Shown here: positions 1 to 59,409 of the stretch, in pieces | Layout: each line of letters starts with the position of its first letter | Numbering within the stretch: position 1 is the stretch's first letter | Assembly: GCA_001662655.1 (NCBI GenBank) | Contig: KV460234.1 | DNA length: 59,409 nt | Origin: Pseudogymnoascus verrucosus | Taxonomy: Eukaryota | Direction: 5' to 3' (one strand) | Program-made: the position numbers and the translations under genes | The notes under the pieces: model-generated | What the model was told of the DNA's origin: nothing | Seen by the model: only the letters and a program-made list of their open reading frames with translations | Database searches by the model: none

Positions 1-145
1 CAGGCGGCAGGCGCGACACGCGTGACAAGGCTGGTCTTTCTTGCCAAATCTCAAATCTCAAATCTCAAATCACGTGGGCTAGCTAGACAAGGCTTTCTCT
101 TTCGTAATCACATCCTCCCCCCCTTCCAGATAGATACCCGTATAC

Positions 146-1350
146 TCACTGGCTACCCTGCTCAACTACCCCCTCGACATCGTCTTCCCCCTCCACCAAC
201 ACCCTCTTTCCTTCTACATTCTTCTCTACCTCATCCACCAAGCTCTCCAGAAACGCCTTGTCCCTAAACAAGCACCATTAGCCACATGCACCACTCCCAC
301 TATGCACTGCCAACACTTACCTCCCAACCAGCGTCACTGTATTCGACCCCTTCCCGAACCTCGGGTAGCTCCCAACCTTCACCCCCTTCTCCTCCACCCT
401 CGCCTGTAGCTTCTCCAAGTACGGCGCCACAGCACTCTCACTCATCGGCGTACTAATCATCACCCTCCTTATCTCCTCCCCCAACCTCTCCCCATACAAC
501 TCCCCCAGACCCAACAGCAACTTCTCAAACAACCTCGGCACCCCAGGAAGAACATGCACATTCCCCCCCACACACACAACCGGCACCCACAGCTCCTCAA
601 CCGGGAACAGCACCTGGTCCTTCCACTCCTTCCCCTCCCCCCCATCCCCAGCCAGCGGCAACAGCACCATCCGTTCCTTGGCCCGACGCGCCTCGCTGTC
701 TACAGTCCAATCGAAGTTCGGCTGCGACTTGTGCGGTTTCGCCAGCCGGCGCATGCGCGCATAGGCGACCTCGTGCAGCACGAGCGGGACACCGAATGCT
801 GTTGCTAATGAGGAGTACGTGATATCATCGTGGGTAGGTCCGATGCCGCCGCTCGTGATGACGAAGTCGTATGCGGCGCTCAGGCGTTTCGCGGACTCGG
901 CGATCGTGTCGGCGTCGTCGGGGATGGTCTCGATGCGCTGGAGGGCCTGGATGGGGGGGTTAGCTTATGCATAGATGCGGGAGGGGCGTAGGGTAGGGAA
1001 AACGCACGACGCCGTGGGAGAAACACCATTTGGCCATGAATGCCGAGTTTGTCTGTGCGTGTGTCAGCACGCATGCTCGCTCTAGCCGTCGATCGATCGC
1101 CAATTAGACTGTGCGCGGGCCGAGATTTCTCACATCTACTGTCTGAGCATCATTAGCTTGTTACTTCATCCCAGCTGGCTGTTCTAGAACCACATACCTT
1201 CCCCCCCAGCACCTCGTCCCCGATAATCAGGCACGCGGCCGTACGGATCATTCTAGTCCCCGACATGCCGCCCGCAGCTGCAGACGTATGTGCGTAGTTT
1301 GGTAGTGAGCGCGAGAAGTGGCGCGCGATGTGTGAGACGCGGGAGAACAT
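146..1350 (-). CDS. Molybdopterin-binding (MoCF_biosynth/CinA-like) domain protein, FAD pyrophosphatase FPY1-like; multi-exon with a 9-nt micro-exon
   Basis: Spliced translation gives [28 protein letters not shown]...RIETIPDD...VITSGGIGPTHDDITY...NVHVLPGVPRLF...KVGSYP, hallmark motifs of the family. Last exon DKAFLESL...GSQ* ends at TGA 148-146. Arg/Ser-rich N-terminus looks like a mitochondrial presequence. Confidence 0.85.
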
Positions 1351-1645
1351 GCGGATCTATTTGTATGCAACGTAGGGATTCGGTGAGGTTGGTGGAGGCG
1401 CGCGGATATATTTTTGGTATGCAGGTGTGGAGGGGACCTGTTGGTGCGGGGTCGGCGAGTGCGGCTACGCTGTTGGCGAGCGGGAAGCCCCGCATGACGC
1501 TGAGGGGCTGAGGGGCAGTTTAACTTCCACGGATTGTGTGCTGTTACGTAGCCGCGACAGACGTCGAGAATACCCCCAGCCTCATCGATTGCTATATCGG
1601 AAATACCTCTTATTATTCTTATACCTCTTCTCCCATACCCATAAA

Positions 1646-2353
1646 ATGGTGCGATGAATCGTCCCCTACTCCCAAGACCCACACCTAACCATGCCCACAG
1701 GCTTCAGAGTCCCGCCTTTACACGGTATCGACGCCGACAAAAGAGCATCTCCGCAAATTCAGACTCTCTACAAGCCGTTCCGATAAACCTCAAGCTGTGA
1801 TATGTATGTCGCTTGCCGCCTCCTGTCACACACTTCACAGCCCTCTCTCATTCTCCATTTCCTCAGCCATTCCGTCATCCCACGCTGCACAATTCAGCTC
1901 GAAGCCCAGCTAACACAACCGCAAAGACCTAATCGACAAAGTCACCCTCGAAATCCGCCTCGACGACGAGGGAATCGTATACCATGACCTCGAAGAGCTA
2001 GGCGAAGAGCTCCCCGACCACGCCCCGCGTTTCATACTCCTGAGCTACCCACTGACACTGGTGAGTCCCTCATCCCACTCTTCGACACCCCCTCTCTCCC
2101 AACCACCCTCGCCTTCCCCAACCAAACTTAACCTCCCTACACACCCACGCTAACACCCCTCCAGTCCTCAGGCCGCCTCTCAGTCCCCTACGTCCTTCTC
2201 TACTACCTCCCCGCCACCTGCAACGCCGAGGCGCGCATGTTATACGCTGGTGCAAAGGAGCTACTCCGCGGCGAGGCGGGTGTGGGGCGTGTGATTGAGA
2301 TTGAGAGTGCGGAGGATTTAGCTGAGATCAAGGAGAAGCTGGGTGGAGAGTGA
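1646..2353 (+). CDS. AIM7: Glia maturation factor (ADF-H family) Arp2/3 debranching protein, Aim7/GMF1-like; 4 exons
   Basis: ATG-only first exon 1646-1648, intron 1649-1700, then ASESRLYTVS...HLRKFRLSTSR...ELPDHAPRFILLSYPLTL / SSGRLSVPYVLLYYLPATCNAEARMLYAGAKELL...*. PRFILLSYP and MLYAGAK are GMF motifs. Not seen in the ORF track because of introns. Confidence 0.88.
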
Positions 2354-2589
2354 TGTATATACTGGGGTCAGAGTGGATGGGGTGGTGTTGGGGGAGGCGG
2401 GGGCGCGGGGGGGTATTATTCCATGAATATAAATACGATTTTTACGTTCGTTCTTCGGTTCTCTTGTGTGAGCTCGGCTAGGTAAAGATCAAAGCTGTCG
2501 GGGAGTCAACGTGAGGAATTCCGAAGGGAAAGACTGGTTTCAGAAGCTCGAAGGCTGGAAATCGATCAGAGAGGCCAAAATGGGAAAAT

Positions 2590-2668
2590 AGACTATCAGT
2601 CACTGACGTTCAAAGCAAGACGATCAGTCAGTAAAGTTCAAGGTAGGACTACTAGTCACTGAAGTAGG
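2590..2668. repeat. Degenerate 28-bp tandem repeat, about 3 units
   Basis: AGACTATCAGTCACTGACGTTCAAAGCA / AGACGATCAGTCAGTAAAGTTCAAGGTA / GGACTACTAGTCACTGAAGT starting at 2590, 2618 and 2646. Confidence 0.6.
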
Positions 2669-2872
2669 AAATAAGAAGGCGCGGGACTAGGACCAAGTCT
2701 AAGTAAATACAGTCCCAGTCGCAACTGCCTCACTATATATATTATTGTTAATAGCTATTACCAGTTCCTTCACCTACCTCGTTTCAAAGAGCAAGTTAAA
2801 CTAAGCCTGTCCTTTAAAGCCGCGTAATACATCATATAATAATCCTAGCTCGTCACCTCAGCTACAATATGC

Positions 2873-3583
2873 TCAATTATCAGCTACGATCTGCTCAACT
2901 ATCTTTGCAGTGCGCTCGTTTGCTACCACCGAACGTTCCATGTATGCTACTCTACGTTCCATCGCTTCTGCCCAATATTTCGCATCATCTGCCGCCCGTT
3001 TGAGGATATCCATCTGCGTATTCTGCGTAAGGTCTTTCTCAACTCGGGGTTTAGCCTGCGGCTCCTTCTTCTCTCCAGGTAGAAAGGTTATGCGGACCTC
3101 CTCCTTAGCCCTGAGCCCCCTTCTGATATTAAAAGTAATTCCCTCGTCCCGATCAATCTGTTCTTGAAGGTCATTAAGTTCTACCTTGATAGCTCGGGCT
3201 ATAAGCAGCTCGAGCAGATGCACTGTGCGCTTCGTGGCTGCTCTCGAACGATTCGTCAATATTATTATTCTTTTGGTCGCTACTGTCGTACGTTCCGTTG
3301 CGTCTCTTATCTGTTTGACCAGCTCTCTTGCTGTTGGGTTTTTCTCTGAGCCAGATTTGGCCTGTGGTTCCTTCTTCTCGTTGCATGGTGGGGGCGGGCC
3401 CGTATTCTCCGTTTCTTGGAATCTCTTCTTCTCATCGTATGGTGGGAGCGAGCAGGTACTCTCCTTGGATTGAAATCTCTTCTTCTCGTCGTTTAGTACG
3501 AGTGGGCCGGATTCCTCCCCAGCGTCGCCTATTGAACGCGGCTGCAGCCCGATCGATCGGAGGAGGGTTTTGAGAAGCCCCAT
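2873..3583 (-). CDS. Hypothetical 236-aa protein with 18-aa internal repeats and predicted helical segments
   Basis: Single uninterrupted ORF in GCCATGG context. Repeats NDEKKRFQ../YDEKKRFQ../NEKKEPQAK, with EKKEPQAK repeated later. No family recognised. Confidence 0.6.
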   Translation of the reverse strand: MGLLKTLLRSIGLQPRSIGDAGEESGPLVLNDEKKRFQSKESTCSLPPYDEKKRFQETENTGPPPPCNEKKEPQAKSGSEKNPTARELVKQIRDATERTTVATKRIIILTNRSRAATKRTVHLLELLIARAIKVELNDLQEQIDRDEGITFNIRRGLRAKEEVRITFLPGEKKEPQAKPRVEKDLTQNTQMDILKRAADDAKYWAEAMERRVAYMERSVVANERTAKIVEQIVADN

Positions 3584-3859
3584 GGCAGAGCAGTTATTTT
3601 CAAATCGGCCGGTGTGTTTCAGGGCGCTCTAGAGATGTGGAGTTGTTGGGGGTGGAAGTTGGCTACGCTGACGGGAATGAGGGTGATATGAGAGCCGTCT
3701 TTCTAGTGTCATGAATGCATCAATATCAGACCACGAATGGTCCGACCCAACATAACATTCGATGCCACCGCACTATAGTCCTCATAATACATTTATATCC
3801 CCCCCTCCGCATCAACCCAAGCTCAGCTTCCAGTCCATCCCCCCGCCAAACATCCCAAC

Positions 3860-5023
3860 ATGTCGTCCACCAACGCCCCCGTTCTCAAACCCCCCATCTG
3901 GTCCCTCCAAACCCCCTCAATCCGCTGGCTCCTCTCCGGCGCCCTCCTCTCCCTCGCCATGCTCCAACTCCGCCCCTCCCCCCCTCCCCCCGACACCTCC
4001 CCCCTCTCCCAGCTCCCCCCCGAGCTCCTCCTCCGCATAACTACCTACCTCCCCCCCACCTCCGCCGCCTCCTTCGCCCTCTGCACCAAGCGCCTCCACG
4101 CCCTCCTCTGCATCCCCTACCTTCGATGCAAGAACGGGCACGCCCCCTTCAGCAAAGCCGAGTTCCTCCGCCTCCTCGAGCGGGACCTCCCAGACTACAT
4201 CGTCTGCTACTACTGCGAGAAGCTGCATTCCATCAAGCGCGCGGGACGGCACGTCAAGTTCACGAAACGGTGTGATTCCAAAGTCAACGAAGCGATGCGC
4301 ACTTACATCCACCCGCGCTTCAGCTACGTGGTCTTCCAAATGCTAATGAAGCGGCACCGACAAGATCCCTCTCGCGACCTCTCATCCTTACTAAACCTCC
4401 TCTCCTACAACGAGTGGAGCTGGATCGGCCCGGATGAGACAAAGACCACAGCCCGCATCGTCGATGGCTCCTTACTCCTCCGCCAACAACACACGCTCCT
4501 CGTTCACCCGAATAACGATATGTGCTTCACCCACGATAACATCATGATATGTCCGCACATCGCGCAGCTGCGCTGTAAAATCAACTGCTCCGCCAGCGGC
4601 GCAGAGAGGTATAGTATGTGCTACACGGGCGACAGGGTTGACATTGACCGCACGCCCACGTCTGTGGAATGCGAGTGCTGTTCCCAGCGCGGGAAGACAG
4701 ATGAGGGGAGTTGGTCCGGGTTGATAAGGTGTAGAGACTGCGCGACGGAGTTTCGGATTGATACGCTTGGGGTGGGGAAGGCGGGGAAGGCGTTTGTGGT
4801 GACGAGGTGGAAGGATTTGGGGGAGGGGAGGGATGGGGAGGATCCGGTTTGGAGGGGGCATGTGGAGAGGCGGGGGGGAGGGGGGGTGGGGAGGAGGGCG
4901 GGGGGGAGGACGATTTGTAAGAGGTTTGAGGGGGAGGGGTGGAGGGGTGGGTTGGAGTCGTTGGTTAGTTCGAGGGAGATGAAGAGGTTGGTGAGGTATA
5001 GGTATGGTTTTTGTGAAGTATGA
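3860..5023 (+). CDS. F-box domain protein with Cys-rich C-terminal region
   Basis: PLSQLPPELLLRITTYLPPTSAASFALCTKRL is an F-box signature. It is followed by FLRLLERDLP..CYYCEKLH and CRDCATEF..VVTRWKDLG, typical of expanded fungal F-box families. Confidence 0.85.
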   Translation: MSSTNAPVLKPPIWSLQTPSIRWLLSGALLSLAMLQLRPSPPPPDTSPLSQLPPELLLRITTYLPPTSAASFALCTKRLHALLCIPYLRCKNGHAPFSKAEFLRLLERDLPDYIVCYYCEKLHSIKRAGRHVKFTKRCDSKVNEAMRTYIHPRFSYVVFQMLMKRHRQDPSRDLSSLLNLLSYNEWSWIGPDETKTTARIVDGSLLLRQQHTLLVHPNNDMCFTHDNIMICPHIAQLRCKINCSASGAERYSMCYTGDRVDIDRTPTSVECECCSQRGKTDEGSWSGLIRCRDCATEFRIDTLGVGKAGKAFVVTRWKDLGEGRDGEDPVWRGHVERRGGGGVGRRAGGRTICKRFEGEGWRGGLESLVSSREMKRLVRYRYGFCEV

Positions 5024-6380
5024 GAGGCTCGTGTATAGGAACAGTTGCTATAATCACTTGCAAATTCTATAGTAATTAAAGGATGTTGTATTATAGGAAT
5101 AGTTACTGTTCATAGTTAGCACTCATATAGATAGTAACTAAGCAGCTTCCTTATAGGCACAGTCTCTATAGACACTTACTACTTTCATAGTAGCTGAGAA
5201 GTTTCCCTATAGACATGGTCGACTGGCCCGGGCAACATAGCGGGTTGCCCTTGATTGGATGTGTGCACTATCTGACCGAATATCCGGAGCATCATCCTCC
5301 TCTGAACGACCCGAGATATCCCAAGGCAAAAACCAAACGCTTCAGACACTCACCTCGCCCCCTTACGCACCAGTCACCCACACCACCCCCTTTCCACGTC
5401 AGTAACTCAACGATCAACATCACACTCACAGCCCCCCCACACAAGAAAACAGCATATAGACGGTAGAATCATTCATATTCAGGGGTCAGACACCCACCCC
5501 CCCCATCTTCACCTATCTAACCCCTCCCCCGTCTTCCCATCTATCCCTACCCCATCATTTTTCACCCCCCCTCCTCCCATCCCACCAAAAAAGGACTCGA
5601 CAGCCCTGAAAGTATACACAAGAAACCCTCCCCCCCGCCTTTCCTCCTCTACTGCCCCGCCCCTTCCTTCTTGGGCTCTCTCCCTCCCGACCTCGCGCAC
5701 AGGAACTGAATCGCTGGAAATGGAGACCCGGACACCCGTGCATGTGGTAAAGCGATTAATAAAATGAAAACAAGGATGAAAAAGAAGATTGCCCATCCGC
5801 CCGTACACGCATTTTCGGTTCTCTCCGCGCTCGATCGAGACCTGGAGAGCTCTCATCGAGGTGTCGTTTGGTAGGAGCTGAGATGCCGACGGCTGGGGAG
5901 AGATGCTGGCGCGGTGACGGATGGTGAATGCAGACTGAGTTGGGATGACGCGATCGCTGACGGAGAATGCTCGAAAAAACCAAAATCAAGAGTCGAGGTG
6001 AGGTGAGGAGAAGATGGTAGACCCGAACGTGATGAAGTCGACGGGCCTAGTTGCAATAAAAAGATATGCAAAAATTGTTTCTGTTAAATGTTGAAGAGGG
6101 CGGGTTGGGTATCGTTAAAGTCGTGATATTCGTGATGATGATGGAAGTAGATTTGAATACTTTGATTTTCTCTCTCGGTTTGCGGGGGTTTTTTCTTTCT
6201 TGGTTTGGTTTGGTGAGCATCGATCGGTATGGTATGGTCGTCGTAAAGGCTGCGTTTGGATGAAGAGACGTGGTGCTCGACATGTGACTAGCCTTGGACA
6301 AACACCGTGCAACAATCCTCCGTCAGCATATCGCCGACAAGTTGTTCGTTATATCAAAGTCAGAGACCGCGCGGCGGCTG

Positions 6381-7259
6381 CTATGACTTCGCCTCAGCAG
6401 AGGAGAGAGCCAGCGCCGCGAGCTTCTCCTCCACACGACGGAGCACCTCGGGATCCGGTTGCGGCTCGATCTTTCTCGGCGGGGCGCGCGCGCACTCGGT
6501 GCACTTCTCGTGGGTGCAGTTTACGCACTTCGCTTCGTCGAGGGGGAACACCTTCTCGCACTCGTGGCAGGTGTAGTAGGCGTTCTTCTCGCCGAAGACG
6601 TCGTTGGGGTAGCCGTAGGGGAACTTGTGGGCCTTGGGTCTGTGGTTGCGTTAGTATGGGTAGGTAGGTTGGGGGGAGATTAAAGCCAGGAGAAGATAGT
6701 GGACGACGTACGGGTCTCGTGGGCAGTCGGTACAGCGGATGTGTCCGCACTCGGTGCAGGTCTTGGTGGGAGGGTAGAAGAGGGTACCGCAGCAGTGGCA
6801 GTTTCTCCGCACGCGCTGGACGGGCTTCTTGAGGACGAGTTCTTGCTTCGATGTCCGCGCGGGTCTGGTGATTTGCAGGCGGTACTTCTCGGGTTTCTCG
6901 ACGACTACGTTGATGGGGGCGTTCTCGTCGCCATCGACCTTCTTTGGGAACTTGGAACTCTCTCCGGTCTCCGCGGCTGGGGTTGGCTTTGCTGCCTCCT
7001 TCAACGACGAAGCAGCGGCTGCTGTTGCGGAGCTGTACGGTGGTTAGTATAATTAATATATAAAAAACGATAGGTATAGTTGTCATAACACTAACCTTAC
7101 AACAGCTGCAGGTTTCGCTGCAGCGGCCAACGAAAGTCGCTTCTGCGCACTGCTCGAACTCGACTTTCCGATCGCCTTCTTAAACCTCTCGACATACTTC
7201 TCAAACCCCTTCTTCTTCTCCAGCGGCACCTCCGGTCCGATATTCTGCGGCGCACTCAT
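6381..7259 (-). CDS. Hypothetical protein with two CxxC...CxxCxHxxCxxC zinc-binding repeats; 3 exons
   Basis: Exon 1 MSAPQNIGPEVPLEKKKGFEKYV..., exon 2 ...KPVQRVRRNCHCCGTLF...CTECGHIRCTDCPRDP, exon 3 PKAHKFPYGYP...CHECEKVF...CVNCTHEKCTECARAPPRK...AKS*. Introns are canonical with branch sites. Confidence 0.75.
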
Positions 7260-8253
7260 CCTGGCTTAAAATATCCTAATCGACCCTTAAATTCGTCGGG
7301 CGCAAAAGATCGTGGAGCCTGGAGTGTTTCCCAAGGCTTTTACCAAGACATGCGAGTTTTCCGAGGGATGGATGGATGTCGACGACGTTCTTTGTAGCTG
7401 TCTACCTCTTCTAAGACTCGGACCGTCCTTGTGTAACCCGAGAAATCTTCAGCGGATCGGTATCGGTAATAGGGTTTCGTGGTGACCGAGTTGACGGGAT
7501 TGTTGGGTGAAGTGATAGGTCAATCGGCGACCGTCTGCCGAGACACGAGCGAAAAGTGACGAGGAGTTCGGAGATTGCTGTGGCAGGTACACAGGTAGTT
7601 GGAAGCGACAGGAGAAGTGATGGCAAGTGTTGAAGTCGGTGAGGTGAGGTTCTGGACGGAGAGATATGTTGTCGAAGTTGGTCGGGAGTGAAGATCGATG
7701 TGAAGGTTTGAAAGAAGGACGGGAAATGGTGGGTAGTTAGAGTAGTTAGAGTAGTTGGAGTAGTAGTGAAGAGAGTTGTCTAGTGAAGTACAGGTTGGTG
7801 TACTATAGTACAGTAGTATTTGTTCGTACTGCACCAGAGGGACCTAGGGAGCAAAAGCTGAGACGGGATACGCTGATCAGACCCCTTCCCAGAGACCAAA
7901 GCGCCGGGCAAAGGCAGAAGTGGAGCGTGGAGTTGATGTACCCGCACAAGGTCTGTTCTTCGCTGGATCGTCGGGATAACGGGGAAATAGAGAAGTCGAG
8001 AAGTGGGTTTTAGTGAGTGAGATGGGTATGGGTTATGGGTATGGGTAAGAGTAAGAAGAGTAAGAGATGAAAGTAAGTCAGAGTGGAGGGAAGTGTAGTA
8101 GATCGATCAGGTTTCAGTTGTTGAAGAGAGAAGATTTTCTTTCTTTTTTTCGCCACAACTGCACGGCAAGTGAAGGCAGAGAGAGAGACAAGGAAGTATC
8201 AGATGACGGGGTGGACAGCAGGTTGTGTGAGGTTTAACAGGAGAGAGTGAGTC

Positions 8254-8320
8254 GAGTAAGTAGAGTAAGTAGAGTAAGTAGAGTAAGTAGAGTAGGTAGA
8301 GTAAGCAGAGTAAGTAGAGT
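8254..8320. repeat. 9-bp minisatellite (AGTAAGTAG), about 7 units
   Basis: Tandem units read directly, two with single substitutions. Confidence 0.85.
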
Positions 8321-9223
8321 ACTTGGTATAAAAGTACCATACGGGAGTAACTCCGACAAGCGGGAAGGCATAGAAGGGTGAACGGGAAGGGGAGGGAAGG
8401 GGGCCAAGGTTAGTGGCCAAACGTTTGATAGGGGATAGATAGGCGGGCAAAGAGTTGGCGCAGAACGCAGAGAACTTGTAAGGACTGGGGTTTGATGGTT
8501 GTGGGGTTTGGGGGGAAAGAGTGGAGGGTGGAGGGGGGCGATTTATTGGGGATTATTGGGAGTTAACTGGTAATTGTCAGCGGTTGATGGGTTTGATGGG
8601 CTTAATGGGATTATGGGTTTGTCGGGCGGGCGGGAGGAGACAAAGGAAGTGGGGAGAGTTAGAGAGGAGGAGGAGTTTAGAGAGGATAGATACTTTGGTG
8701 TTGAGTGGTGTATGGGCCGGGAACAGAAGTACCGTGTGCAAATTGTGTAGATTGTATAATGAGCAGCATTGAAGCATACGTACGCGTACATCATATAGTA
8801 CAGTGCGAGTATTCCCTATTGTAGTAAGAAATTGAAGAAATCGTGCGGGTTTCTAGTGTGGTGGTACAGCAGCATACGGACGGACTAGATGTGTTGTGTT
8901 GCGTGGTATGTGTGATGCTATGCAGTGCAAACCGGTATAGTCAGTGGTCGGTGGTCGTCGGTCGGGAACCGTCAAGATGTGTAGAGATGATGTGTATAGT
9001 ACAGTATAATTGGACGGAGTATGACAGTATAGATGTGTATAGCACTGTGTATAGCACAGTATAATTGGTATAATGGGTATAATTGGACAGAGCATGGACG
9101 GAGCATAGACAGAGCATGTTAGTACAGACAAGCCATGTACCTGAATGAAATTCTTCAGCGGGTAGGCACAGCGAATCAGTGTAGATACCAGCAATAATTA
9201 CCAGCAGGGTCGTACCTTCACTC

Positions 9224-9270
9224 TAAAATACTACACCTAAAATACTACACACCACCTAAAATACTACACC
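9224..9270. repeat. Short tandem repeat (CTAAAATACTACAC) x3
   Basis: Read directly from the sequence. Confidence 0.7.
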
Positions 9271-10854
9271 ACTCCACTACGCACGTATGTACTGGTCGAC
9301 CAACCAAGCTTCATCGACACGCACTCCGTACACCAGACGGAGGCGGGTAGCGCGTCTTGGCTTGACCATCTCACGGAAATAGTGTAAAGCCCGGCGGTAT
9401 GGTCTGTGAGGGCGAGAGAGAGCCTGCAAGGTCTGACTAATGCCAACCACACTAGCTGTTCCTAGCTGTTCTACAGTACGTCCTCGACCAGGGTTATCGA
9501 CTAGTCGCCTCGGCGGGCTGGGTGATGGCTTTCCTGGGGATTACCGTATTCTGGTTCTGCGTGAAGTTAGACAGACTAGACAGACAGACAGGCAGATATC
9601 ACAGTAGTAATGTAAGAATGCCGATAGTGCTTATAGTGCTGATAGTGCTGATAGTGCTGATTATCCAGCTCCGTACTACGGATTACTAGACGTGTGAAGA
9701 GTGCAGTTGGTGCTGACGGCTGATAGACATGAGCTTGTCTAGTTTGCTTGCTCCGTCGGTGCACGTACGCACGCACGCACGCACATCATCAACTCTTGGT
9801 GCTTGGGTTTTATCCCGACGGTCGAGGGGCTGGGAATACACTGGATCCCATCCCGTAGGTAGGTAGTAAGTAGTAGTGTAGTCGACCCGACGAACCTTAC
9901 ATTTTGTAGTAGTAGGTGCCCATTTCTACTGGGTAGGACACAGGGACACAGGGAAGGTACATGCGGACACCACAATACTTTGCTGTGCATTGCATGTACT
10001 CTACTGTACTGTACACTTCATAGCTCTGCACACCTTCCAACTTGAGTCCAATACAGCGAGTGGCCACACGAGAATGCGAAAAGTACTACTCTACTCTACT
10101 ACCCTCCTTCCTCGAACCAACCACATGAGACAATGACATGTGCCTTCCCTTCCCGCCCTCCCTCCCTCCTCCCTCCCTTCCCTTCCCTTCCTTCTCCAAC
10201 CCATCCCGTTCACACACATACCACGATCCCACACATCCACGATCCCACCCACCCACCACCACCACCTATCACTACCCACCATCCACATTCACGCCAATCT
10301 CCCAATTCCCATTCCCAGCTCAACCCGCATCCATCCCATCCCATCCCCACCACCACCGGCTCCCTGGCCCGCCCGTACTCCACTCCTCACGCCACTCCTC
10401 TTCTCTTCAACTGACAGACATGCTCATGCTCATGCCCATGCTCAGAATACACGTGCGTGGGCACTTCCGTTCTACACCACCAGGAGAGAAGCACGATGGC
10501 GGGAGTTAGTAACTGAGGCCACCATACACTGCACTACCACACGCAGATAGAGTGGAAGGCACACACCAGTGCAGCCAAGCCAACACCATCATCCACCATC
10601 GTCCCAACCCAACCTGGAAACCTTGCTTCTCTCCCAATATAAACTCGCACCACGGTCTGAATCTTAGGGTTCGGATGACGGAGAGATGAGAGAGCCAACG
10701 CGTGGAGGACATTTATCCACAGCTGCGGCGTCATGTCCGATACTACAGTGCAGTAGAGTGGAGTGCAGCAGTGCATCTAGAATCAAAAATAAATCCCTCT
10801 AACAATAACCCTCATCACCACGGGTCTCGGAGTCAGTTCCATCCTTCTCGCGTG

Positions 10855-11492
10855 CTATACAACATCAGAAGATGGTGAGCCTGAGTCCGAAATAGGGATA
10901 TTGGGTTTCCGCCGGCCCGTTCGTGGCGTTGTGGGTGGTGGTGGGATAGCGGAGGATGCCGTATCAGCAGCACATTGCCTCGCAGGTCGTTTTGCCAACG
11001 GTGCCACTTCGTCTTCTGATTCTCGCTCAGGCAGTGTGGTGTTGTCGGAGTCGTATTTATCTGATGGGGATGTACTCTCTCTCTTGGCCACCTCTTCCCT
11101 TCCCTTCTTCCCTACAACCCCCCCTTCCTCCTCCTCATCATCATCCCCCTCCCCCCCACCACCACCAACCTCACCCCTCTTCCTCTTAGCACCCCCCTCC
11201 CCTCCCCCCTTCTCACCAGCAGCCCGTTGAAACGGCGTCCCATGCGTCCCTATCAGCGTCCCGCTCTCGATCTGGCGACGTAGACGGGTATAGCGCATTC
11301 GGGCGGCGGGGGCTTTGAGGTTTGTGACTTCGCCGACGGCGTTGAAGTCGATCTATGTAGGGTTTTAGCATAAGTCCAAGGATGTAAGTGTCTCAATGAT
11401 GTAGGTATGTGACGTACGTTCTTGTAGTCGGATTTTTGGAGGCAGATGTAGAGGAACCAGAGGTTTTCGTCGAGTTGGATTTTTGAGGGCAT
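10855..11492 (-). CDS. Small fungal Myb-like DNA-binding domain protein; 2 exons
   Basis: MPSKIQLDENLWFLYICLQKSDYKN / intron 11417-11353 / IDFNAVGEVTNLKAPAARMRYTRLRRQIE matches the fungal FL..C....idf..va......aa.mRy.Rl Myb-like pattern. The tail is disordered, acidic and Gly-rich. Confidence 0.75.
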
Positions 11493-13557
11493 GATGCGAG
11501 GTTGGCTGGCAGACGACTGAGCTGGTCTTGGGTTCTTCTGGTGTTGGGCAAATACAGAGCAGTGGTGGGTGTGATATTCTGATAGCACTGGTTCAATTCG
11601 TATGAGAAGAGACAGTTATTGAGCATTGGGTGAAGTATATCAATATAATATTTTGAAGTCATTATAAGAATGTTATTTAATTGTTAGCAAACAATATCCA
11701 GCAAACACATCCTTTGAACACCAAACCACTCTATCAATGGAATAAAATAGTGATAAGCTCAGAACTTCTACACACAACCACAAACAAAATAATAACCTCA
11801 CGATCCTTTGTCCTCTACACATATCTTCACACTTCATCCAATATCACAGCCACATCAACACCTCCAACGACATCGTCAACCAACCCACACCCCTCCCACC
11901 TTCCAGAACCCCTTCCCGCCATCCACCCACGTTCTCCCCCCCCCAGCCACTCCATCACCCCATAATAGCGTGTCTTCCCTCTCCTTCCCATCCCTCCCCT
12001 CCCTCTCCTCCCACCATCCACCTCCCCTCGCTTCACCGCCCGCCCCACTCCCTTCACCAATTATTCCCGCACCACACCACACCACACCACACCAGCACCC
12101 CGCCCTTTCCACCCGCCGCCCCGCTCCATACCCCTACCCCTACACTTCTACCATCCAGCCAAACGCACACTACCCACCCAAACCCACTTCATCCCTTGGT
12201 TCTTCCGTGGCGCGACCGGTCGGAGCGCCCGTCATATTCTGGGTCTATACTCGAAAAAGGCACGTACTACGCTGTTTGCAGTACAGCGTCTACGGGAGGG
12301 TGGCTAGGGTGGCTAGGGTGGTGATGATGGCCAGGGTAGAGATGGCAGGGGGAGGGAGGGACGGGGCGGTGCGGTGGTGCTTCCGGTGCTGTGTGTGTGC
12401 GTGCGTGCGAGGATGGGATGGGAAGGGGAGGGATGAGGGGAGATGATAAAGCCAGTTAGGAGGGTTGCCGGTGAGCTGGGTCGGGTCGGAGGGAGGTCGG
12501 ATCGAACGGGATGGGGGAGGAGAGGCTACTGTGGGAAGGTGCGAAGGGGAGGGTCGGTCGGTTGGGTAATTGGGTGCGTATGCGTACAATATGTGTATGT
12601 ATGTGTGTGTGTGTGTGCATGTGTTGGGTGGGTGGATTTTGCTGCGAGTTGTGAGTGCGAGCGTGCAGGAGTCGTGCGGCGGAGTGGATGGTGGGTAGAG
12701 AGAGGTGCAGATAGCAGTAGTAGTCTCCGTACCTCCGCCACCACAATACAATCCAGTACAATCCAGCCCTCGCCGCCGACAAACCGACCGATACAACCTC
12801 CTACCGCGCCACCACCACGTCGTTAACAAGATCTCGACCAGGCTGTATGGTGACACAAACGAGATCCCTCTCTTTCCGGCGCAACCCCATCCGCTTTCGG
12901 TGCCATAACATCCCTTCTTAGACGACTACGGGCCGCACCAAGGACGCCACGTCGTCTTCTCTTTCCTTCGTGGTGGTGATCTCCCTGCTAGCGGGGGAGG
13001 GTGAGACAGCTTTGTCCCGTTGGGGAGGGTGGTTGTGTGTGTTCGCCGTGCCGAGGTATGGGGGAGGGTATGGTGAGGGCTGGGTTGTAGTGAAGTATGC
13101 CTGGGAACTGCCTTGTCTTGTATGTATGTATGAATGCGCGCGTTGGTAGTCTGCTAAGTGTGCTAACTATACCATACATACTGGAAGTACACCACGAAGA
13201 TGAGTCTAGGCAGTTGAGCGATTGATAATACCTCCCCCCTTCCCACTCCCAAGACACCCATCCATCCATCCCTCTTCCCCGCCCCACTCGCCCGCTCACT
13301 CCCTTCCCTTCCCTCGCCAAGCCACCACGAGAGACCCACGAGCAGAGGGACGAGCCGCGCAACGTGGGCATGGACGTTATTGTTCTGCATGTGCGCGCGC
13401 GGTCCGAGGGTGCGCGTCCGACTGAGTGATGTGATGTGCTGATGGGGTGAGGTGAGATGCGTAGCGGTAGCGGTGGGCGGTGGTGGTGGTGGTGAAACGG
13501 TGGTGGCCGTGGGGCGGGGGTGGGTGGAGGGAGGGAAAGGGGGATTGGGGATTAGGA

Positions 13558-13625
13558 CTGGGAATGGGAATGGGAATGGGGATTGGAGATGGGATTGGAG
13601 TGGCTATTGGAGATGGGATGGGGGA
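13558..13625. repeat. Degenerate hexanucleotide microsatellite (GGGAAT/GGAGAT/GGGATT)n
   Basis: Read directly from the sequence. Confidence 0.6.
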
Positions 13626-14758
13626 TGGGAGGGGGGAAACAGGGTGGAGAGATGGTCCTGCCTGGCCTGGCCGGTATATACAAGGTGCCAGACCTCAGAG
13701 AGGAGTGTGCCAACGGTTTCTCCTCGGGAGTTGCATTCATTACCAGGTTCCCTGCTGCCCGTTGAACCACCACCGTTAGAGTACCACACACACAACGAGA
13801 TAATCTAGATGGCTTTACTCTAAATCTCGCCATGGCCGCGCGCGGTATTGGAATAATCTCTCCGGCTCGCTCGGGATACCACGTCGAGTATTGGTTTTGT
13901 TGTATCCACTTGTCGCTGACAACGGGATGGGGGGAGAGGAGGGAGGGAGGTGGAGCGGCGGCGGTGTCAGATTATACTCTACCCCTTCCTTTGGGAACCC
14001 CCTTCTTTTTGGGGATGGAAATAGTGATGAAGGAGAGGGTGAAGAGGGGCCTCGGAGTAGTGATTGGGCCCGAGGTTTGGCCGGGGGATTATTTGGGGTT
14101 TGGGGATTTTTCTCAAAAGTTGCGTGTTTGTAGATGCCCCTTAGATCTATCTGTATTGTCCTGTCTTTGCGGATGCCCCAGGAATGTCAGGTTGGTTTTG
14201 CGATTTATACGTCTCTATTGTTCTGTCTTTGTGCTAGCTCAGGAGATATCAGGTTGATTTTGCGGTTTACTCTTCTCTATTGTCCTATCTTCCGAATCTC
14301 ATATTACAAGTTTCGCCCCGTCTATTATACACGAAGGTGGCCACAGCCACGCTCTAGTTTGCGCTGGACCAGTCCTCCACGATCCCTTCTCTACACCCAG
14401 ACGACGCCGCCCTTTCTATATCAATAGAAGGCACAGCAATGAAAACATCTCCAACGCCAGACAGTATAACCACCCCCTCGAGCCCCTCTCTAAAGCCAGA
14501 CGCTGCCCTCCCACATCTCCATGCGAAGACAGACAGTAACGCCACACAAAAAGCCACCCCATATACTATAGAAATGCACTCCCTAACCCATAACAGACGT
14601 GACCATAACCGTAGTCGGATATCATAGAAAAGAAAACAAATGCAAACGCTCCAGTCCCCATCTCACATACACCTTCCTCTCCTCAATAAACGCCGTAGCC
14701 CACCCCATAACAGTGCATATGTCCATACTCCATCCCGAAATATTCAAGGCCGCAGCCC

Positions 14759-17700
14759 TCACTCCTCGATCCTCAATCTCTTGATCGAGCCCACAGCCGC
14801 AATAGCAGCCTTGCGCTTCGACCTTCCCGTCCCCGTCAGGACAGCGTCCTCGTACTCCATCCTAACCGGCGTCGACATAGCGGACTTGCGCTTCGACCTC
14901 CCCGTAGCCGTCACGGCAGGTTCGTCATCGACGTCTATGGTAACTGGCGTCGCAATCCCAGGAGTCTCAATCGTCGTCCCATCACTCAAGCTACCCGCAC
15001 GACTCGCCGGGCTAGCCACCGCCTTCTCTTCAGCCTTCAGTCTATCCACCAGGGCCGCCGCATCAACCGCACGCTGGTAGTCGCGATCGATATCCGCCGC
15101 CAGCGCCTCCACAATGCGCATGTCCTCGGGCGACTCAGCGAAGTGCTCTGTGCACTTGTGGCATTGGACGTAGAAGGCGTTTGGCTGCTCAAAGTAGCCC
15201 AGCAGCTCGTACTCCTTCGTGTTGTCGCCGATCAGAGACGTCTTCTCGAAGTCGAGGCAGTCCTCGCAGAAGGCGCGTTCGCACCAGCGGCAGCGGTAGA
15301 GCATGCCGCCTGCGTCGGTGGTCTTTTGGTCGCAGTCTGCACACTGGTGTTGGGGACAGTTGAACTGCCATCCCTTAGTCTTTGATTGGAATTCGCGGTT
15401 GAGGCAGTTGAAGTGGAATGCACGGGGGCAGATGTTGCACAGGCTGAGGTTACCGCCGTCCAGGCAGACTTGACAGTGCGACTGGGCTGTAATCGGCGCC
15501 TTCTTTGGGCGTTTGGGCTCCGCGAGGCGGACGTCCTTGCCAGAGTAGGTGGGGACGGCTTCCCAATCTTTGCAGTTCATCGACTCCTTGCTGATCGCAA
15601 ATCCGTCGACCATGACCGTGGTATTCTTGCCAATGCGACGATCCGCGCGGTTGAACTCATCTGCAATATCGCGGTAGCTCGAGGTCGCTTTGCCATTGCC
15701 AGCCGCTCTCGCTAGCTTCTTGCCCTCGAAGACGTGGGCTTCGACTCTCTCCATCTCGCCCAGCCACCTCGCCTCCTCCTCTTCATCAACCTTGGAATCT
15801 GGGAGCGTGTCCTTCTTCACATTGATGTCGGCAGGCTGATCTTTACACTTTTCAACAGTCGTCGCCCAATCCCAGCTCATCATTTCATTGACATCAATTT
15901 CAGGACGTGAAATAGCTGAAGTTCCTCGTCGAACAAGAGACATCAACTGGCCTGTGCTGAGCTGAGGCATCTCATCCTCCACATTCTCAGTGACGCGACC
16001 TCCGGGTCCCTTTTTGGACTTGCCTGCTTTCGTGTGGATATCCTGCAAGGACTCCGTGACCTTTGCCGACAAATACAGCTTCTTCTGGATCCGACCCAAC
16101 ATTTGTTCTTCAACAGTTCCTTGGCTGACAAGTTTATATATCGTTACAGGTTTCGTCTGACCAATTCGATGGGCGCGTGCTTCGGCCTGCACTGTGATTT
16201 GCGGGTTCCAATCCTGATCTAGGAAGATAACTTCGGTCGCGGACGTCAGGTTAATGCCCAGACCACCAGCCCGAGTTGAGATCAACATCACACGGCTTTC
16301 CGAAGCCAGGTCATTGAACAGGCGGATGGCGAGGTTTCGGCGAGCTCTGCTGGTACTCCCATCAAGTCGTGCAACTCGGAATTCGGATCCATTTCCACCG
16401 CGGATTGCCAGGAAGTCCTCGACAAGATCCAACATCCTAGTAAAGCCAGAAAATATCAGGATCTTCTTCTTTTGCTTGATAACCAATTCCTTGACCAACT
16501 TCTCCAACACGATAAACTTTCCAGAGGCGAGAATAAGGTGATCCCCTGGTACGCTATCTGCTGGCTCGGCATTTTGGATTTGATACGGATGGTTGCAGAC
16601 CTTGCGGAGCTGCATCAACAGGTTCATCAACTTGCGCCATGAAGAGCTATTGTCTTTGCTGTCGGCACCTTCAGCCTCTTCTTTCCGCAGTGTTTCCTGG
16701 AGAATTGCCCGACTTTCCTTCCATTCGTCGCTGCCCACAAGCATATCATCCTCGAGGGTCTTCAACGCGGCATCTTGCTCTGCCGTGAGGATATTAGCTG
16801 CTCCGCCGTCATCTTTCATAGCTGCTTGTTCTTTGCCTTTAGCATCCTTGAAAAGGTCGTCAAGAAGACCTTTGTCGGCCCGCGTGATGAGTCTAGTGTA
16901 CCAGAATCGCTGCATTGGGCTCAAGGGTACGAATAGAACCACTTCGGTCTTGGGTGGTAGGTTCAGATTGACGCCGTTCGAAGCTTTCATACGGCGAAGC
17001 ATTATCAACTCCAGTAGAGTCCGGGAGGCGTCAAGGACATCATTCTTTACTTGCCCCTTGGATAGATTGAACGATTCCGCGAATAGTTCGCTCGTCTTGG
17101 CTATGAAAACCTCCGGGTACAGCCAATGAAGGAGCGCCCACAACTCCGCGAGGTTGTTCTGGACCGGCGTACCCGTTAGGATCAATCGATATTCTGCTTG
17201 CAAACCTTGTAGGGCTTTAGAAATGAGACTGAGGTCGTTCCTGCGTAGAAGTCAGTAATTGTATAATTAAATCGATTAAAAAGTCCGTACTTGATTTTGT
17301 GTCCTTCATCCAGAACAACATATCTCCATACGAAAGCCCGTTTGAACCAGCCCTGTTCCTTCTGATATGATTCGTAAGTTGCCACCACAACGTCGACCCC
17401 AGGTTCTTCCTCGTGGTCAGAAGCTGAGTCGATATCGATTATTGGCTTCCCAGACGCAGTACGCCGACCTTTCAGCTTGTTCTTTTGCCTCGTAGTTAAA
17501 TTGCCGTAAAAGTCTATCTCTCCAGAGGCGATCTTCTTGATGCGATCACGTTCCTTGGCAGGGCCGTGAAAGCGGACAACTTTCAACCCAGGGGTCCATT
17601 TTCGCGATTCGGCCATCCAGCTGCTAAGAACAGATAATGGGCAGATCACAAGGAACGGTCGAATTTGGCCTCTTTTGGGTTCGTTCTCCTTGAGGTACTG

Positions 17701-18521
17701 GATCAACGACAAGGTTTGGAGAGTCTTACCAAGACCCATCTCATCTCCGAGAATGCCAGACAAGCCGTTACGGTGCAGATATACCAAAAACGAGAGTCCT
17801 GAAAGCTGGTATGACTTCATGGTTGCCTTTACACCACGAGGTTGGACTTTGAGCTCTTCGTAAGCAATGCTGCCACCCTTCTTGGCGCGCTCCTCTGCCG
17901 TAGATTCTTTCTCCATATCCACCAGTTTCTTGATATAATTGTGTTCGGTCGGGAGCAAAGGCAGGAAGTAGTCTTTCTTCTCGATGAAGAAGCGTCGTCG
18001 TTTTGCGGCGGTAGTGTTCTCGATTTCCTGTCGAACAGCAACTCGATCGGTAACGGGGGGTTTGAAGGCCAATTTGTTGGCATTTTCATCGTTTACGTCG
18101 ACAACGGCATTCTTGTGCGCCTTCTATGAGTATGTCAGCATGGGTTCCAACTGCCATTTAATAAACTCACCGTTTGTCTGGGTACCGATGTTGTCGCTCG
18201 TAATGGCCTGCGCCTCTGCGTCTTTGGGGTATATTGGATGATTTCATCATTATCCAGGTTGATAACCCCGTCGTCAAGAAGATCTATGACAACTGGCTCT
18301 GGCTGGCCGGCGGAAGGCAGCTCAGGTCGCTGGGAGCCATTCGAGCCACTGGATACTGCTGGTGAAGCAGGAAGATTTGGGCGCACGGAGTGCCTTGGTG
18401 TGCTTGGACTTGCGATCATCTTGTGTTGGGTATGACTCGGTGAGAACTTGGCCAGGAGGCTCGATGCTGTGCTTCTGCGAAATAAAGGAGTTGCAGACCC
18501 TGGGGTCACTTGTGAGTCCAT
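14759..18521 (-). CDS. SNF2-family chromatin-remodelling ATPase with C-terminal PHD finger and Cys/His-rich (NSD C5HCH-like) domain; 3 exons
   Basis: Helicase motifs GILGDEMGLGKTLQ, VVLDEGHKIK, LTGTPVQNNL, MQLRKVCNHPY, STRAGGLGINL, DWNPQ...ARAHRIGQ. C-terminus HCQVCLDGG.LSLCNICPRAFHFNC...CPQHQCADC...CRWC...FCEDC. Introns ~18125-18170 and ~17241-17290. Confidence 0.92.
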
Positions 18522-18868
18522 GACCGACGGCGCCGGTCCTAATGAGCTCTCCTATCCTATCTCCGATGTGTGTATGGTTGCCGCTTTCAGTCAAGCACTT
18601 CCCAAGGTATGCGCCGGATTTGGATGATGCGAAGAACGAATGTGGTCGGGGTTGGCGACGAATGAGGGCAAGGCGAAAGAAAGAACAAAGAGCGAAGATG
18701 TGATTGATTGATGCAATGTGGAAGAAAGTTATTGTGGTTTCCGCAAGAAGGCAAAGGAATCTATTGTTGGATATGCCCTCTCTGAAAGGCTGGAGCGAAG
18801 AAAGCAAGGTCTCTCAGCCTGGTTGCTGTGAAAGGTAATTAATTGGTGAACTGGAGAGGGATCCAGGC

Positions 18869-18915
18869 ACGCGTGGGGTGGTGGATACGCGTAAAGTGCT
18901 TTTGACCCACGCGAA
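18869..18915. promoter_or_regulatory. Cluster of MCB-like elements in the shared SNF2/Clr2 divergent promoter
   Basis: ACGCGT at 18869-18874 and 18887-18892, plus ACGCGAA at ~18909. Confidence 0.4.
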
Positions 18916-19223
18916 GTCGCGCAAGGCAAAAATTAAAGTTCGTCGCCGCACGGTCTTTCCAGCCTTCGGACAATAGTATTGCCGAAGGGTAGTAATCTGG
19001 CTTTGGGATCTCGACCGATAGGCTATTTTGGTAGGGTGCCGTAGCTTCAGGTGGTGTAAACATAGTGCAACAGACCTATCGTGGGTGAATAAAACGTCAA
19101 TCCGACGTGCCACGAAAAACAAATTCACTCTCTACCTCGCCCAGCTAGTTCCTGAAGGTTTAGGTATTCGTAGGAGCCGTAATATTCAGGCTCTCAGGTA
19201 CTTGGGTACATGGAAACTATGAC

Positions 19224-20944
19224 ATGGCCCGCTTCACTACAGTAAGCGTCGCTAGGTCTGATGGCCAGACAGAATTTCTTCAGAATGGCAGCCTGGTCCC
19301 GAATGAGCCGCCACGAAAAGATGAAGCACCAGGTCCAGATGGCTCCATTGATTTCTACCTGAAGCTCCAGGAAAACGACCCTACCGCCCTCGATTGGAAG
19401 CGAAAGCTGGGCGGTATGCTTGTGAGGGACATTGGGGGACCTGAACAAGCAGGCATGTTCCTGATACTACTACTTGAAAATACTATTTCTAACGATACCA
19501 AGGAACAAACTTCATCCTCGCCGAGCTCCCCAAAGACTATGTTCTTTGGCAACACCGCCGAGTGAAGGCCAAAAATGGCAAGACTAACGCCGACTCCGCC
19601 CGGCAAGACACCTATCTTTATGGCCATCCGAATGGAAAGGGCAGGTTTAGGAGCGCCCAGGAATTCTATCCGCATCTCTTATGGCTCGCCTGTGATCAGG
19701 AGAATGACTCGTTCCATAATTGCTCCTGCAAGTACTGTTTCTCAGATAGGATGGCAGGGAGTGACGCGGTCACCAAGTCTGCCCAGCCGGAAGCCCTCAC
19801 CAAACCAATCGACGGCCGCGCAGAACCATCCAAGGCAACATTGCCTGCTCCTTTGGCCAGAAAAGCAGCAATTAAAACTGAACCTCGGACCACCCAAATT
19901 CTCAACTCCAAAACCGAGGAACAGAAATTGGACAGTAACCCAGCCAACGACTTCATCTACCGCCCCGGGGAAATCGTTTGGTTCAACAAGAGGACGAGCG
20001 CGTGGGGGCTTTCGGTAGTGCTAAAAAGGGACATACAGGATAACCAGCATCGTTACCTCTTGCAGCCGTTATCGCATCCTGTTAGCCACCCTGCTGCTGT
20101 CGTGAGAGATCGTGATTCAATCAGGCCCTGGCTTGCGTGGAGTGTTCCGTATCCTACCATTGCTCAACTCCGCGAGCTTACCTACGACCAAGTCCCATGG
20201 GCTAAGGTTGTGACTGGCGAATTTGGCAAGGGCGATCCGGAAGTGGACGGCAGTATTTTGGCTGCAAAGGCAATAAACGAGAGCTACTCATTATTCGACC
20301 GCGTTGATTTGCCCACAGCTCCAGGGGAGATGCACTATAAAGGAATGTTCCTTGGTGGCGAGAAGATTTGGGTTGGTGAACCCGTCAGGCTGATGGGCAG
20401 GACCAAAGACGAAATCGTTATTTTGGTTGTCAATCAGATGATTGAGAGGACAGTGGACGCAGCGAGTGCAGTCACAATCGTTGGGGATGTCTACAAGTTC
20501 ATCGATATGCCGATGCCAGCCGAATATCAGGACCGGCAGAACTGGCCGGTCAACGAAGACCTTCCTGTACGCGTGAATGCTGATCTAAGCTTCCGCAATC
20601 AGGTCTCGGCTGACGCAGGTGGGAATACCTGGTGTGAATGGCGACTACTCGAGCCAATGGCGAGGAAGGGCTTGAACGATATTAAAGGCCGCTGGTACGA
20701 AACCAAACTCCTTCTTCCGATCCTACGAGGGAAGCCTACATTCGATCTAGACATGCAGGCCGGCACTATGTCTGATGCCAGTTTGTTCATGAATTCAAGA
20801 TTTGAAGTTCTCGGCTCTGGCCCTGGAATGCGGAAGAAAAATCGGCTGGCCACCTTGGGGGGAGCAGTTCCAACTGACACCAAGATCAGCCGTGGGTTGG
20901 ATGGGCCACTGGAGGATAATATTATACCAGCTCAGGCACAGTAA
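19224..20944 (+). CDS. clr2: Cryptic loci regulator 2 (Clr2) domain protein, SHREC silencing-complex subunit homologue; 2 exons
   Basis: WKRKLGGML...FILAELPKDYVLW...DTYLYGHPNGKGRFRSAQEFYPHLLWL...CSCKYC (Clr2 N-terminal domain) and YKGMFLGGEKIWVGEPVRL...IKGRWYE (Clr2 C-terminal domain). A GC-AG intron at 19453-19502 joins the two ORFs in frame. Confidence 0.85.
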
Positions 20945-21386
20945 TAGGGCGAACTTCAATAACTCTATCAGTCTGGACCCTGAAGACTGGCCTGGATGTT
21001 TGAAATACGGGGGGGGTTAGAAGCAAAGATTGTGGAGCGAGTGGATATCTTTACCGCGAAGGAATATCTGATATAATCTAACTATGGCGTTGCATTCTGC
21101 TATCACAAATATTTTAGAGGGCGCTGGGCAGCGTGTTGGAACGATTCAGGTACGCCAGGGCAACACGGGAAAAATGTCTCTCGGTTCGGCCCTCGCTAGA
21201 GTCATATTTTAGGAAATTTTAAAAAATACTTAAATCAATCAAACAACCGCTTCGTCGCACTCTCTATTGGTGCCAGTTGAACTAACAAGTAAGTGTATGC
21301 TGTATATATGATATATATATATAACTTTTGAGCGCTGAGTATCAAAGAGCCCATCACGCCCTCAGTGGCGCGGACGGCAAAAAGAA

Positions 21387-21458
21387 AGCTCCCTGCCCGG
21401 TTCGAACGAGCGACCTGAAGATCTGCAATCTCCCGCTCTACCACTGAGCTAAAGGAGC
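21387..21458 (-). tRNA. tRNA-Cys(GCA), intronless
   Basis: GCTCCTT/AGGGAGC acceptor stem, TAGCTCAGTGGTAGAGC D-arm, anticodon loop TTGCAGA, GTTCGAAC T-loop and a downstream T-run. Confidence 0.95.
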
Positions 21459-21745
21459 TGATTTGATAATAGGAAATGGTTAAACGCATTTGTGTACCTC
21501 TATCTCCACATAGGGCACCAAAATTATGGGTAATGGTGCCAGGGGGAGAGTGAGTAGTGTGGAGTACGAGCCACCTTGCAATAAAGGTGGGGGAATGCGG
21601 GGAAGAGAAAGAGGCAAGGCGAGGAGGGGCAAGAGACAAAAAGAAAGTCAGGTACGACATTAGGGAGCTGCGGGACTGCGGGAACAGCCAGCACTCTATT
21701 GTGTCTCTAACTGTTTGATTAGCCATTCACAATTGGCAAAAGATA

Positions 21746-21817
21746 AGCTCCCTGCCCGGTTCGAACGAGCGACCTGAAGATCTGCAATCTCCCGCTCTAC
21801 CACTGAGCTAAAGGAGC
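21746..21817 (-). tRNA. tRNA-Cys(GCA), second identical copy
   Basis: Same 72-nt sequence as 21387-21458, with unrelated flanks. Confidence 0.95.
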
Positions 21818-22358
21818 GTGGTTGTTGTGATGTCGATGGTATGAAGGCTCATCAGTCATGATGTCGCTGTATATCGCACGATTATGCTAATTATGCTGTT
21901 ATATAAGCACTGCCACCTGTCATATACGGCTCCAGCACAAGTGTTCAACAGCTTCTATCTGTTGGGTTGATGAAGTTGTGTGAATATATAAAGTTGGGCT
22001 AATATAATGAAACATTTGTTTTCTGTATTTATTTGGCCTGCTCTCGCAATTAACATATCTTTGCTTGAGCAGCCCCTATTAAAATACCATGATCAGCGGG
22101 AGCCTGAAGTATCAATTGTATGGTGTAAAGCATAGCGTGGTACTTCTTAAGATATGGTGTTACTGTGCACACAGCACACCCAACTATCGACCAAGCTCCG
22201 TGGCGCTAAGATTAGATAACCAAGAAGGCACCACAGTCGTGACTTGCGACCCCGCGGTTACCATCTTCTCCCTCCTTCCCTTCAAAGAATATAACCTCGC
22301 ACTCCCTCCTCATACACTACTGGTGCCATATATTGAATGGCATGACCCATATACAGCC

Positions 22359-24077
22359 ATGACTGAGATAATAAGCGGCCAGGTACCGCCTCTTATCCTT
22401 GGGCCTTCTGACAAAGAGAAGAAATACGACCGCCAGCTCCGATTATGGGCAGCAAACGGCCAACAGGCTCTAGAGGATGCCCATATTTGCCTGATAAACT
22501 CGGGTTCGGGAACTACAGGTGTTGAAACCTTGAAGAATCTTGTTCTCCCAGGTAATTATTTACTTTCCCCTTAGTAAGATGGTGCCAAGCTGACCTTGGT
22601 TCAGGAATTGGCCTGTTCACAATCGTCGACGACAAATCCGTGGAGGAGTCCGATCTGGGTGTCAATTTCTTCTTGGAAGAAGCAAGTTTGGGAAGGCCTC
22701 GCGCTGAATGCTGCACAGAGCTTCTCGCCGAGCTCAACCCAGACGCTACAGGCCATTGGGCGTCCAGCTTCGATGAACATTCGGCGTTTACGCTTGTCTT
22801 GTACACGACCCCAATCGACGACGAACTCCTCAAAACCGTCAAAAACTACTGCCATATCCACAAAGTACCACTAGTGTCCATCAATTCCCTCGGGTTCTAC
22901 TCCTACTTCAATATTACCTTCAATGGCAACTTCCCCATAGCTGACACTCATCCCGATTCAACGGCAACCACAGACCTGAGGCTCTTGACTCCTTGGCCAG
23001 AGCTAATAGAGTTTGCCCAAGAGTTGACTATTGATATCGACAATCTCAGTGCCCACAAGCATGGACATGTCCCTTACGTAGCACTTCTGCTGCATTACTT
23101 GGAGGAATGGAAAGCCGAGAACTCAGGAAGCGTACCTCAATCGTATGCCGACAAAGTTAAGTTCCGGAAGATAGTAGCAGCTGGAGCACGTACCGATAGC
23201 CCCGAGGGAGCTGAAGAGAACTATGATGAAGCTACAGCTGCTGTATTGAAGACCGTGTCGTTGCCTGGTCTTCCTAGCTCTGTTAGGGAAGTTTTTGAGT
23301 ATCAGCCAAATCAAGTAAGATATTCCAATCCACTGGGAAGAAAATAATCTAACGTGATAGGATGAGGCGAAATCTGGGTTCTGGATTATTACAGAGGCAA
23401 TTAAGCAGTTTCACGCGAAACATGGTGCCCTCCCCTTGCCCGGATCGGTTCCAGATATGAAGGCCGAGTCGGAGGTCTATATCCAGCTTCAAAGCATATA
23501 TAAGAAAAAAGCCCGACAGGATGTTGATGAAATTTTGGAAATTTTGGGCACTATCCCCAACGGAAACGAGGTTGAGAAGGAAGAAGTTGAGACATATTGC
23601 AAGAATGCTGCATTTATCAAACTTGTCCGGGAGTCAGCGCCAGATACTGACAGAATAAAACAACTTGCAGGTAAGCCGTTGCAAACTACCACCTCACCTA
23701 CTCAAGGCTAATATTCAATCAAAGACTCGGAGCTAAATGCAGAATTCGAGCTGCAACCAACACTATTACCCGTCTACCTCGCCCTCAAAGGCAGCGAGTC
23801 CGCAAAACCAGAAGCAGGCGCGGCCGCGGCATCAGCACCCCAGATTTTGAGCGAAATATCCAAGATCGTCCCAGATGCAGCCAGTGATGATAGGCTCGCC
23901 CGAGTGGCAACTGAAGTAGCTCGAGCACAGGGTGGCGAGCTACACAACATTGCGGCTCTGACTGGTGGTATGGTGGCCCAGGAAGTGATCAAAATCATTA
24001 CGAAGCAGTATATTCCCATCGACAACACGTGCGTGTTTGATGGGATTGTGAGTCGCTCTCAGATTTTCAGGATCTAG
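22359..24077 (+). CDS. ULA1: NEDD8-activating enzyme E1 regulatory subunit
   Basis: [21 protein letters not shown]...[13 protein letters not shown] / IG.FTIVDD...DLGVNFFL...[11 protein letters not shown]...HGHVPY...[10 protein letters not shown]...[31 protein letters not shown]. Three introns. Confidence 0.93.
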
Positions 24078-24683
24078 CCTGTCATGGTTAAAACTTGGGA
24101 TCTGAGGATAGGGTCACTTGGAGCTACATATATTCATGAGTGAGTATCAACGGATGGCGTTTGCTGCGGTTTAGCGTGTTTTCTCGCACCACACAATGAT
24201 GTTGATAAGGTGTATTCAGATGAAGAGTTGGGTCGCGGTGGAGGCCCAATGCTCCACTGCCAAAACCTGGGAGGTGAAGAAACCATAAGAGTTCGGTTAT
24301 TGCAAGTTGCCAGCTGCAGTAATACTTTACAAGATGGAAAACACAATGGAAAATGACTAGGCAACGTGCATCATTATGTAGACTGTTATAAAGCTAGGAG
24401 AGCGAATTACCGAAGGCCCAGAGGCCGTGGATTCCATTTCTGCTACCTAACAATCCAGTCTTTGCCTTGACTATTTTTCCTCCTTATTGCGAGATACCAA
24501 TAAGAAATTCGTGAATATGTAAAAACATAAATAGGTATATGATGGCCCCATACATCAGTCCTGCCAAAGGTATAAACATATACCAGGAATCCAAGCCCTT
24601 TCATCCATGTTCAAAACACCCTGACGCCTATCCAACAAGCAGTCCAGTCGTAGATACATCGCGTGCCCCAGAGCAAGGTAAAA

Positions 24684-27153
24684 TTATCCTTGGTTCATCA
24701 TGTAGCTGTTATCGTATTGCCCCTGGCCATATTGCATACCTTCGTCATCCCCATTCGGCATCCCGTCAAACGGCATATCAAGACCGTCCGGCAAGTTGCC
24801 CCAGAGCATCCCATCCAAGTCCCATATGCTCTGGTTGTCAAGGAGCATCCCCTCCTCCATCATCATCTCCGTTATCTGCTGCGCTTGTTGGGCGTGATGT
24901 GCCCTCTCCGTGCCAGGCGACATGTCACTATCAGCGATATGCTGGTACGCTTGTCCGCTCCCATCTCCGGACTCCATCTGACCGTCCCGTTGCGCTTGCA
25001 GCCTCGGGCTTCCCTGGCGCGTAATAGGCCCCTTACTCGCCTCATACATCCGGCCGACTACCTCCCTGCTCCGCCTCGCAGCCAGACTCCAGTCCGCCAT
25101 GTCGGCAAAGCACTCCAGCACAATCTCGATCTGGCGTTGCCATTCCCTCACCATAGACGTGTTCCCGCTCTCCCAGAACATGCTGACTAGAGGGATCATA
25201 GACGCCTGGTACATGAACCACACCGCATTCCAGCCGGACATCTGGTTCTGCGTCCACTCTCGGGAGATGTCATCGATAGTTTGCTTAGCCATCGCGCGAC
25301 AAAGCTCGACGGCACTGAGTTCCTCGACTGTGGGGTGGTAGTTTGCGCCGCGGTTGGCGAGGTTGAGAAGCACGGGGCGGTGGAGCACAATGCGTATGTT
25401 CTGGTATCGCCATTTCAGCACGCAGCGCGCTGTATATAGGGCTTCTGGGCAGGGGTCTGTGGAGCGCAGGACCCAGGGGAGTTTGTCGGACCATTCGACG
25501 AGTTGCGCATCGAGTTTGCTGCGTTCCTCTGCACGGGGGAGAGGGGATAGAGCCATTGTGTCTTGGATCTGAGTGGCTATCCTGGCGAACTTGATGTTCT
25601 CAATCAGGGGAACTACGCGGATGTGTTGGCCAGTGGTGGAGTTTTCATTCTGGATACTGGTTAGCATAAGTGGAGTCATGGGATATGTGAGAAGACCTAC
25701 AGCATCATTGGCGCCCTCGGGTGGTCGGATGGTGACCGCTGGACCCAACCTACCCAGTGAAGGGCGTCCGAGGGTCATTGACGCCCAAGTGTCTAGACAG
25801 AATAAACTCCACCATGTTCGACGCCGCAAATCGGCTAGCATCTTCTCTCTTTCACCGCCATTCACATCTACGCCATGCTCTCGATGGAGGCCAAGTGCAC
25901 ATGCCATCCGCAAAGCAGCACCAGTAATGGCATTCGCCATATTTGGTCGATTGATATAGTGTAGATAATAGCCTCCTGTCAATATCAAGGCCTGTAGAGT
26001 TTCCAAATGCCCTTCTCCAAAGCAATCCAAGTTGAGATGGTCCCGAGATCGCTCGTAAAAGTTCATGTGATTGTGGTCATCCGATTTCATCGCTGCAATG
26101 CTGCCCATGGCAAATACCATATTTAATAAGGCAAGCCATGGGGAATCATGGCGTTGACCACCCAGGTAATCGGCTCGAAAGGATGGCTCATCAAGCATAG
26201 GAATGAAAATTTGAACTCTGTTGAAGTACGCGTCGATAAGAGTCTGCCCCTCCGAAGACCAGGCTATCCGGGAAGACGGCCGAGGTGTCGGATTGTGTCG
26301 CGGGTTTGGATTGTTGCTCTGTCGGACCTGAACTGTGCGTCGATTTTCCGCCGTTGGTGGCATGAGATACGATCGTAACCTCGGGGATACCTTGACCATA
26401 ACCATAAGGGCAGCTTTGATCGAGGATGCCCCCAGATACGACGATTGCCGGTCCACTGAGAGTGACAAGGCGTTCACATCGTCAGACTCGGAGGGTATAG
26501 CCTCCCGATTCCGCCTCTCCTCATCCCATTCTGTGTCCTGGCTTGGTATTTGTTCGAGGGTTGCAAGGCTTCTGTCCTCTTCCACGCCCGAGCTGTTGGG
26601 TGATCGATATTCCTGTGTCGTTGCAGAGTTCATGGAGCCCGCTGGTGAGGTCTGGGATATGGACGCCGCACTCGCGCGATGATCGAGGATCGAAACGAGC
26701 TCATGCCGTGATAGTGGTAATAATGACTGGACATCTGTGTTGGGGTATAGCTTCTTTAGAATAGAGCGGCATTCGTCTAGCGACTGTTGCAGTGCATCGA
26801 GAGTTCTGTGCAAGAAATCAGTGACGGTATGCGAGCTTGGACAAGGTGGTACTACTTCCGCGAGGGTATTACTCTCTGCCTGTGCTTGTCATAGTAGCAC
26901 GGCTTCGGAGAACGACACCCCAAGCATTGTCCGCAGGGCTGCCTCCCATCGCATCGAATTTTGCGCCGTTTGCATTCAGCACAGGCATGAGGGGTCGTTA
27001 TTCTCTTCGAGTTTCCATTCGCTGGGGGCTTCGGAGCTTCCTGGGCCACCTCGGCAGCAGGTCGCGGTGGAGCAAGGCCTTGAACTATTGCAATATTAGC
27101 GGCGAGGAGCGGCTCGATGTTCGTCTGATCGTCTACATACATGTATGGAACAT
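24684..27153 (-). CDS. Zn(II)2Cys6 transcription factor with fungal TF middle-homology domain, resembling the cellulase regulator CLR-2/ClrB
   Basis: Spliced N-terminus MFHT/FQGLAPP...KRITTPHACAECKRRKIRCDGRQPCGQC...CYYDK. Middle domain ALRMACALGLHRE...RRRTWWSLFCLDTWASMTLGRP. The MFHTF start and DDVNALSLS...SSYLGASS recall the CLR-2/ClrB clade; orthology is from memory and unverified. Confidence 0.85.
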
Positions 27154-28914
27154 AGCGTTCGCAGGCTCGCTGGCGGGACGCATGGGGAGCGATGTCGGTC
27201 GAGAGAATTCGACCCTTTGATGTTTCCACGGGTACTGATAAGCGGGGAAACACAGAGGACCACGAAACGAGGTGACGAGGTCGCGGCGGCTGGGATTCGA
27301 CAAGTGTTGAAGAGGGCACAGTGTAGAGGGAATCACAAGAAGTGAAGGTAAATGTACGCCGAAGGAGGGGAAAAGAAGTGGTCGGTCGGCCAGCCCATCC
27401 GGTAGTTGGTCCTGTAGAGTACAAAGTATGTATGGTACTATATGTATGCTCAGTACAGTACGGTGGTGCGGCGCAAAACTGTAAATCTGCTGTACTGTGT
27501 AGTGGAATATATGCACTCTCATAGACCTCAGTAAGTGCAAATTCGGGTCTCACTGTCGGAATAGCCCCATAATAATACTGGTGGAGATGTAAAGTTGTGT
27601 ACGCATGTACAGCATAGTAATCCGGGGATGCATCGTAGGTACCTGACTGTACTTCTCCAGACACGGCACCACGACGGGGAAGGGGAAGAGGAAGCAGACA
27701 AGGCCCAATAGGAGAATTATAGCTACATGCACTACAAAGTACATGCCCTCATACTTCAGCACTTCAGTTCTCTGTGGTGGCTCCGTCGCCTTGGGGAAAA
27801 TATCCACCCATCAACGATGTGATATCGACGGCGTCTTGACTGGGAACGCCAGGAAAACCCCAGCGTCGTGCCGATTGTGGAGATGCGCCGGGCGCGCCAG
27901 CCAGTTACTGTTGCTAGTCGACTGCAGTCACTACTGGAGTAGGAGTTAGTATACTTTGGTATAGTACAGCTGCCTCCACTCCTACCCCACACAACGCTTC
28001 GTTCATCGTTCTGATCTTCACTTCTTCAGGGTCTGATGTGTTGAAGGTCCAGTATTTTGAAGGGGTCCAAGTGGGACAACCAATTTGCGAAGGGAAATAC
28101 ATCTCGAGTCTGAGAGCGCATCAGCACAACGTCTCACCACAATATACTACGCTTTGTGAGGATGATCTCGCCCAGTCCCCCCGCACATGTGCCAAGTCTG
28201 GGCTTTCCCTTGTCATCGCGAGTTTTCGTGGATTGTATGAATTTGCCTCGCTATAGTCAGCATAGTCGATGCCACGTTTTGCTCCTCCTGTTAGATTGCA
28301 ACTCTGTGCGTTGGAGAAGTGTGTGTGCCACAGAAAATCATCTCTTCTTTAAGCCCCCCGGATCGGTTGCGCGAGTACCCATGGAACATTCGAACCTTCC
28401 ATGGGATGTGGAGTTCGACGAGGGACGAGCGTTTTGTACTTTAGGTGCTTCCAATATAGTGCTACATGGTGTAAGTTAGCTTCGATAGGATAACAGGACA
28501 AAGACAAACAATACCGTGAGTAATACGATTTCACCGCATACTAGAGAGGTAACTCTCTCTTGGGGACAAAACGATGAGTATCAAATCCAATAATATATAT
28601 CGATTCATACTATCAAACACTTATTCATCCAGATATATAGATCGAGCAATAGTTGATAGAGGAATAGTTGCAATGGGCAAAGGCTTGGCTAGAGTGTACC
28701 CCACCATTCTCCAGTCTCGTGCACTAGCGGCCGCCCCCACCTTCTCCTCCATGATACTGTAGGTTGCGAATTGGCGTACAACCTTCACATGTGCTCAACC
28801 GCCTTTCCTCTCGCTCACAATACGCGGAAGAGAGGGGACGACAATGTTAATATTTGATTTGTGAAGACTTGGTTCTTGTTGAGCCTTTTTGTCAACTGTG
28901 CAACGAATTCTGCT

Positions 28915-30380
28915 ATGATGGAGTGTGGCCTTCGGTGCAACACTCTGGCTTGCCGTAAGGAGCTCAGTGAAGAAGCCATTGTTACAACTTGCAGGTATGC
29001 TATGGCTAGGGGAATTGTGCCGTAATCCATCTATTGTATACTGACTAACACAACATAGCCATGTCTTCTGCCTCGATTGCGCCAATCGACTTCTATTGGC
29101 CAATGGATCGAATCGCATAGTTTGTCCAGCATGCGATCAACATCTCGCCAATGAAGATGATGTGGCAAGAGCAAAGCTCCATCCAAGTGAAGACTATAAA
29201 ACAAGCGTTCTCAGTGGCTTAAACCCAAATACGATCATGGAGTGTGCTGGACGAGCCATGAATTTCTGGGCCTACCAGACATCACAAGAAATGTAGGTGC
29301 GTCTGGGCCATTACTATTCACGGTAGCTAACCTGCCTCCAGTTTGTATCAAGGGATGCAGGCACGAGTTCTTACAGATAGATACAATAAATTGAAAGGCC
29401 AAATCGATTCGATTGTCCGCGACGCTAATAACGAGATGTCAGCATTGAGGACCGAGCTTGACAGTAAGTTGAATGGTAAAGTCTTCTTTTATGAGACCAA
29501 GCTTATCTCTTGACAAAGATGCGATGACTGATCTCAACAATGCTCAAAAGAAAAACCATGAACTGGCCCAATCTTTGCATGCAAAATCGAAGCAGCAGGC
29601 TCATACGCAGGAGCTTTACGATAAACTGAAGCGTCGAGATCAAATGAGCCAGGTCCAGAATGCAGCATCTGACGCAGTGGATCAAACGATTCAAGGTTCA
29701 GCAACTGCAAATGGATATTCCGACCACTTCAGAAAAGCCAATGACCCACCTTTTCGACCTCCTGTTTTCCCATCGCTGCAAGGAAACTCAATGGGCCCGC
29801 CACCTGTTCCAACATCGATGCCGCTGCCTAGCGTAGCTGGTCGAACTGGATTGAGCAATGGGTGGATTGGCTTTACTAGCCAGGGGAATAATAACCAGGG
29901 CATTTTTTCCCACCCCTTTACTCAAGCTGCAATGCTGATTATTTATACAGGTCATGTCGTTGCACACACACCTTCGAGCCAGCGGCAAAGACTTATCGGC
30001 GAGCCCAACGTTGGGATAGCTGTATCCAACATGAACTCTCGTAGCCTCAGCACCCCTATGCAGCCTCGACATTCCCCAGCACGAGGTCTGTTTGGAGGCA
30101 TGAGGTCCAGTGGATCAGGTGGAAACGGCTTCGCTGGGTACGGGATGAGCGCTGGATTGAAGGTCAGCCACACACCACCACTGGGAGTTGAGGGGATGCG
30201 AAGTATGAGCAGGACTGGACCCATGCCAAGAGGTATGGCTCTCAATCTCCCCTCCCGCAAAACCTATCTAATTAATTCTCAATAGTTGCCCAAAGGCCAG
30301 CCTCAGCTAACTTCATGGGTGGCCGCTCGTCAGTATACGGAGAGGGTCCTGGACTCGGCAACCAAGGAGGGTTCTACTAA
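28915..30380 (+). CDS. HEI10: Meiotic RING E3 ligase HEI10/CCNB1IP1
   Basis: LRCNTLACRKEL...AIVTTCS/HVFCLDCA...CPACDQHL...LHPSEDYKTSVLSGLNPNTIMECAGRAMNFWAYQ, followed by a coiled coil and a low-complexity tail. Several introns. Confidence 0.88.
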
Positions 30381-30471
30381 CTTATCGCTATCAGATAACA
30401 ATACATAACACCTTGCTATACAGATATGCTACACACGCACTAACTGGTTGAACAATAGAATGTCACGCTCT

Positions 30472-30765
30472 TCATGTACTTTAGAAGTGCCAGAACGGCG
30501 GGATGTTTATGTCCCTAGCTTGCTTTAGAGAAACTAGGCAGCGGTGAAGCCGTTCGGGGCTGACTACATCAAAAATAGCTTATCTACAATTGCCAAATGC
30601 GTCCATACTTGAAAATAAACGTGCTCCGCCCACGATCGCTGAATGGAACGGCCAGCACCCTGTGGGCGCCCTTCCTGACGGCCAAATCGGGTCCCAGACT
30701 ACGACACTTGCATTCTGGGAGGTTTAAAACGCCTATTCTCAGTAAATAGTGCGAGATGTAGATGT
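30472..30765 (-). ncRNA. Candidate structured ncRNA (H/ACA-like architecture), unassigned
   Basis: Five nested inverted-repeat stems in about 290 nt with no ORF. The minus strand has AGATAA (H-box-like) between two domains, ACA at 30477-30475 and TATATAAA at 30803-30796 upstream. Confidence 0.4.
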
Positions 30766-31437
30766 TTAGTTAGCTGTTAGCAATTATACAGTACATTTAT
30801 ATACAGATAATCGTAAGGATATGATTTTCGATGGCTGCTTTGTACTGCAGAGAACAAGAACAGTACGTATCTTACATACTACACGCGGATATTTGAACGC
30901 TGCAGGGTAAATTTCTAGTTTAACGGCTTCAACACAATCTTCCACTCACTAGCAGTTTCGGATAAGGCCGATCTATTTCTGGCATATTTTATAATAATAC
31001 GGTCAACCTTCAAACCAATCAACGGTCAAAATATGCACCCTTGCCCGCGCAGATACGCCATAATCATCATAATAATACAACTTCCCTATTCGGTGAATTC
31101 GCTGGGAATACGAACAATCTAATACAGCCATACAACTCCTCCCCGCTCCTCCCCCCTCATCGCCACACGTAAGCTACGCCGCAATCCTTCAAGCCGTGGA
31201 GATTTCTTTTCCGTTTCCCAATACCTTCGTTCCCGCTCAATTGTCTGCTCAACCACATTCGTTTCCACAGCCGCGTCCCCGGTCAAGAACCGCCATCCCT
31301 CGTTTCAGGCACTCGTCATCGCCCTAATCCATCAAGACACCCACGCCATTTTGACTGTTTTCCTCGATCAAACAGACAGAACGGCCTCATTGGGAGCTTG
31401 AACAACCTGCTACTATAAAATATATATCGCCACCCTC

Positions 31438-33625
31438 ATGGGTAAACGTATGGCTGGACCCTCCACCACTTCACATTCGCCCACGATGCTAATTATTTGT
31501 CGCAGACCGATGGGGAGTCATACTGGACGCGGGTTCGTCAGGGACTCGAGCGCACATATATAAATGGCGGCATAGCGACTATGCGAAGGAGAAGGCCTCG
31601 TCGAAAGATTTGAAGAGCCTGCCGCATCTCAAGACACACAAGAAATGGACCAAAAAGATACACCCCGGCATTTCGACATTCGGCGAGCGGCCAACAGATG
31701 TCGGAGAAGACCACTTGAAGGAATTACTCGACCATGCTCTCGATATCGTACCGGCTGATCAGGTCGCGGACACGCCAATATTTCTGATGGCAACAGCTGG
31801 GATGCGCCTGCTTCCTCCTATACAACAAGCTGCACTTCTACGCGAAGTCTGTACATATGCAAGAGCCAACACGAAGTTCTCGCTACCCGATTGCGACCTA
31901 CACATTCAGATTATTCCTGGGGAGACAGAGGGTTTGTACGGCTGGATCGCAGCAAACTACCTTGTTGGTGGCTTCGACACGCCCGAAGAACACGCTCATG
32001 GAAAAGACCACCACACGTATGGATTTCTCGATATGGGCGGTGCTTCAGCACAAATTGCATTTGCACCCAATGCAACAGAGGCACAGAAGCATGCGGACGA
32101 TTTAAAACTACTACGAATGCGAACCCTGGATGGAGTGGTGTCGGAATATAAAGTCTTCGTTGCGAGTTGGCTGGGATTTGGCGTCAACCAGGCGAGACAG
32201 CGATATGTATCAGCATTAGTTGACTCGGTGGACTCGAGCAAATCCTTGGAAATCCCAGATCCATGTATAGTCACCGGTCTGACATTGTCAGTTGATGGCA
32301 CCATTCTGGATCCGGATGCGGCGCGGCACGGTTCGAAGCCATACTTAACAGGTCAAGGTTCATTCACCGAGTGTTTGAAGAAGACATATCCATTGCTTGA
32401 AAAAGATGCAGCATGCATAGACGAACCATGTCTAATTAACGGACAGCACGTACCAGCCATCGACTTCGATGTAAATCACTTCATTGGAGTCTCGGAATAC
32501 TGGCATACAACGCACGAATTCTTTCAACTGTCCCATAACGAAGAGAGTTATGATTTTACAAAATTTCAAAGCCGAGTACGAGAGTTTTGTAATTTGGACT
32601 GGGATGAAATCGAGCGAGGCGTCGATACAAAAAAGTGGGGGAAGAAAGTGGATGAGAAAGCCGCCTTGGAAATATGCTTTAAAGCATCTTGGTTAACCAG
32701 CATCCTACATGAGGGCATCGGCATACCACGGCTTGGCGTTGACGGGATCCCAAAGGGCGTTAATGGAACAAACGACGCTGTCCGGAATACAAAGGAAACT
32801 GGGTATTTGGATCCCTTCCAGGCCGTGGACAAAATTGATGGTACAGAAGTCAGTTGGACTTTGGGAAAGATGGTACTCTATGCTGCCGGCCAGATAGAAC
32901 CCCAAGGAAAGGATCTTCCCGTCGGCTTTGGATCCAACGTACCGTCTGGTATCTCAAGTGACTTTCAGCGGGCAGGGTCAACATATACACCATGGAAGGG
33001 CGGGGACGATGATGATGATTGGGACGACAAGATACTTCATAAGGCATCAAAGCCGTCAACCGGTCTGTTCATTATGATCTTCATACTTGGCTTCCTTTTC
33101 TACATATTCCGCAAGAAAGAGCGCCGATCGAGAGTCTACGGAAAGATATCCTCAGCCATACGCCGTAGCAGAAATAAGAAAGGCGGGCGCAGCTTCTTCA
33201 GTGCCAGCAAATTGTTCGGCCGCAAGTCTGGCTACTACGAAAGGGTCCTCGAAGAAGGGGATGGAGTCAATGACTTTGAATTGGCCGATGTGGACTCCGA
33301 TGATAGCAATGAGGCATCTGATGGCAGCGAAGGCAGCAGCGGCGCACGTGCCTCTGGCTTGGCAACCCCTAAACTCAACGTCGTCAACTACGGAGATGGA
33401 AACTTTTTCAGCCCCGTTGGTACTCATGGCTTTCATGCCGATGGCAGCTTAACGTCGAATCATTTACTACCCAATGCTATGGACAGGAGCGGCTTGGTTG
33501 TGAGAACTGAGTCAAGGGAGAGATTAGCGCCAAGCTTGACAAGCGTGGGATCAGGAAGGAGCAGGAGTAGGGCTGGGAGTCCGACGAGAAAAAGCCCCTT
33601 AATGAGCCCCGTGGACGAGGATTGA
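31438..33625 (+). CDS. YND1: Golgi apyrase (GDA1/CD39 family) with C-terminal TM helix
   Basis: MGK/HRWGVILDAGSSGTR (ACR1), ATAGMRLL (ACR2), GETEGLYGWIAANY (ACR3), LDMGGASAQI (ACR4), SWTLG (ACR5); TM segment and long cytosolic tail. Confidence 0.92.
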
Positions 33626-34248
33626 AGGAGGTTAAGTGTTTTTATTCTTGTTTCAATATAATAGTGTACGGGTTTTTATTAGTAGCGTGGCGCTTATTCT
33701 GTGGGCAGTGGCATACGGTGTTTGTGGCATATGGCAAGGAATCGGGTTGGCGTCTCTTCATGTGCCATGGTGGATGGCATTTATATCACGATACTTTTGG
33801 AACCGAACTGGGTGGTCGGCAGCAGCATGTATGTATGTTAGCATAGTAAGTAATTACTTAAATTAAAGCATCTAGTTGCTGTCTTGCATAGCTTGTTTAT
33901 ATATACACAACTGTTGTATAAAATCCTCGTAAATGTCCCAAATCTTCGTCTCCAATATGACGATAACATCTGCAATCCGTTCAATCTCTCTATTCGCCGG
34001 GGATATCAAGGTTTTACAGCCCATCTCATTTCTCAGGTCACACCCCTCACTCTAGGGTTTCGGAAGTGGCATCTTGATGAAGGATGACTCCTCGGCTGCC
34101 AGACTAGAAACCCCATTTTGGGCACCAGCTGTGCTCTTCCAGGGTTGGTGCTCCATGCCCAATTCCATGAGTGAGCTGGCGCCGGTGACGCCGCAGGGTC
34201 TGATATCCCGCCTCCAAATGCTAGAACCCGCTCCTACAGCAGCGTGCT

Positions 34249-34962
34249 TCAATCTGCATCCCTCATCAAAAACTCCGGGTCGTTCTTTACCCTAGCCTCA
34301 AACTTCGTCCACCAATTTTCGAAAGCCTTCAGCGGCACTACCTCCACCCCAGCCGTCCCATTGCTTCCTGAAACCGGCACGTTTCCCGCGAAGCTCGCCA
34401 GGAAGTTGAATGCGTTTTTAATGATCCTCTGCGCTAGCACCAGCGCATCGGTTCTCTGCGCCCCGCCATCCTGCATCCTTACGAGGGCATTCCCTGGCGT
34501 GGCTGCGGCGCTACGTTGTTGTAATGTGGCATTTGAAGACGGCAGAGCTGCCATCTGGGCATTCACTGACTCGCTGGACTCGACGGATATCCCAAGGATA
34601 AGATTGCGTTCACCAGGCCCTTCGGGGGCATCCATGTCAACCTCTCCATTGATAGCGTTCGACCCGTTTCCGTTTGAGGAAGTGCCACCAACTTTAAAGA
34701 TTGCACTTTCCTTTCCTGGGCCAATGCCGCCGAGAAACTTAAACTCCGGGGCCTGGCCCTCGTTGGTCGGGGAGGACGCTAGGTATACAGCCGCGGCGGT
34801 GTCTGGTGGGAGAGTGATGCCGGGGAGGAGAACGACGACAATATGTGAGAATGGGCGCGCAGGAAGGTTGAAGAGGAGTGAGGTCGGTGCCGGCGCAGTA
34901 GTGGGGGTGGTTATAATGGGACAGCCGGTCGGTATGACTCCGAAGAGTTGGGGAAGAGCCAT
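34249..34962 (-). CDS. OPI10: Hikeshi/OPI10 (DUF775) family protein
   Basis: HIVVVLLPGITLP..TAAAVY...FKFLGGIGPGKESAIFK...ILGISVE...LAQRIIKNAFNFLASF...VVPLKAFENWWTKFEARVKNDPEFL. Confidence 0.88.
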   Translation of the reverse strand: MALPQLFGVIPTGCPIITTPTTAPAPTSLLFNLPARPFSHIVVVLLPGITLPPDTAAAVYLASSPTNEGQAPEFKFLGGIGPGKESAIFKVGGTSSNGNGSNAINGEVDMDAPEGPGERNLILGISVESSESVNAQMAALPSSNATLQQRSAAATPGNALVRMQDGGAQRTDALVLAQRIIKNAFNFLASFAGNVPVSGSNGTAGVEVVPLKAFENWWTKFEARVKNDPEFLMRDAD

Positions 34963-35485
34963 TGCAATCCTAATATGGCGTTCTTGAGATGGCAGCAATT
35001 TCGTCGTCGCAAAAGCCGTTGCGAAATTGGCAGATATAGATGCGATCCGCGGGGTGTATATCGCCTCGTTTTCGATTAAATGGCTTCGATGAGATTATGG
35101 ACACCGTCGAGGCCGTATAATATATTGTTTGAATAATCTAGACGCTTTGGAAGAACTGCCTTTGTGGTAATGATGTTGGTGGGATAGGTGCTCTACTTGT
35201 TGCGGGTAAGCTGTCTGTAGCCATTTGGATAGCTCATGAAAGTACGTACCTTGGCTTGGTGGGGTGTTCGTCCAGAAGTGCGGGGCAGAACCACTCCAAA
35301 TGTCGCCGGCACCAACAGGAACCTTCTGGCATGGGATCGAATTCCTCCGCAGCGTTGCTGTCTGACGATTTTGTAAATAGACCACGTCGACTAAATTGCC
35401 GTTATATTATACACCGACATAAATTTGCCCTTTTTTTATTTTACTTAAGAATCAACATCTGGGCCATTAGCGGTTTGATCTCAAA

Positions 35486-36544
35486 ATGGCGGCCTCAAAG
35501 AGCAACTTAGATCTTGTCAATGATTGTGACTGGTAAGCACCTCATATTCCACAATCCCGACGATATTTTCAGTTGAGGGTTTGATGTGTCTTCAGTTTTC
35601 CCTATGCCGAAAAGGACCCAAAGGCTCATGCGGAGCTCATGTCCACTCTGTTCACCCTGACCTGGGACGATGGCGTAAACAAGGTACCGATTGGCCTCAT
35701 GACCGAGAACGTCCTGAATAAGCTCGTAAAGACACCTGTCGCGGTCAAAGGAGAGCTCGAAGTACGCCGCGAGCAGCGCGAAGTTTGTGTTTTCCAGGAG
35801 AAAACCGAGAAAGAGAGGAGTGAGTGGGTAGCTTTGACAACGGCATACTGGCGGGAGAACAAACAATTTGAAATTCTTGAAGGTTGGAGGAATGAGCTAT
35901 ACCCTGTCTATGGACCAAACAATGAGCTTCTTTATAGCGTTGAAAGAACTGCTGCAGCACTACTGGGGGTCGTCATGTACGGTGCACATATGATGGCTTA
36001 TGTCAAGTCTCCAGAATCCAGTTACGGGATTAAATTATGGATTCCACGACGGGCCGCGAATAAACAGACTTATGGTGGGATGCTGGACAACACTGTGGCT
36101 GGTGGGATGGCTACAGGAGAAGACCCCTTCGAATGCATCATCCGGGAGGCAGATGAGGAGGCCAGCTTACCAGACAAGTTAGTCAGGGAAAATGCTATCG
36201 CCCACGGCGCTGTCACCTATATTTACATGAGGTCAAAACTGGCAACTGGGGAGGTTGGGCTTATTCAACCAGAGGTCCAGTATGTGTTTGACCTGGAACT
36301 GCCAGAAGATGTTGCTCCAAAGCCGAATGATAGCGAGGTGGAATGCTTCTATCTCTGGACGGTGGAGGAGGTACAGGAACACATGCGCAAGGGAGAATTC
36401 AAGCCCAACTGCGCCCTCCTCCTGCTCGACTTCTTTATCAGACACGGGATCCTAACACCGGAAAACGAGCCCGATTTTGACGAGATTAAGAGCAGGCTAC
36501 ACAGGCCGTTGAACTTCCCAGGACCACATGTAGCGCTGGTTTAA
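35486..36544 (+). CDS. Nudix hydrolase, thiamine pyrophosphokinase-related (YJR142W / tnr3 N-terminal type)
   Basis: GWRNELYPVY...ERTAAALLG...LWIPRRAANKQTYGGMLDNTVAGG...IIREADEEASL...PKPNDSEVECF...FKPNCALLLLDFFIRHG. Short first exon MAASKSNLDLVNDCD. Confidence 0.88.
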
Positions 36545-36691
36545 TTTTAATTTTGGCATTTAGAATTACCATTAACTCGACGCCATCTAACTTTCCGTTT
36601 CCTGAACGCCCATCCCTAACCAGCTATGCACCAGACGAGAGCCACTGTGAACCCGAGAACCTTGCATAGAGCGCAACCCATGCGTAACCTA

Positions 36692-37216
36692 TCATTTCTT
36701 AATAAGCAGATAGATGTAATCCACCCGCAATGGAGTGAGCTTCTTGTAGGGCCCCTCCAGTGCTAACAAAAGCCCGCCGAAAGATACATAACATTTGCTG
36801 CATTGAATTGTCAGACACGAGAAGTTGCTTTGGGGGGTGGGGTATGTCTCGAGTGAGGAGTCTTACATTATATTTCCATCATCTCCATCCTCGAACTTGT
36901 AGATCTTGCCATGGCAGACGTAGTCAAATAGGTCCGCAAGTGTGGCTTCGCCACCCTGTCCACTTCGCCCAACGTCTCTCCAGCCTTTGTTGTCATCTTT
37001 GCTCCCATCCAACGAGAGGGTGCTGGCCAGAACCATGTGCAGTGGCTCGCCAACGGCGCATGGGAAGAGTTCGGTGTTGATATCGAGAGCAAAGGTTGTT
37101 TGCGAGTCTTGGGACGTTGCGCTGATACGAGAGACACGGTCATATTTGGATTGGTCACTTGCTGTGATGGTGAAGTGCTCATCGAACAGCTGCGAGTCGC
37201 TGGTCATGCCAGACAT
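36692..37216 (-). CDS. RPB8: RNA polymerase I/II/III shared subunit RPABC3
   Basis: LFDEHFTI...KYDRVSRI...LDINTELFP...LADLFDYVCHGKIYKFE / KCYVSFGGLLLALEG...IYLLIKK*. Confidence 0.95.
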
Positions 37217-37682
37217 CTTGGCAGAAGATCTTTGGCAATTGCGTATATATATGCGGTGATTGCGATGCAAGAAATGGCAAGAGCGAGTGTTGCCTGATTG
37301 TCAGAGGTATGGGCGCGCGAAAAATAGTTCTTCAGTGAAGGAGCTGGACAATGCCGAAACTGGCGTCGGAAACTAGTCGGTGCAGCGGTGCTCAAAGAGG
37401 CGCAAATAGAGTCTAACTTGCTGTCAGTATATTCCATACGCTCTAACTTTAATTTCAAATTTGATTTAGATTGACTTACCTTGAACTACTCTCAACCACA
37501 AGTCGTTCTTGTCCTTTTGGTCGGCGGTTGTGAGAGTTGGAGAATTCACCAAGGACGGATAAACAAGCGCCCGAGAATAGAGGGGAGATCCCAAACCCAT
37601 AAAACCTTAAACCAAACTAAGGTGACTTTGCGTCACACATACCCCCCCCCATTGAAGCAAATCAATATCAAAAATCTAAGGC

Positions 37683-38972
37683 ATGTCATTTCGAAAAAGA
37701 AATGTAGTTGTCTCTTCACCTGGGGCCGCTACACCACCTCCAAGTGCTGCAGAAAAGAATGTGGTTCCAGGTGTGCGACCTTCGCCAATCGATGGACGAC
37801 CTACCACATCGACCGGAACGAGATCCCTTGATAGTTTGCTGGGTGGGCATGCTGGTTTACCTCTAGGGACCTCCCTCCTCATTGAAGAGAGTGGTGCTAC
37901 GGACTTTTCGGGTGCATTGCTTCGGTACTATGCTGCTGAAGGCGTTTTACAGGGTCACTGCGTTCATGTGCTTGGAGTCGATGATTCCTGGGCGCGTGAG
38001 TTGCCCGGTGTTCAGGCTTCGTCATCGCTGCCTGCTGGGAAATCTGGACAGAATGCTGCTGCCGAGAAAATGAAGATTGCGTGGAGGTATGAGAGGCTTG
38101 GGGAATTTGGAAAAGGTGGGCGCTCTTGTGCCATGCCGGACAGTCATCAAGGATTACTGCCCATTGAGGAATTTTGGACCCGATGCTGACCCTCGACATG
38201 TATAGATAGGCAATCAGGCCCCCAAACTAGCACGGGTTCTAATGACTTGAGCGGTCAAGCAGTCTTTTGTCACGATTTTGATCTCAGCAAGCGCCTGACT
38301 CTCCCCGATCCAACGCTTCTACGATGCGTCCCTGTGCATACTCAGGCGGGCGCTATTATCACCGGCGATGAGGGCATAAGATCCCCATTTGACGGCTTTC
38401 TGCGGCATTTGGTGGCACAAATCTCTTCCCTGCCACCAGGAACGATCCACCGCGTCGTCATTCCCACCATTCTTTCCCCCGTGGCATATCCAAGTGCGGC
38501 ATCAGATCCCCGGCATGTCTTGCAGTTTCTTCATGCAATCCGCGCCCTTCTCCGCCGATTTCCAAACCAACTAACTGTCATGACATCGCTACCTCTATCC
38601 CTCTACCCTCGCGTGTCCGGCTTGACGCGCTGGATGGAGATACTGAGCGATGGAGTGTTGGAGCTTGCCCCCTTTCCATCACATGCGAACCTTGCTCTAG
38701 CTACTAGCGTACCTAGTTCAACAATTCTGCAGGAGGAGCCTCCACAGGGGTTACTAAGGGTCTATGAGCTGCCGATATTGCACGAAAAGGGCGGGGGGGA
38801 GCACCAGAGCGGGTATACCGACGACTTGGCGTTTACACTGAGTAGGAGGAAGGGTCTAACAATAAAGCCCTTTAGCCTGCCACCACTTGATAGCGACGAC
38901 AGTCCTGATTCACACCATCATGAGTCTGGTCACAGTCATGGGAAATCTACTAAAGTGGACATAGAGTTTTGA
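37683..38972 (+). CDS. ELP4: Elongator complex subunit 4 (PAXNEB)
   Basis: MSFRKRN...PGVRPSPIDGRPTTSTGTRSLDSLLGGHAGLPLG..LLIEE...LLRYYAAEG...MKIAWRY / FCHDFDLSKRL...DLAFTLSRRK..IKPFSLPP...DIEF*. Confidence 0.93.
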
Positions 38973-39807
38973 TGCAAATCAATATGGTCAAGTCCAATGC
39001 TACGGTTTACGCTCTGGAGGCTGCCTCTAGGTGCAACAGACTGGTGACCTTGTGCCAGTCACCAGCTATGACAAGGTAGGAAAGCCTGGAACATACCATA
39101 TGGATACAAACCAATATATTGTGGAGTATTGTAGTATGAGTTCGCTGCGGCTCGGGGTCTGCCTGTGATGCTGACACTGTACTGGATGTGTTGGCGTGGG
39201 GATTGTATGTTGGAGATTGGAGCAACATAGATATGATATACTTATAAATAATCAACGACTCAAATAGTTCGACCATTAAAAAAACAAATTAAATACAACA
39301 TAACGTGGTTTTGTATGTGCTTGGCACTATGTCCATAAATTCCTACTATTAATTTACCGGTATATATCTTGCCTCCATAAATTAGACATACCCATTCAGA
39401 ACGGAGTGTTATATACGTGGACGTTCCGGACTGGCGAGGGGCTATTTCCATGGTCATGAACTACGATACATCAGAAGGTTTGGTCGATTGCGATTGCCAC
39501 GCGAGTCGCTCGTTCTATGTTTTGCCGAGGGTCCGACCTCCACATCGCAGGGTCACTGAACCCACCACTTTCCAACCTCACCTTCCTCCAGTACCAATCG
39601 AACGGTAGTAGCTACCAGCGACAGTAGTCCCGCTAGGTCCCTCACCAACGAAGATGAGGACATCCAGATTGACCTTTGGTTAATGCGCGCAAACAAACCC
39701 CCCCAACAACATATCCGCTACAGAGACTCAGCCGCCATCACTTCCGGCTGGACGCCTTGCGTGCCTTTGATCTCCTCAGAAGTCGACAGGCTGGCTAACT
39801 CCTGACA

Positions 39808-42753
39808 ATGGAAGTTGGTGAGAAAGTAGGCGATCTGAATCTGGATCATGCGACGACAATATTCAATCTCACACTGTGGACAACGAAGCAGCTGAAATCT
39901 GCAGCGAACTTGACCCAGTACGCTCCTTCCGCAAAGGACCTCCTCCTGGCTGGACCACGGATGGGGATGAGGCTGGGTTCGTTTGTCTTCAAACTACCCC
40001 ATACTATCGATGATGCATTCGGCGCTCGATGGGCCCAAAGTGTCACCACAGAAGCTCTTGACATCGGCAGGGTTGAAGTAACCTCGAATACAGCAACAAT
40101 GGTGGGGGAGATGGCAGGGTCGGCAATCATGGACGATCCAGTAAACATCGCTCCAAGCCTAACATCAAAAATATCATTGGAAAGTGGTCGAAGTTTTGGA
40201 AACATGGTAGCATATGCGACAAGTCGCTGGAGTCTGGGGTGTTTCCTGATGGCTATCATTGTGAACCGAACCCAGGTTTATGCTTCAACACGTCGACCTC
40301 TTGCGCTGGGGATCCGCACAAGACTGGCTCTTAGAGCTCTTCCAATTATTCTTCTAGCGATACAAGCTCGCTGGCTTCTCCAATCCATACAATGCCAAAC
40401 TTCACCGGACTTTGGTATGCTTAGGTGGGGAAATGCAACAAAAACTTCCGAGCTCATGTTTACACAAAACGGGGGGCCGTTGCACACCATGAGCACCATC
40501 CTGCTATTCGGGGCCTCCGATGGGGATTCATGCCGTGCTGTGAGAATGGTCCCCCCTATAGAGGAGGATCAAGCCGATTCAAAAGCACTGAACAATCCTC
40601 CGAAGCTTTCAGGGTCACTGGCGACGCTCTGGCCCTTGTTCCAATCTTTATGTGTTAGTCAATTTGTGGAAACTCTCTCCTGTGCTGTCCAAGGTCGCCA
40701 TGTCGCGTCGGAAACTGGTATGACCTTGTTTGAACACTCTCTCGCATTTGCAGAAGCCGATGCAGCTATCAGTTCGTCACTCGGATGGGGCCCGTTTGGC
40801 GGAACACCATCAAAGAAGATTCTAGATAGTCACACAAAGGCGTTCTCAGATACATCGAGTAACTCTGGGACATCAAGCAGATTTCCAGAAATTGCCATCA
40901 GCCGGTCGATGATCATGCAGCGGATCAATACTCCGGCAGAAGTTCTTCTCATTGGTTTTCTTTCAAGCATGAGCCACATCACGAGCCACATCCTTGGTAT
41001 TTTCAATGTTCAGGGCCGATTCAGGCTGCTTAGCACCGCGTTCTGGGGACTCTGCTTCATGGCAATGATAACCCGTAGTATTGTTGACTTCTCTGTTGAT
41101 GATGCCTCGAATCAGAGTCTGCTTAGATTTCCTACCGTCTGCATCATTGGGTTCATTCCGCATGTGATGATACTCACAGGAATATTACTCTGCGCGGCCA
41201 TATATGGCTTTGCCATTCTCCTGGCTGCCTTGGCGCCACCGCATGGTGTTCAACCACAGAGAGGATCATTCCTACAGCATTTGGCAGCGGCGCATAACAA
41301 TATGCAGGCTAGCGTTCCATTGGGGAATATCCGTGTTAGCCTGCATATGGACTTCTATTCGGCTCTCCTTAAGATTGGGTTTAGTGCTTTAACTATGGCG
41401 AGCCAAGCCGTCTATCTCAACGAGAGCCTCGAGGTCAATATTAAACATCAGACATGGCTCGAGGATGAGAGACTTCGAGAGATCGAAGAGACAGGAGCAC
41501 ATTGGCTGGGACCAAACTTTCGTCAGGGCATGGGGGACGGCTCTGGCCTCGTTATCAATAAGGACCATCTATCAGCAAGGAGTGGGTACGCAAGAGAGAG
41601 AGTAGCACAAGACCCTGGGAAAACGAAACCATCCGACAAAATCGTACGGGATGGGGTTGGTGCCACAGAAAGGAGCGGAAGATGGATTATGGCCTTCGAA
41701 TTTCTGGCTGGAATTGCCAAGCTTATTGCTAGCTGGTTTGCCGTGGTTGCAATTAAGGTATTGGCCCGATTGGGAGTCCGTGGTAGGCCACTGTGGCTAC
41801 ACTGGCTCGTCAAGAACAAGAGTGCAACCCAAACTGTTGCGAGCAAAAGAGACGTCAAAGGTCCGGAACCCGAGACCTTGGATTTCTGGCTATTGAATAA
41901 TGAGGGGGAGCTAATGCTGCCCCCGGATGACAATGTCGACGTTGAATTTGAAACGAGGCGCCTCCTTCGAGGTGATAATTCACGATGGTCTCCTCGAGAC
42001 GAGCAGCAACTCGATTCAAACTTGTACGGCTGGTGGTTGAAAGGTGGTTGGTGGGGAGGGGATGACAATAGTGGACAGTTCGTTCCACGGAATAGCGAGG
42101 TTGAGGATGATATGACAAGTATGATCTCAACATCCGATATATCAACCGATCAGGAATGGGACTCAGAAAGTGACGAGGATAGTGGGCAACGGACGCCAAC
42201 TCAGAAATCTTTGTTTATAGATCGAGAGTCAACCTCAGTTCCGGATACACCCCTATCATCGGCTGAGCTGGTACGGCTACTGAATCCACAGACCCCAGAC
42301 CAACGTGCCGAAGCTCAGACTTTAGCTGCACACTTAGGCAGCGACACTATCATGACTCGATCACGATATCGAGACTTGCACCAGCGGGAGAAAGCAAAGG
42401 TTCTCATGTCAACTCGGCTTCGCCCTCCGCACCTCCATGACGTCGAAAGGCTCACTCCTGAAGAGGAATCCCAGCTGCTCGAATATCTTATCGTTTCACG
42501 CCGTCGCCCCTCAGGAAGCGCCACTGTTACCACATCTGAGCCATCGTCATGGGCCGAAGGGGCATCCGGGATGGGTGATGGTGGCCCGCTTTGTGTCGTG
42601 TGCCAGAGTACTCCAAGGAGTATTATTGTGTGGCCATGCCGTTGTTTGAGCCTTTGTGATGACTGTCGGGTGACTCTTGCTATGAACAATTTTGACAAGT
42701 GCGTCTGTTGCAGGAGAGACGTGGGTAGTTTTAGCAGAATATTTGTCCCTTAG
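39808..42753 (+). CDS. ASI3: Asi1/Asi3-like inner nuclear membrane RING ubiquitin ligase
   Basis: Multi-TM N-terminal half (SQFVETLSCAVQGR...ETGMTLFEHSLAFAE) and C-terminal RING CVVCQ..PRSIIVWPCRCLSLCDDCR...CVCCRR. Confidence 0.85.
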   Translation: MEVGEKVGDLNLDHATTIFNLTLWTTKQLKSAANLTQYAPSAKDLLLAGPRMGMRLGSFVFKLPHTIDDAFGARWAQSVTTEALDIGRVEVTSNTATMVGEMAGSAIMDDPVNIAPSLTSKISLESGRSFGNMVAYATSRWSLGCFLMAIIVNRTQVYASTRRPLALGIRTRLALRALPIILLAIQARWLLQSIQCQTSPDFGMLRWGNATKTSELMFTQNGGPLHTMSTILLFGASDGDSCRAVRMVPPIEEDQADSKALNNPPKLSGSLATLWPLFQSLCVSQFVETLSCAVQGRHVASETGMTLFEHSLAFAEADAAISSSLGWGPFGGTPSKKILDSHTKAFSDTSSNSGTSSRFPEIAISRSMIMQRINTPAEVLLIGFLSSMSHITSHILGIFNVQGRFRLLSTAFWGLCFMAMITRSIVDFSVDDASNQSLLRFPTVCIIGFIPHVMILTGILLCAAIYGFAILLAALAPPHGVQPQRGSFLQHLAAAHNNMQASVPLGNIRVSLHMDFYSALLKIGFSALTMASQAVYLNESLEVNIKHQTWLEDERLREIEETGAHWLGPNFRQGMGDGSGLVINKDHLSARSGYARERVAQDPGKTKPSDKIVRDGVGATERSGRWIMAFEFLAGIAKLIASWFAVVAIKVLARLGVRGRPLWLHWLVKNKSATQTVASKRDVKGPEPETLDFWLLNNEGELMLPPDDNVDVEFETRRLLRGDNSRWSPRDEQQLDSNLYGWWLKGGWWGGDDNSGQFVPRNSEVEDDMTSMISTSDISTDQEWDSESDEDSGQRTPTQKSLFIDRESTSVPDTPLSSAELVRLLNPQTPDQRAEAQTLAAHLGSDTIMTRSRYRDLHQREKAKVLMSTRLRPPHLHDVERLTPEEESQLLEYLIVSRRRPSGSATVTTSEPSSWAEGASGMGDGGPLCVVCQSTPRSIIVWPCRCLSLCDDCRVTLAMNNFDKCVCCRRDVGSFSRIFVP

Positions 42754-42963
42754 TGCGCTTACATAGACGAGTAGTCACGGTTGCTGTAGCATTATTTACA
42801 CGAAACACAAATAACAGTTTCAAATGGATACGAAGATAATTCTACAGTACAAGTGCATCAGAAAGTTGTGAATTTGGCATATAATAACCTACGTGTGGTC
42901 AGCTTGTTGCATATCTCTGCATTGAACTCTGCTGAAGTGGTGGTATCCGTAATGCTCCATCCT

Positions 42964-43890
42964 CTACATCCCACCCCATTCGATGCAAAATGGACGAACG
43001 GTGTTTCCTTGCGTTCCAGGACCTTCCCCTCCAATGAGAAACCCTTTCTTCACACCTGTGCCTAAACGCCCGCCGCCCACCAGATCAATGAGGGGTATCT
43101 CTTCTTCCCAATCATGGCCAACGGCAAGAAAGTGACTGTGGAACCTCAAAGGATCCCCAGGGTAAACAGTATAGTCGCAGCCAAACCGAAGGCCAGGTGT
43201 CATGAAATAGTCGAGCGCATGCAAGTGGCAAAACAGTGCGTAGGAAGCCGGCACAACAGGATCCGGTTGCTGTATGTGACCTTGGGATAAAGGCAATACG
43301 GAGCTTGTAGTGGTTGTCGTGACGGCATAAGGTGCAGAAGAAGGGACTGATGGCGAGGAGACTGTTGGCAGTGATGGATGATCAGGGAACAAGGACTCTT
43401 CCGAGGGTGAGCTGTTTGAGAAACTTGTCACGTCGGTTGGTTCTGTCGAGGACTTGGCAACAGTAGACTGCAACGTATCTTTTGAAGCTCGTAATAGAGC
43501 TTGTTTGGCTAAGCCCTTTTCAATTTTCTTTTGCGAGACCTCTTCCGCAGCTCTCCGAGACATCCGACCTTGAGACCTGAGAGAATCCAAATATTTCCTT
43601 CTGTCATCACCTACAAGTGTACTGAATGTTTCACGATGTTGTGATGCATCGTCTACAATATATGCTACCTCTTTCTCGACGAGAAGCCTAGCTTCCTCGG
43701 GAAGTAACTCGACAGGAAGACCAAGGAAGACATTTTGTTGAGGAACTTGTGGAATGCTGCCAATAAGGACACCACAGATGTGATGGGTTCTACGTAAGTA
43801 AGTCACGACGTTGATGTCGAACACCAAGTACCGCCCTGCAATCCTGGAAATCGGGACTGGACCGTCGATCATGGTGTCCCCAGAAGCCAT
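42964..43890 (-). CDS. SEN34: tRNA-splicing endonuclease subunit Sen34
   Basis: HHICGVLIGSIPQVPQQNVFLGLPVELLPEEA and YFMTPGLRFGCDYTVYPGDPLRFHSHF...GGGRLGTGVKK. Confidence 0.93.
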   Translation of the reverse strand: MASGDTMIDGPVPISRIAGRYLVFDINVVTYLRRTHHICGVLIGSIPQVPQQNVFLGLPVELLPEEARLLVEKEVAYIVDDASQHRETFSTLVGDDRRKYLDSLRSQGRMSRRAAEEVSQKKIEKGLAKQALLRASKDTLQSTVAKSSTEPTDVTSFSNSSPSEESLFPDHPSLPTVSSPSVPSSAPYAVTTTTTSSVLPLSQGHIQQPDPVVPASYALFCHLHALDYFMTPGLRFGCDYTVYPGDPLRFHSHFLAVGHDWEEEIPLIDLVGGGRLGTGVKKGFLIGGEGPGTQGNTVRPFCIEWGGM

Positions 43891-44567
43891 CTTAAGATAG
43901 TCAAGGTCAATAACCTATTCCTGTAAAACCATTTGTGTCAGTGAGTGTGACAAGAAGGTGATTTTGGAGTAATGTGGAAAGTAGTGACGATAAATCATTA
44001 ATTAAAACATATATTTGAACTTCATATCCAGAGAGACTCTGGTTCTCAGGGGATTGACAGATTGTTGAATCATATCGAAGATGGGATCGGAATAGGATTG
44101 GATGTACTAACCATAACAATCAAGCATTGGTATTGCTGAGTCTGACAATGTTCAGATCCATTGTGCGGAACTTTTACACTTTTAAATGTTTGGAAACGAG
44201 AATATTTTGAAAACTTATAGTTGACATACGGCGCTAGTATAATGTGCTTATTAAGCAGATTTTTCAATGTGTCCTTGGCGACAACCCTATGACACGTGAT
44301 TTATTATTGTGTCATTGGATAAAAACTCTCACTCATTGTACTGTAGTGTGTATAGGGTACGAGTTCTTCGTGAGGGAGATCTACCCTATCCCAAAGGATT
44401 TAGTAGGATCAAGCGGTTAGTCTCCTTGCCATTGCATATTTCCGCTCCGGTTCTGATAGTCGGACATGCCTTCTGACACATGGCTTCTGACCGCAGCTGC
44501 CTTCCACAGCTTGCTACCGCGTCTTTCCCAGAGCTCAGGTATGTTGGGTTTGCCGTGATGCCTCCTG

Positions 44568-45581
44568 TCAACCTCTCAACTTCAGAGCTACGGACTCTGT
44601 CAGTGCCGCATCTAGTACTCGGTATGACCTCTTTGCCGCTTCGATAGCATTTTCCGATAAAGAATCGTAAGAGGAGTGTCCGTCTTCCGAATATTCCGTG
44701 TCAAAATCCCCCTTCGCCCAGAGATCTGTGATCTCGTCTCGTGAAGGTAAATATCCTACCACACAGGCTGCCAGTATCTCTGAGTGCTCCGAGGGCACCG
44801 GATCTAAAACCAAGGTAGGATGTAGAAGAGTTCCGGATTTAGCGGACACTTGTAACTCTCGATCTCTTACTACCGCTGCTACCCCACCGGAGACCATGTC
44901 CACGCAATCAATTCCCGCATCGGAAATAGCAGCAGAAGCAACTGTAATACAGCCGCTAAGAACATTCATCATACCCCACTGACCCGCTGGTCCTGATTCA
45001 GCCTGGTTGTCGTCCTCCCACCATTGATCCTCCTCGCCCTCCAAAATCGTGACAACAACGTCGACTCCGCTTTTTGGCCATCGGTCTCCAATAATAACTC
45101 CTCTCAACGCCGTTTCGAGGTGCATTGCAAGGTCGCGCTCGCCTGCATCTCGCTGGTACCCACGCCTCTTCCGGGTAGCAAATGGGGCGTATTTAACATG
45201 AGCTGCCAGGACAACATGGGGCGAAAATGGGGCAGATCGGGGCAGTGGTCGTGGCCCATGGACAGTACAGCTTATTTTAAGCCCAGACGATGATAGTGAT
45301 GACAACTTGGGGGTTGATGATTTCGGCTGTGATTCGCACTCGAGATATGCGGAGCCTGAAGCAGACGGAGTGACACCAGTTTTGAGAACTGTAGCATGTT
45401 AGAACGGCCGCCTTTATCAAGTGATTTTAAACAGTTGCGACTGACAAATCTTCCGAATCTCATTTGGCGCTCTTGTTCGAGCCAACCTGCTCTTCGTCTC
45501 GGGGCTACTTACACCACTGCCCATAAACAATGGTGGTGCCGTGCCGCAGCTGGGCCCGTTGATACGGCGTCTGTCGGCCAT
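44568..45581 (-). CDS. MTR3: Exosome complex RNase PH-like subunit Mtr3
   Basis: MADRRRINGP...RTRAPNEIRKI / FLKTGVTPSASGSAYLE...CTVHGPRP...VKYAPFA...WPKSGVDVVVTILE...ASAAISDAGIDCVD. Confidence 0.88.
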
Positions 45582-45902
45582 TTCTTGGGCAGAGAGCTGG
45601 TGTCGTAGAAATGCGATTGCGCTCAAAAGTTCCTAGATCTTCCTCCGTGAAGCATATGCTAATGGCACGCTAGGCGGAACGATTATCCGTCGCTAATTGC
45701 TAGCTTGGGAGTTTTCTGGAGCACCTTTCCCGCTTTAAAAACGAAAACTTTCAACTCCAAATTTACATTTACATTCTACAAACGCAATGAGTGTTGGCAA
45801 AGATCGATGTTCAAAATGGCCTTTGTAGCATACCTACTGTATTGTGCCACGGCGTGAGCATTCAGTTAATACTGTAAGTACTGTCATTTCATACATTCCA
45901 CT

Positions 45903-45981
45903 TGCTCCTGATGAAATTCTTTCACAGAGTTCTGGCGATTACCTGAGCCAAATCGAACAACATGCACTACCATCTGAAGCA
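45903..45981 (+). ncRNA. snR55: Box C/D snoRNA snR55 (guide for 18S Um1269, yeast numbering)
   Basis: Box C TGATGA 45909, box D CTGA 45974, terminal stem TGCT/AGCA. Guide CATGCACTACCAT is complementary to 18S GUGGUGGUGCAUG, with the D+5 nucleotide opposite U1269. Confidence 0.85.
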
Positions 45982-46149
45982 CATCCACCTTCAATCATTA
46001 TCCAAAAATTTCTTCGAGGATCTGGACTGACAGGATTAGAATCATAGGAGATCGGAACTATAGGACAATTTTATTTTCGGCCGCATTGGTAAGCGCGACC
46101 TCTTTTCTTCTTCCAATACCCTGGAGTTTCCTTGTGAACACTCCAATCC

Positions 46150-46234
46150 GTTTCCTGATGAAAAAACATTTCAAACAGTTCTGCTTCTGAACACCTTGAT
46201 GATATCCCATTACCAAAAATATTTTTCTGAAAAC
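46150..46234 (+). ncRNA. snR61: Box C/D snoRNA snR61 (guide for 25S Am1133)
   Basis: C box 46156, D' 46187, C' 46197, D 46227, stem GTTT/AAAC. Guide CAGTTCTGCTT pairs with 25S AAGCAGAACUG (D'+5 = A). TTACCAAAAAT pairs with the adjacent AUUUUUGGUAA. Confidence 0.88.
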
Positions 46235-46358
46235 ATTCTCAAACACCGTTATGCAATGATTACATTTCAAGGCAACAAACTAACGAGACAATAGGCGGCC
46301 CTCAATATCATCAACCACCGGTAAAGGTAGGAAGCAATACCTTTCGTATGAATATCAA

Positions 46359-46608
46359 ATGCCATGATGACAACAGCTTATCCATTCAACTAAGTCGTAT
46401 TCGGCCGAGCCACCCTCCCACACCAGACTGGTCCTTACAGATCGGAATGATAGGTTGTGGAGTTTTGAGGGGCACTTAATTTGGCTTTCGGGCTGGGGTG
46501 TCACTTATGTTATGCTGGCTTCCGTGTCTTAGGTCTTCTCGTTGCGTCTTGGAACGTTAGGGCCTGAGGCCGGCCGAGTTGCTTGAGTAAACCGGCCTGT
46601 CTGAGCGT
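46359..46608 (+). ncRNA. Large (~245 nt) box C/D RNA candidate in third intron, unassigned
   Basis: ATGATGA 46364-46370 and CTGA 46601-46604 with an ATGC/GCGT terminal stem. Hairpin AGGCCGG...CCGGCCT 46567-46598. It occupies the same intronic position as snR55 and snR61. Confidence 0.55.
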
Positions 46609-47542
46609 ACTTCATGTTAAATCATGATGAATATTTGCATTGTCGTGGCTTTTCGCTAACAGACAGTAGTTCTGCATATAGCACCACCTTTTCGTTCTCT
46701 CTTGTGAAGTAATCAATTAAATATATGTAACTTGTGTGAGAAGTTCATAGTTGGTCTGATGGGCCCCGAAATAAACAATAATAGTATTATATCATGACGT
46801 TCTTCAGCACGATTATAGTGACATGGAAGTCGTAGATGGCGGTCAAATACTCTCAATATTCAAGACTTCGTATTGCCCCTATTGAGCTGTACGTCGGCAA
46901 ATTTGATCTGCTGTAGCCCCACAGAAACAAAACACATCGTTGAAGTATCGGTCTTCGTTCCTGTGGAGTTCTTCCCGTCTGTTCTGTTCTGTCCCTCCTC
47001 TCCTGAACTGTCCAAATTGTATATCACGTGATACGATCCTCACTAGCCTGTAGCGGGACCATGATTTTCCACTCCGATTGGCGCGCCTGTTTCAGCTTTT
47101 CCCCCCTACCAAAGAAGAAAGGTGGCCCAAGACCTTGTACTCGTCTCGTAAAGTACTGGTGTACATACGCTCCTCGTTTAAACCTAAATTCCGCGCCCAA
47201 GGGGAACTGAAGGCGTCGTTCCTTGAAGTGACGACCAACGACTATACACCCACCAGCCAGACACGACGCTTGTAGGAATGCAATCCCGTCTGGCGACGAA
47301 CAGTCCAATATTGCTGCCTTTTTTCAAGGTCAATTGCGCTCACCTCTGTATTTAAGCGCAACGGGCACCTGGGCAGGACCGATCAGGGTGAACCACAGCT
47401 GTGTTCAATCGCATCGGTGTTCCGCAAACGTTGGGGACCATCGACTGGCCTACTGATCTCGATTTCCACCTACACGACGTTGAAATACTGTTTGGCTACA
47501 ACTGTCTTAATGTTGCCATCATATGCTTCCCCATCGCCGAAG

Positions 47543-49138
47543 ATGTTATCGAGACATCAGGCAAATGCCTATTCGAAGGGCCACCCATACCCACAAGGCG
47601 GCACTGGTACCTTCACAATTTCTCCACATAGGTAATGCTTTCCAAGATCGAGTTGAATACGCTGTGCGACGGCTGACTAGGTGCTGGTTGTAGGTTCCAA
47701 CCCAGAAGCTCACCGACTGCATTAAGAAAACGGCGAGCCCTTTTAATACGACTTGCTATTTGCCTCGGCGTTGGTTTAGTCTTTTGCATATTTGTATGGC
47801 CTGGGGTGTCAATAATGCCTCTGATAACACTGGGTCTGCTTTCATCCGGGGAAGATTTCCAACTAGAGACAGTGCGGTACTACGACTTATCCAATGTTGG
47901 AGGTACTGCGAGGGGATGGGAAAGAGAGGAGCGTATCCTTCTCTGCGCACCATTACGTGACGCGGAATCACATTTGCCGATGTTCTTTTCTCACCTGCGG
48001 AACCTCACATACCCACATCATTTAATCGACCTTGCATTCCTTGTGTCGGATTCCAAGGACAGGACCTTGTCGGTGTTAACCGAGCTTCTCGAGGGACTCC
48101 AGGCCGAAGAGGATCCAAATCAACCATATGGCGAGATATCCATCATCGAAAAGGACTTTGGTCAGAAAGTGAACCAGGATGTGGAAAGTCGCCACGGATT
48201 TGCAGCCCAAGCTAGCCGGAGAAAACTTATGGCACAGGCGCGGAACTGGCTGCTCAGCGCTGCCTTGCGGCCTTACCATAGTTGGGTATATTGGCGAGAC
48301 GTTGATGTTGAAACCGCTCCTTTCACTATCCTGGAGGATCTAATGCGACACAATAAAGATGTTATTGTCCCCAGTAGGTGAACTGAGGTAGAAAATCCCC
48401 AATTTACCATAGGTCCTAACACTTTGGTGCTAGATGTCTGGAGGCCCCTGCCGGATTGGCTAGGGGGGGAACAACCATATGATCTTAATTCCTGGCAAGA
48501 GTCAGAGACAGCATTGATGTTGGCAGACACCCTCGACGAAGACGCAGTCATTGTCGAAGGGTATGCAGAGTATGCCACATGGCGGCCGCATCTTGCCTAC
48601 TTGCGAGATCCATATGGTGACCCGGATATGGAAATGGAGATTGACGGCGTGGGCGGAGTTAGTATTTTGGCTAAGGCTAAGGTATTCAGGTCTGGGGTTC
48701 ACTTCCCAGCCTTCAGCTTTGAGAAGCATGCGGAGACGGAAGGGTTCGGAAAGGTACGTCCCAACATCTAGCCGGCGCAACGTGAAGCTAAACATAAGTC
48801 AGATGGCGAAGCGGATGAAATTTTCTGTTGTAGGCCTACCACATTACACCATCTGGCATTTGTATGAGCCAAGTGTTGATGACATTCGACACATGGAGGT
48901 ATGTTATATCTCGTCATATAACAACCACTCGACTAACTTGATATAGGAAATGGAGCAGGAGCGCATCGTACGTGAAAATGAAGAGAAAGAGAAAGCTGAG
49001 AGGGCCAAAAAAATTAAGGAACAGTTTGATGATCCCAACAGCCAGTGGGAAAAGGATAAGACAGATATTCAAAGCCTGGCTATGCTTGAGAAGGCAAAGG
49101 AGCAACAAGCAACCGCTACTCCCGTTGCTAACCCTTGA
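47543..49138 (+). CDS. ANP1: Mannan polymerase II complex subunit Anp1 (GT62)
   Basis: ILLCAPLRDAESHLPMFFSHLRNLTYPHHLIDLAFLVSDS...RRKLMAQARNWL...WVYWRDVDVET...VWRPLPDWLG..QPYDLNSW...FPAFSFEKHAETEGFG. N-terminal type II TM anchor; four introns. Confidence 0.92.
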
Positions 49139-50146
49139 GGGATCATGACAGAGAAGAACCCACCCAAGTCAGCTGTAAGGGCAAATTTACGCCACCCCAT
49201 ACTGGAATTGTATCTGACGACATATATAGACACACACATGCCATTTTATCAGTACAGGTCAGCTGGGTGGGTGGCAGTATTTAGTGGGGGGTAACGCGGT
49301 TTGTGTATGGAAATGTATACTATGTAAGTGTTGTAGAAAGGGGACAGCACGGGCGGAATTGTCATGTGGACTTAATTACCCTCGAATGCATTGGCTATAG
49401 AAGGCGTATATTTCAAGGGAATCTGCATATTAGTTATTGTGGTTTACAACTAGCTGTGCCCATGTGAATAGTTGGAATGAGTGACGAATTTCTCGGCTGT
49501 GGACCTAATTACTGGAGACAGTGAGTGTAGTTGAACTCAGAGCCATTGTTATTCTCACTGAGACCACCTGTGACAATGGAATCAATTATTCCCACCTTGA
49601 TTTTATAATACACAAGATTCTTATATAGAGGGTCTGTCTTGTTCGTATTGGTAGGACCAACTCCTTTATATATCTGATAACAGCACGTGACTACAGTAGA
49701 TAACAACGCGACCGGACCACGGCCGCTGTCGACCCTGGATCGGGACACGACTCGGCATGGGGGAGCTGTGCCTCCGAAATTTATAGATATTCGAAAGACA
49801 TTCGAAAGTCCAACGGCGGAGACAAGAAAGCCCACATTTTCTCGACAGGTGATCTTTGTCGCCCTGAAGAATCCTGGGCTTCACGTTTTTGCTATTTGTG
49901 AGTTCTTTCTCCAGCTCGAGCCTCCATAATACGCCCTGACGAAGCTTGGGAGCGACTTTCAACAATACACCATTAACTTTGCTCAGCTTGGAGTGACCTC
50001 CAACAATAAACCACCAACCCAGCTTGCTCACAGCAACCCCAATTATACACCACCGACTTGACTCGGCCTGCAGCGACCTCCAACAATACACCACCGACCC
50101 AAGTCCGTTTGTAGCGACCTTCATACCACGTTTGCGGATACAAGTC

Positions 50147-53100
50147 ATGAGCGGCGATGAACAAGCCAGAGAACTAGGAAGAGGCCCGACAGAATTGGAA
50201 TCCCATATGCCATTTCAAGCCAGCACAGGGAAATTTACGGGGGAGATGCCGAACCAAGTTCACCAAGAACCGTCTTCGCCCTACAGACGCCCAGGAGCCT
50301 TTCCAGTTTCAGTTTCAGTGGCCATCGACCCGGTAGCTCTAATAACAACAGAATGCATAACCGTGGCATCTGCCATGCGTAAGCATGCTCGATGGGCCCA
50401 TTCATCAGTTTCGGCTATCCTTGGTGGGAGTACAAGCTCTTCAAACTCCGTTGCGGAAGGGTCCAGACCTTCAACGCCAGGACGCAGCCTTTCCGCTCGA
50501 AAAGGACACCAAGTTCGACCATCTCTTGTCGAACATGATAGTCTAGCAAACAGGTGGGGGCTGCGGGGGAAGAAGGGAAAGAGCATGCAAGATAACCCCT
50601 TAATGGCTGGCTTTGGACGCTTGAGGCGGGACTTGATCGGCTGCAAGGGTATATGTTCATTGCTATGCATATACAAGAGCATCTAGGCTAACATGCTGTG
50701 TAGATATTCGCAATTTCGACACTCCCGCGCTTCTCCACCCATTCCTCCAGGTTATCCAGGCATCCGCGACCTCAGCCCCTATTACCTCTTTAGCTCTCGT
50801 TGCTATTACGAAGTTTTTCTCCTATAATCTAATAAGCCGTGATTCTCCTAGGTTAGCCCTAGCAATGCAGTCGCTGTCGGCTGCTATTACGCATTGTAGG
50901 TTTGAAGCAAGTGATTCCGCAGCCGATGAGATTGTCCTCCTACGAATATTAAAGCTTATGGAAGGAATGATATCGGGACCTGGAGGAGAGCTGTTAAGTG
51001 ATGAAAGCGTCTGCGAAATGATGGAGACTGGCCTTAGTATGTGCTGCCAATCGAGATTGTCCGAGCTACTCCGTCGATCAGCGGAGATGTCGATGATCAA
51101 AATGTGCCAGGTAATATTTGAAAGATTGAAATACCTCGAGGTTGCAGCAGGAGAACATATCGAAGCTTTAGACGAAAGCACAAAGGAAGATATGGATGGC
51201 GTAAAGATGGATCCGTCCGCAAATGGCAACGATGCTGTTGCCTCGTCACTATCTGCGCCAACAGAGTCTGAATCGCTACCAAGAGTAAATCTGGACACCC
51301 CACAATCAACGGAGGCAAGCGGTGTGCCAACAAGCAACTACGAATCCGAAATTGGCGCCGGGCCAAGTTCAGAAGCTTCGGAAGACATTGAAATCAAGCC
51401 GTACTCGCTTCCATCGATCAGGGAACTCTTCCGTGTTCTAGTCGACCTCCTGAACCCGCAGGATCGCCAACATGTGGATGCCATGAGAGTCATGGCACTA
51501 CGTATTATTGACGTTGCCCTTGAAGTTGCTGGCCCGTCCATCTCCAAACATCCTAGTCTGGCATCACTCGCCGAAGATAGACTTTGCCGGCATCTGTTCC
51601 AGCTGGTGAGGTCTGACAATATGGCCATACTCCACGAATCCCTGATAGTTGCTGGCACGCTCTTGTCCACGTGTAGAGAGGTGTTGAAATTGCAGCAAGA
51701 ACTGTTCTTATCTTACATGGTGGCGTGTCTACACCCACGTGTTGAGATACCAAGGGAGCCAGGAATTGATCCATCACTGTACTCTGGCGTACCACAAGCT
51801 CCGAAACTAGTCAAACCACCGCCCTCGCAAACAAATAGCGGCCGGTCGACTCCGGTTCCTATCAAGGACAGGCAAAAACTAGGTATGGAGGGAGGGTCTC
51901 GGAAACCAGACGCGAGAGAGGCTATGGTGGAGAGTGTGGGCGCTCTTGCTCGCATTCCAACCTTTATGGTTGAGTTGTACGTGAACTACGATTGTGACGT
52001 GGATCGGAGTGATCTTTGTGAGGACATGGTCGGCCTTCTGTCACGTAATGCCATCCCTGACTCGGCCACCTGGAGTACGACAAGTGTCCCACCATTGTGT
52101 TTGGATGCTCTCCTGGGTTATGTGCAATTTATAAGCGAAAGACTTGACGAACCACCTCGAAGCGGAGATTACCCTGATCAAACCCAGTTGAGGGAACAAC
52201 GAAGGAGAAAGAAAATCATTATTAAGGGCACCACAAAGTTTAATGAGAGTCCAAAAGCAGGTATAGCCTACTTAACGTCTCAAGGGATAATCGATGACTC
52301 AAGCGATCCTGATTCTGTTGCTACGTTTTTGATGGGAACTAGCCGTATCTCTAAGAAAGTACTGGGCGAGTTCTTGTCGAAGAAGGGCAACGAACCCATC
52401 CTTGAGGCGTTCCTGAATCGATTTGATTTCTCGGGCAAACGTGTTGATGAGGCAGTGAGGGATCTCCTGGAGGCGTTCAGGTTACCAGGAGAGTCGGCTT
52501 TGATTGAACGAATCATTACTTACTTCTCGGAGAAATACTGCGCGCAGTCACCACCAGATGAGATCACAGACAAGGATGCGATATATGTCCTGACGTATGC
52601 CATCATTATATTGAACACAGACCAGCATAATCCCAACCTTAAGTCACAGAACCGGATGACGTTGAACGACTTCTCGAGGAACCTCCGTGGCGTAAATGGA
52701 GGAAAGGATTTTGCGCCACAATACCTTCAAGATATATTTGACTCCATCAAGTCGAACGAAATCATCCTACCTGATGAACACGATAACCAGCATGCCTTCG
52801 ATTACGCCTGGAAGGAGCTGCTGCTTAAATCCGAATCGGCCGGCAATCTAATCGCCTGCGACACAAACATTTATGACGCTGACATGTTTGAGGCAACATG
52901 GAAGCCCGTTATTGCAACTCTGTCCTATGTGTTTATGTCTGCCAGCGATGACGCTGTCTTCCACCGGGTTGTCACAGGATTTGATCAGTGTGCTCGAATT
53001 GCTACTCGGTATGGTATGACGGAAGCTCTGGACCAGATTGTCTACTGTCTCAGCTACATTAGCACCCTTGCAACAGTAACCCCGGCAAGCACAGCATTAA

Positions 53101-55310
53101 ACACGGAGATCCAAGTAGAGGATACGAGTGTTATGGTCAGTGAGATGGCTGTTAAATTTGGGAGAGATTTCAAGGCCCAATTAGCGACTGTTGTGTTGTT
53201 CCGTGTCGTGTCAGGCAGCGAGACTGTTATCAGAAATAGTTGGATACATGTGAGTCTCTAAGAACTGTAAATCTAAGCTGGGGATGCTAATATTTTGTTA
53301 GATTGTCCGCATATGGATCAATCTGTTTGTTAATAGCCTGATCCCACCATTCTTCTCTGCTGCACCGAATAGGATGCAAATTTCACCTATTCCTCTGCAG
53401 AACCCATCGCAGGTCATCGACCGTGGAGCCAAAGCCACCGATGCGGGCCTCTTTTCAGCATTTACTTCGTATATCTCGAGTTATGCTGCCGATGACCCAC
53501 CAGAGCCATCTGAGGAAGAGCTAGAGAGCACACTGTGCACAGTCGGATGCGTGAATGCGTGCTACATGGGCGATGTCTTCGCAAATATCATGTAAGATAA
53601 TCTCAAGATACGTGAATAACTCATAAACTAACATAATTTAGGGATTTGCCTGCGGAATCCTCACAGTACCTCATCGAAGCATTACTCTCGCAATTGCCAG
53701 ATGATCCTTCCTCTACGATTATAGCGGTAAAATCCGATAACAATGCTGCGACAGTGAATGGCCAGAAAACCCTTAGTGATGGACTAATTTATGACCCTGC
53801 ATTTGTCTATGTTTTGGAGCTATGCACCGTCCTGTCTCTGAAAGACGAGAACTCCGTTCTTCAGTCAGGAGCCCAGGTGTCAGAAGCACTGCAGAGTGTA
53901 ATCCGGGATTCTGCAAACTACCACCCTACACTGGTTGCTAGAGCTGTTTTCTATCTCCTCAGTCTTTTGCATGCGAGTTATGTCCGTATAACCGAACCCT
54001 TAGCTCTCCTTCAGGCTAACCAAACTTGTAGGAACACTCATTCATACGAGTCCCTGTCGTACTCCATACTATCTCTAGTTTCAAAAATGGGTTACTGGAT
54101 AAAGCGGCGCCCACTATTCTTGAAGGGATTAAGGCTTGTATCGAAAGTCCAGGCCCCCTACGCAATGAGATAATCACCTCGCCTGACTTCTGGGTCATCT
54201 TACGGGCACTTTCAAAGAACCAGCAAGCGTCTTCAACTGTTTTCCATATTTTGGAAGGGGTTACAACAGGGAAGACCCCACCTTCGATAATGGCCGACAA
54301 TTATGAGTCGGCCGTCTCTCTCTTGAATGATTTCGCATCTGCTGGAAGTATTGGATCTGTGCTGGAGCAAAAACAGGATACAAGATCTCGGAGAGGGCAG
54401 CAGACGAAGCCTTTAAAAGCCCAGTAAGTCACAGTTGAAGCTGAGTTGTAGGCACGCTAACATCTCAGGTCCGACGAGGTCGTTGAAAGAGGCGTTAAAG
54501 CAGTGGGAATGATATATCACCTCACGCCTAGAATTCCAACTTTGATGAAGCAATCCCATCTTGAAAGCGACAAAGGTTAGTAATGAAAGTATAATATAAT
54601 GAAGGCATACTGACGCAACACACAGCCTGGGAAGCGTATTGGTCCCCCATATTCAAAGCTCTGACAACTCAATGCATCAATCCGTGTCGTGAAATCCGAC
54701 ACCAAGCATTTTCATCCTTGCAACGGTCGCTTCTGTCAGAGGAGCTCAAGCTGGGCAGCCAGCATTCATGGACAGCCATATTTGAAGAAGTCTTGTTTCC
54801 ATTAATCTTCAGGTTACTTAAACCAGAGGTTTATTCAACGGATCCGATTGGCATGAGCGAAACACGGGTCCAGGCGGCAACCCTACTCTGCCGGATTTTC
54901 TTGCATTATCTACCTCTGTTGTCGACGTGGGAAGGGATGCTTGACTTATGGTTGAAAATTCTTGACATAATGGACCGACTGATGAACAGTGGACAAGGAG
55001 ACAGTCTAGTAAGTGAACAATTGAGGGAGGGCCGAGTAAATTACTGACTGTTGGACCTTAGGAGGAGGCTGTTCCAGAGAGCCTGAAAAACATTATTCTC
55101 GTAATGTCGACTAGCGAGTATCTTGCGCCACAAGTTGAAGATCCTTCTCAGGAGAAGCTTTGGACGGAAACTTGGAAGAGACTCGATAGGTTCTTACCGG
55201 ATCTTCGCGGCCAGCTTGGTCTGGAATCAAAGGAAATAGTCGTCGATAGCCATCCACGCCCGGCCACCCCAGAGAACACTGATATACCCCCTTCGTCTAC
55301 TGAGGAGTAA
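50147..55310 (+). CDS. Sec7-domain Arf guanine-nucleotide exchange factor of the GEA1/GEA2/GBF1 subfamily
   Basis: AITHCRFEASDSAADEIVLLRIL (DCB), YVNYDCD (HUS box), FRLPGESALIERI...YAIIILNTDQHNP (Sec7), CINPCREIRHQA and EAVPESLKNIILVM. Multiple introns. Confidence 0.93.
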
Positions 55311-55655
55311 CAACCTAGGTATGCAACGTCGAATCAGTAGTCCTCAGCGAATAATGCCAGACATTCATTGATGGGGAGGCAATCATGCGAATAACCAATG
55401 TACATAACTTATACCAACTATAATTACGAGTACTGTCGTAACTCAGCGTCAAACACTTGCAGTATTCAGAACTGCAACTTTTAACTTGTGCTTCAAGTAA
55501 ACTAATGCCCCAGAATTTTCGGAATCGATCATTTGCTGCTAAATTAGCTAATTAGTCAAATGCACCTAGCTAAGCAAACAATCACTTAAAGGGCAATGAC
55601 ATAATAAGACTCAAGACGATGAGAATTGATGTGTTGGGGGTGTATGTAGACGCTA

Positions 55656-56626
55656 ACGTAGGTCGTGGCCATACCGGGACTATGGCCATACCGGGAATCC
55701 GGCAACCAACACCAAATAGAGAGTCACGTGACTAAAATGAAAACCTTAATAACTTTTTAATTAGTAGATGTATAGCCTAGCCCTCTTATATTAACGATAT
55801 TTATATAGTTATCTAATATATATGAAAACGTTAGTAGTACTAGTTGTGTTTTATAAGAGATATTAAGGTTTAAACTTTTACTATACAAAATATTTATATG
55901 GCAAAACTTAAACTATAAATAACTCCTTTCTAAGGCTAGCTTACACTCTAAAACATTTAGCTATAGTATACATGTAGATAAAGAGTAAGAACATAAGAGG
56001 ATTAAGCTTTATAGGCACTATTGTAAAAGTTATTACAGATTTCATTTAGGTCACGTGACTCTTTATTTAGTGGTGGTTGCCGGATTCCCGGTATGGTCAT
56101 AGTCCCGGTAACGTAAGTCGTGGCCATACCGGCTTAATGGCCATACCGGCTTTTAGTACCTTTACATACAAGTTTGTATGTAATGATACTTACACTTACA
56201 AAAAATCAGAATATTATAACTCCTTTAATAAAAATGCTAGAGTATATCCCTCTTATATATAGAAACTTTAAACTATTATATACTATATATAAAAACGCTA
56301 ATAGCACTAGCTTCTTTTTGCATAAGTTATTAAAGATTTTAACTTTTATCATATAAAAATTTAGTATAGCAAATCTAAACTGTTAATAACTTCCTTATAA
56401 CACTAGCTTATATGCTAGTGTTTTTAATTATAAGGTATAGGTATATAAAGACACTTTATATAAGAAGGTTAAGTCCTACTATTTTTATTACAAAAGTTAT
56501 TAGGAATTCAATTGTAGGTCATGTGATGTAAATCTAACCAACTTTTAGTAGGGTCGGCAAATGAGCCGGTATGGCCATTGAGCCGGTATGGCCACGACTT
56601 ACTTACGTTATGGCCACGACCTACGT
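55656..56626. mobile_element. MITE A (Fot1/pogo-type, ~471 bp net), right TIR split by MITE B
   Basis: TA 55654-55 then ACGTAGGTCGTGGCCATACCGGGACTATGGCCATACCGG. The inverted copy runs to CCCGGTA 56110 and resumes TGGCCACGACCTACGT 56611-56626, then TA. Confidence 0.88.
56111..56608. mobile_element. MITE B (498 bp) nested in the TIR of MITE A with TA duplication
   Basis: ACGTAAGTCGTGGCCATACCGG...CCGGTATGGCCACGACTTACTTACGT, flanked by TA at 56109-10 and 56609-10. Confidence 0.88.
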
Positions 56627-56711
56627 TATGAGGTTGCTAGCTAACTACTTACAATACTAGATCAGCTATGTATTATATACTTAATACATATGTTATATTT
56701 TAAAAACATTA

Positions 56712-56954
56712 ACGTAGGTCATGGCCTAAAGGGCTACATGGCCTAAAGGGCTATTCTAGAAACCACACCAAAATCCACGTCACGTGACTAAAATTAAAAC
56801 CTTAATAACTTTTTAATTAACTGTTATAAAGCTTAATCCTCTTATATTATTACTCTTTATATATGCATACATTAGGGTTTAATTTGTAATAATGTAAGCT
56901 AGTCTTATTAAAGAGTTATTTATAGTTTAAGTTTTACTATATAAATATTTTATA
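56712..56954. mobile_element. Left half of MITE C (CCTAAAGGG motif), truncated by MITE D
   Basis: TA then ACGTAGGTCATGGCCTAAAGGGCTACATGGCCTAAAGGG. Body is homologous to the MITE A arms and ends in the central dyad. Confidence 0.8.
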
Positions 56955-57438
56955 ACGTAAGTCGTGGTCAGACCGGCTACATGGCCAGACCGGCTATTAG
57001 TACCATCACATACAAATTTGTATGCAGAAGTACTTATGCTTGCGAAAAATTAGAACTATAATAACTCTACTAATAAAAATGCTAGAGCAAATCCCTTTTG
57101 TATATAGAAACTTTAAGTACGTATCTACTATATATAAAAAGGGTAATATTACTAGTATCTTTTTACATAAGTTAATAACAGTTTTAAGTTTTACTATATA
57201 AATATTTGTATAGTAAAAATATAAGCCTTAATATCTCTTGTAAAACAAAGCTAGTACTACTAGTGTTTATATACATGTTAGATTATTATATGAAAAAACA
57301 TAATTTAAGAGGATTAAGCTTTATATACACTATTACAAAAGTTATTATGGTTTTAATTTTGGTTTAGTGACCTTGGTTTTGGTGGGGTGAGCTAAGTAGC
57401 CGGTCTGGCCATGTAGCCGGTCTGACCACGACTTACGT
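56955..57438. mobile_element. MITE D (484 bp, (T/C)CAGACCGG motif), both TIRs intact
   Basis: Perfect ~42-bp TIR ACGTAAGTCGTGGTCAGACCGGCTACATGGCCAGACCGGCTA, with TA on both sides. Confidence 0.9.
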
Positions 57439-57440
57439 TA

Positions 57441-57473
57441 TGGCCATGTAGCCGGTATGGCCACGACTTACGT
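57441..57473. mobile_element. Orphan right TIR remnant (CCATACCGG motif)
   Basis: TGGCCATGTAGCCGGTATGGCCACGACTTACGT followed by TA. Confidence 0.75.
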
Positions 57474-57475
57474 TA

Positions 57476-57689
57476 CCTCTTGGGCAGGATTGGGTTCCGC
57501 GATTCATTCAAAGGCATCCTAACTTATGTGTTAAGTTAGGACGTAGAGTTGAGGCACAGAGGATGAATGGGGTGACAAAAGAGGTGTTGAAGGGGTGGTT
57601 TGACGCGTACAAAAACCTCATAACAGAGCTAAAAATCGAAAACTACAACGCCTACAATATAGATGAGACTGGATTTTCAATTGGAACTA
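57476..57689 (+). pseudogene. Fragment of a Fot1/pogo DDE transposase
   Basis: PLGQDWVPRFIQRHPNL...QRMNGVTKEVLKGWFDAY...YNIDETGFSIG covers the end of the CENP-B HTH (W..RF..RHP) and the first catalytic Asp motif (YNMDETGF consensus). Cut at both ends by MITE termini. Confidence 0.88.
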
Positions 57690-58164
57690 ACGTAAGTCGT
57701 GGCGTAATGCGCCTATGTACCTTTACAGCTAAATTTATATGTAATGGTACTTAGATCTTAAAATCTCAAACTTAAATAACTCTATTAATAAAATTATTAA
57801 GACTTATTCCTCTTATATATAAGATGTTTATATACTTATACACTCTACTTAATTATGCTATAATATAAGCTAACCTAATATAGAAGATATTAGCAAGTAT
57901 AAATTTGCTATACTAATATTTTGTATGGTAAATACTTTAACGCTTAATACCTTATGCAAATTAATATATATGATAGTAACATTCTTATATATAGAAGATT
58001 AGTATATATAGACCCTCTATATAAGAGGAATAAGTCTTAATAATTTTATTAATAGAGTTATTTAACTTTGAGATTTTAAGATCTAAGTACCATTACATAT
58101 AAATTTAGCTGTAAAGGTACATAGGCGCATTACGCCATTAGGCGCATTACGCCACGACTTACGT
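57690..58164. mobile_element. MITE E (475 bp, CGTAATGCG motif) with ~130-bp near-perfect inverted arms
   Basis: ACGTAAGTCGTGGCGTAATGCGCCTATGTACC...GGTACATAGGCGCATTACGCCATTAGGCGCATTACGCCACGACTTACGT, flanked by TA. The left end has one motif copy and the right end two. Confidence 0.9.
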
Positions 58165-58166
58165 TA

Positions 58167-58312
58167 GTAATTGAATTATTTACGATTTTCTAAGTTAGTA
58201 GTTGGGTGGTCTACTCCTGGATTTTGGTGGGGTTTTCAAAATAGCCGGTTACACCATGTAGCCGGTTACACCACGACCTACGTTACTATGTGAGTAAGGC
58301 CATGACTTACGT
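58167..58312. mobile_element. Right end of MITE F (TGTAACCGG motif, to 58283) plus a further TIR stub G (CCTTACTCA, to 58312)
   Basis: CCGGTTACACCATGTAGCCGGTTACACCACGACCTACGT-TA, then TGAGTAAGGCCATGACTTACGT-TA. Confidence 0.75.
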
Positions 58313-58562
58313 TACCTCCGTAATAAGTAAACTCTATACATTCTATTATTTTAGAATGTAGTGTTATAAGTAGGCGTTCTACTTTTATATAGTTTAATGG
58401 TTTTAACAGTATTACTATCCTTTTTAAAGCTATTATAAGCTTTAGCTTAGGCTTATAACTATTAGCTTTATAGAGGCTTAAGTCTTAGAAGGAAAAAACT
58501 TACCTATTTTTAAAGGTCTAATTCTAAGTTTATATAATAATGAGTTTTCCTTTTATATAAAC

Positions 58563-58925
58563 CTACTAGCATACTATTCTATATATGTTCTAAGTTATTA
58601 TAGAAGTTATACCTTCTAAACCTATGTTCTAGGTTATTACTTATTATTATTATTACTATACATGTTCTAGGTTATTACATAAGTGTTTGTTTGTTTATTT
58701 ACATATAATATTATAGTTATATGCATTGCTACTCTAATAGCTACTAGCAAACTATTCTACATATGTTCTAAGTTATCACGTAAGCTTTCACCTCCTATAT
58801 ACACCCTATGTTCTAGGTTATTACGTAGTGTTGTTGTTCCTATATGTGTTCTAAGTTATTATGTAAGTAAGTGTTTGTTTATATACACGTGACATTGTTA
58901 TCACGTGCATTGCCACTCTAACAAC
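58563..58925. repeat. ~178-bp tandem duplication, each unit with three TGTTCTA(A/G)GTTAT subrepeats
   Basis: Units start CTACTAGCA.ACTATTCTA at 58563 and 58741. Differences are mostly C/T and G/A transitions. Confidence 0.7.
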
Positions 58926-59118
58926 ATATCTGTGATATTTTTTAATTTAATTTACCCTACCTATATGTTAAAAACCGTTAAACTACGTAAAAGTGAAAGT
59001 ACAACACTTATTATAGTCTTAATTTTTCATAACGCCATTACGCTATTACACCCATTATACTATACTACATGTAAGCTACATTATAAGTTAACAATTCAGA
59101 TATTAATTATATTAACTA

Positions 59119-59409
59119 ACGTAGGTCATGGCCTAAAGGGCTACATGACCTAAAGGGCTATTCTAGAAACCACACCAAAATCCACGCTACGTGACTAAAA
59201 TTAAAACCTTAATAACTTCTGTAATAATGGTTATAAATCTTAATGCTCTTAGACTATTACTCTTTATATAATCATCTAATATATGTAAAAACGCTAGTAG
59301 CGCTAGTCTTATTTTACAATAAATATTAAGGTTTTAACTTTTACTATAACGTAAGTCGTGGTCAGACCGGCTACATGGCCAGACCGGCTACTTAGCTCAC
59401 CCCACCAAA
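59119..59409. mobile_element. Left half of MITE H (C-type) interrupted at 59349 by MITE I (D-type, opposite orientation), running off the window
   Basis: 59119 ACGTAGGTCATGGCCTAAAGGG...; 59349 ACGTAAGTCGTGGTCAGACCGG...TTAGCTCACCCCACCAAA is the reverse complement of the right end of D. Confidence 0.85.

What the first reader, a model, noticed from the sequence alone, without database searches (positions are those of the whole stretch)
55654..59409. MITE superfamily with one terminal scaffold and six different 9-bp motifs
Seen: ends read TA-ACGTA(A/G)GTC(G/A)-TGG-N9-N5-TGG-N9 with a 17-bp period. N9 is CCATACCGG (A, B), CCTAAAGGG (C, H), (T/C)CAGACCGG (D, I), CGTAATGCG (E), TGTAACCGG (F) or CCTTACTCA (stub G, one copy). 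N9 is matched between repeats and between both ends of an element, while bodies stay homologous and ~470-500 bp. Known: Fot1/pogo TIRs carry direct repeats thought to be transposase-binding sites. Inference: a common non-autonomous chassis re-addressed to different transposase specificities, a lock-and-key diversification.
Basis: partly seen in the sequence, partly recalled or inferred. Interest (0 to 1): 0.75.

Follow-up and report, generated by a model that had tools for sequence, protein, structure and literature searches.

The report
Transposon address codes shared by MITEs
In this fungus about twenty versions of one jumping-gene enzyme differ almost only in the small part that reads the element's ends, and related miniature parasitic elements carry the matching end 'addresses' regardless of their own ancestry, which offers a natural, testable code for how such enzymes tell their own elements apart.

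Summary
Real, and larger than the window. The terminal scaffold occurs 262 times in G000 (control 0). It marks a Fot1/pogo (Tc1/mariner) clan in a RIP-affected fungus. The variable 'address' is the 14 nt after TGG in a 17-bp repeat (about 31 recurrent versions), not only N9. Twenty autonomous lineages share a catalytic body about 92% identical, but codons 1-63 (psq-type HTH plus a fourth helix) are 52% identical and nearly saturated at silent sites. Address positions 6-12 covary with the predicted recognition helix, positions 1-5 with the following helix; neither covaries with the body. 27 MITE families of 470-510 bp share a homologous body with no detectable similarity to the transposase interior; 20 match an autonomous address over the terminal 40-67 nt. 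Body distance barely follows address (Mantel r about 0.1): bodies 4% apart carry different addresses, bodies 24-33% apart the same or nearly the same one. Most likely recombination keeps uncoupling ends from bodies in both element types. Window corrections: C and H are halves of one MITE; F and G are ends of autonomous elements; A and B have different addresses. Binding specificity is inferred, not shown.

The parts
50637..55310 (+). 3' part of the neighbouring host gene, a Sec7-domain ARF-GEF (Gea/GBF1 type, with introns); not part of the system; 3' end read from the sequence
   Evidence: PF01369 E 2.8e-69, PF12783
55656..56626 (.). MITE A, 471 bp once B is removed, TA on both sides; address identical to the autonomous 5' end C117:2842; three more full copies in G000
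56111..56608 (.). MITE B, 498 bp, inserted at a TA inside A's right terminal repeat; right end matches autonomous 3' end C107:8648 to nt 62; 4-nt duplication in its right scaffold
56629..56709 (.). single-copy AT-rich spacer, left flank of the C/H insertion
   Evidence: (X2 contig 12)
56712..56952 (+). C: left half of a 471-bp MITE; address matches autonomous 5' end C5:821825
56955..57438 (.). MITE D, 484 bp, in the central TA of C/H; address identical to autonomous 5' end C117:3409
57441..57473 (-). outer stub of a B-type terminus, interrupted at a TA by a D-family copy
57476..57687 (+). fragment of the clan's transposase gene (residues about 131-201), cut at both sides by insertions at TA sites used repeatedly elsewhere (codons 130 and 201)
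   Evidence: no Pfam hit for the fragment alone
57690..58164 (.). MITE E, 475 bp, one repeat missing at its left end; no autonomous partner found in G000 (nearest 5' end 3 mismatches); a near-identical address sits on the distant relatives L166 and L171
58167..58283 (+). F: 3' untranslated region and 3' terminal repeat of an autonomous element, not a MITE
   Evidence: (same end as C32:3409)
58286..58312 (-). G: 27-bp outer stub resembling the single-repeat end of autonomous lineage C116:1154
58315..59116 (.). a different AT-rich repeat (about 450-bp conserved core, 178-bp internal duplication) found almost only beside this clan's clusters
59119..59346 (+). H: right half of the C/H MITE, reversed because 57441-59346 is inverted between D and I
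59349..59409 (+). I: start of a second D-family copy, inverted relative to D, cut by the contig end

Best explanation
A Fot1/pogo transposon clan keeps many old 'address cassettes' (terminal repeat unit + short 5' UTR + N-terminal psq-type HTH and fourth helix, about 300 bp) on a catalytic body that is continually homogenised by recombination. Each cassette's HTH reads its own 17-bp repeat unit: the recognition helix (residues 42-49) reads unit positions about 6-12, the following helix (55-62) positions about 1-5; the shared scaffold is read by invariant parts (inferred). One ancient, partly palindromic, non-coding MITE body of about 480 bp exploits these enzymes. Recombination uncouples its ends from its body: it copies 40-67 nt from an autonomous end or swaps arms with another MITE, and the new address is then copied to the opposite end. 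Shown: the sequence patterns, pairing, covariation and incongruence. Inferred: direct base reading, lack of cross-mobilisation, the repair mechanism, and that rare addresses are favoured because they escape MITEs and dead copies.
For: Codons 1-63: 52% aa identity, pS 0.64, pN 0.30; DDE 231-340: 92%, pS 0.22, pN 0.035, over 20 lineages. RIP-proof fourfold-site transversions 1199 of 3247 (37%) in codons 1-63 against 121 of 2777 (4%) in 231-340; distances in the two regions uncorrelated, r -0.15. Double dissociation: unit 1-5 vs residues 52-62 r 0.65 p 0.0005, vs 41-50 r 0.10 p 0.15; unit 6-12 vs 41-50 r 0.55 p 0.0005, vs 52-62 r -0.08; unit vs body r -0.05. The model puts helices at 31-38, 42-49, 55-62. 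Same address-HTH pair in another sample (L162 vs C116:1154, 89% over 1-63) while different addresses in such samples are 51-65%; L175 supplies the partner of the orphan MITE C7:704552. MITE cores have no real hit to autonomous elements; identity to the partner stops at nt 40-46 in most matched ends, at 61-67 in some. Cores 4.4% and 8.8% apart have partners 24% and 22% apart; the same or 1-2 nt different address sits on cores 24-33% apart. Mosaics: C108:2397 has an E-like last arm (87-100%) with only the outer repeat changed; C72:4022 is a D body with a B-type left end. Two full-length open-gene hybrids have 5' and 3' ends of different addresses (C117:852-2842, C55:10997-14024).
Against: No binding or transposition assay. 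Lineages are related, so the Mantel and mutual-information values (752 pairs tested, not phylogeny-corrected) overstate independence; the rarer unit states sit mainly in related lineages, and residues 1-40 also covary with the unit (r 0.29). A weak positive body-address signal remains (r 0.12-0.13, p 0.03-0.05) and two MITE clades partly mirror their partners' clades. 7 of 27 MITE families have no matching autonomous end in G000. The out-of-sample test only met the common state (9 of 9 with R59) plus one known exception (L162). Single-copy mosaics and hybrids could be assembly joins. Only one complete element with an unbroken ORF was recovered (C116).
Confidence: 0.7

Rival explanations
1. Co-divergence: each MITE family arose once with its partner and tracked its address by point mutation; the poor congruence comes from saturation, RIP and short palindromic alignments.
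For: Weak positive correlation of body with address; MITE clade C120:905/C127:531/C105:1094/C35:1481 pairs with three neighbouring HTH lineages, and a second clade pairs largely with another HTH clade.
Against: Cores 4-9% apart with partners 22-28% apart and addresses 3-7 of 14 nt apart; one address on cores 24% apart; captured autonomous subterminal sequence at one end only, and half-converted mosaics.
Confidence: 0.13
2. Loose key: the transposases cross-mobilise freely through the shared scaffold, and address and HTH covary only because they are linked in one old, non-recombining 300-bp block.
For: Silent sites in codons 1-63 are as divergent as expected for old linked haplotypes; residues 1-40 also correlate with the unit; hybrids with unmatched ends exist.
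Against: Linkage alone does not predict the double dissociation, the matching 3' terminal repeat 1.9 kb away across a recombining body, or unrelated MITE bodies carrying the exact address at both ends and in both repeats.
Confidence: 0.13
3. Assembly artefact: chimeric joins among collapsed repeats create the apparent decoupling.
For: Clusters lie at contig ends and in small contigs; summed contig depth over the transposase fragment in run X1 is far above single-copy depth, so many copies are collapsed; the inversion between D and I could be a mis-join.
Against: Address and HTH lie within about 300 bp and repeat the same pairing in several copies and in other samples; MITE families have several copies with different flanks, 2.4% mean core divergence, and the same address at both ends; pieces of the same families are in runs X2, X3, X7.
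Confidence: 0.04

Closest known systems
Fot1/pogo fungal transposons (Trem, Aft1, Tan1; Sclerotinia Mariner_SS families)
   Same: About 1.9 kb, TA target duplication, terminal repeats of 42-49 bp made of two 17-bp direct repeats (PMC2836289, passages); ends starting ACGT, HTH_psq + HTH_Tnp_Tc5 + DDE, a few MITEs of 481-813 nt (PMC4188875, passages).
   Different: Those families are told apart as whole divergent elements; here about 20 addresses sit on a body over 90% identical, and the address covaries residue-wise with two helices.
CMITEs of Acropora corals (piggyBac type)
   Same: MITE families with a conserved internal region of unknown origin and different terminal repeats; one element had a body of another family (PMC2872659, passages).
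   Different: Three families, only one tied to a transposon; no transposase-side covariation. Here 27 families, 20 tied to autonomous ends.
PokeyA/B with mPok1/2 (Daphnia) and the mariner subfamily divergence model of Lampe et al. 2001
   Same: Coexisting lineages with different ends, each with its own MITE; loss of cross-recognition proposed to allow coexistence (PMC3849761, passages; Lampe seen only as cited there).
   Different: Pokey lineages are about 40% divergent overall and mPok appear to be deletion derivatives; Lampe's threshold is over 16% whole-element divergence. Here divergence is confined to a 300-bp cassette and the MITE body is not a deletion derivative.
Stowaway/Osmar in rice, mimp/impala in Fusarium, CORE-SINE tail swapping (recalled, not read)
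   Same: Non-autonomous elements similar to partners only at the ends; in CORE-SINEs a shared body with ends taken from different LINEs.
   Different: From memory only; a shared DNA-transposon chassis matched to a series of HTH variants is not something I recall for them.

Membership tests
Tc1/mariner, Fot1/pogo clade (autonomous elements) | DDE_1 catalytic domain and HTH_Tnp_Tc5 (CENP-B type) domain | tested here: met
   PF03184 E 5e-28, PF03221 E 1.5e-7; fold nearest to Mos1 transpososomes, E 2e-6
Tc1/mariner, Fot1/pogo clade (autonomous elements) | N-terminal HTH_psq domain | tested here: inconclusive
   PF05225 matched 17 of 29 aligned N-termini at E up to 0.05, including one G000 copy (C36) but not C116; the model shows a three-helix HTH, pLDDT 85-88; no solved-structure sequence match
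Tc1/mariner, Fot1/pogo clade (autonomous elements) | TA target duplication, about 1.9 kb, terminal repeats with two 17-bp direct repeats | tested here: met
   5 of 5 complete autonomous elements 1935-2001 bp with TA flanks; repeat structure as in PMC2836289
MITE | short, non-coding, terminal inverted repeats, target duplication, homogeneous size, several copies | tested here: met
   54 elements of 444-509 bp, TA on both sides, AT-rich; no transposase similarity; within-family core divergence mean 2.4% over 25 copies
MITE | mobilised in trans by the partner transposase | not testable with these tools
   only indirect: matching ends; an empty site for C/H in run X2
Deletion-derivative MITE of the matching autonomous element | internal sequence homologous to the partner | tested here: not met
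   54 bodies against 11 autonomous sequences gave two 26-37 nt hits at E 0.002-0.006, and tblastn none

The most novel reading that the evidence does not exclude
The clan is a three-way arms race frozen in one genome: address cassettes are held as an old balanced polymorphism (like self-incompatibility alleles) on one shared catalytic body because rare addresses escape parasitism, a single MITE chassis repeatedly chases them by recombination, and the 20-30 natural HTH-repeat pairs form a modular two-helix code giving mutually orthogonal transposase-end pairs.
Probability: 0.4. Interest if true: 0.85.

Novelty: new variant of a known kind. Interest (0 to 1): 0.7.

Why it matters
How DNA transposon families split in specificity, and how MITEs find partners they are not derived from, are long-standing questions usually studied with very divergent pairs. 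Here about 20 natural key-lock pairs differ only in a 63-residue module on a near-identical enzyme, with matched MITEs, so specificity, cross-mobilisation and the escape-from-parasite model become directly testable in one matrix. If orthogonal, the set is also a source of non-cross-reacting cut-and-paste tools.

Tried and rejected
Targeting of other elements' termini: 14 of 265 ends lie inside the first 70 nt of another end, where 8.8% of cluster TA sites lie, so no enrichment; 12 ends (6 pairs) abut through one TA, against 1.3% of sites, at most a weak excess. MITE as deletion derivative: rejected. Pure positive selection on a young HTH: silent sites are equally diverged, so the cassettes are old. 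First body tree used one fixed orientation and misplaced at least C35:1481; redone orientation-free, which gave a slightly positive signal. MITE cores gave no hit in 80 metagenome loci; these loci are short and chosen by transposase, so this shows little. My end search found no clan-type ends beside relatives at 47% identity or less. Sequence searches of solved structures found nothing significant. A suspected terminal repeat of the neighbouring AT-rich repeat occurs only 4 times, so its nature stays open; wider flanks of those clusters were not examined. The 293-bp family shows only a 35-nt subterminal hit to the 480-bp chassis. Earlier scan notes: none found.
Full report
OBSERVATION. The window is the end of contig C29 of G000, a 30.2-Mb fungal assembly in 151 contigs. 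After a Sec7 ARF-GEF gene GC falls from about 49% to 31% and a nest of elements begins. The terminal scaffold occurs 14 times in 55654-59358 with up to one mismatch, against 0.63 expected, and 262 times exactly in G000, against 0 for the reversed control. I fetched DNA holding 259 of the 262. A nested parse gave 68 complete elements and 133 unpaired ends: 54 of 444-509 bp, 9 of 278-310 bp, 5 of 1935-2001 bp; 67 of 68 have TA on both sides. Ends were paired by their repeat match, so end-to-end agreement is partly built in; the sharp length classes are not. The variable part is all 14 nt after the TGG of the 17-bp unit: 64 distinct 14-mers in 239 ends, 39 clusters, 31 seen at least twice. I call this the address. 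Differences within MITE families are mostly C-to-T at CpA (130 of 190 transitions), the RIP signature (established knowledge).

WINDOW ANATOMY. A (55656-56626) contains B in its right terminal repeat. C and H each match the same 471-bp family at 99-100% and add up to 241+2+228 nt; contigs of run X1 join 56952 to 59348 on opposite strands, and a contig of run X2 joins 56708 to 59119 without C/H. So C and H are one MITE, split by a D-family copy, with 57441-59346 inverted between the inverted copies D and I (real recombination or a mis-join; not resolved). 57476-57687 encodes transposase residues about 131-201. F is the 3' end of an autonomous element (same end as C32:3409), G a stub. The window thus holds five MITE families.

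AUTONOMOUS PARTNERS. 92 DDE_1 matches exist in G000, of several pogo families. Those with the scaffold encode a 580-residue transposase (unbroken in C116) with DDE_1 and HTH_Tnp_Tc5, folding like Mos1. Named hits among the 120 best relatives listed are from Pseudogymnoascus, Sclerotinia and Lipomyces. Forty 5' ends reach the start codon; I kept one copy for each of 20 addresses, leaving out C39 (diverged, frame lost) and C55:10762 (40 codons; used only). Residues 1-63 average 52% identity (pS 0.64, pN 0.30), the second HTH 89-93%, the DDE core 92% (pS 0.22, pN 0.035). At fourfold sites, counting only transversions, which RIP does not make, 1199 of 3247 comparisons differ in codons 1-63 against 281 of 3839 (136-230) and 121 of 2777 (231-340); distances in 1-63 and 231-340 are uncorrelated. 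The cassettes are therefore much older than the common ancestry of the bodies: bodies are homogenised by recombination or conversion (inference). Two full-length genes with 5' and 3' ends of different addresses (C117, C55) look like single crossovers, though assembly joins are possible.

A TWO-PART CODE. The model has helices 2-24, 31-38, 42-49 and 55-62 (pLDDT 85-88 over 11-50, about 65 over 51-60); 42-49 is the expected recognition helix (established knowledge). Address positions 6-12 correlate with residues 41-50 (r 0.55, p 0.0005) but not 52-62 (r -0.08); positions 1-5 correlate with 52-62 (r 0.65, p 0.0005) but not 41-50 (r 0.10); the address does not correlate with the body (r -0.05) or the second HTH (r 0.02); residues 1-40 show a weaker link (r 0.29). 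Top residue pairs of 752 tested: position 3 with residues 55, 59, 60; position 4 with 59; 7 with 41; 9 with 43; 13 with 32 and 36. These are not corrected for relatedness. Of 80 metagenome loci kept from 228, ten show a 5' end with the same scaffold, at 53-83% protein identity. L162 repeats one G000 pairing including its unusual residue 59; L161 repeats another; L175 carries the address of the orphan MITE C7:704552. The other nine have the common state at positions 3-4 and R59, a one-sided test. The contrast of variable HTH and conserved body holds among these loci too (57-65% against 86-96% in the close group, weaker in the distant group).

THE MITE CHASSIS. The 54 MITEs form 28 groups at 90%; 27 were analysed (the divergent C9 element left out; C81:711 replaced by C105:1094). 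Bodies are homologous and partly palindromic and have no meaningful similarity to autonomous interiors. 16 of 27 have an autonomous 5' end within one mismatch and four more match a 3' end: 20 of 27. Identity to the partner usually stops at nt 40-46, just after the second repeat, but runs to nt 61-67 at some ends, taking in the autonomous subterminal sequence (C105:3613, C128:739, B, C108:2397). Body against address gives r 0.07 (p 0.16) or 0.12-0.13 (p 0.03-0.05); body against partner cassette r 0.10-0.16 (p 0.08-0.18). C127:531 and C105:1094 have cores 4.4% apart and partners 24% apart; C120:905 and C105:1094 8.8% apart with 7 of 14 address bases different; one address sits on cores 24% apart, near-identical ones on cores 31-33% apart. 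Against this, two MITE clades partly mirror HTH clades. C108:2397 has an E-like last arm with only its outer repeat changed, and C72:4022 is a D body with a B-type left end: both look like conversions caught half-way, each in one copy.

MECHANISM. Most likely (0.7): address, promoter region and reading head travel as one linked cassette; the long body recombines freely; end-to-end conversion restores the 3' repeat. The MITE body acquires addresses by templated repair from autonomous ends or by arm exchange with other MITEs, helped by its foldback shape. Whether ends move onto bodies or bodies are replaced between ends cannot always be told. Selection for rare addresses (escape from MITEs and dead copies) is a hypothesis. 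Rivals: co-divergence (0.13), loose recognition with mere linkage (0.13), assembly artefact (0.04).

COMPARISON. The autonomous elements are ordinary Fot1/pogo members; two 17-bp repeats per end are described for Trem, Aft1 and Tan1 (PMC2836289, passages seen, figure not visible), and ACGT ends with a few MITEs in Sclerotinia (PMC4188875, passages). Conserved bodies with different ends are described for coral CMITEs (PMC2872659, passages). Lineage-specific MITEs and the Lampe model appear in PMC3849761 (passages); Drosophila mariner MITEs are deletion derivatives (PMC4161770, passages). PMC5751038 (passages) and PMC11429677 (abstract and outline) added nothing specific. Nine searches listed no paper whose title or abstract opening describes address cassettes on a homogenised transposase, or a MITE chassis matched to them; the library lacks most subscription papers, including studies of Fusarium pogo lineages, mimp and Osmar/Stowaway that I only recall, and no supplements were read. 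Verdict: a new variant of a known kind, interest 0.7.

Noticed in passing
window 58315-59116: A separate AT-rich repeat; of its 33 matches in G000 nearly all lie on the stretches that hold this clan's clusters (C19:14244 not examined), and it makes up most recurrent non-clan AT-rich DNA between the elements. Possibly a preferred landing pad or an older host element.
   Followed up: partly
transposase ORF, codons 130, 201, 381 (window 57474 and 57688): Recurrent insertion sites: 4, 3 and 3 ends from different contigs and families map to the same TA, of 122 TA sites and 44 mapped ends.
   Followed up: partly
G000:C32:2636-2928 and 8 more: A 293-bp MITE family with a clan address but a body not homologous to the 480-bp chassis or to autonomous elements: a second, independent parasite.
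   Followed up: partly
G000:C117:852-2842 and C55:10997-14024: Full-length transposase genes whose two ends carry different addresses.
   Followed up: partly
transposase residues about 108-128: Length-variable glutamine-rich tract inside the second HTH, just downstream of the boundary between the variable cassette and the homogenised body.
   Followed up: no
window 55419-55653 and 56520-56708: A contig of run X3 leaves the window sequence exactly at A's insertion site, and a contig of run X2 holds A's right end but not C/H: insertion polymorphism among related organisms.
   Followed up: no
G000:C46, C34, C19:210612, C2, C67: Other pogo-type DDE_1 genes with long open frames and without this scaffold, dispersed rather than clustered.
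   Followed up: no
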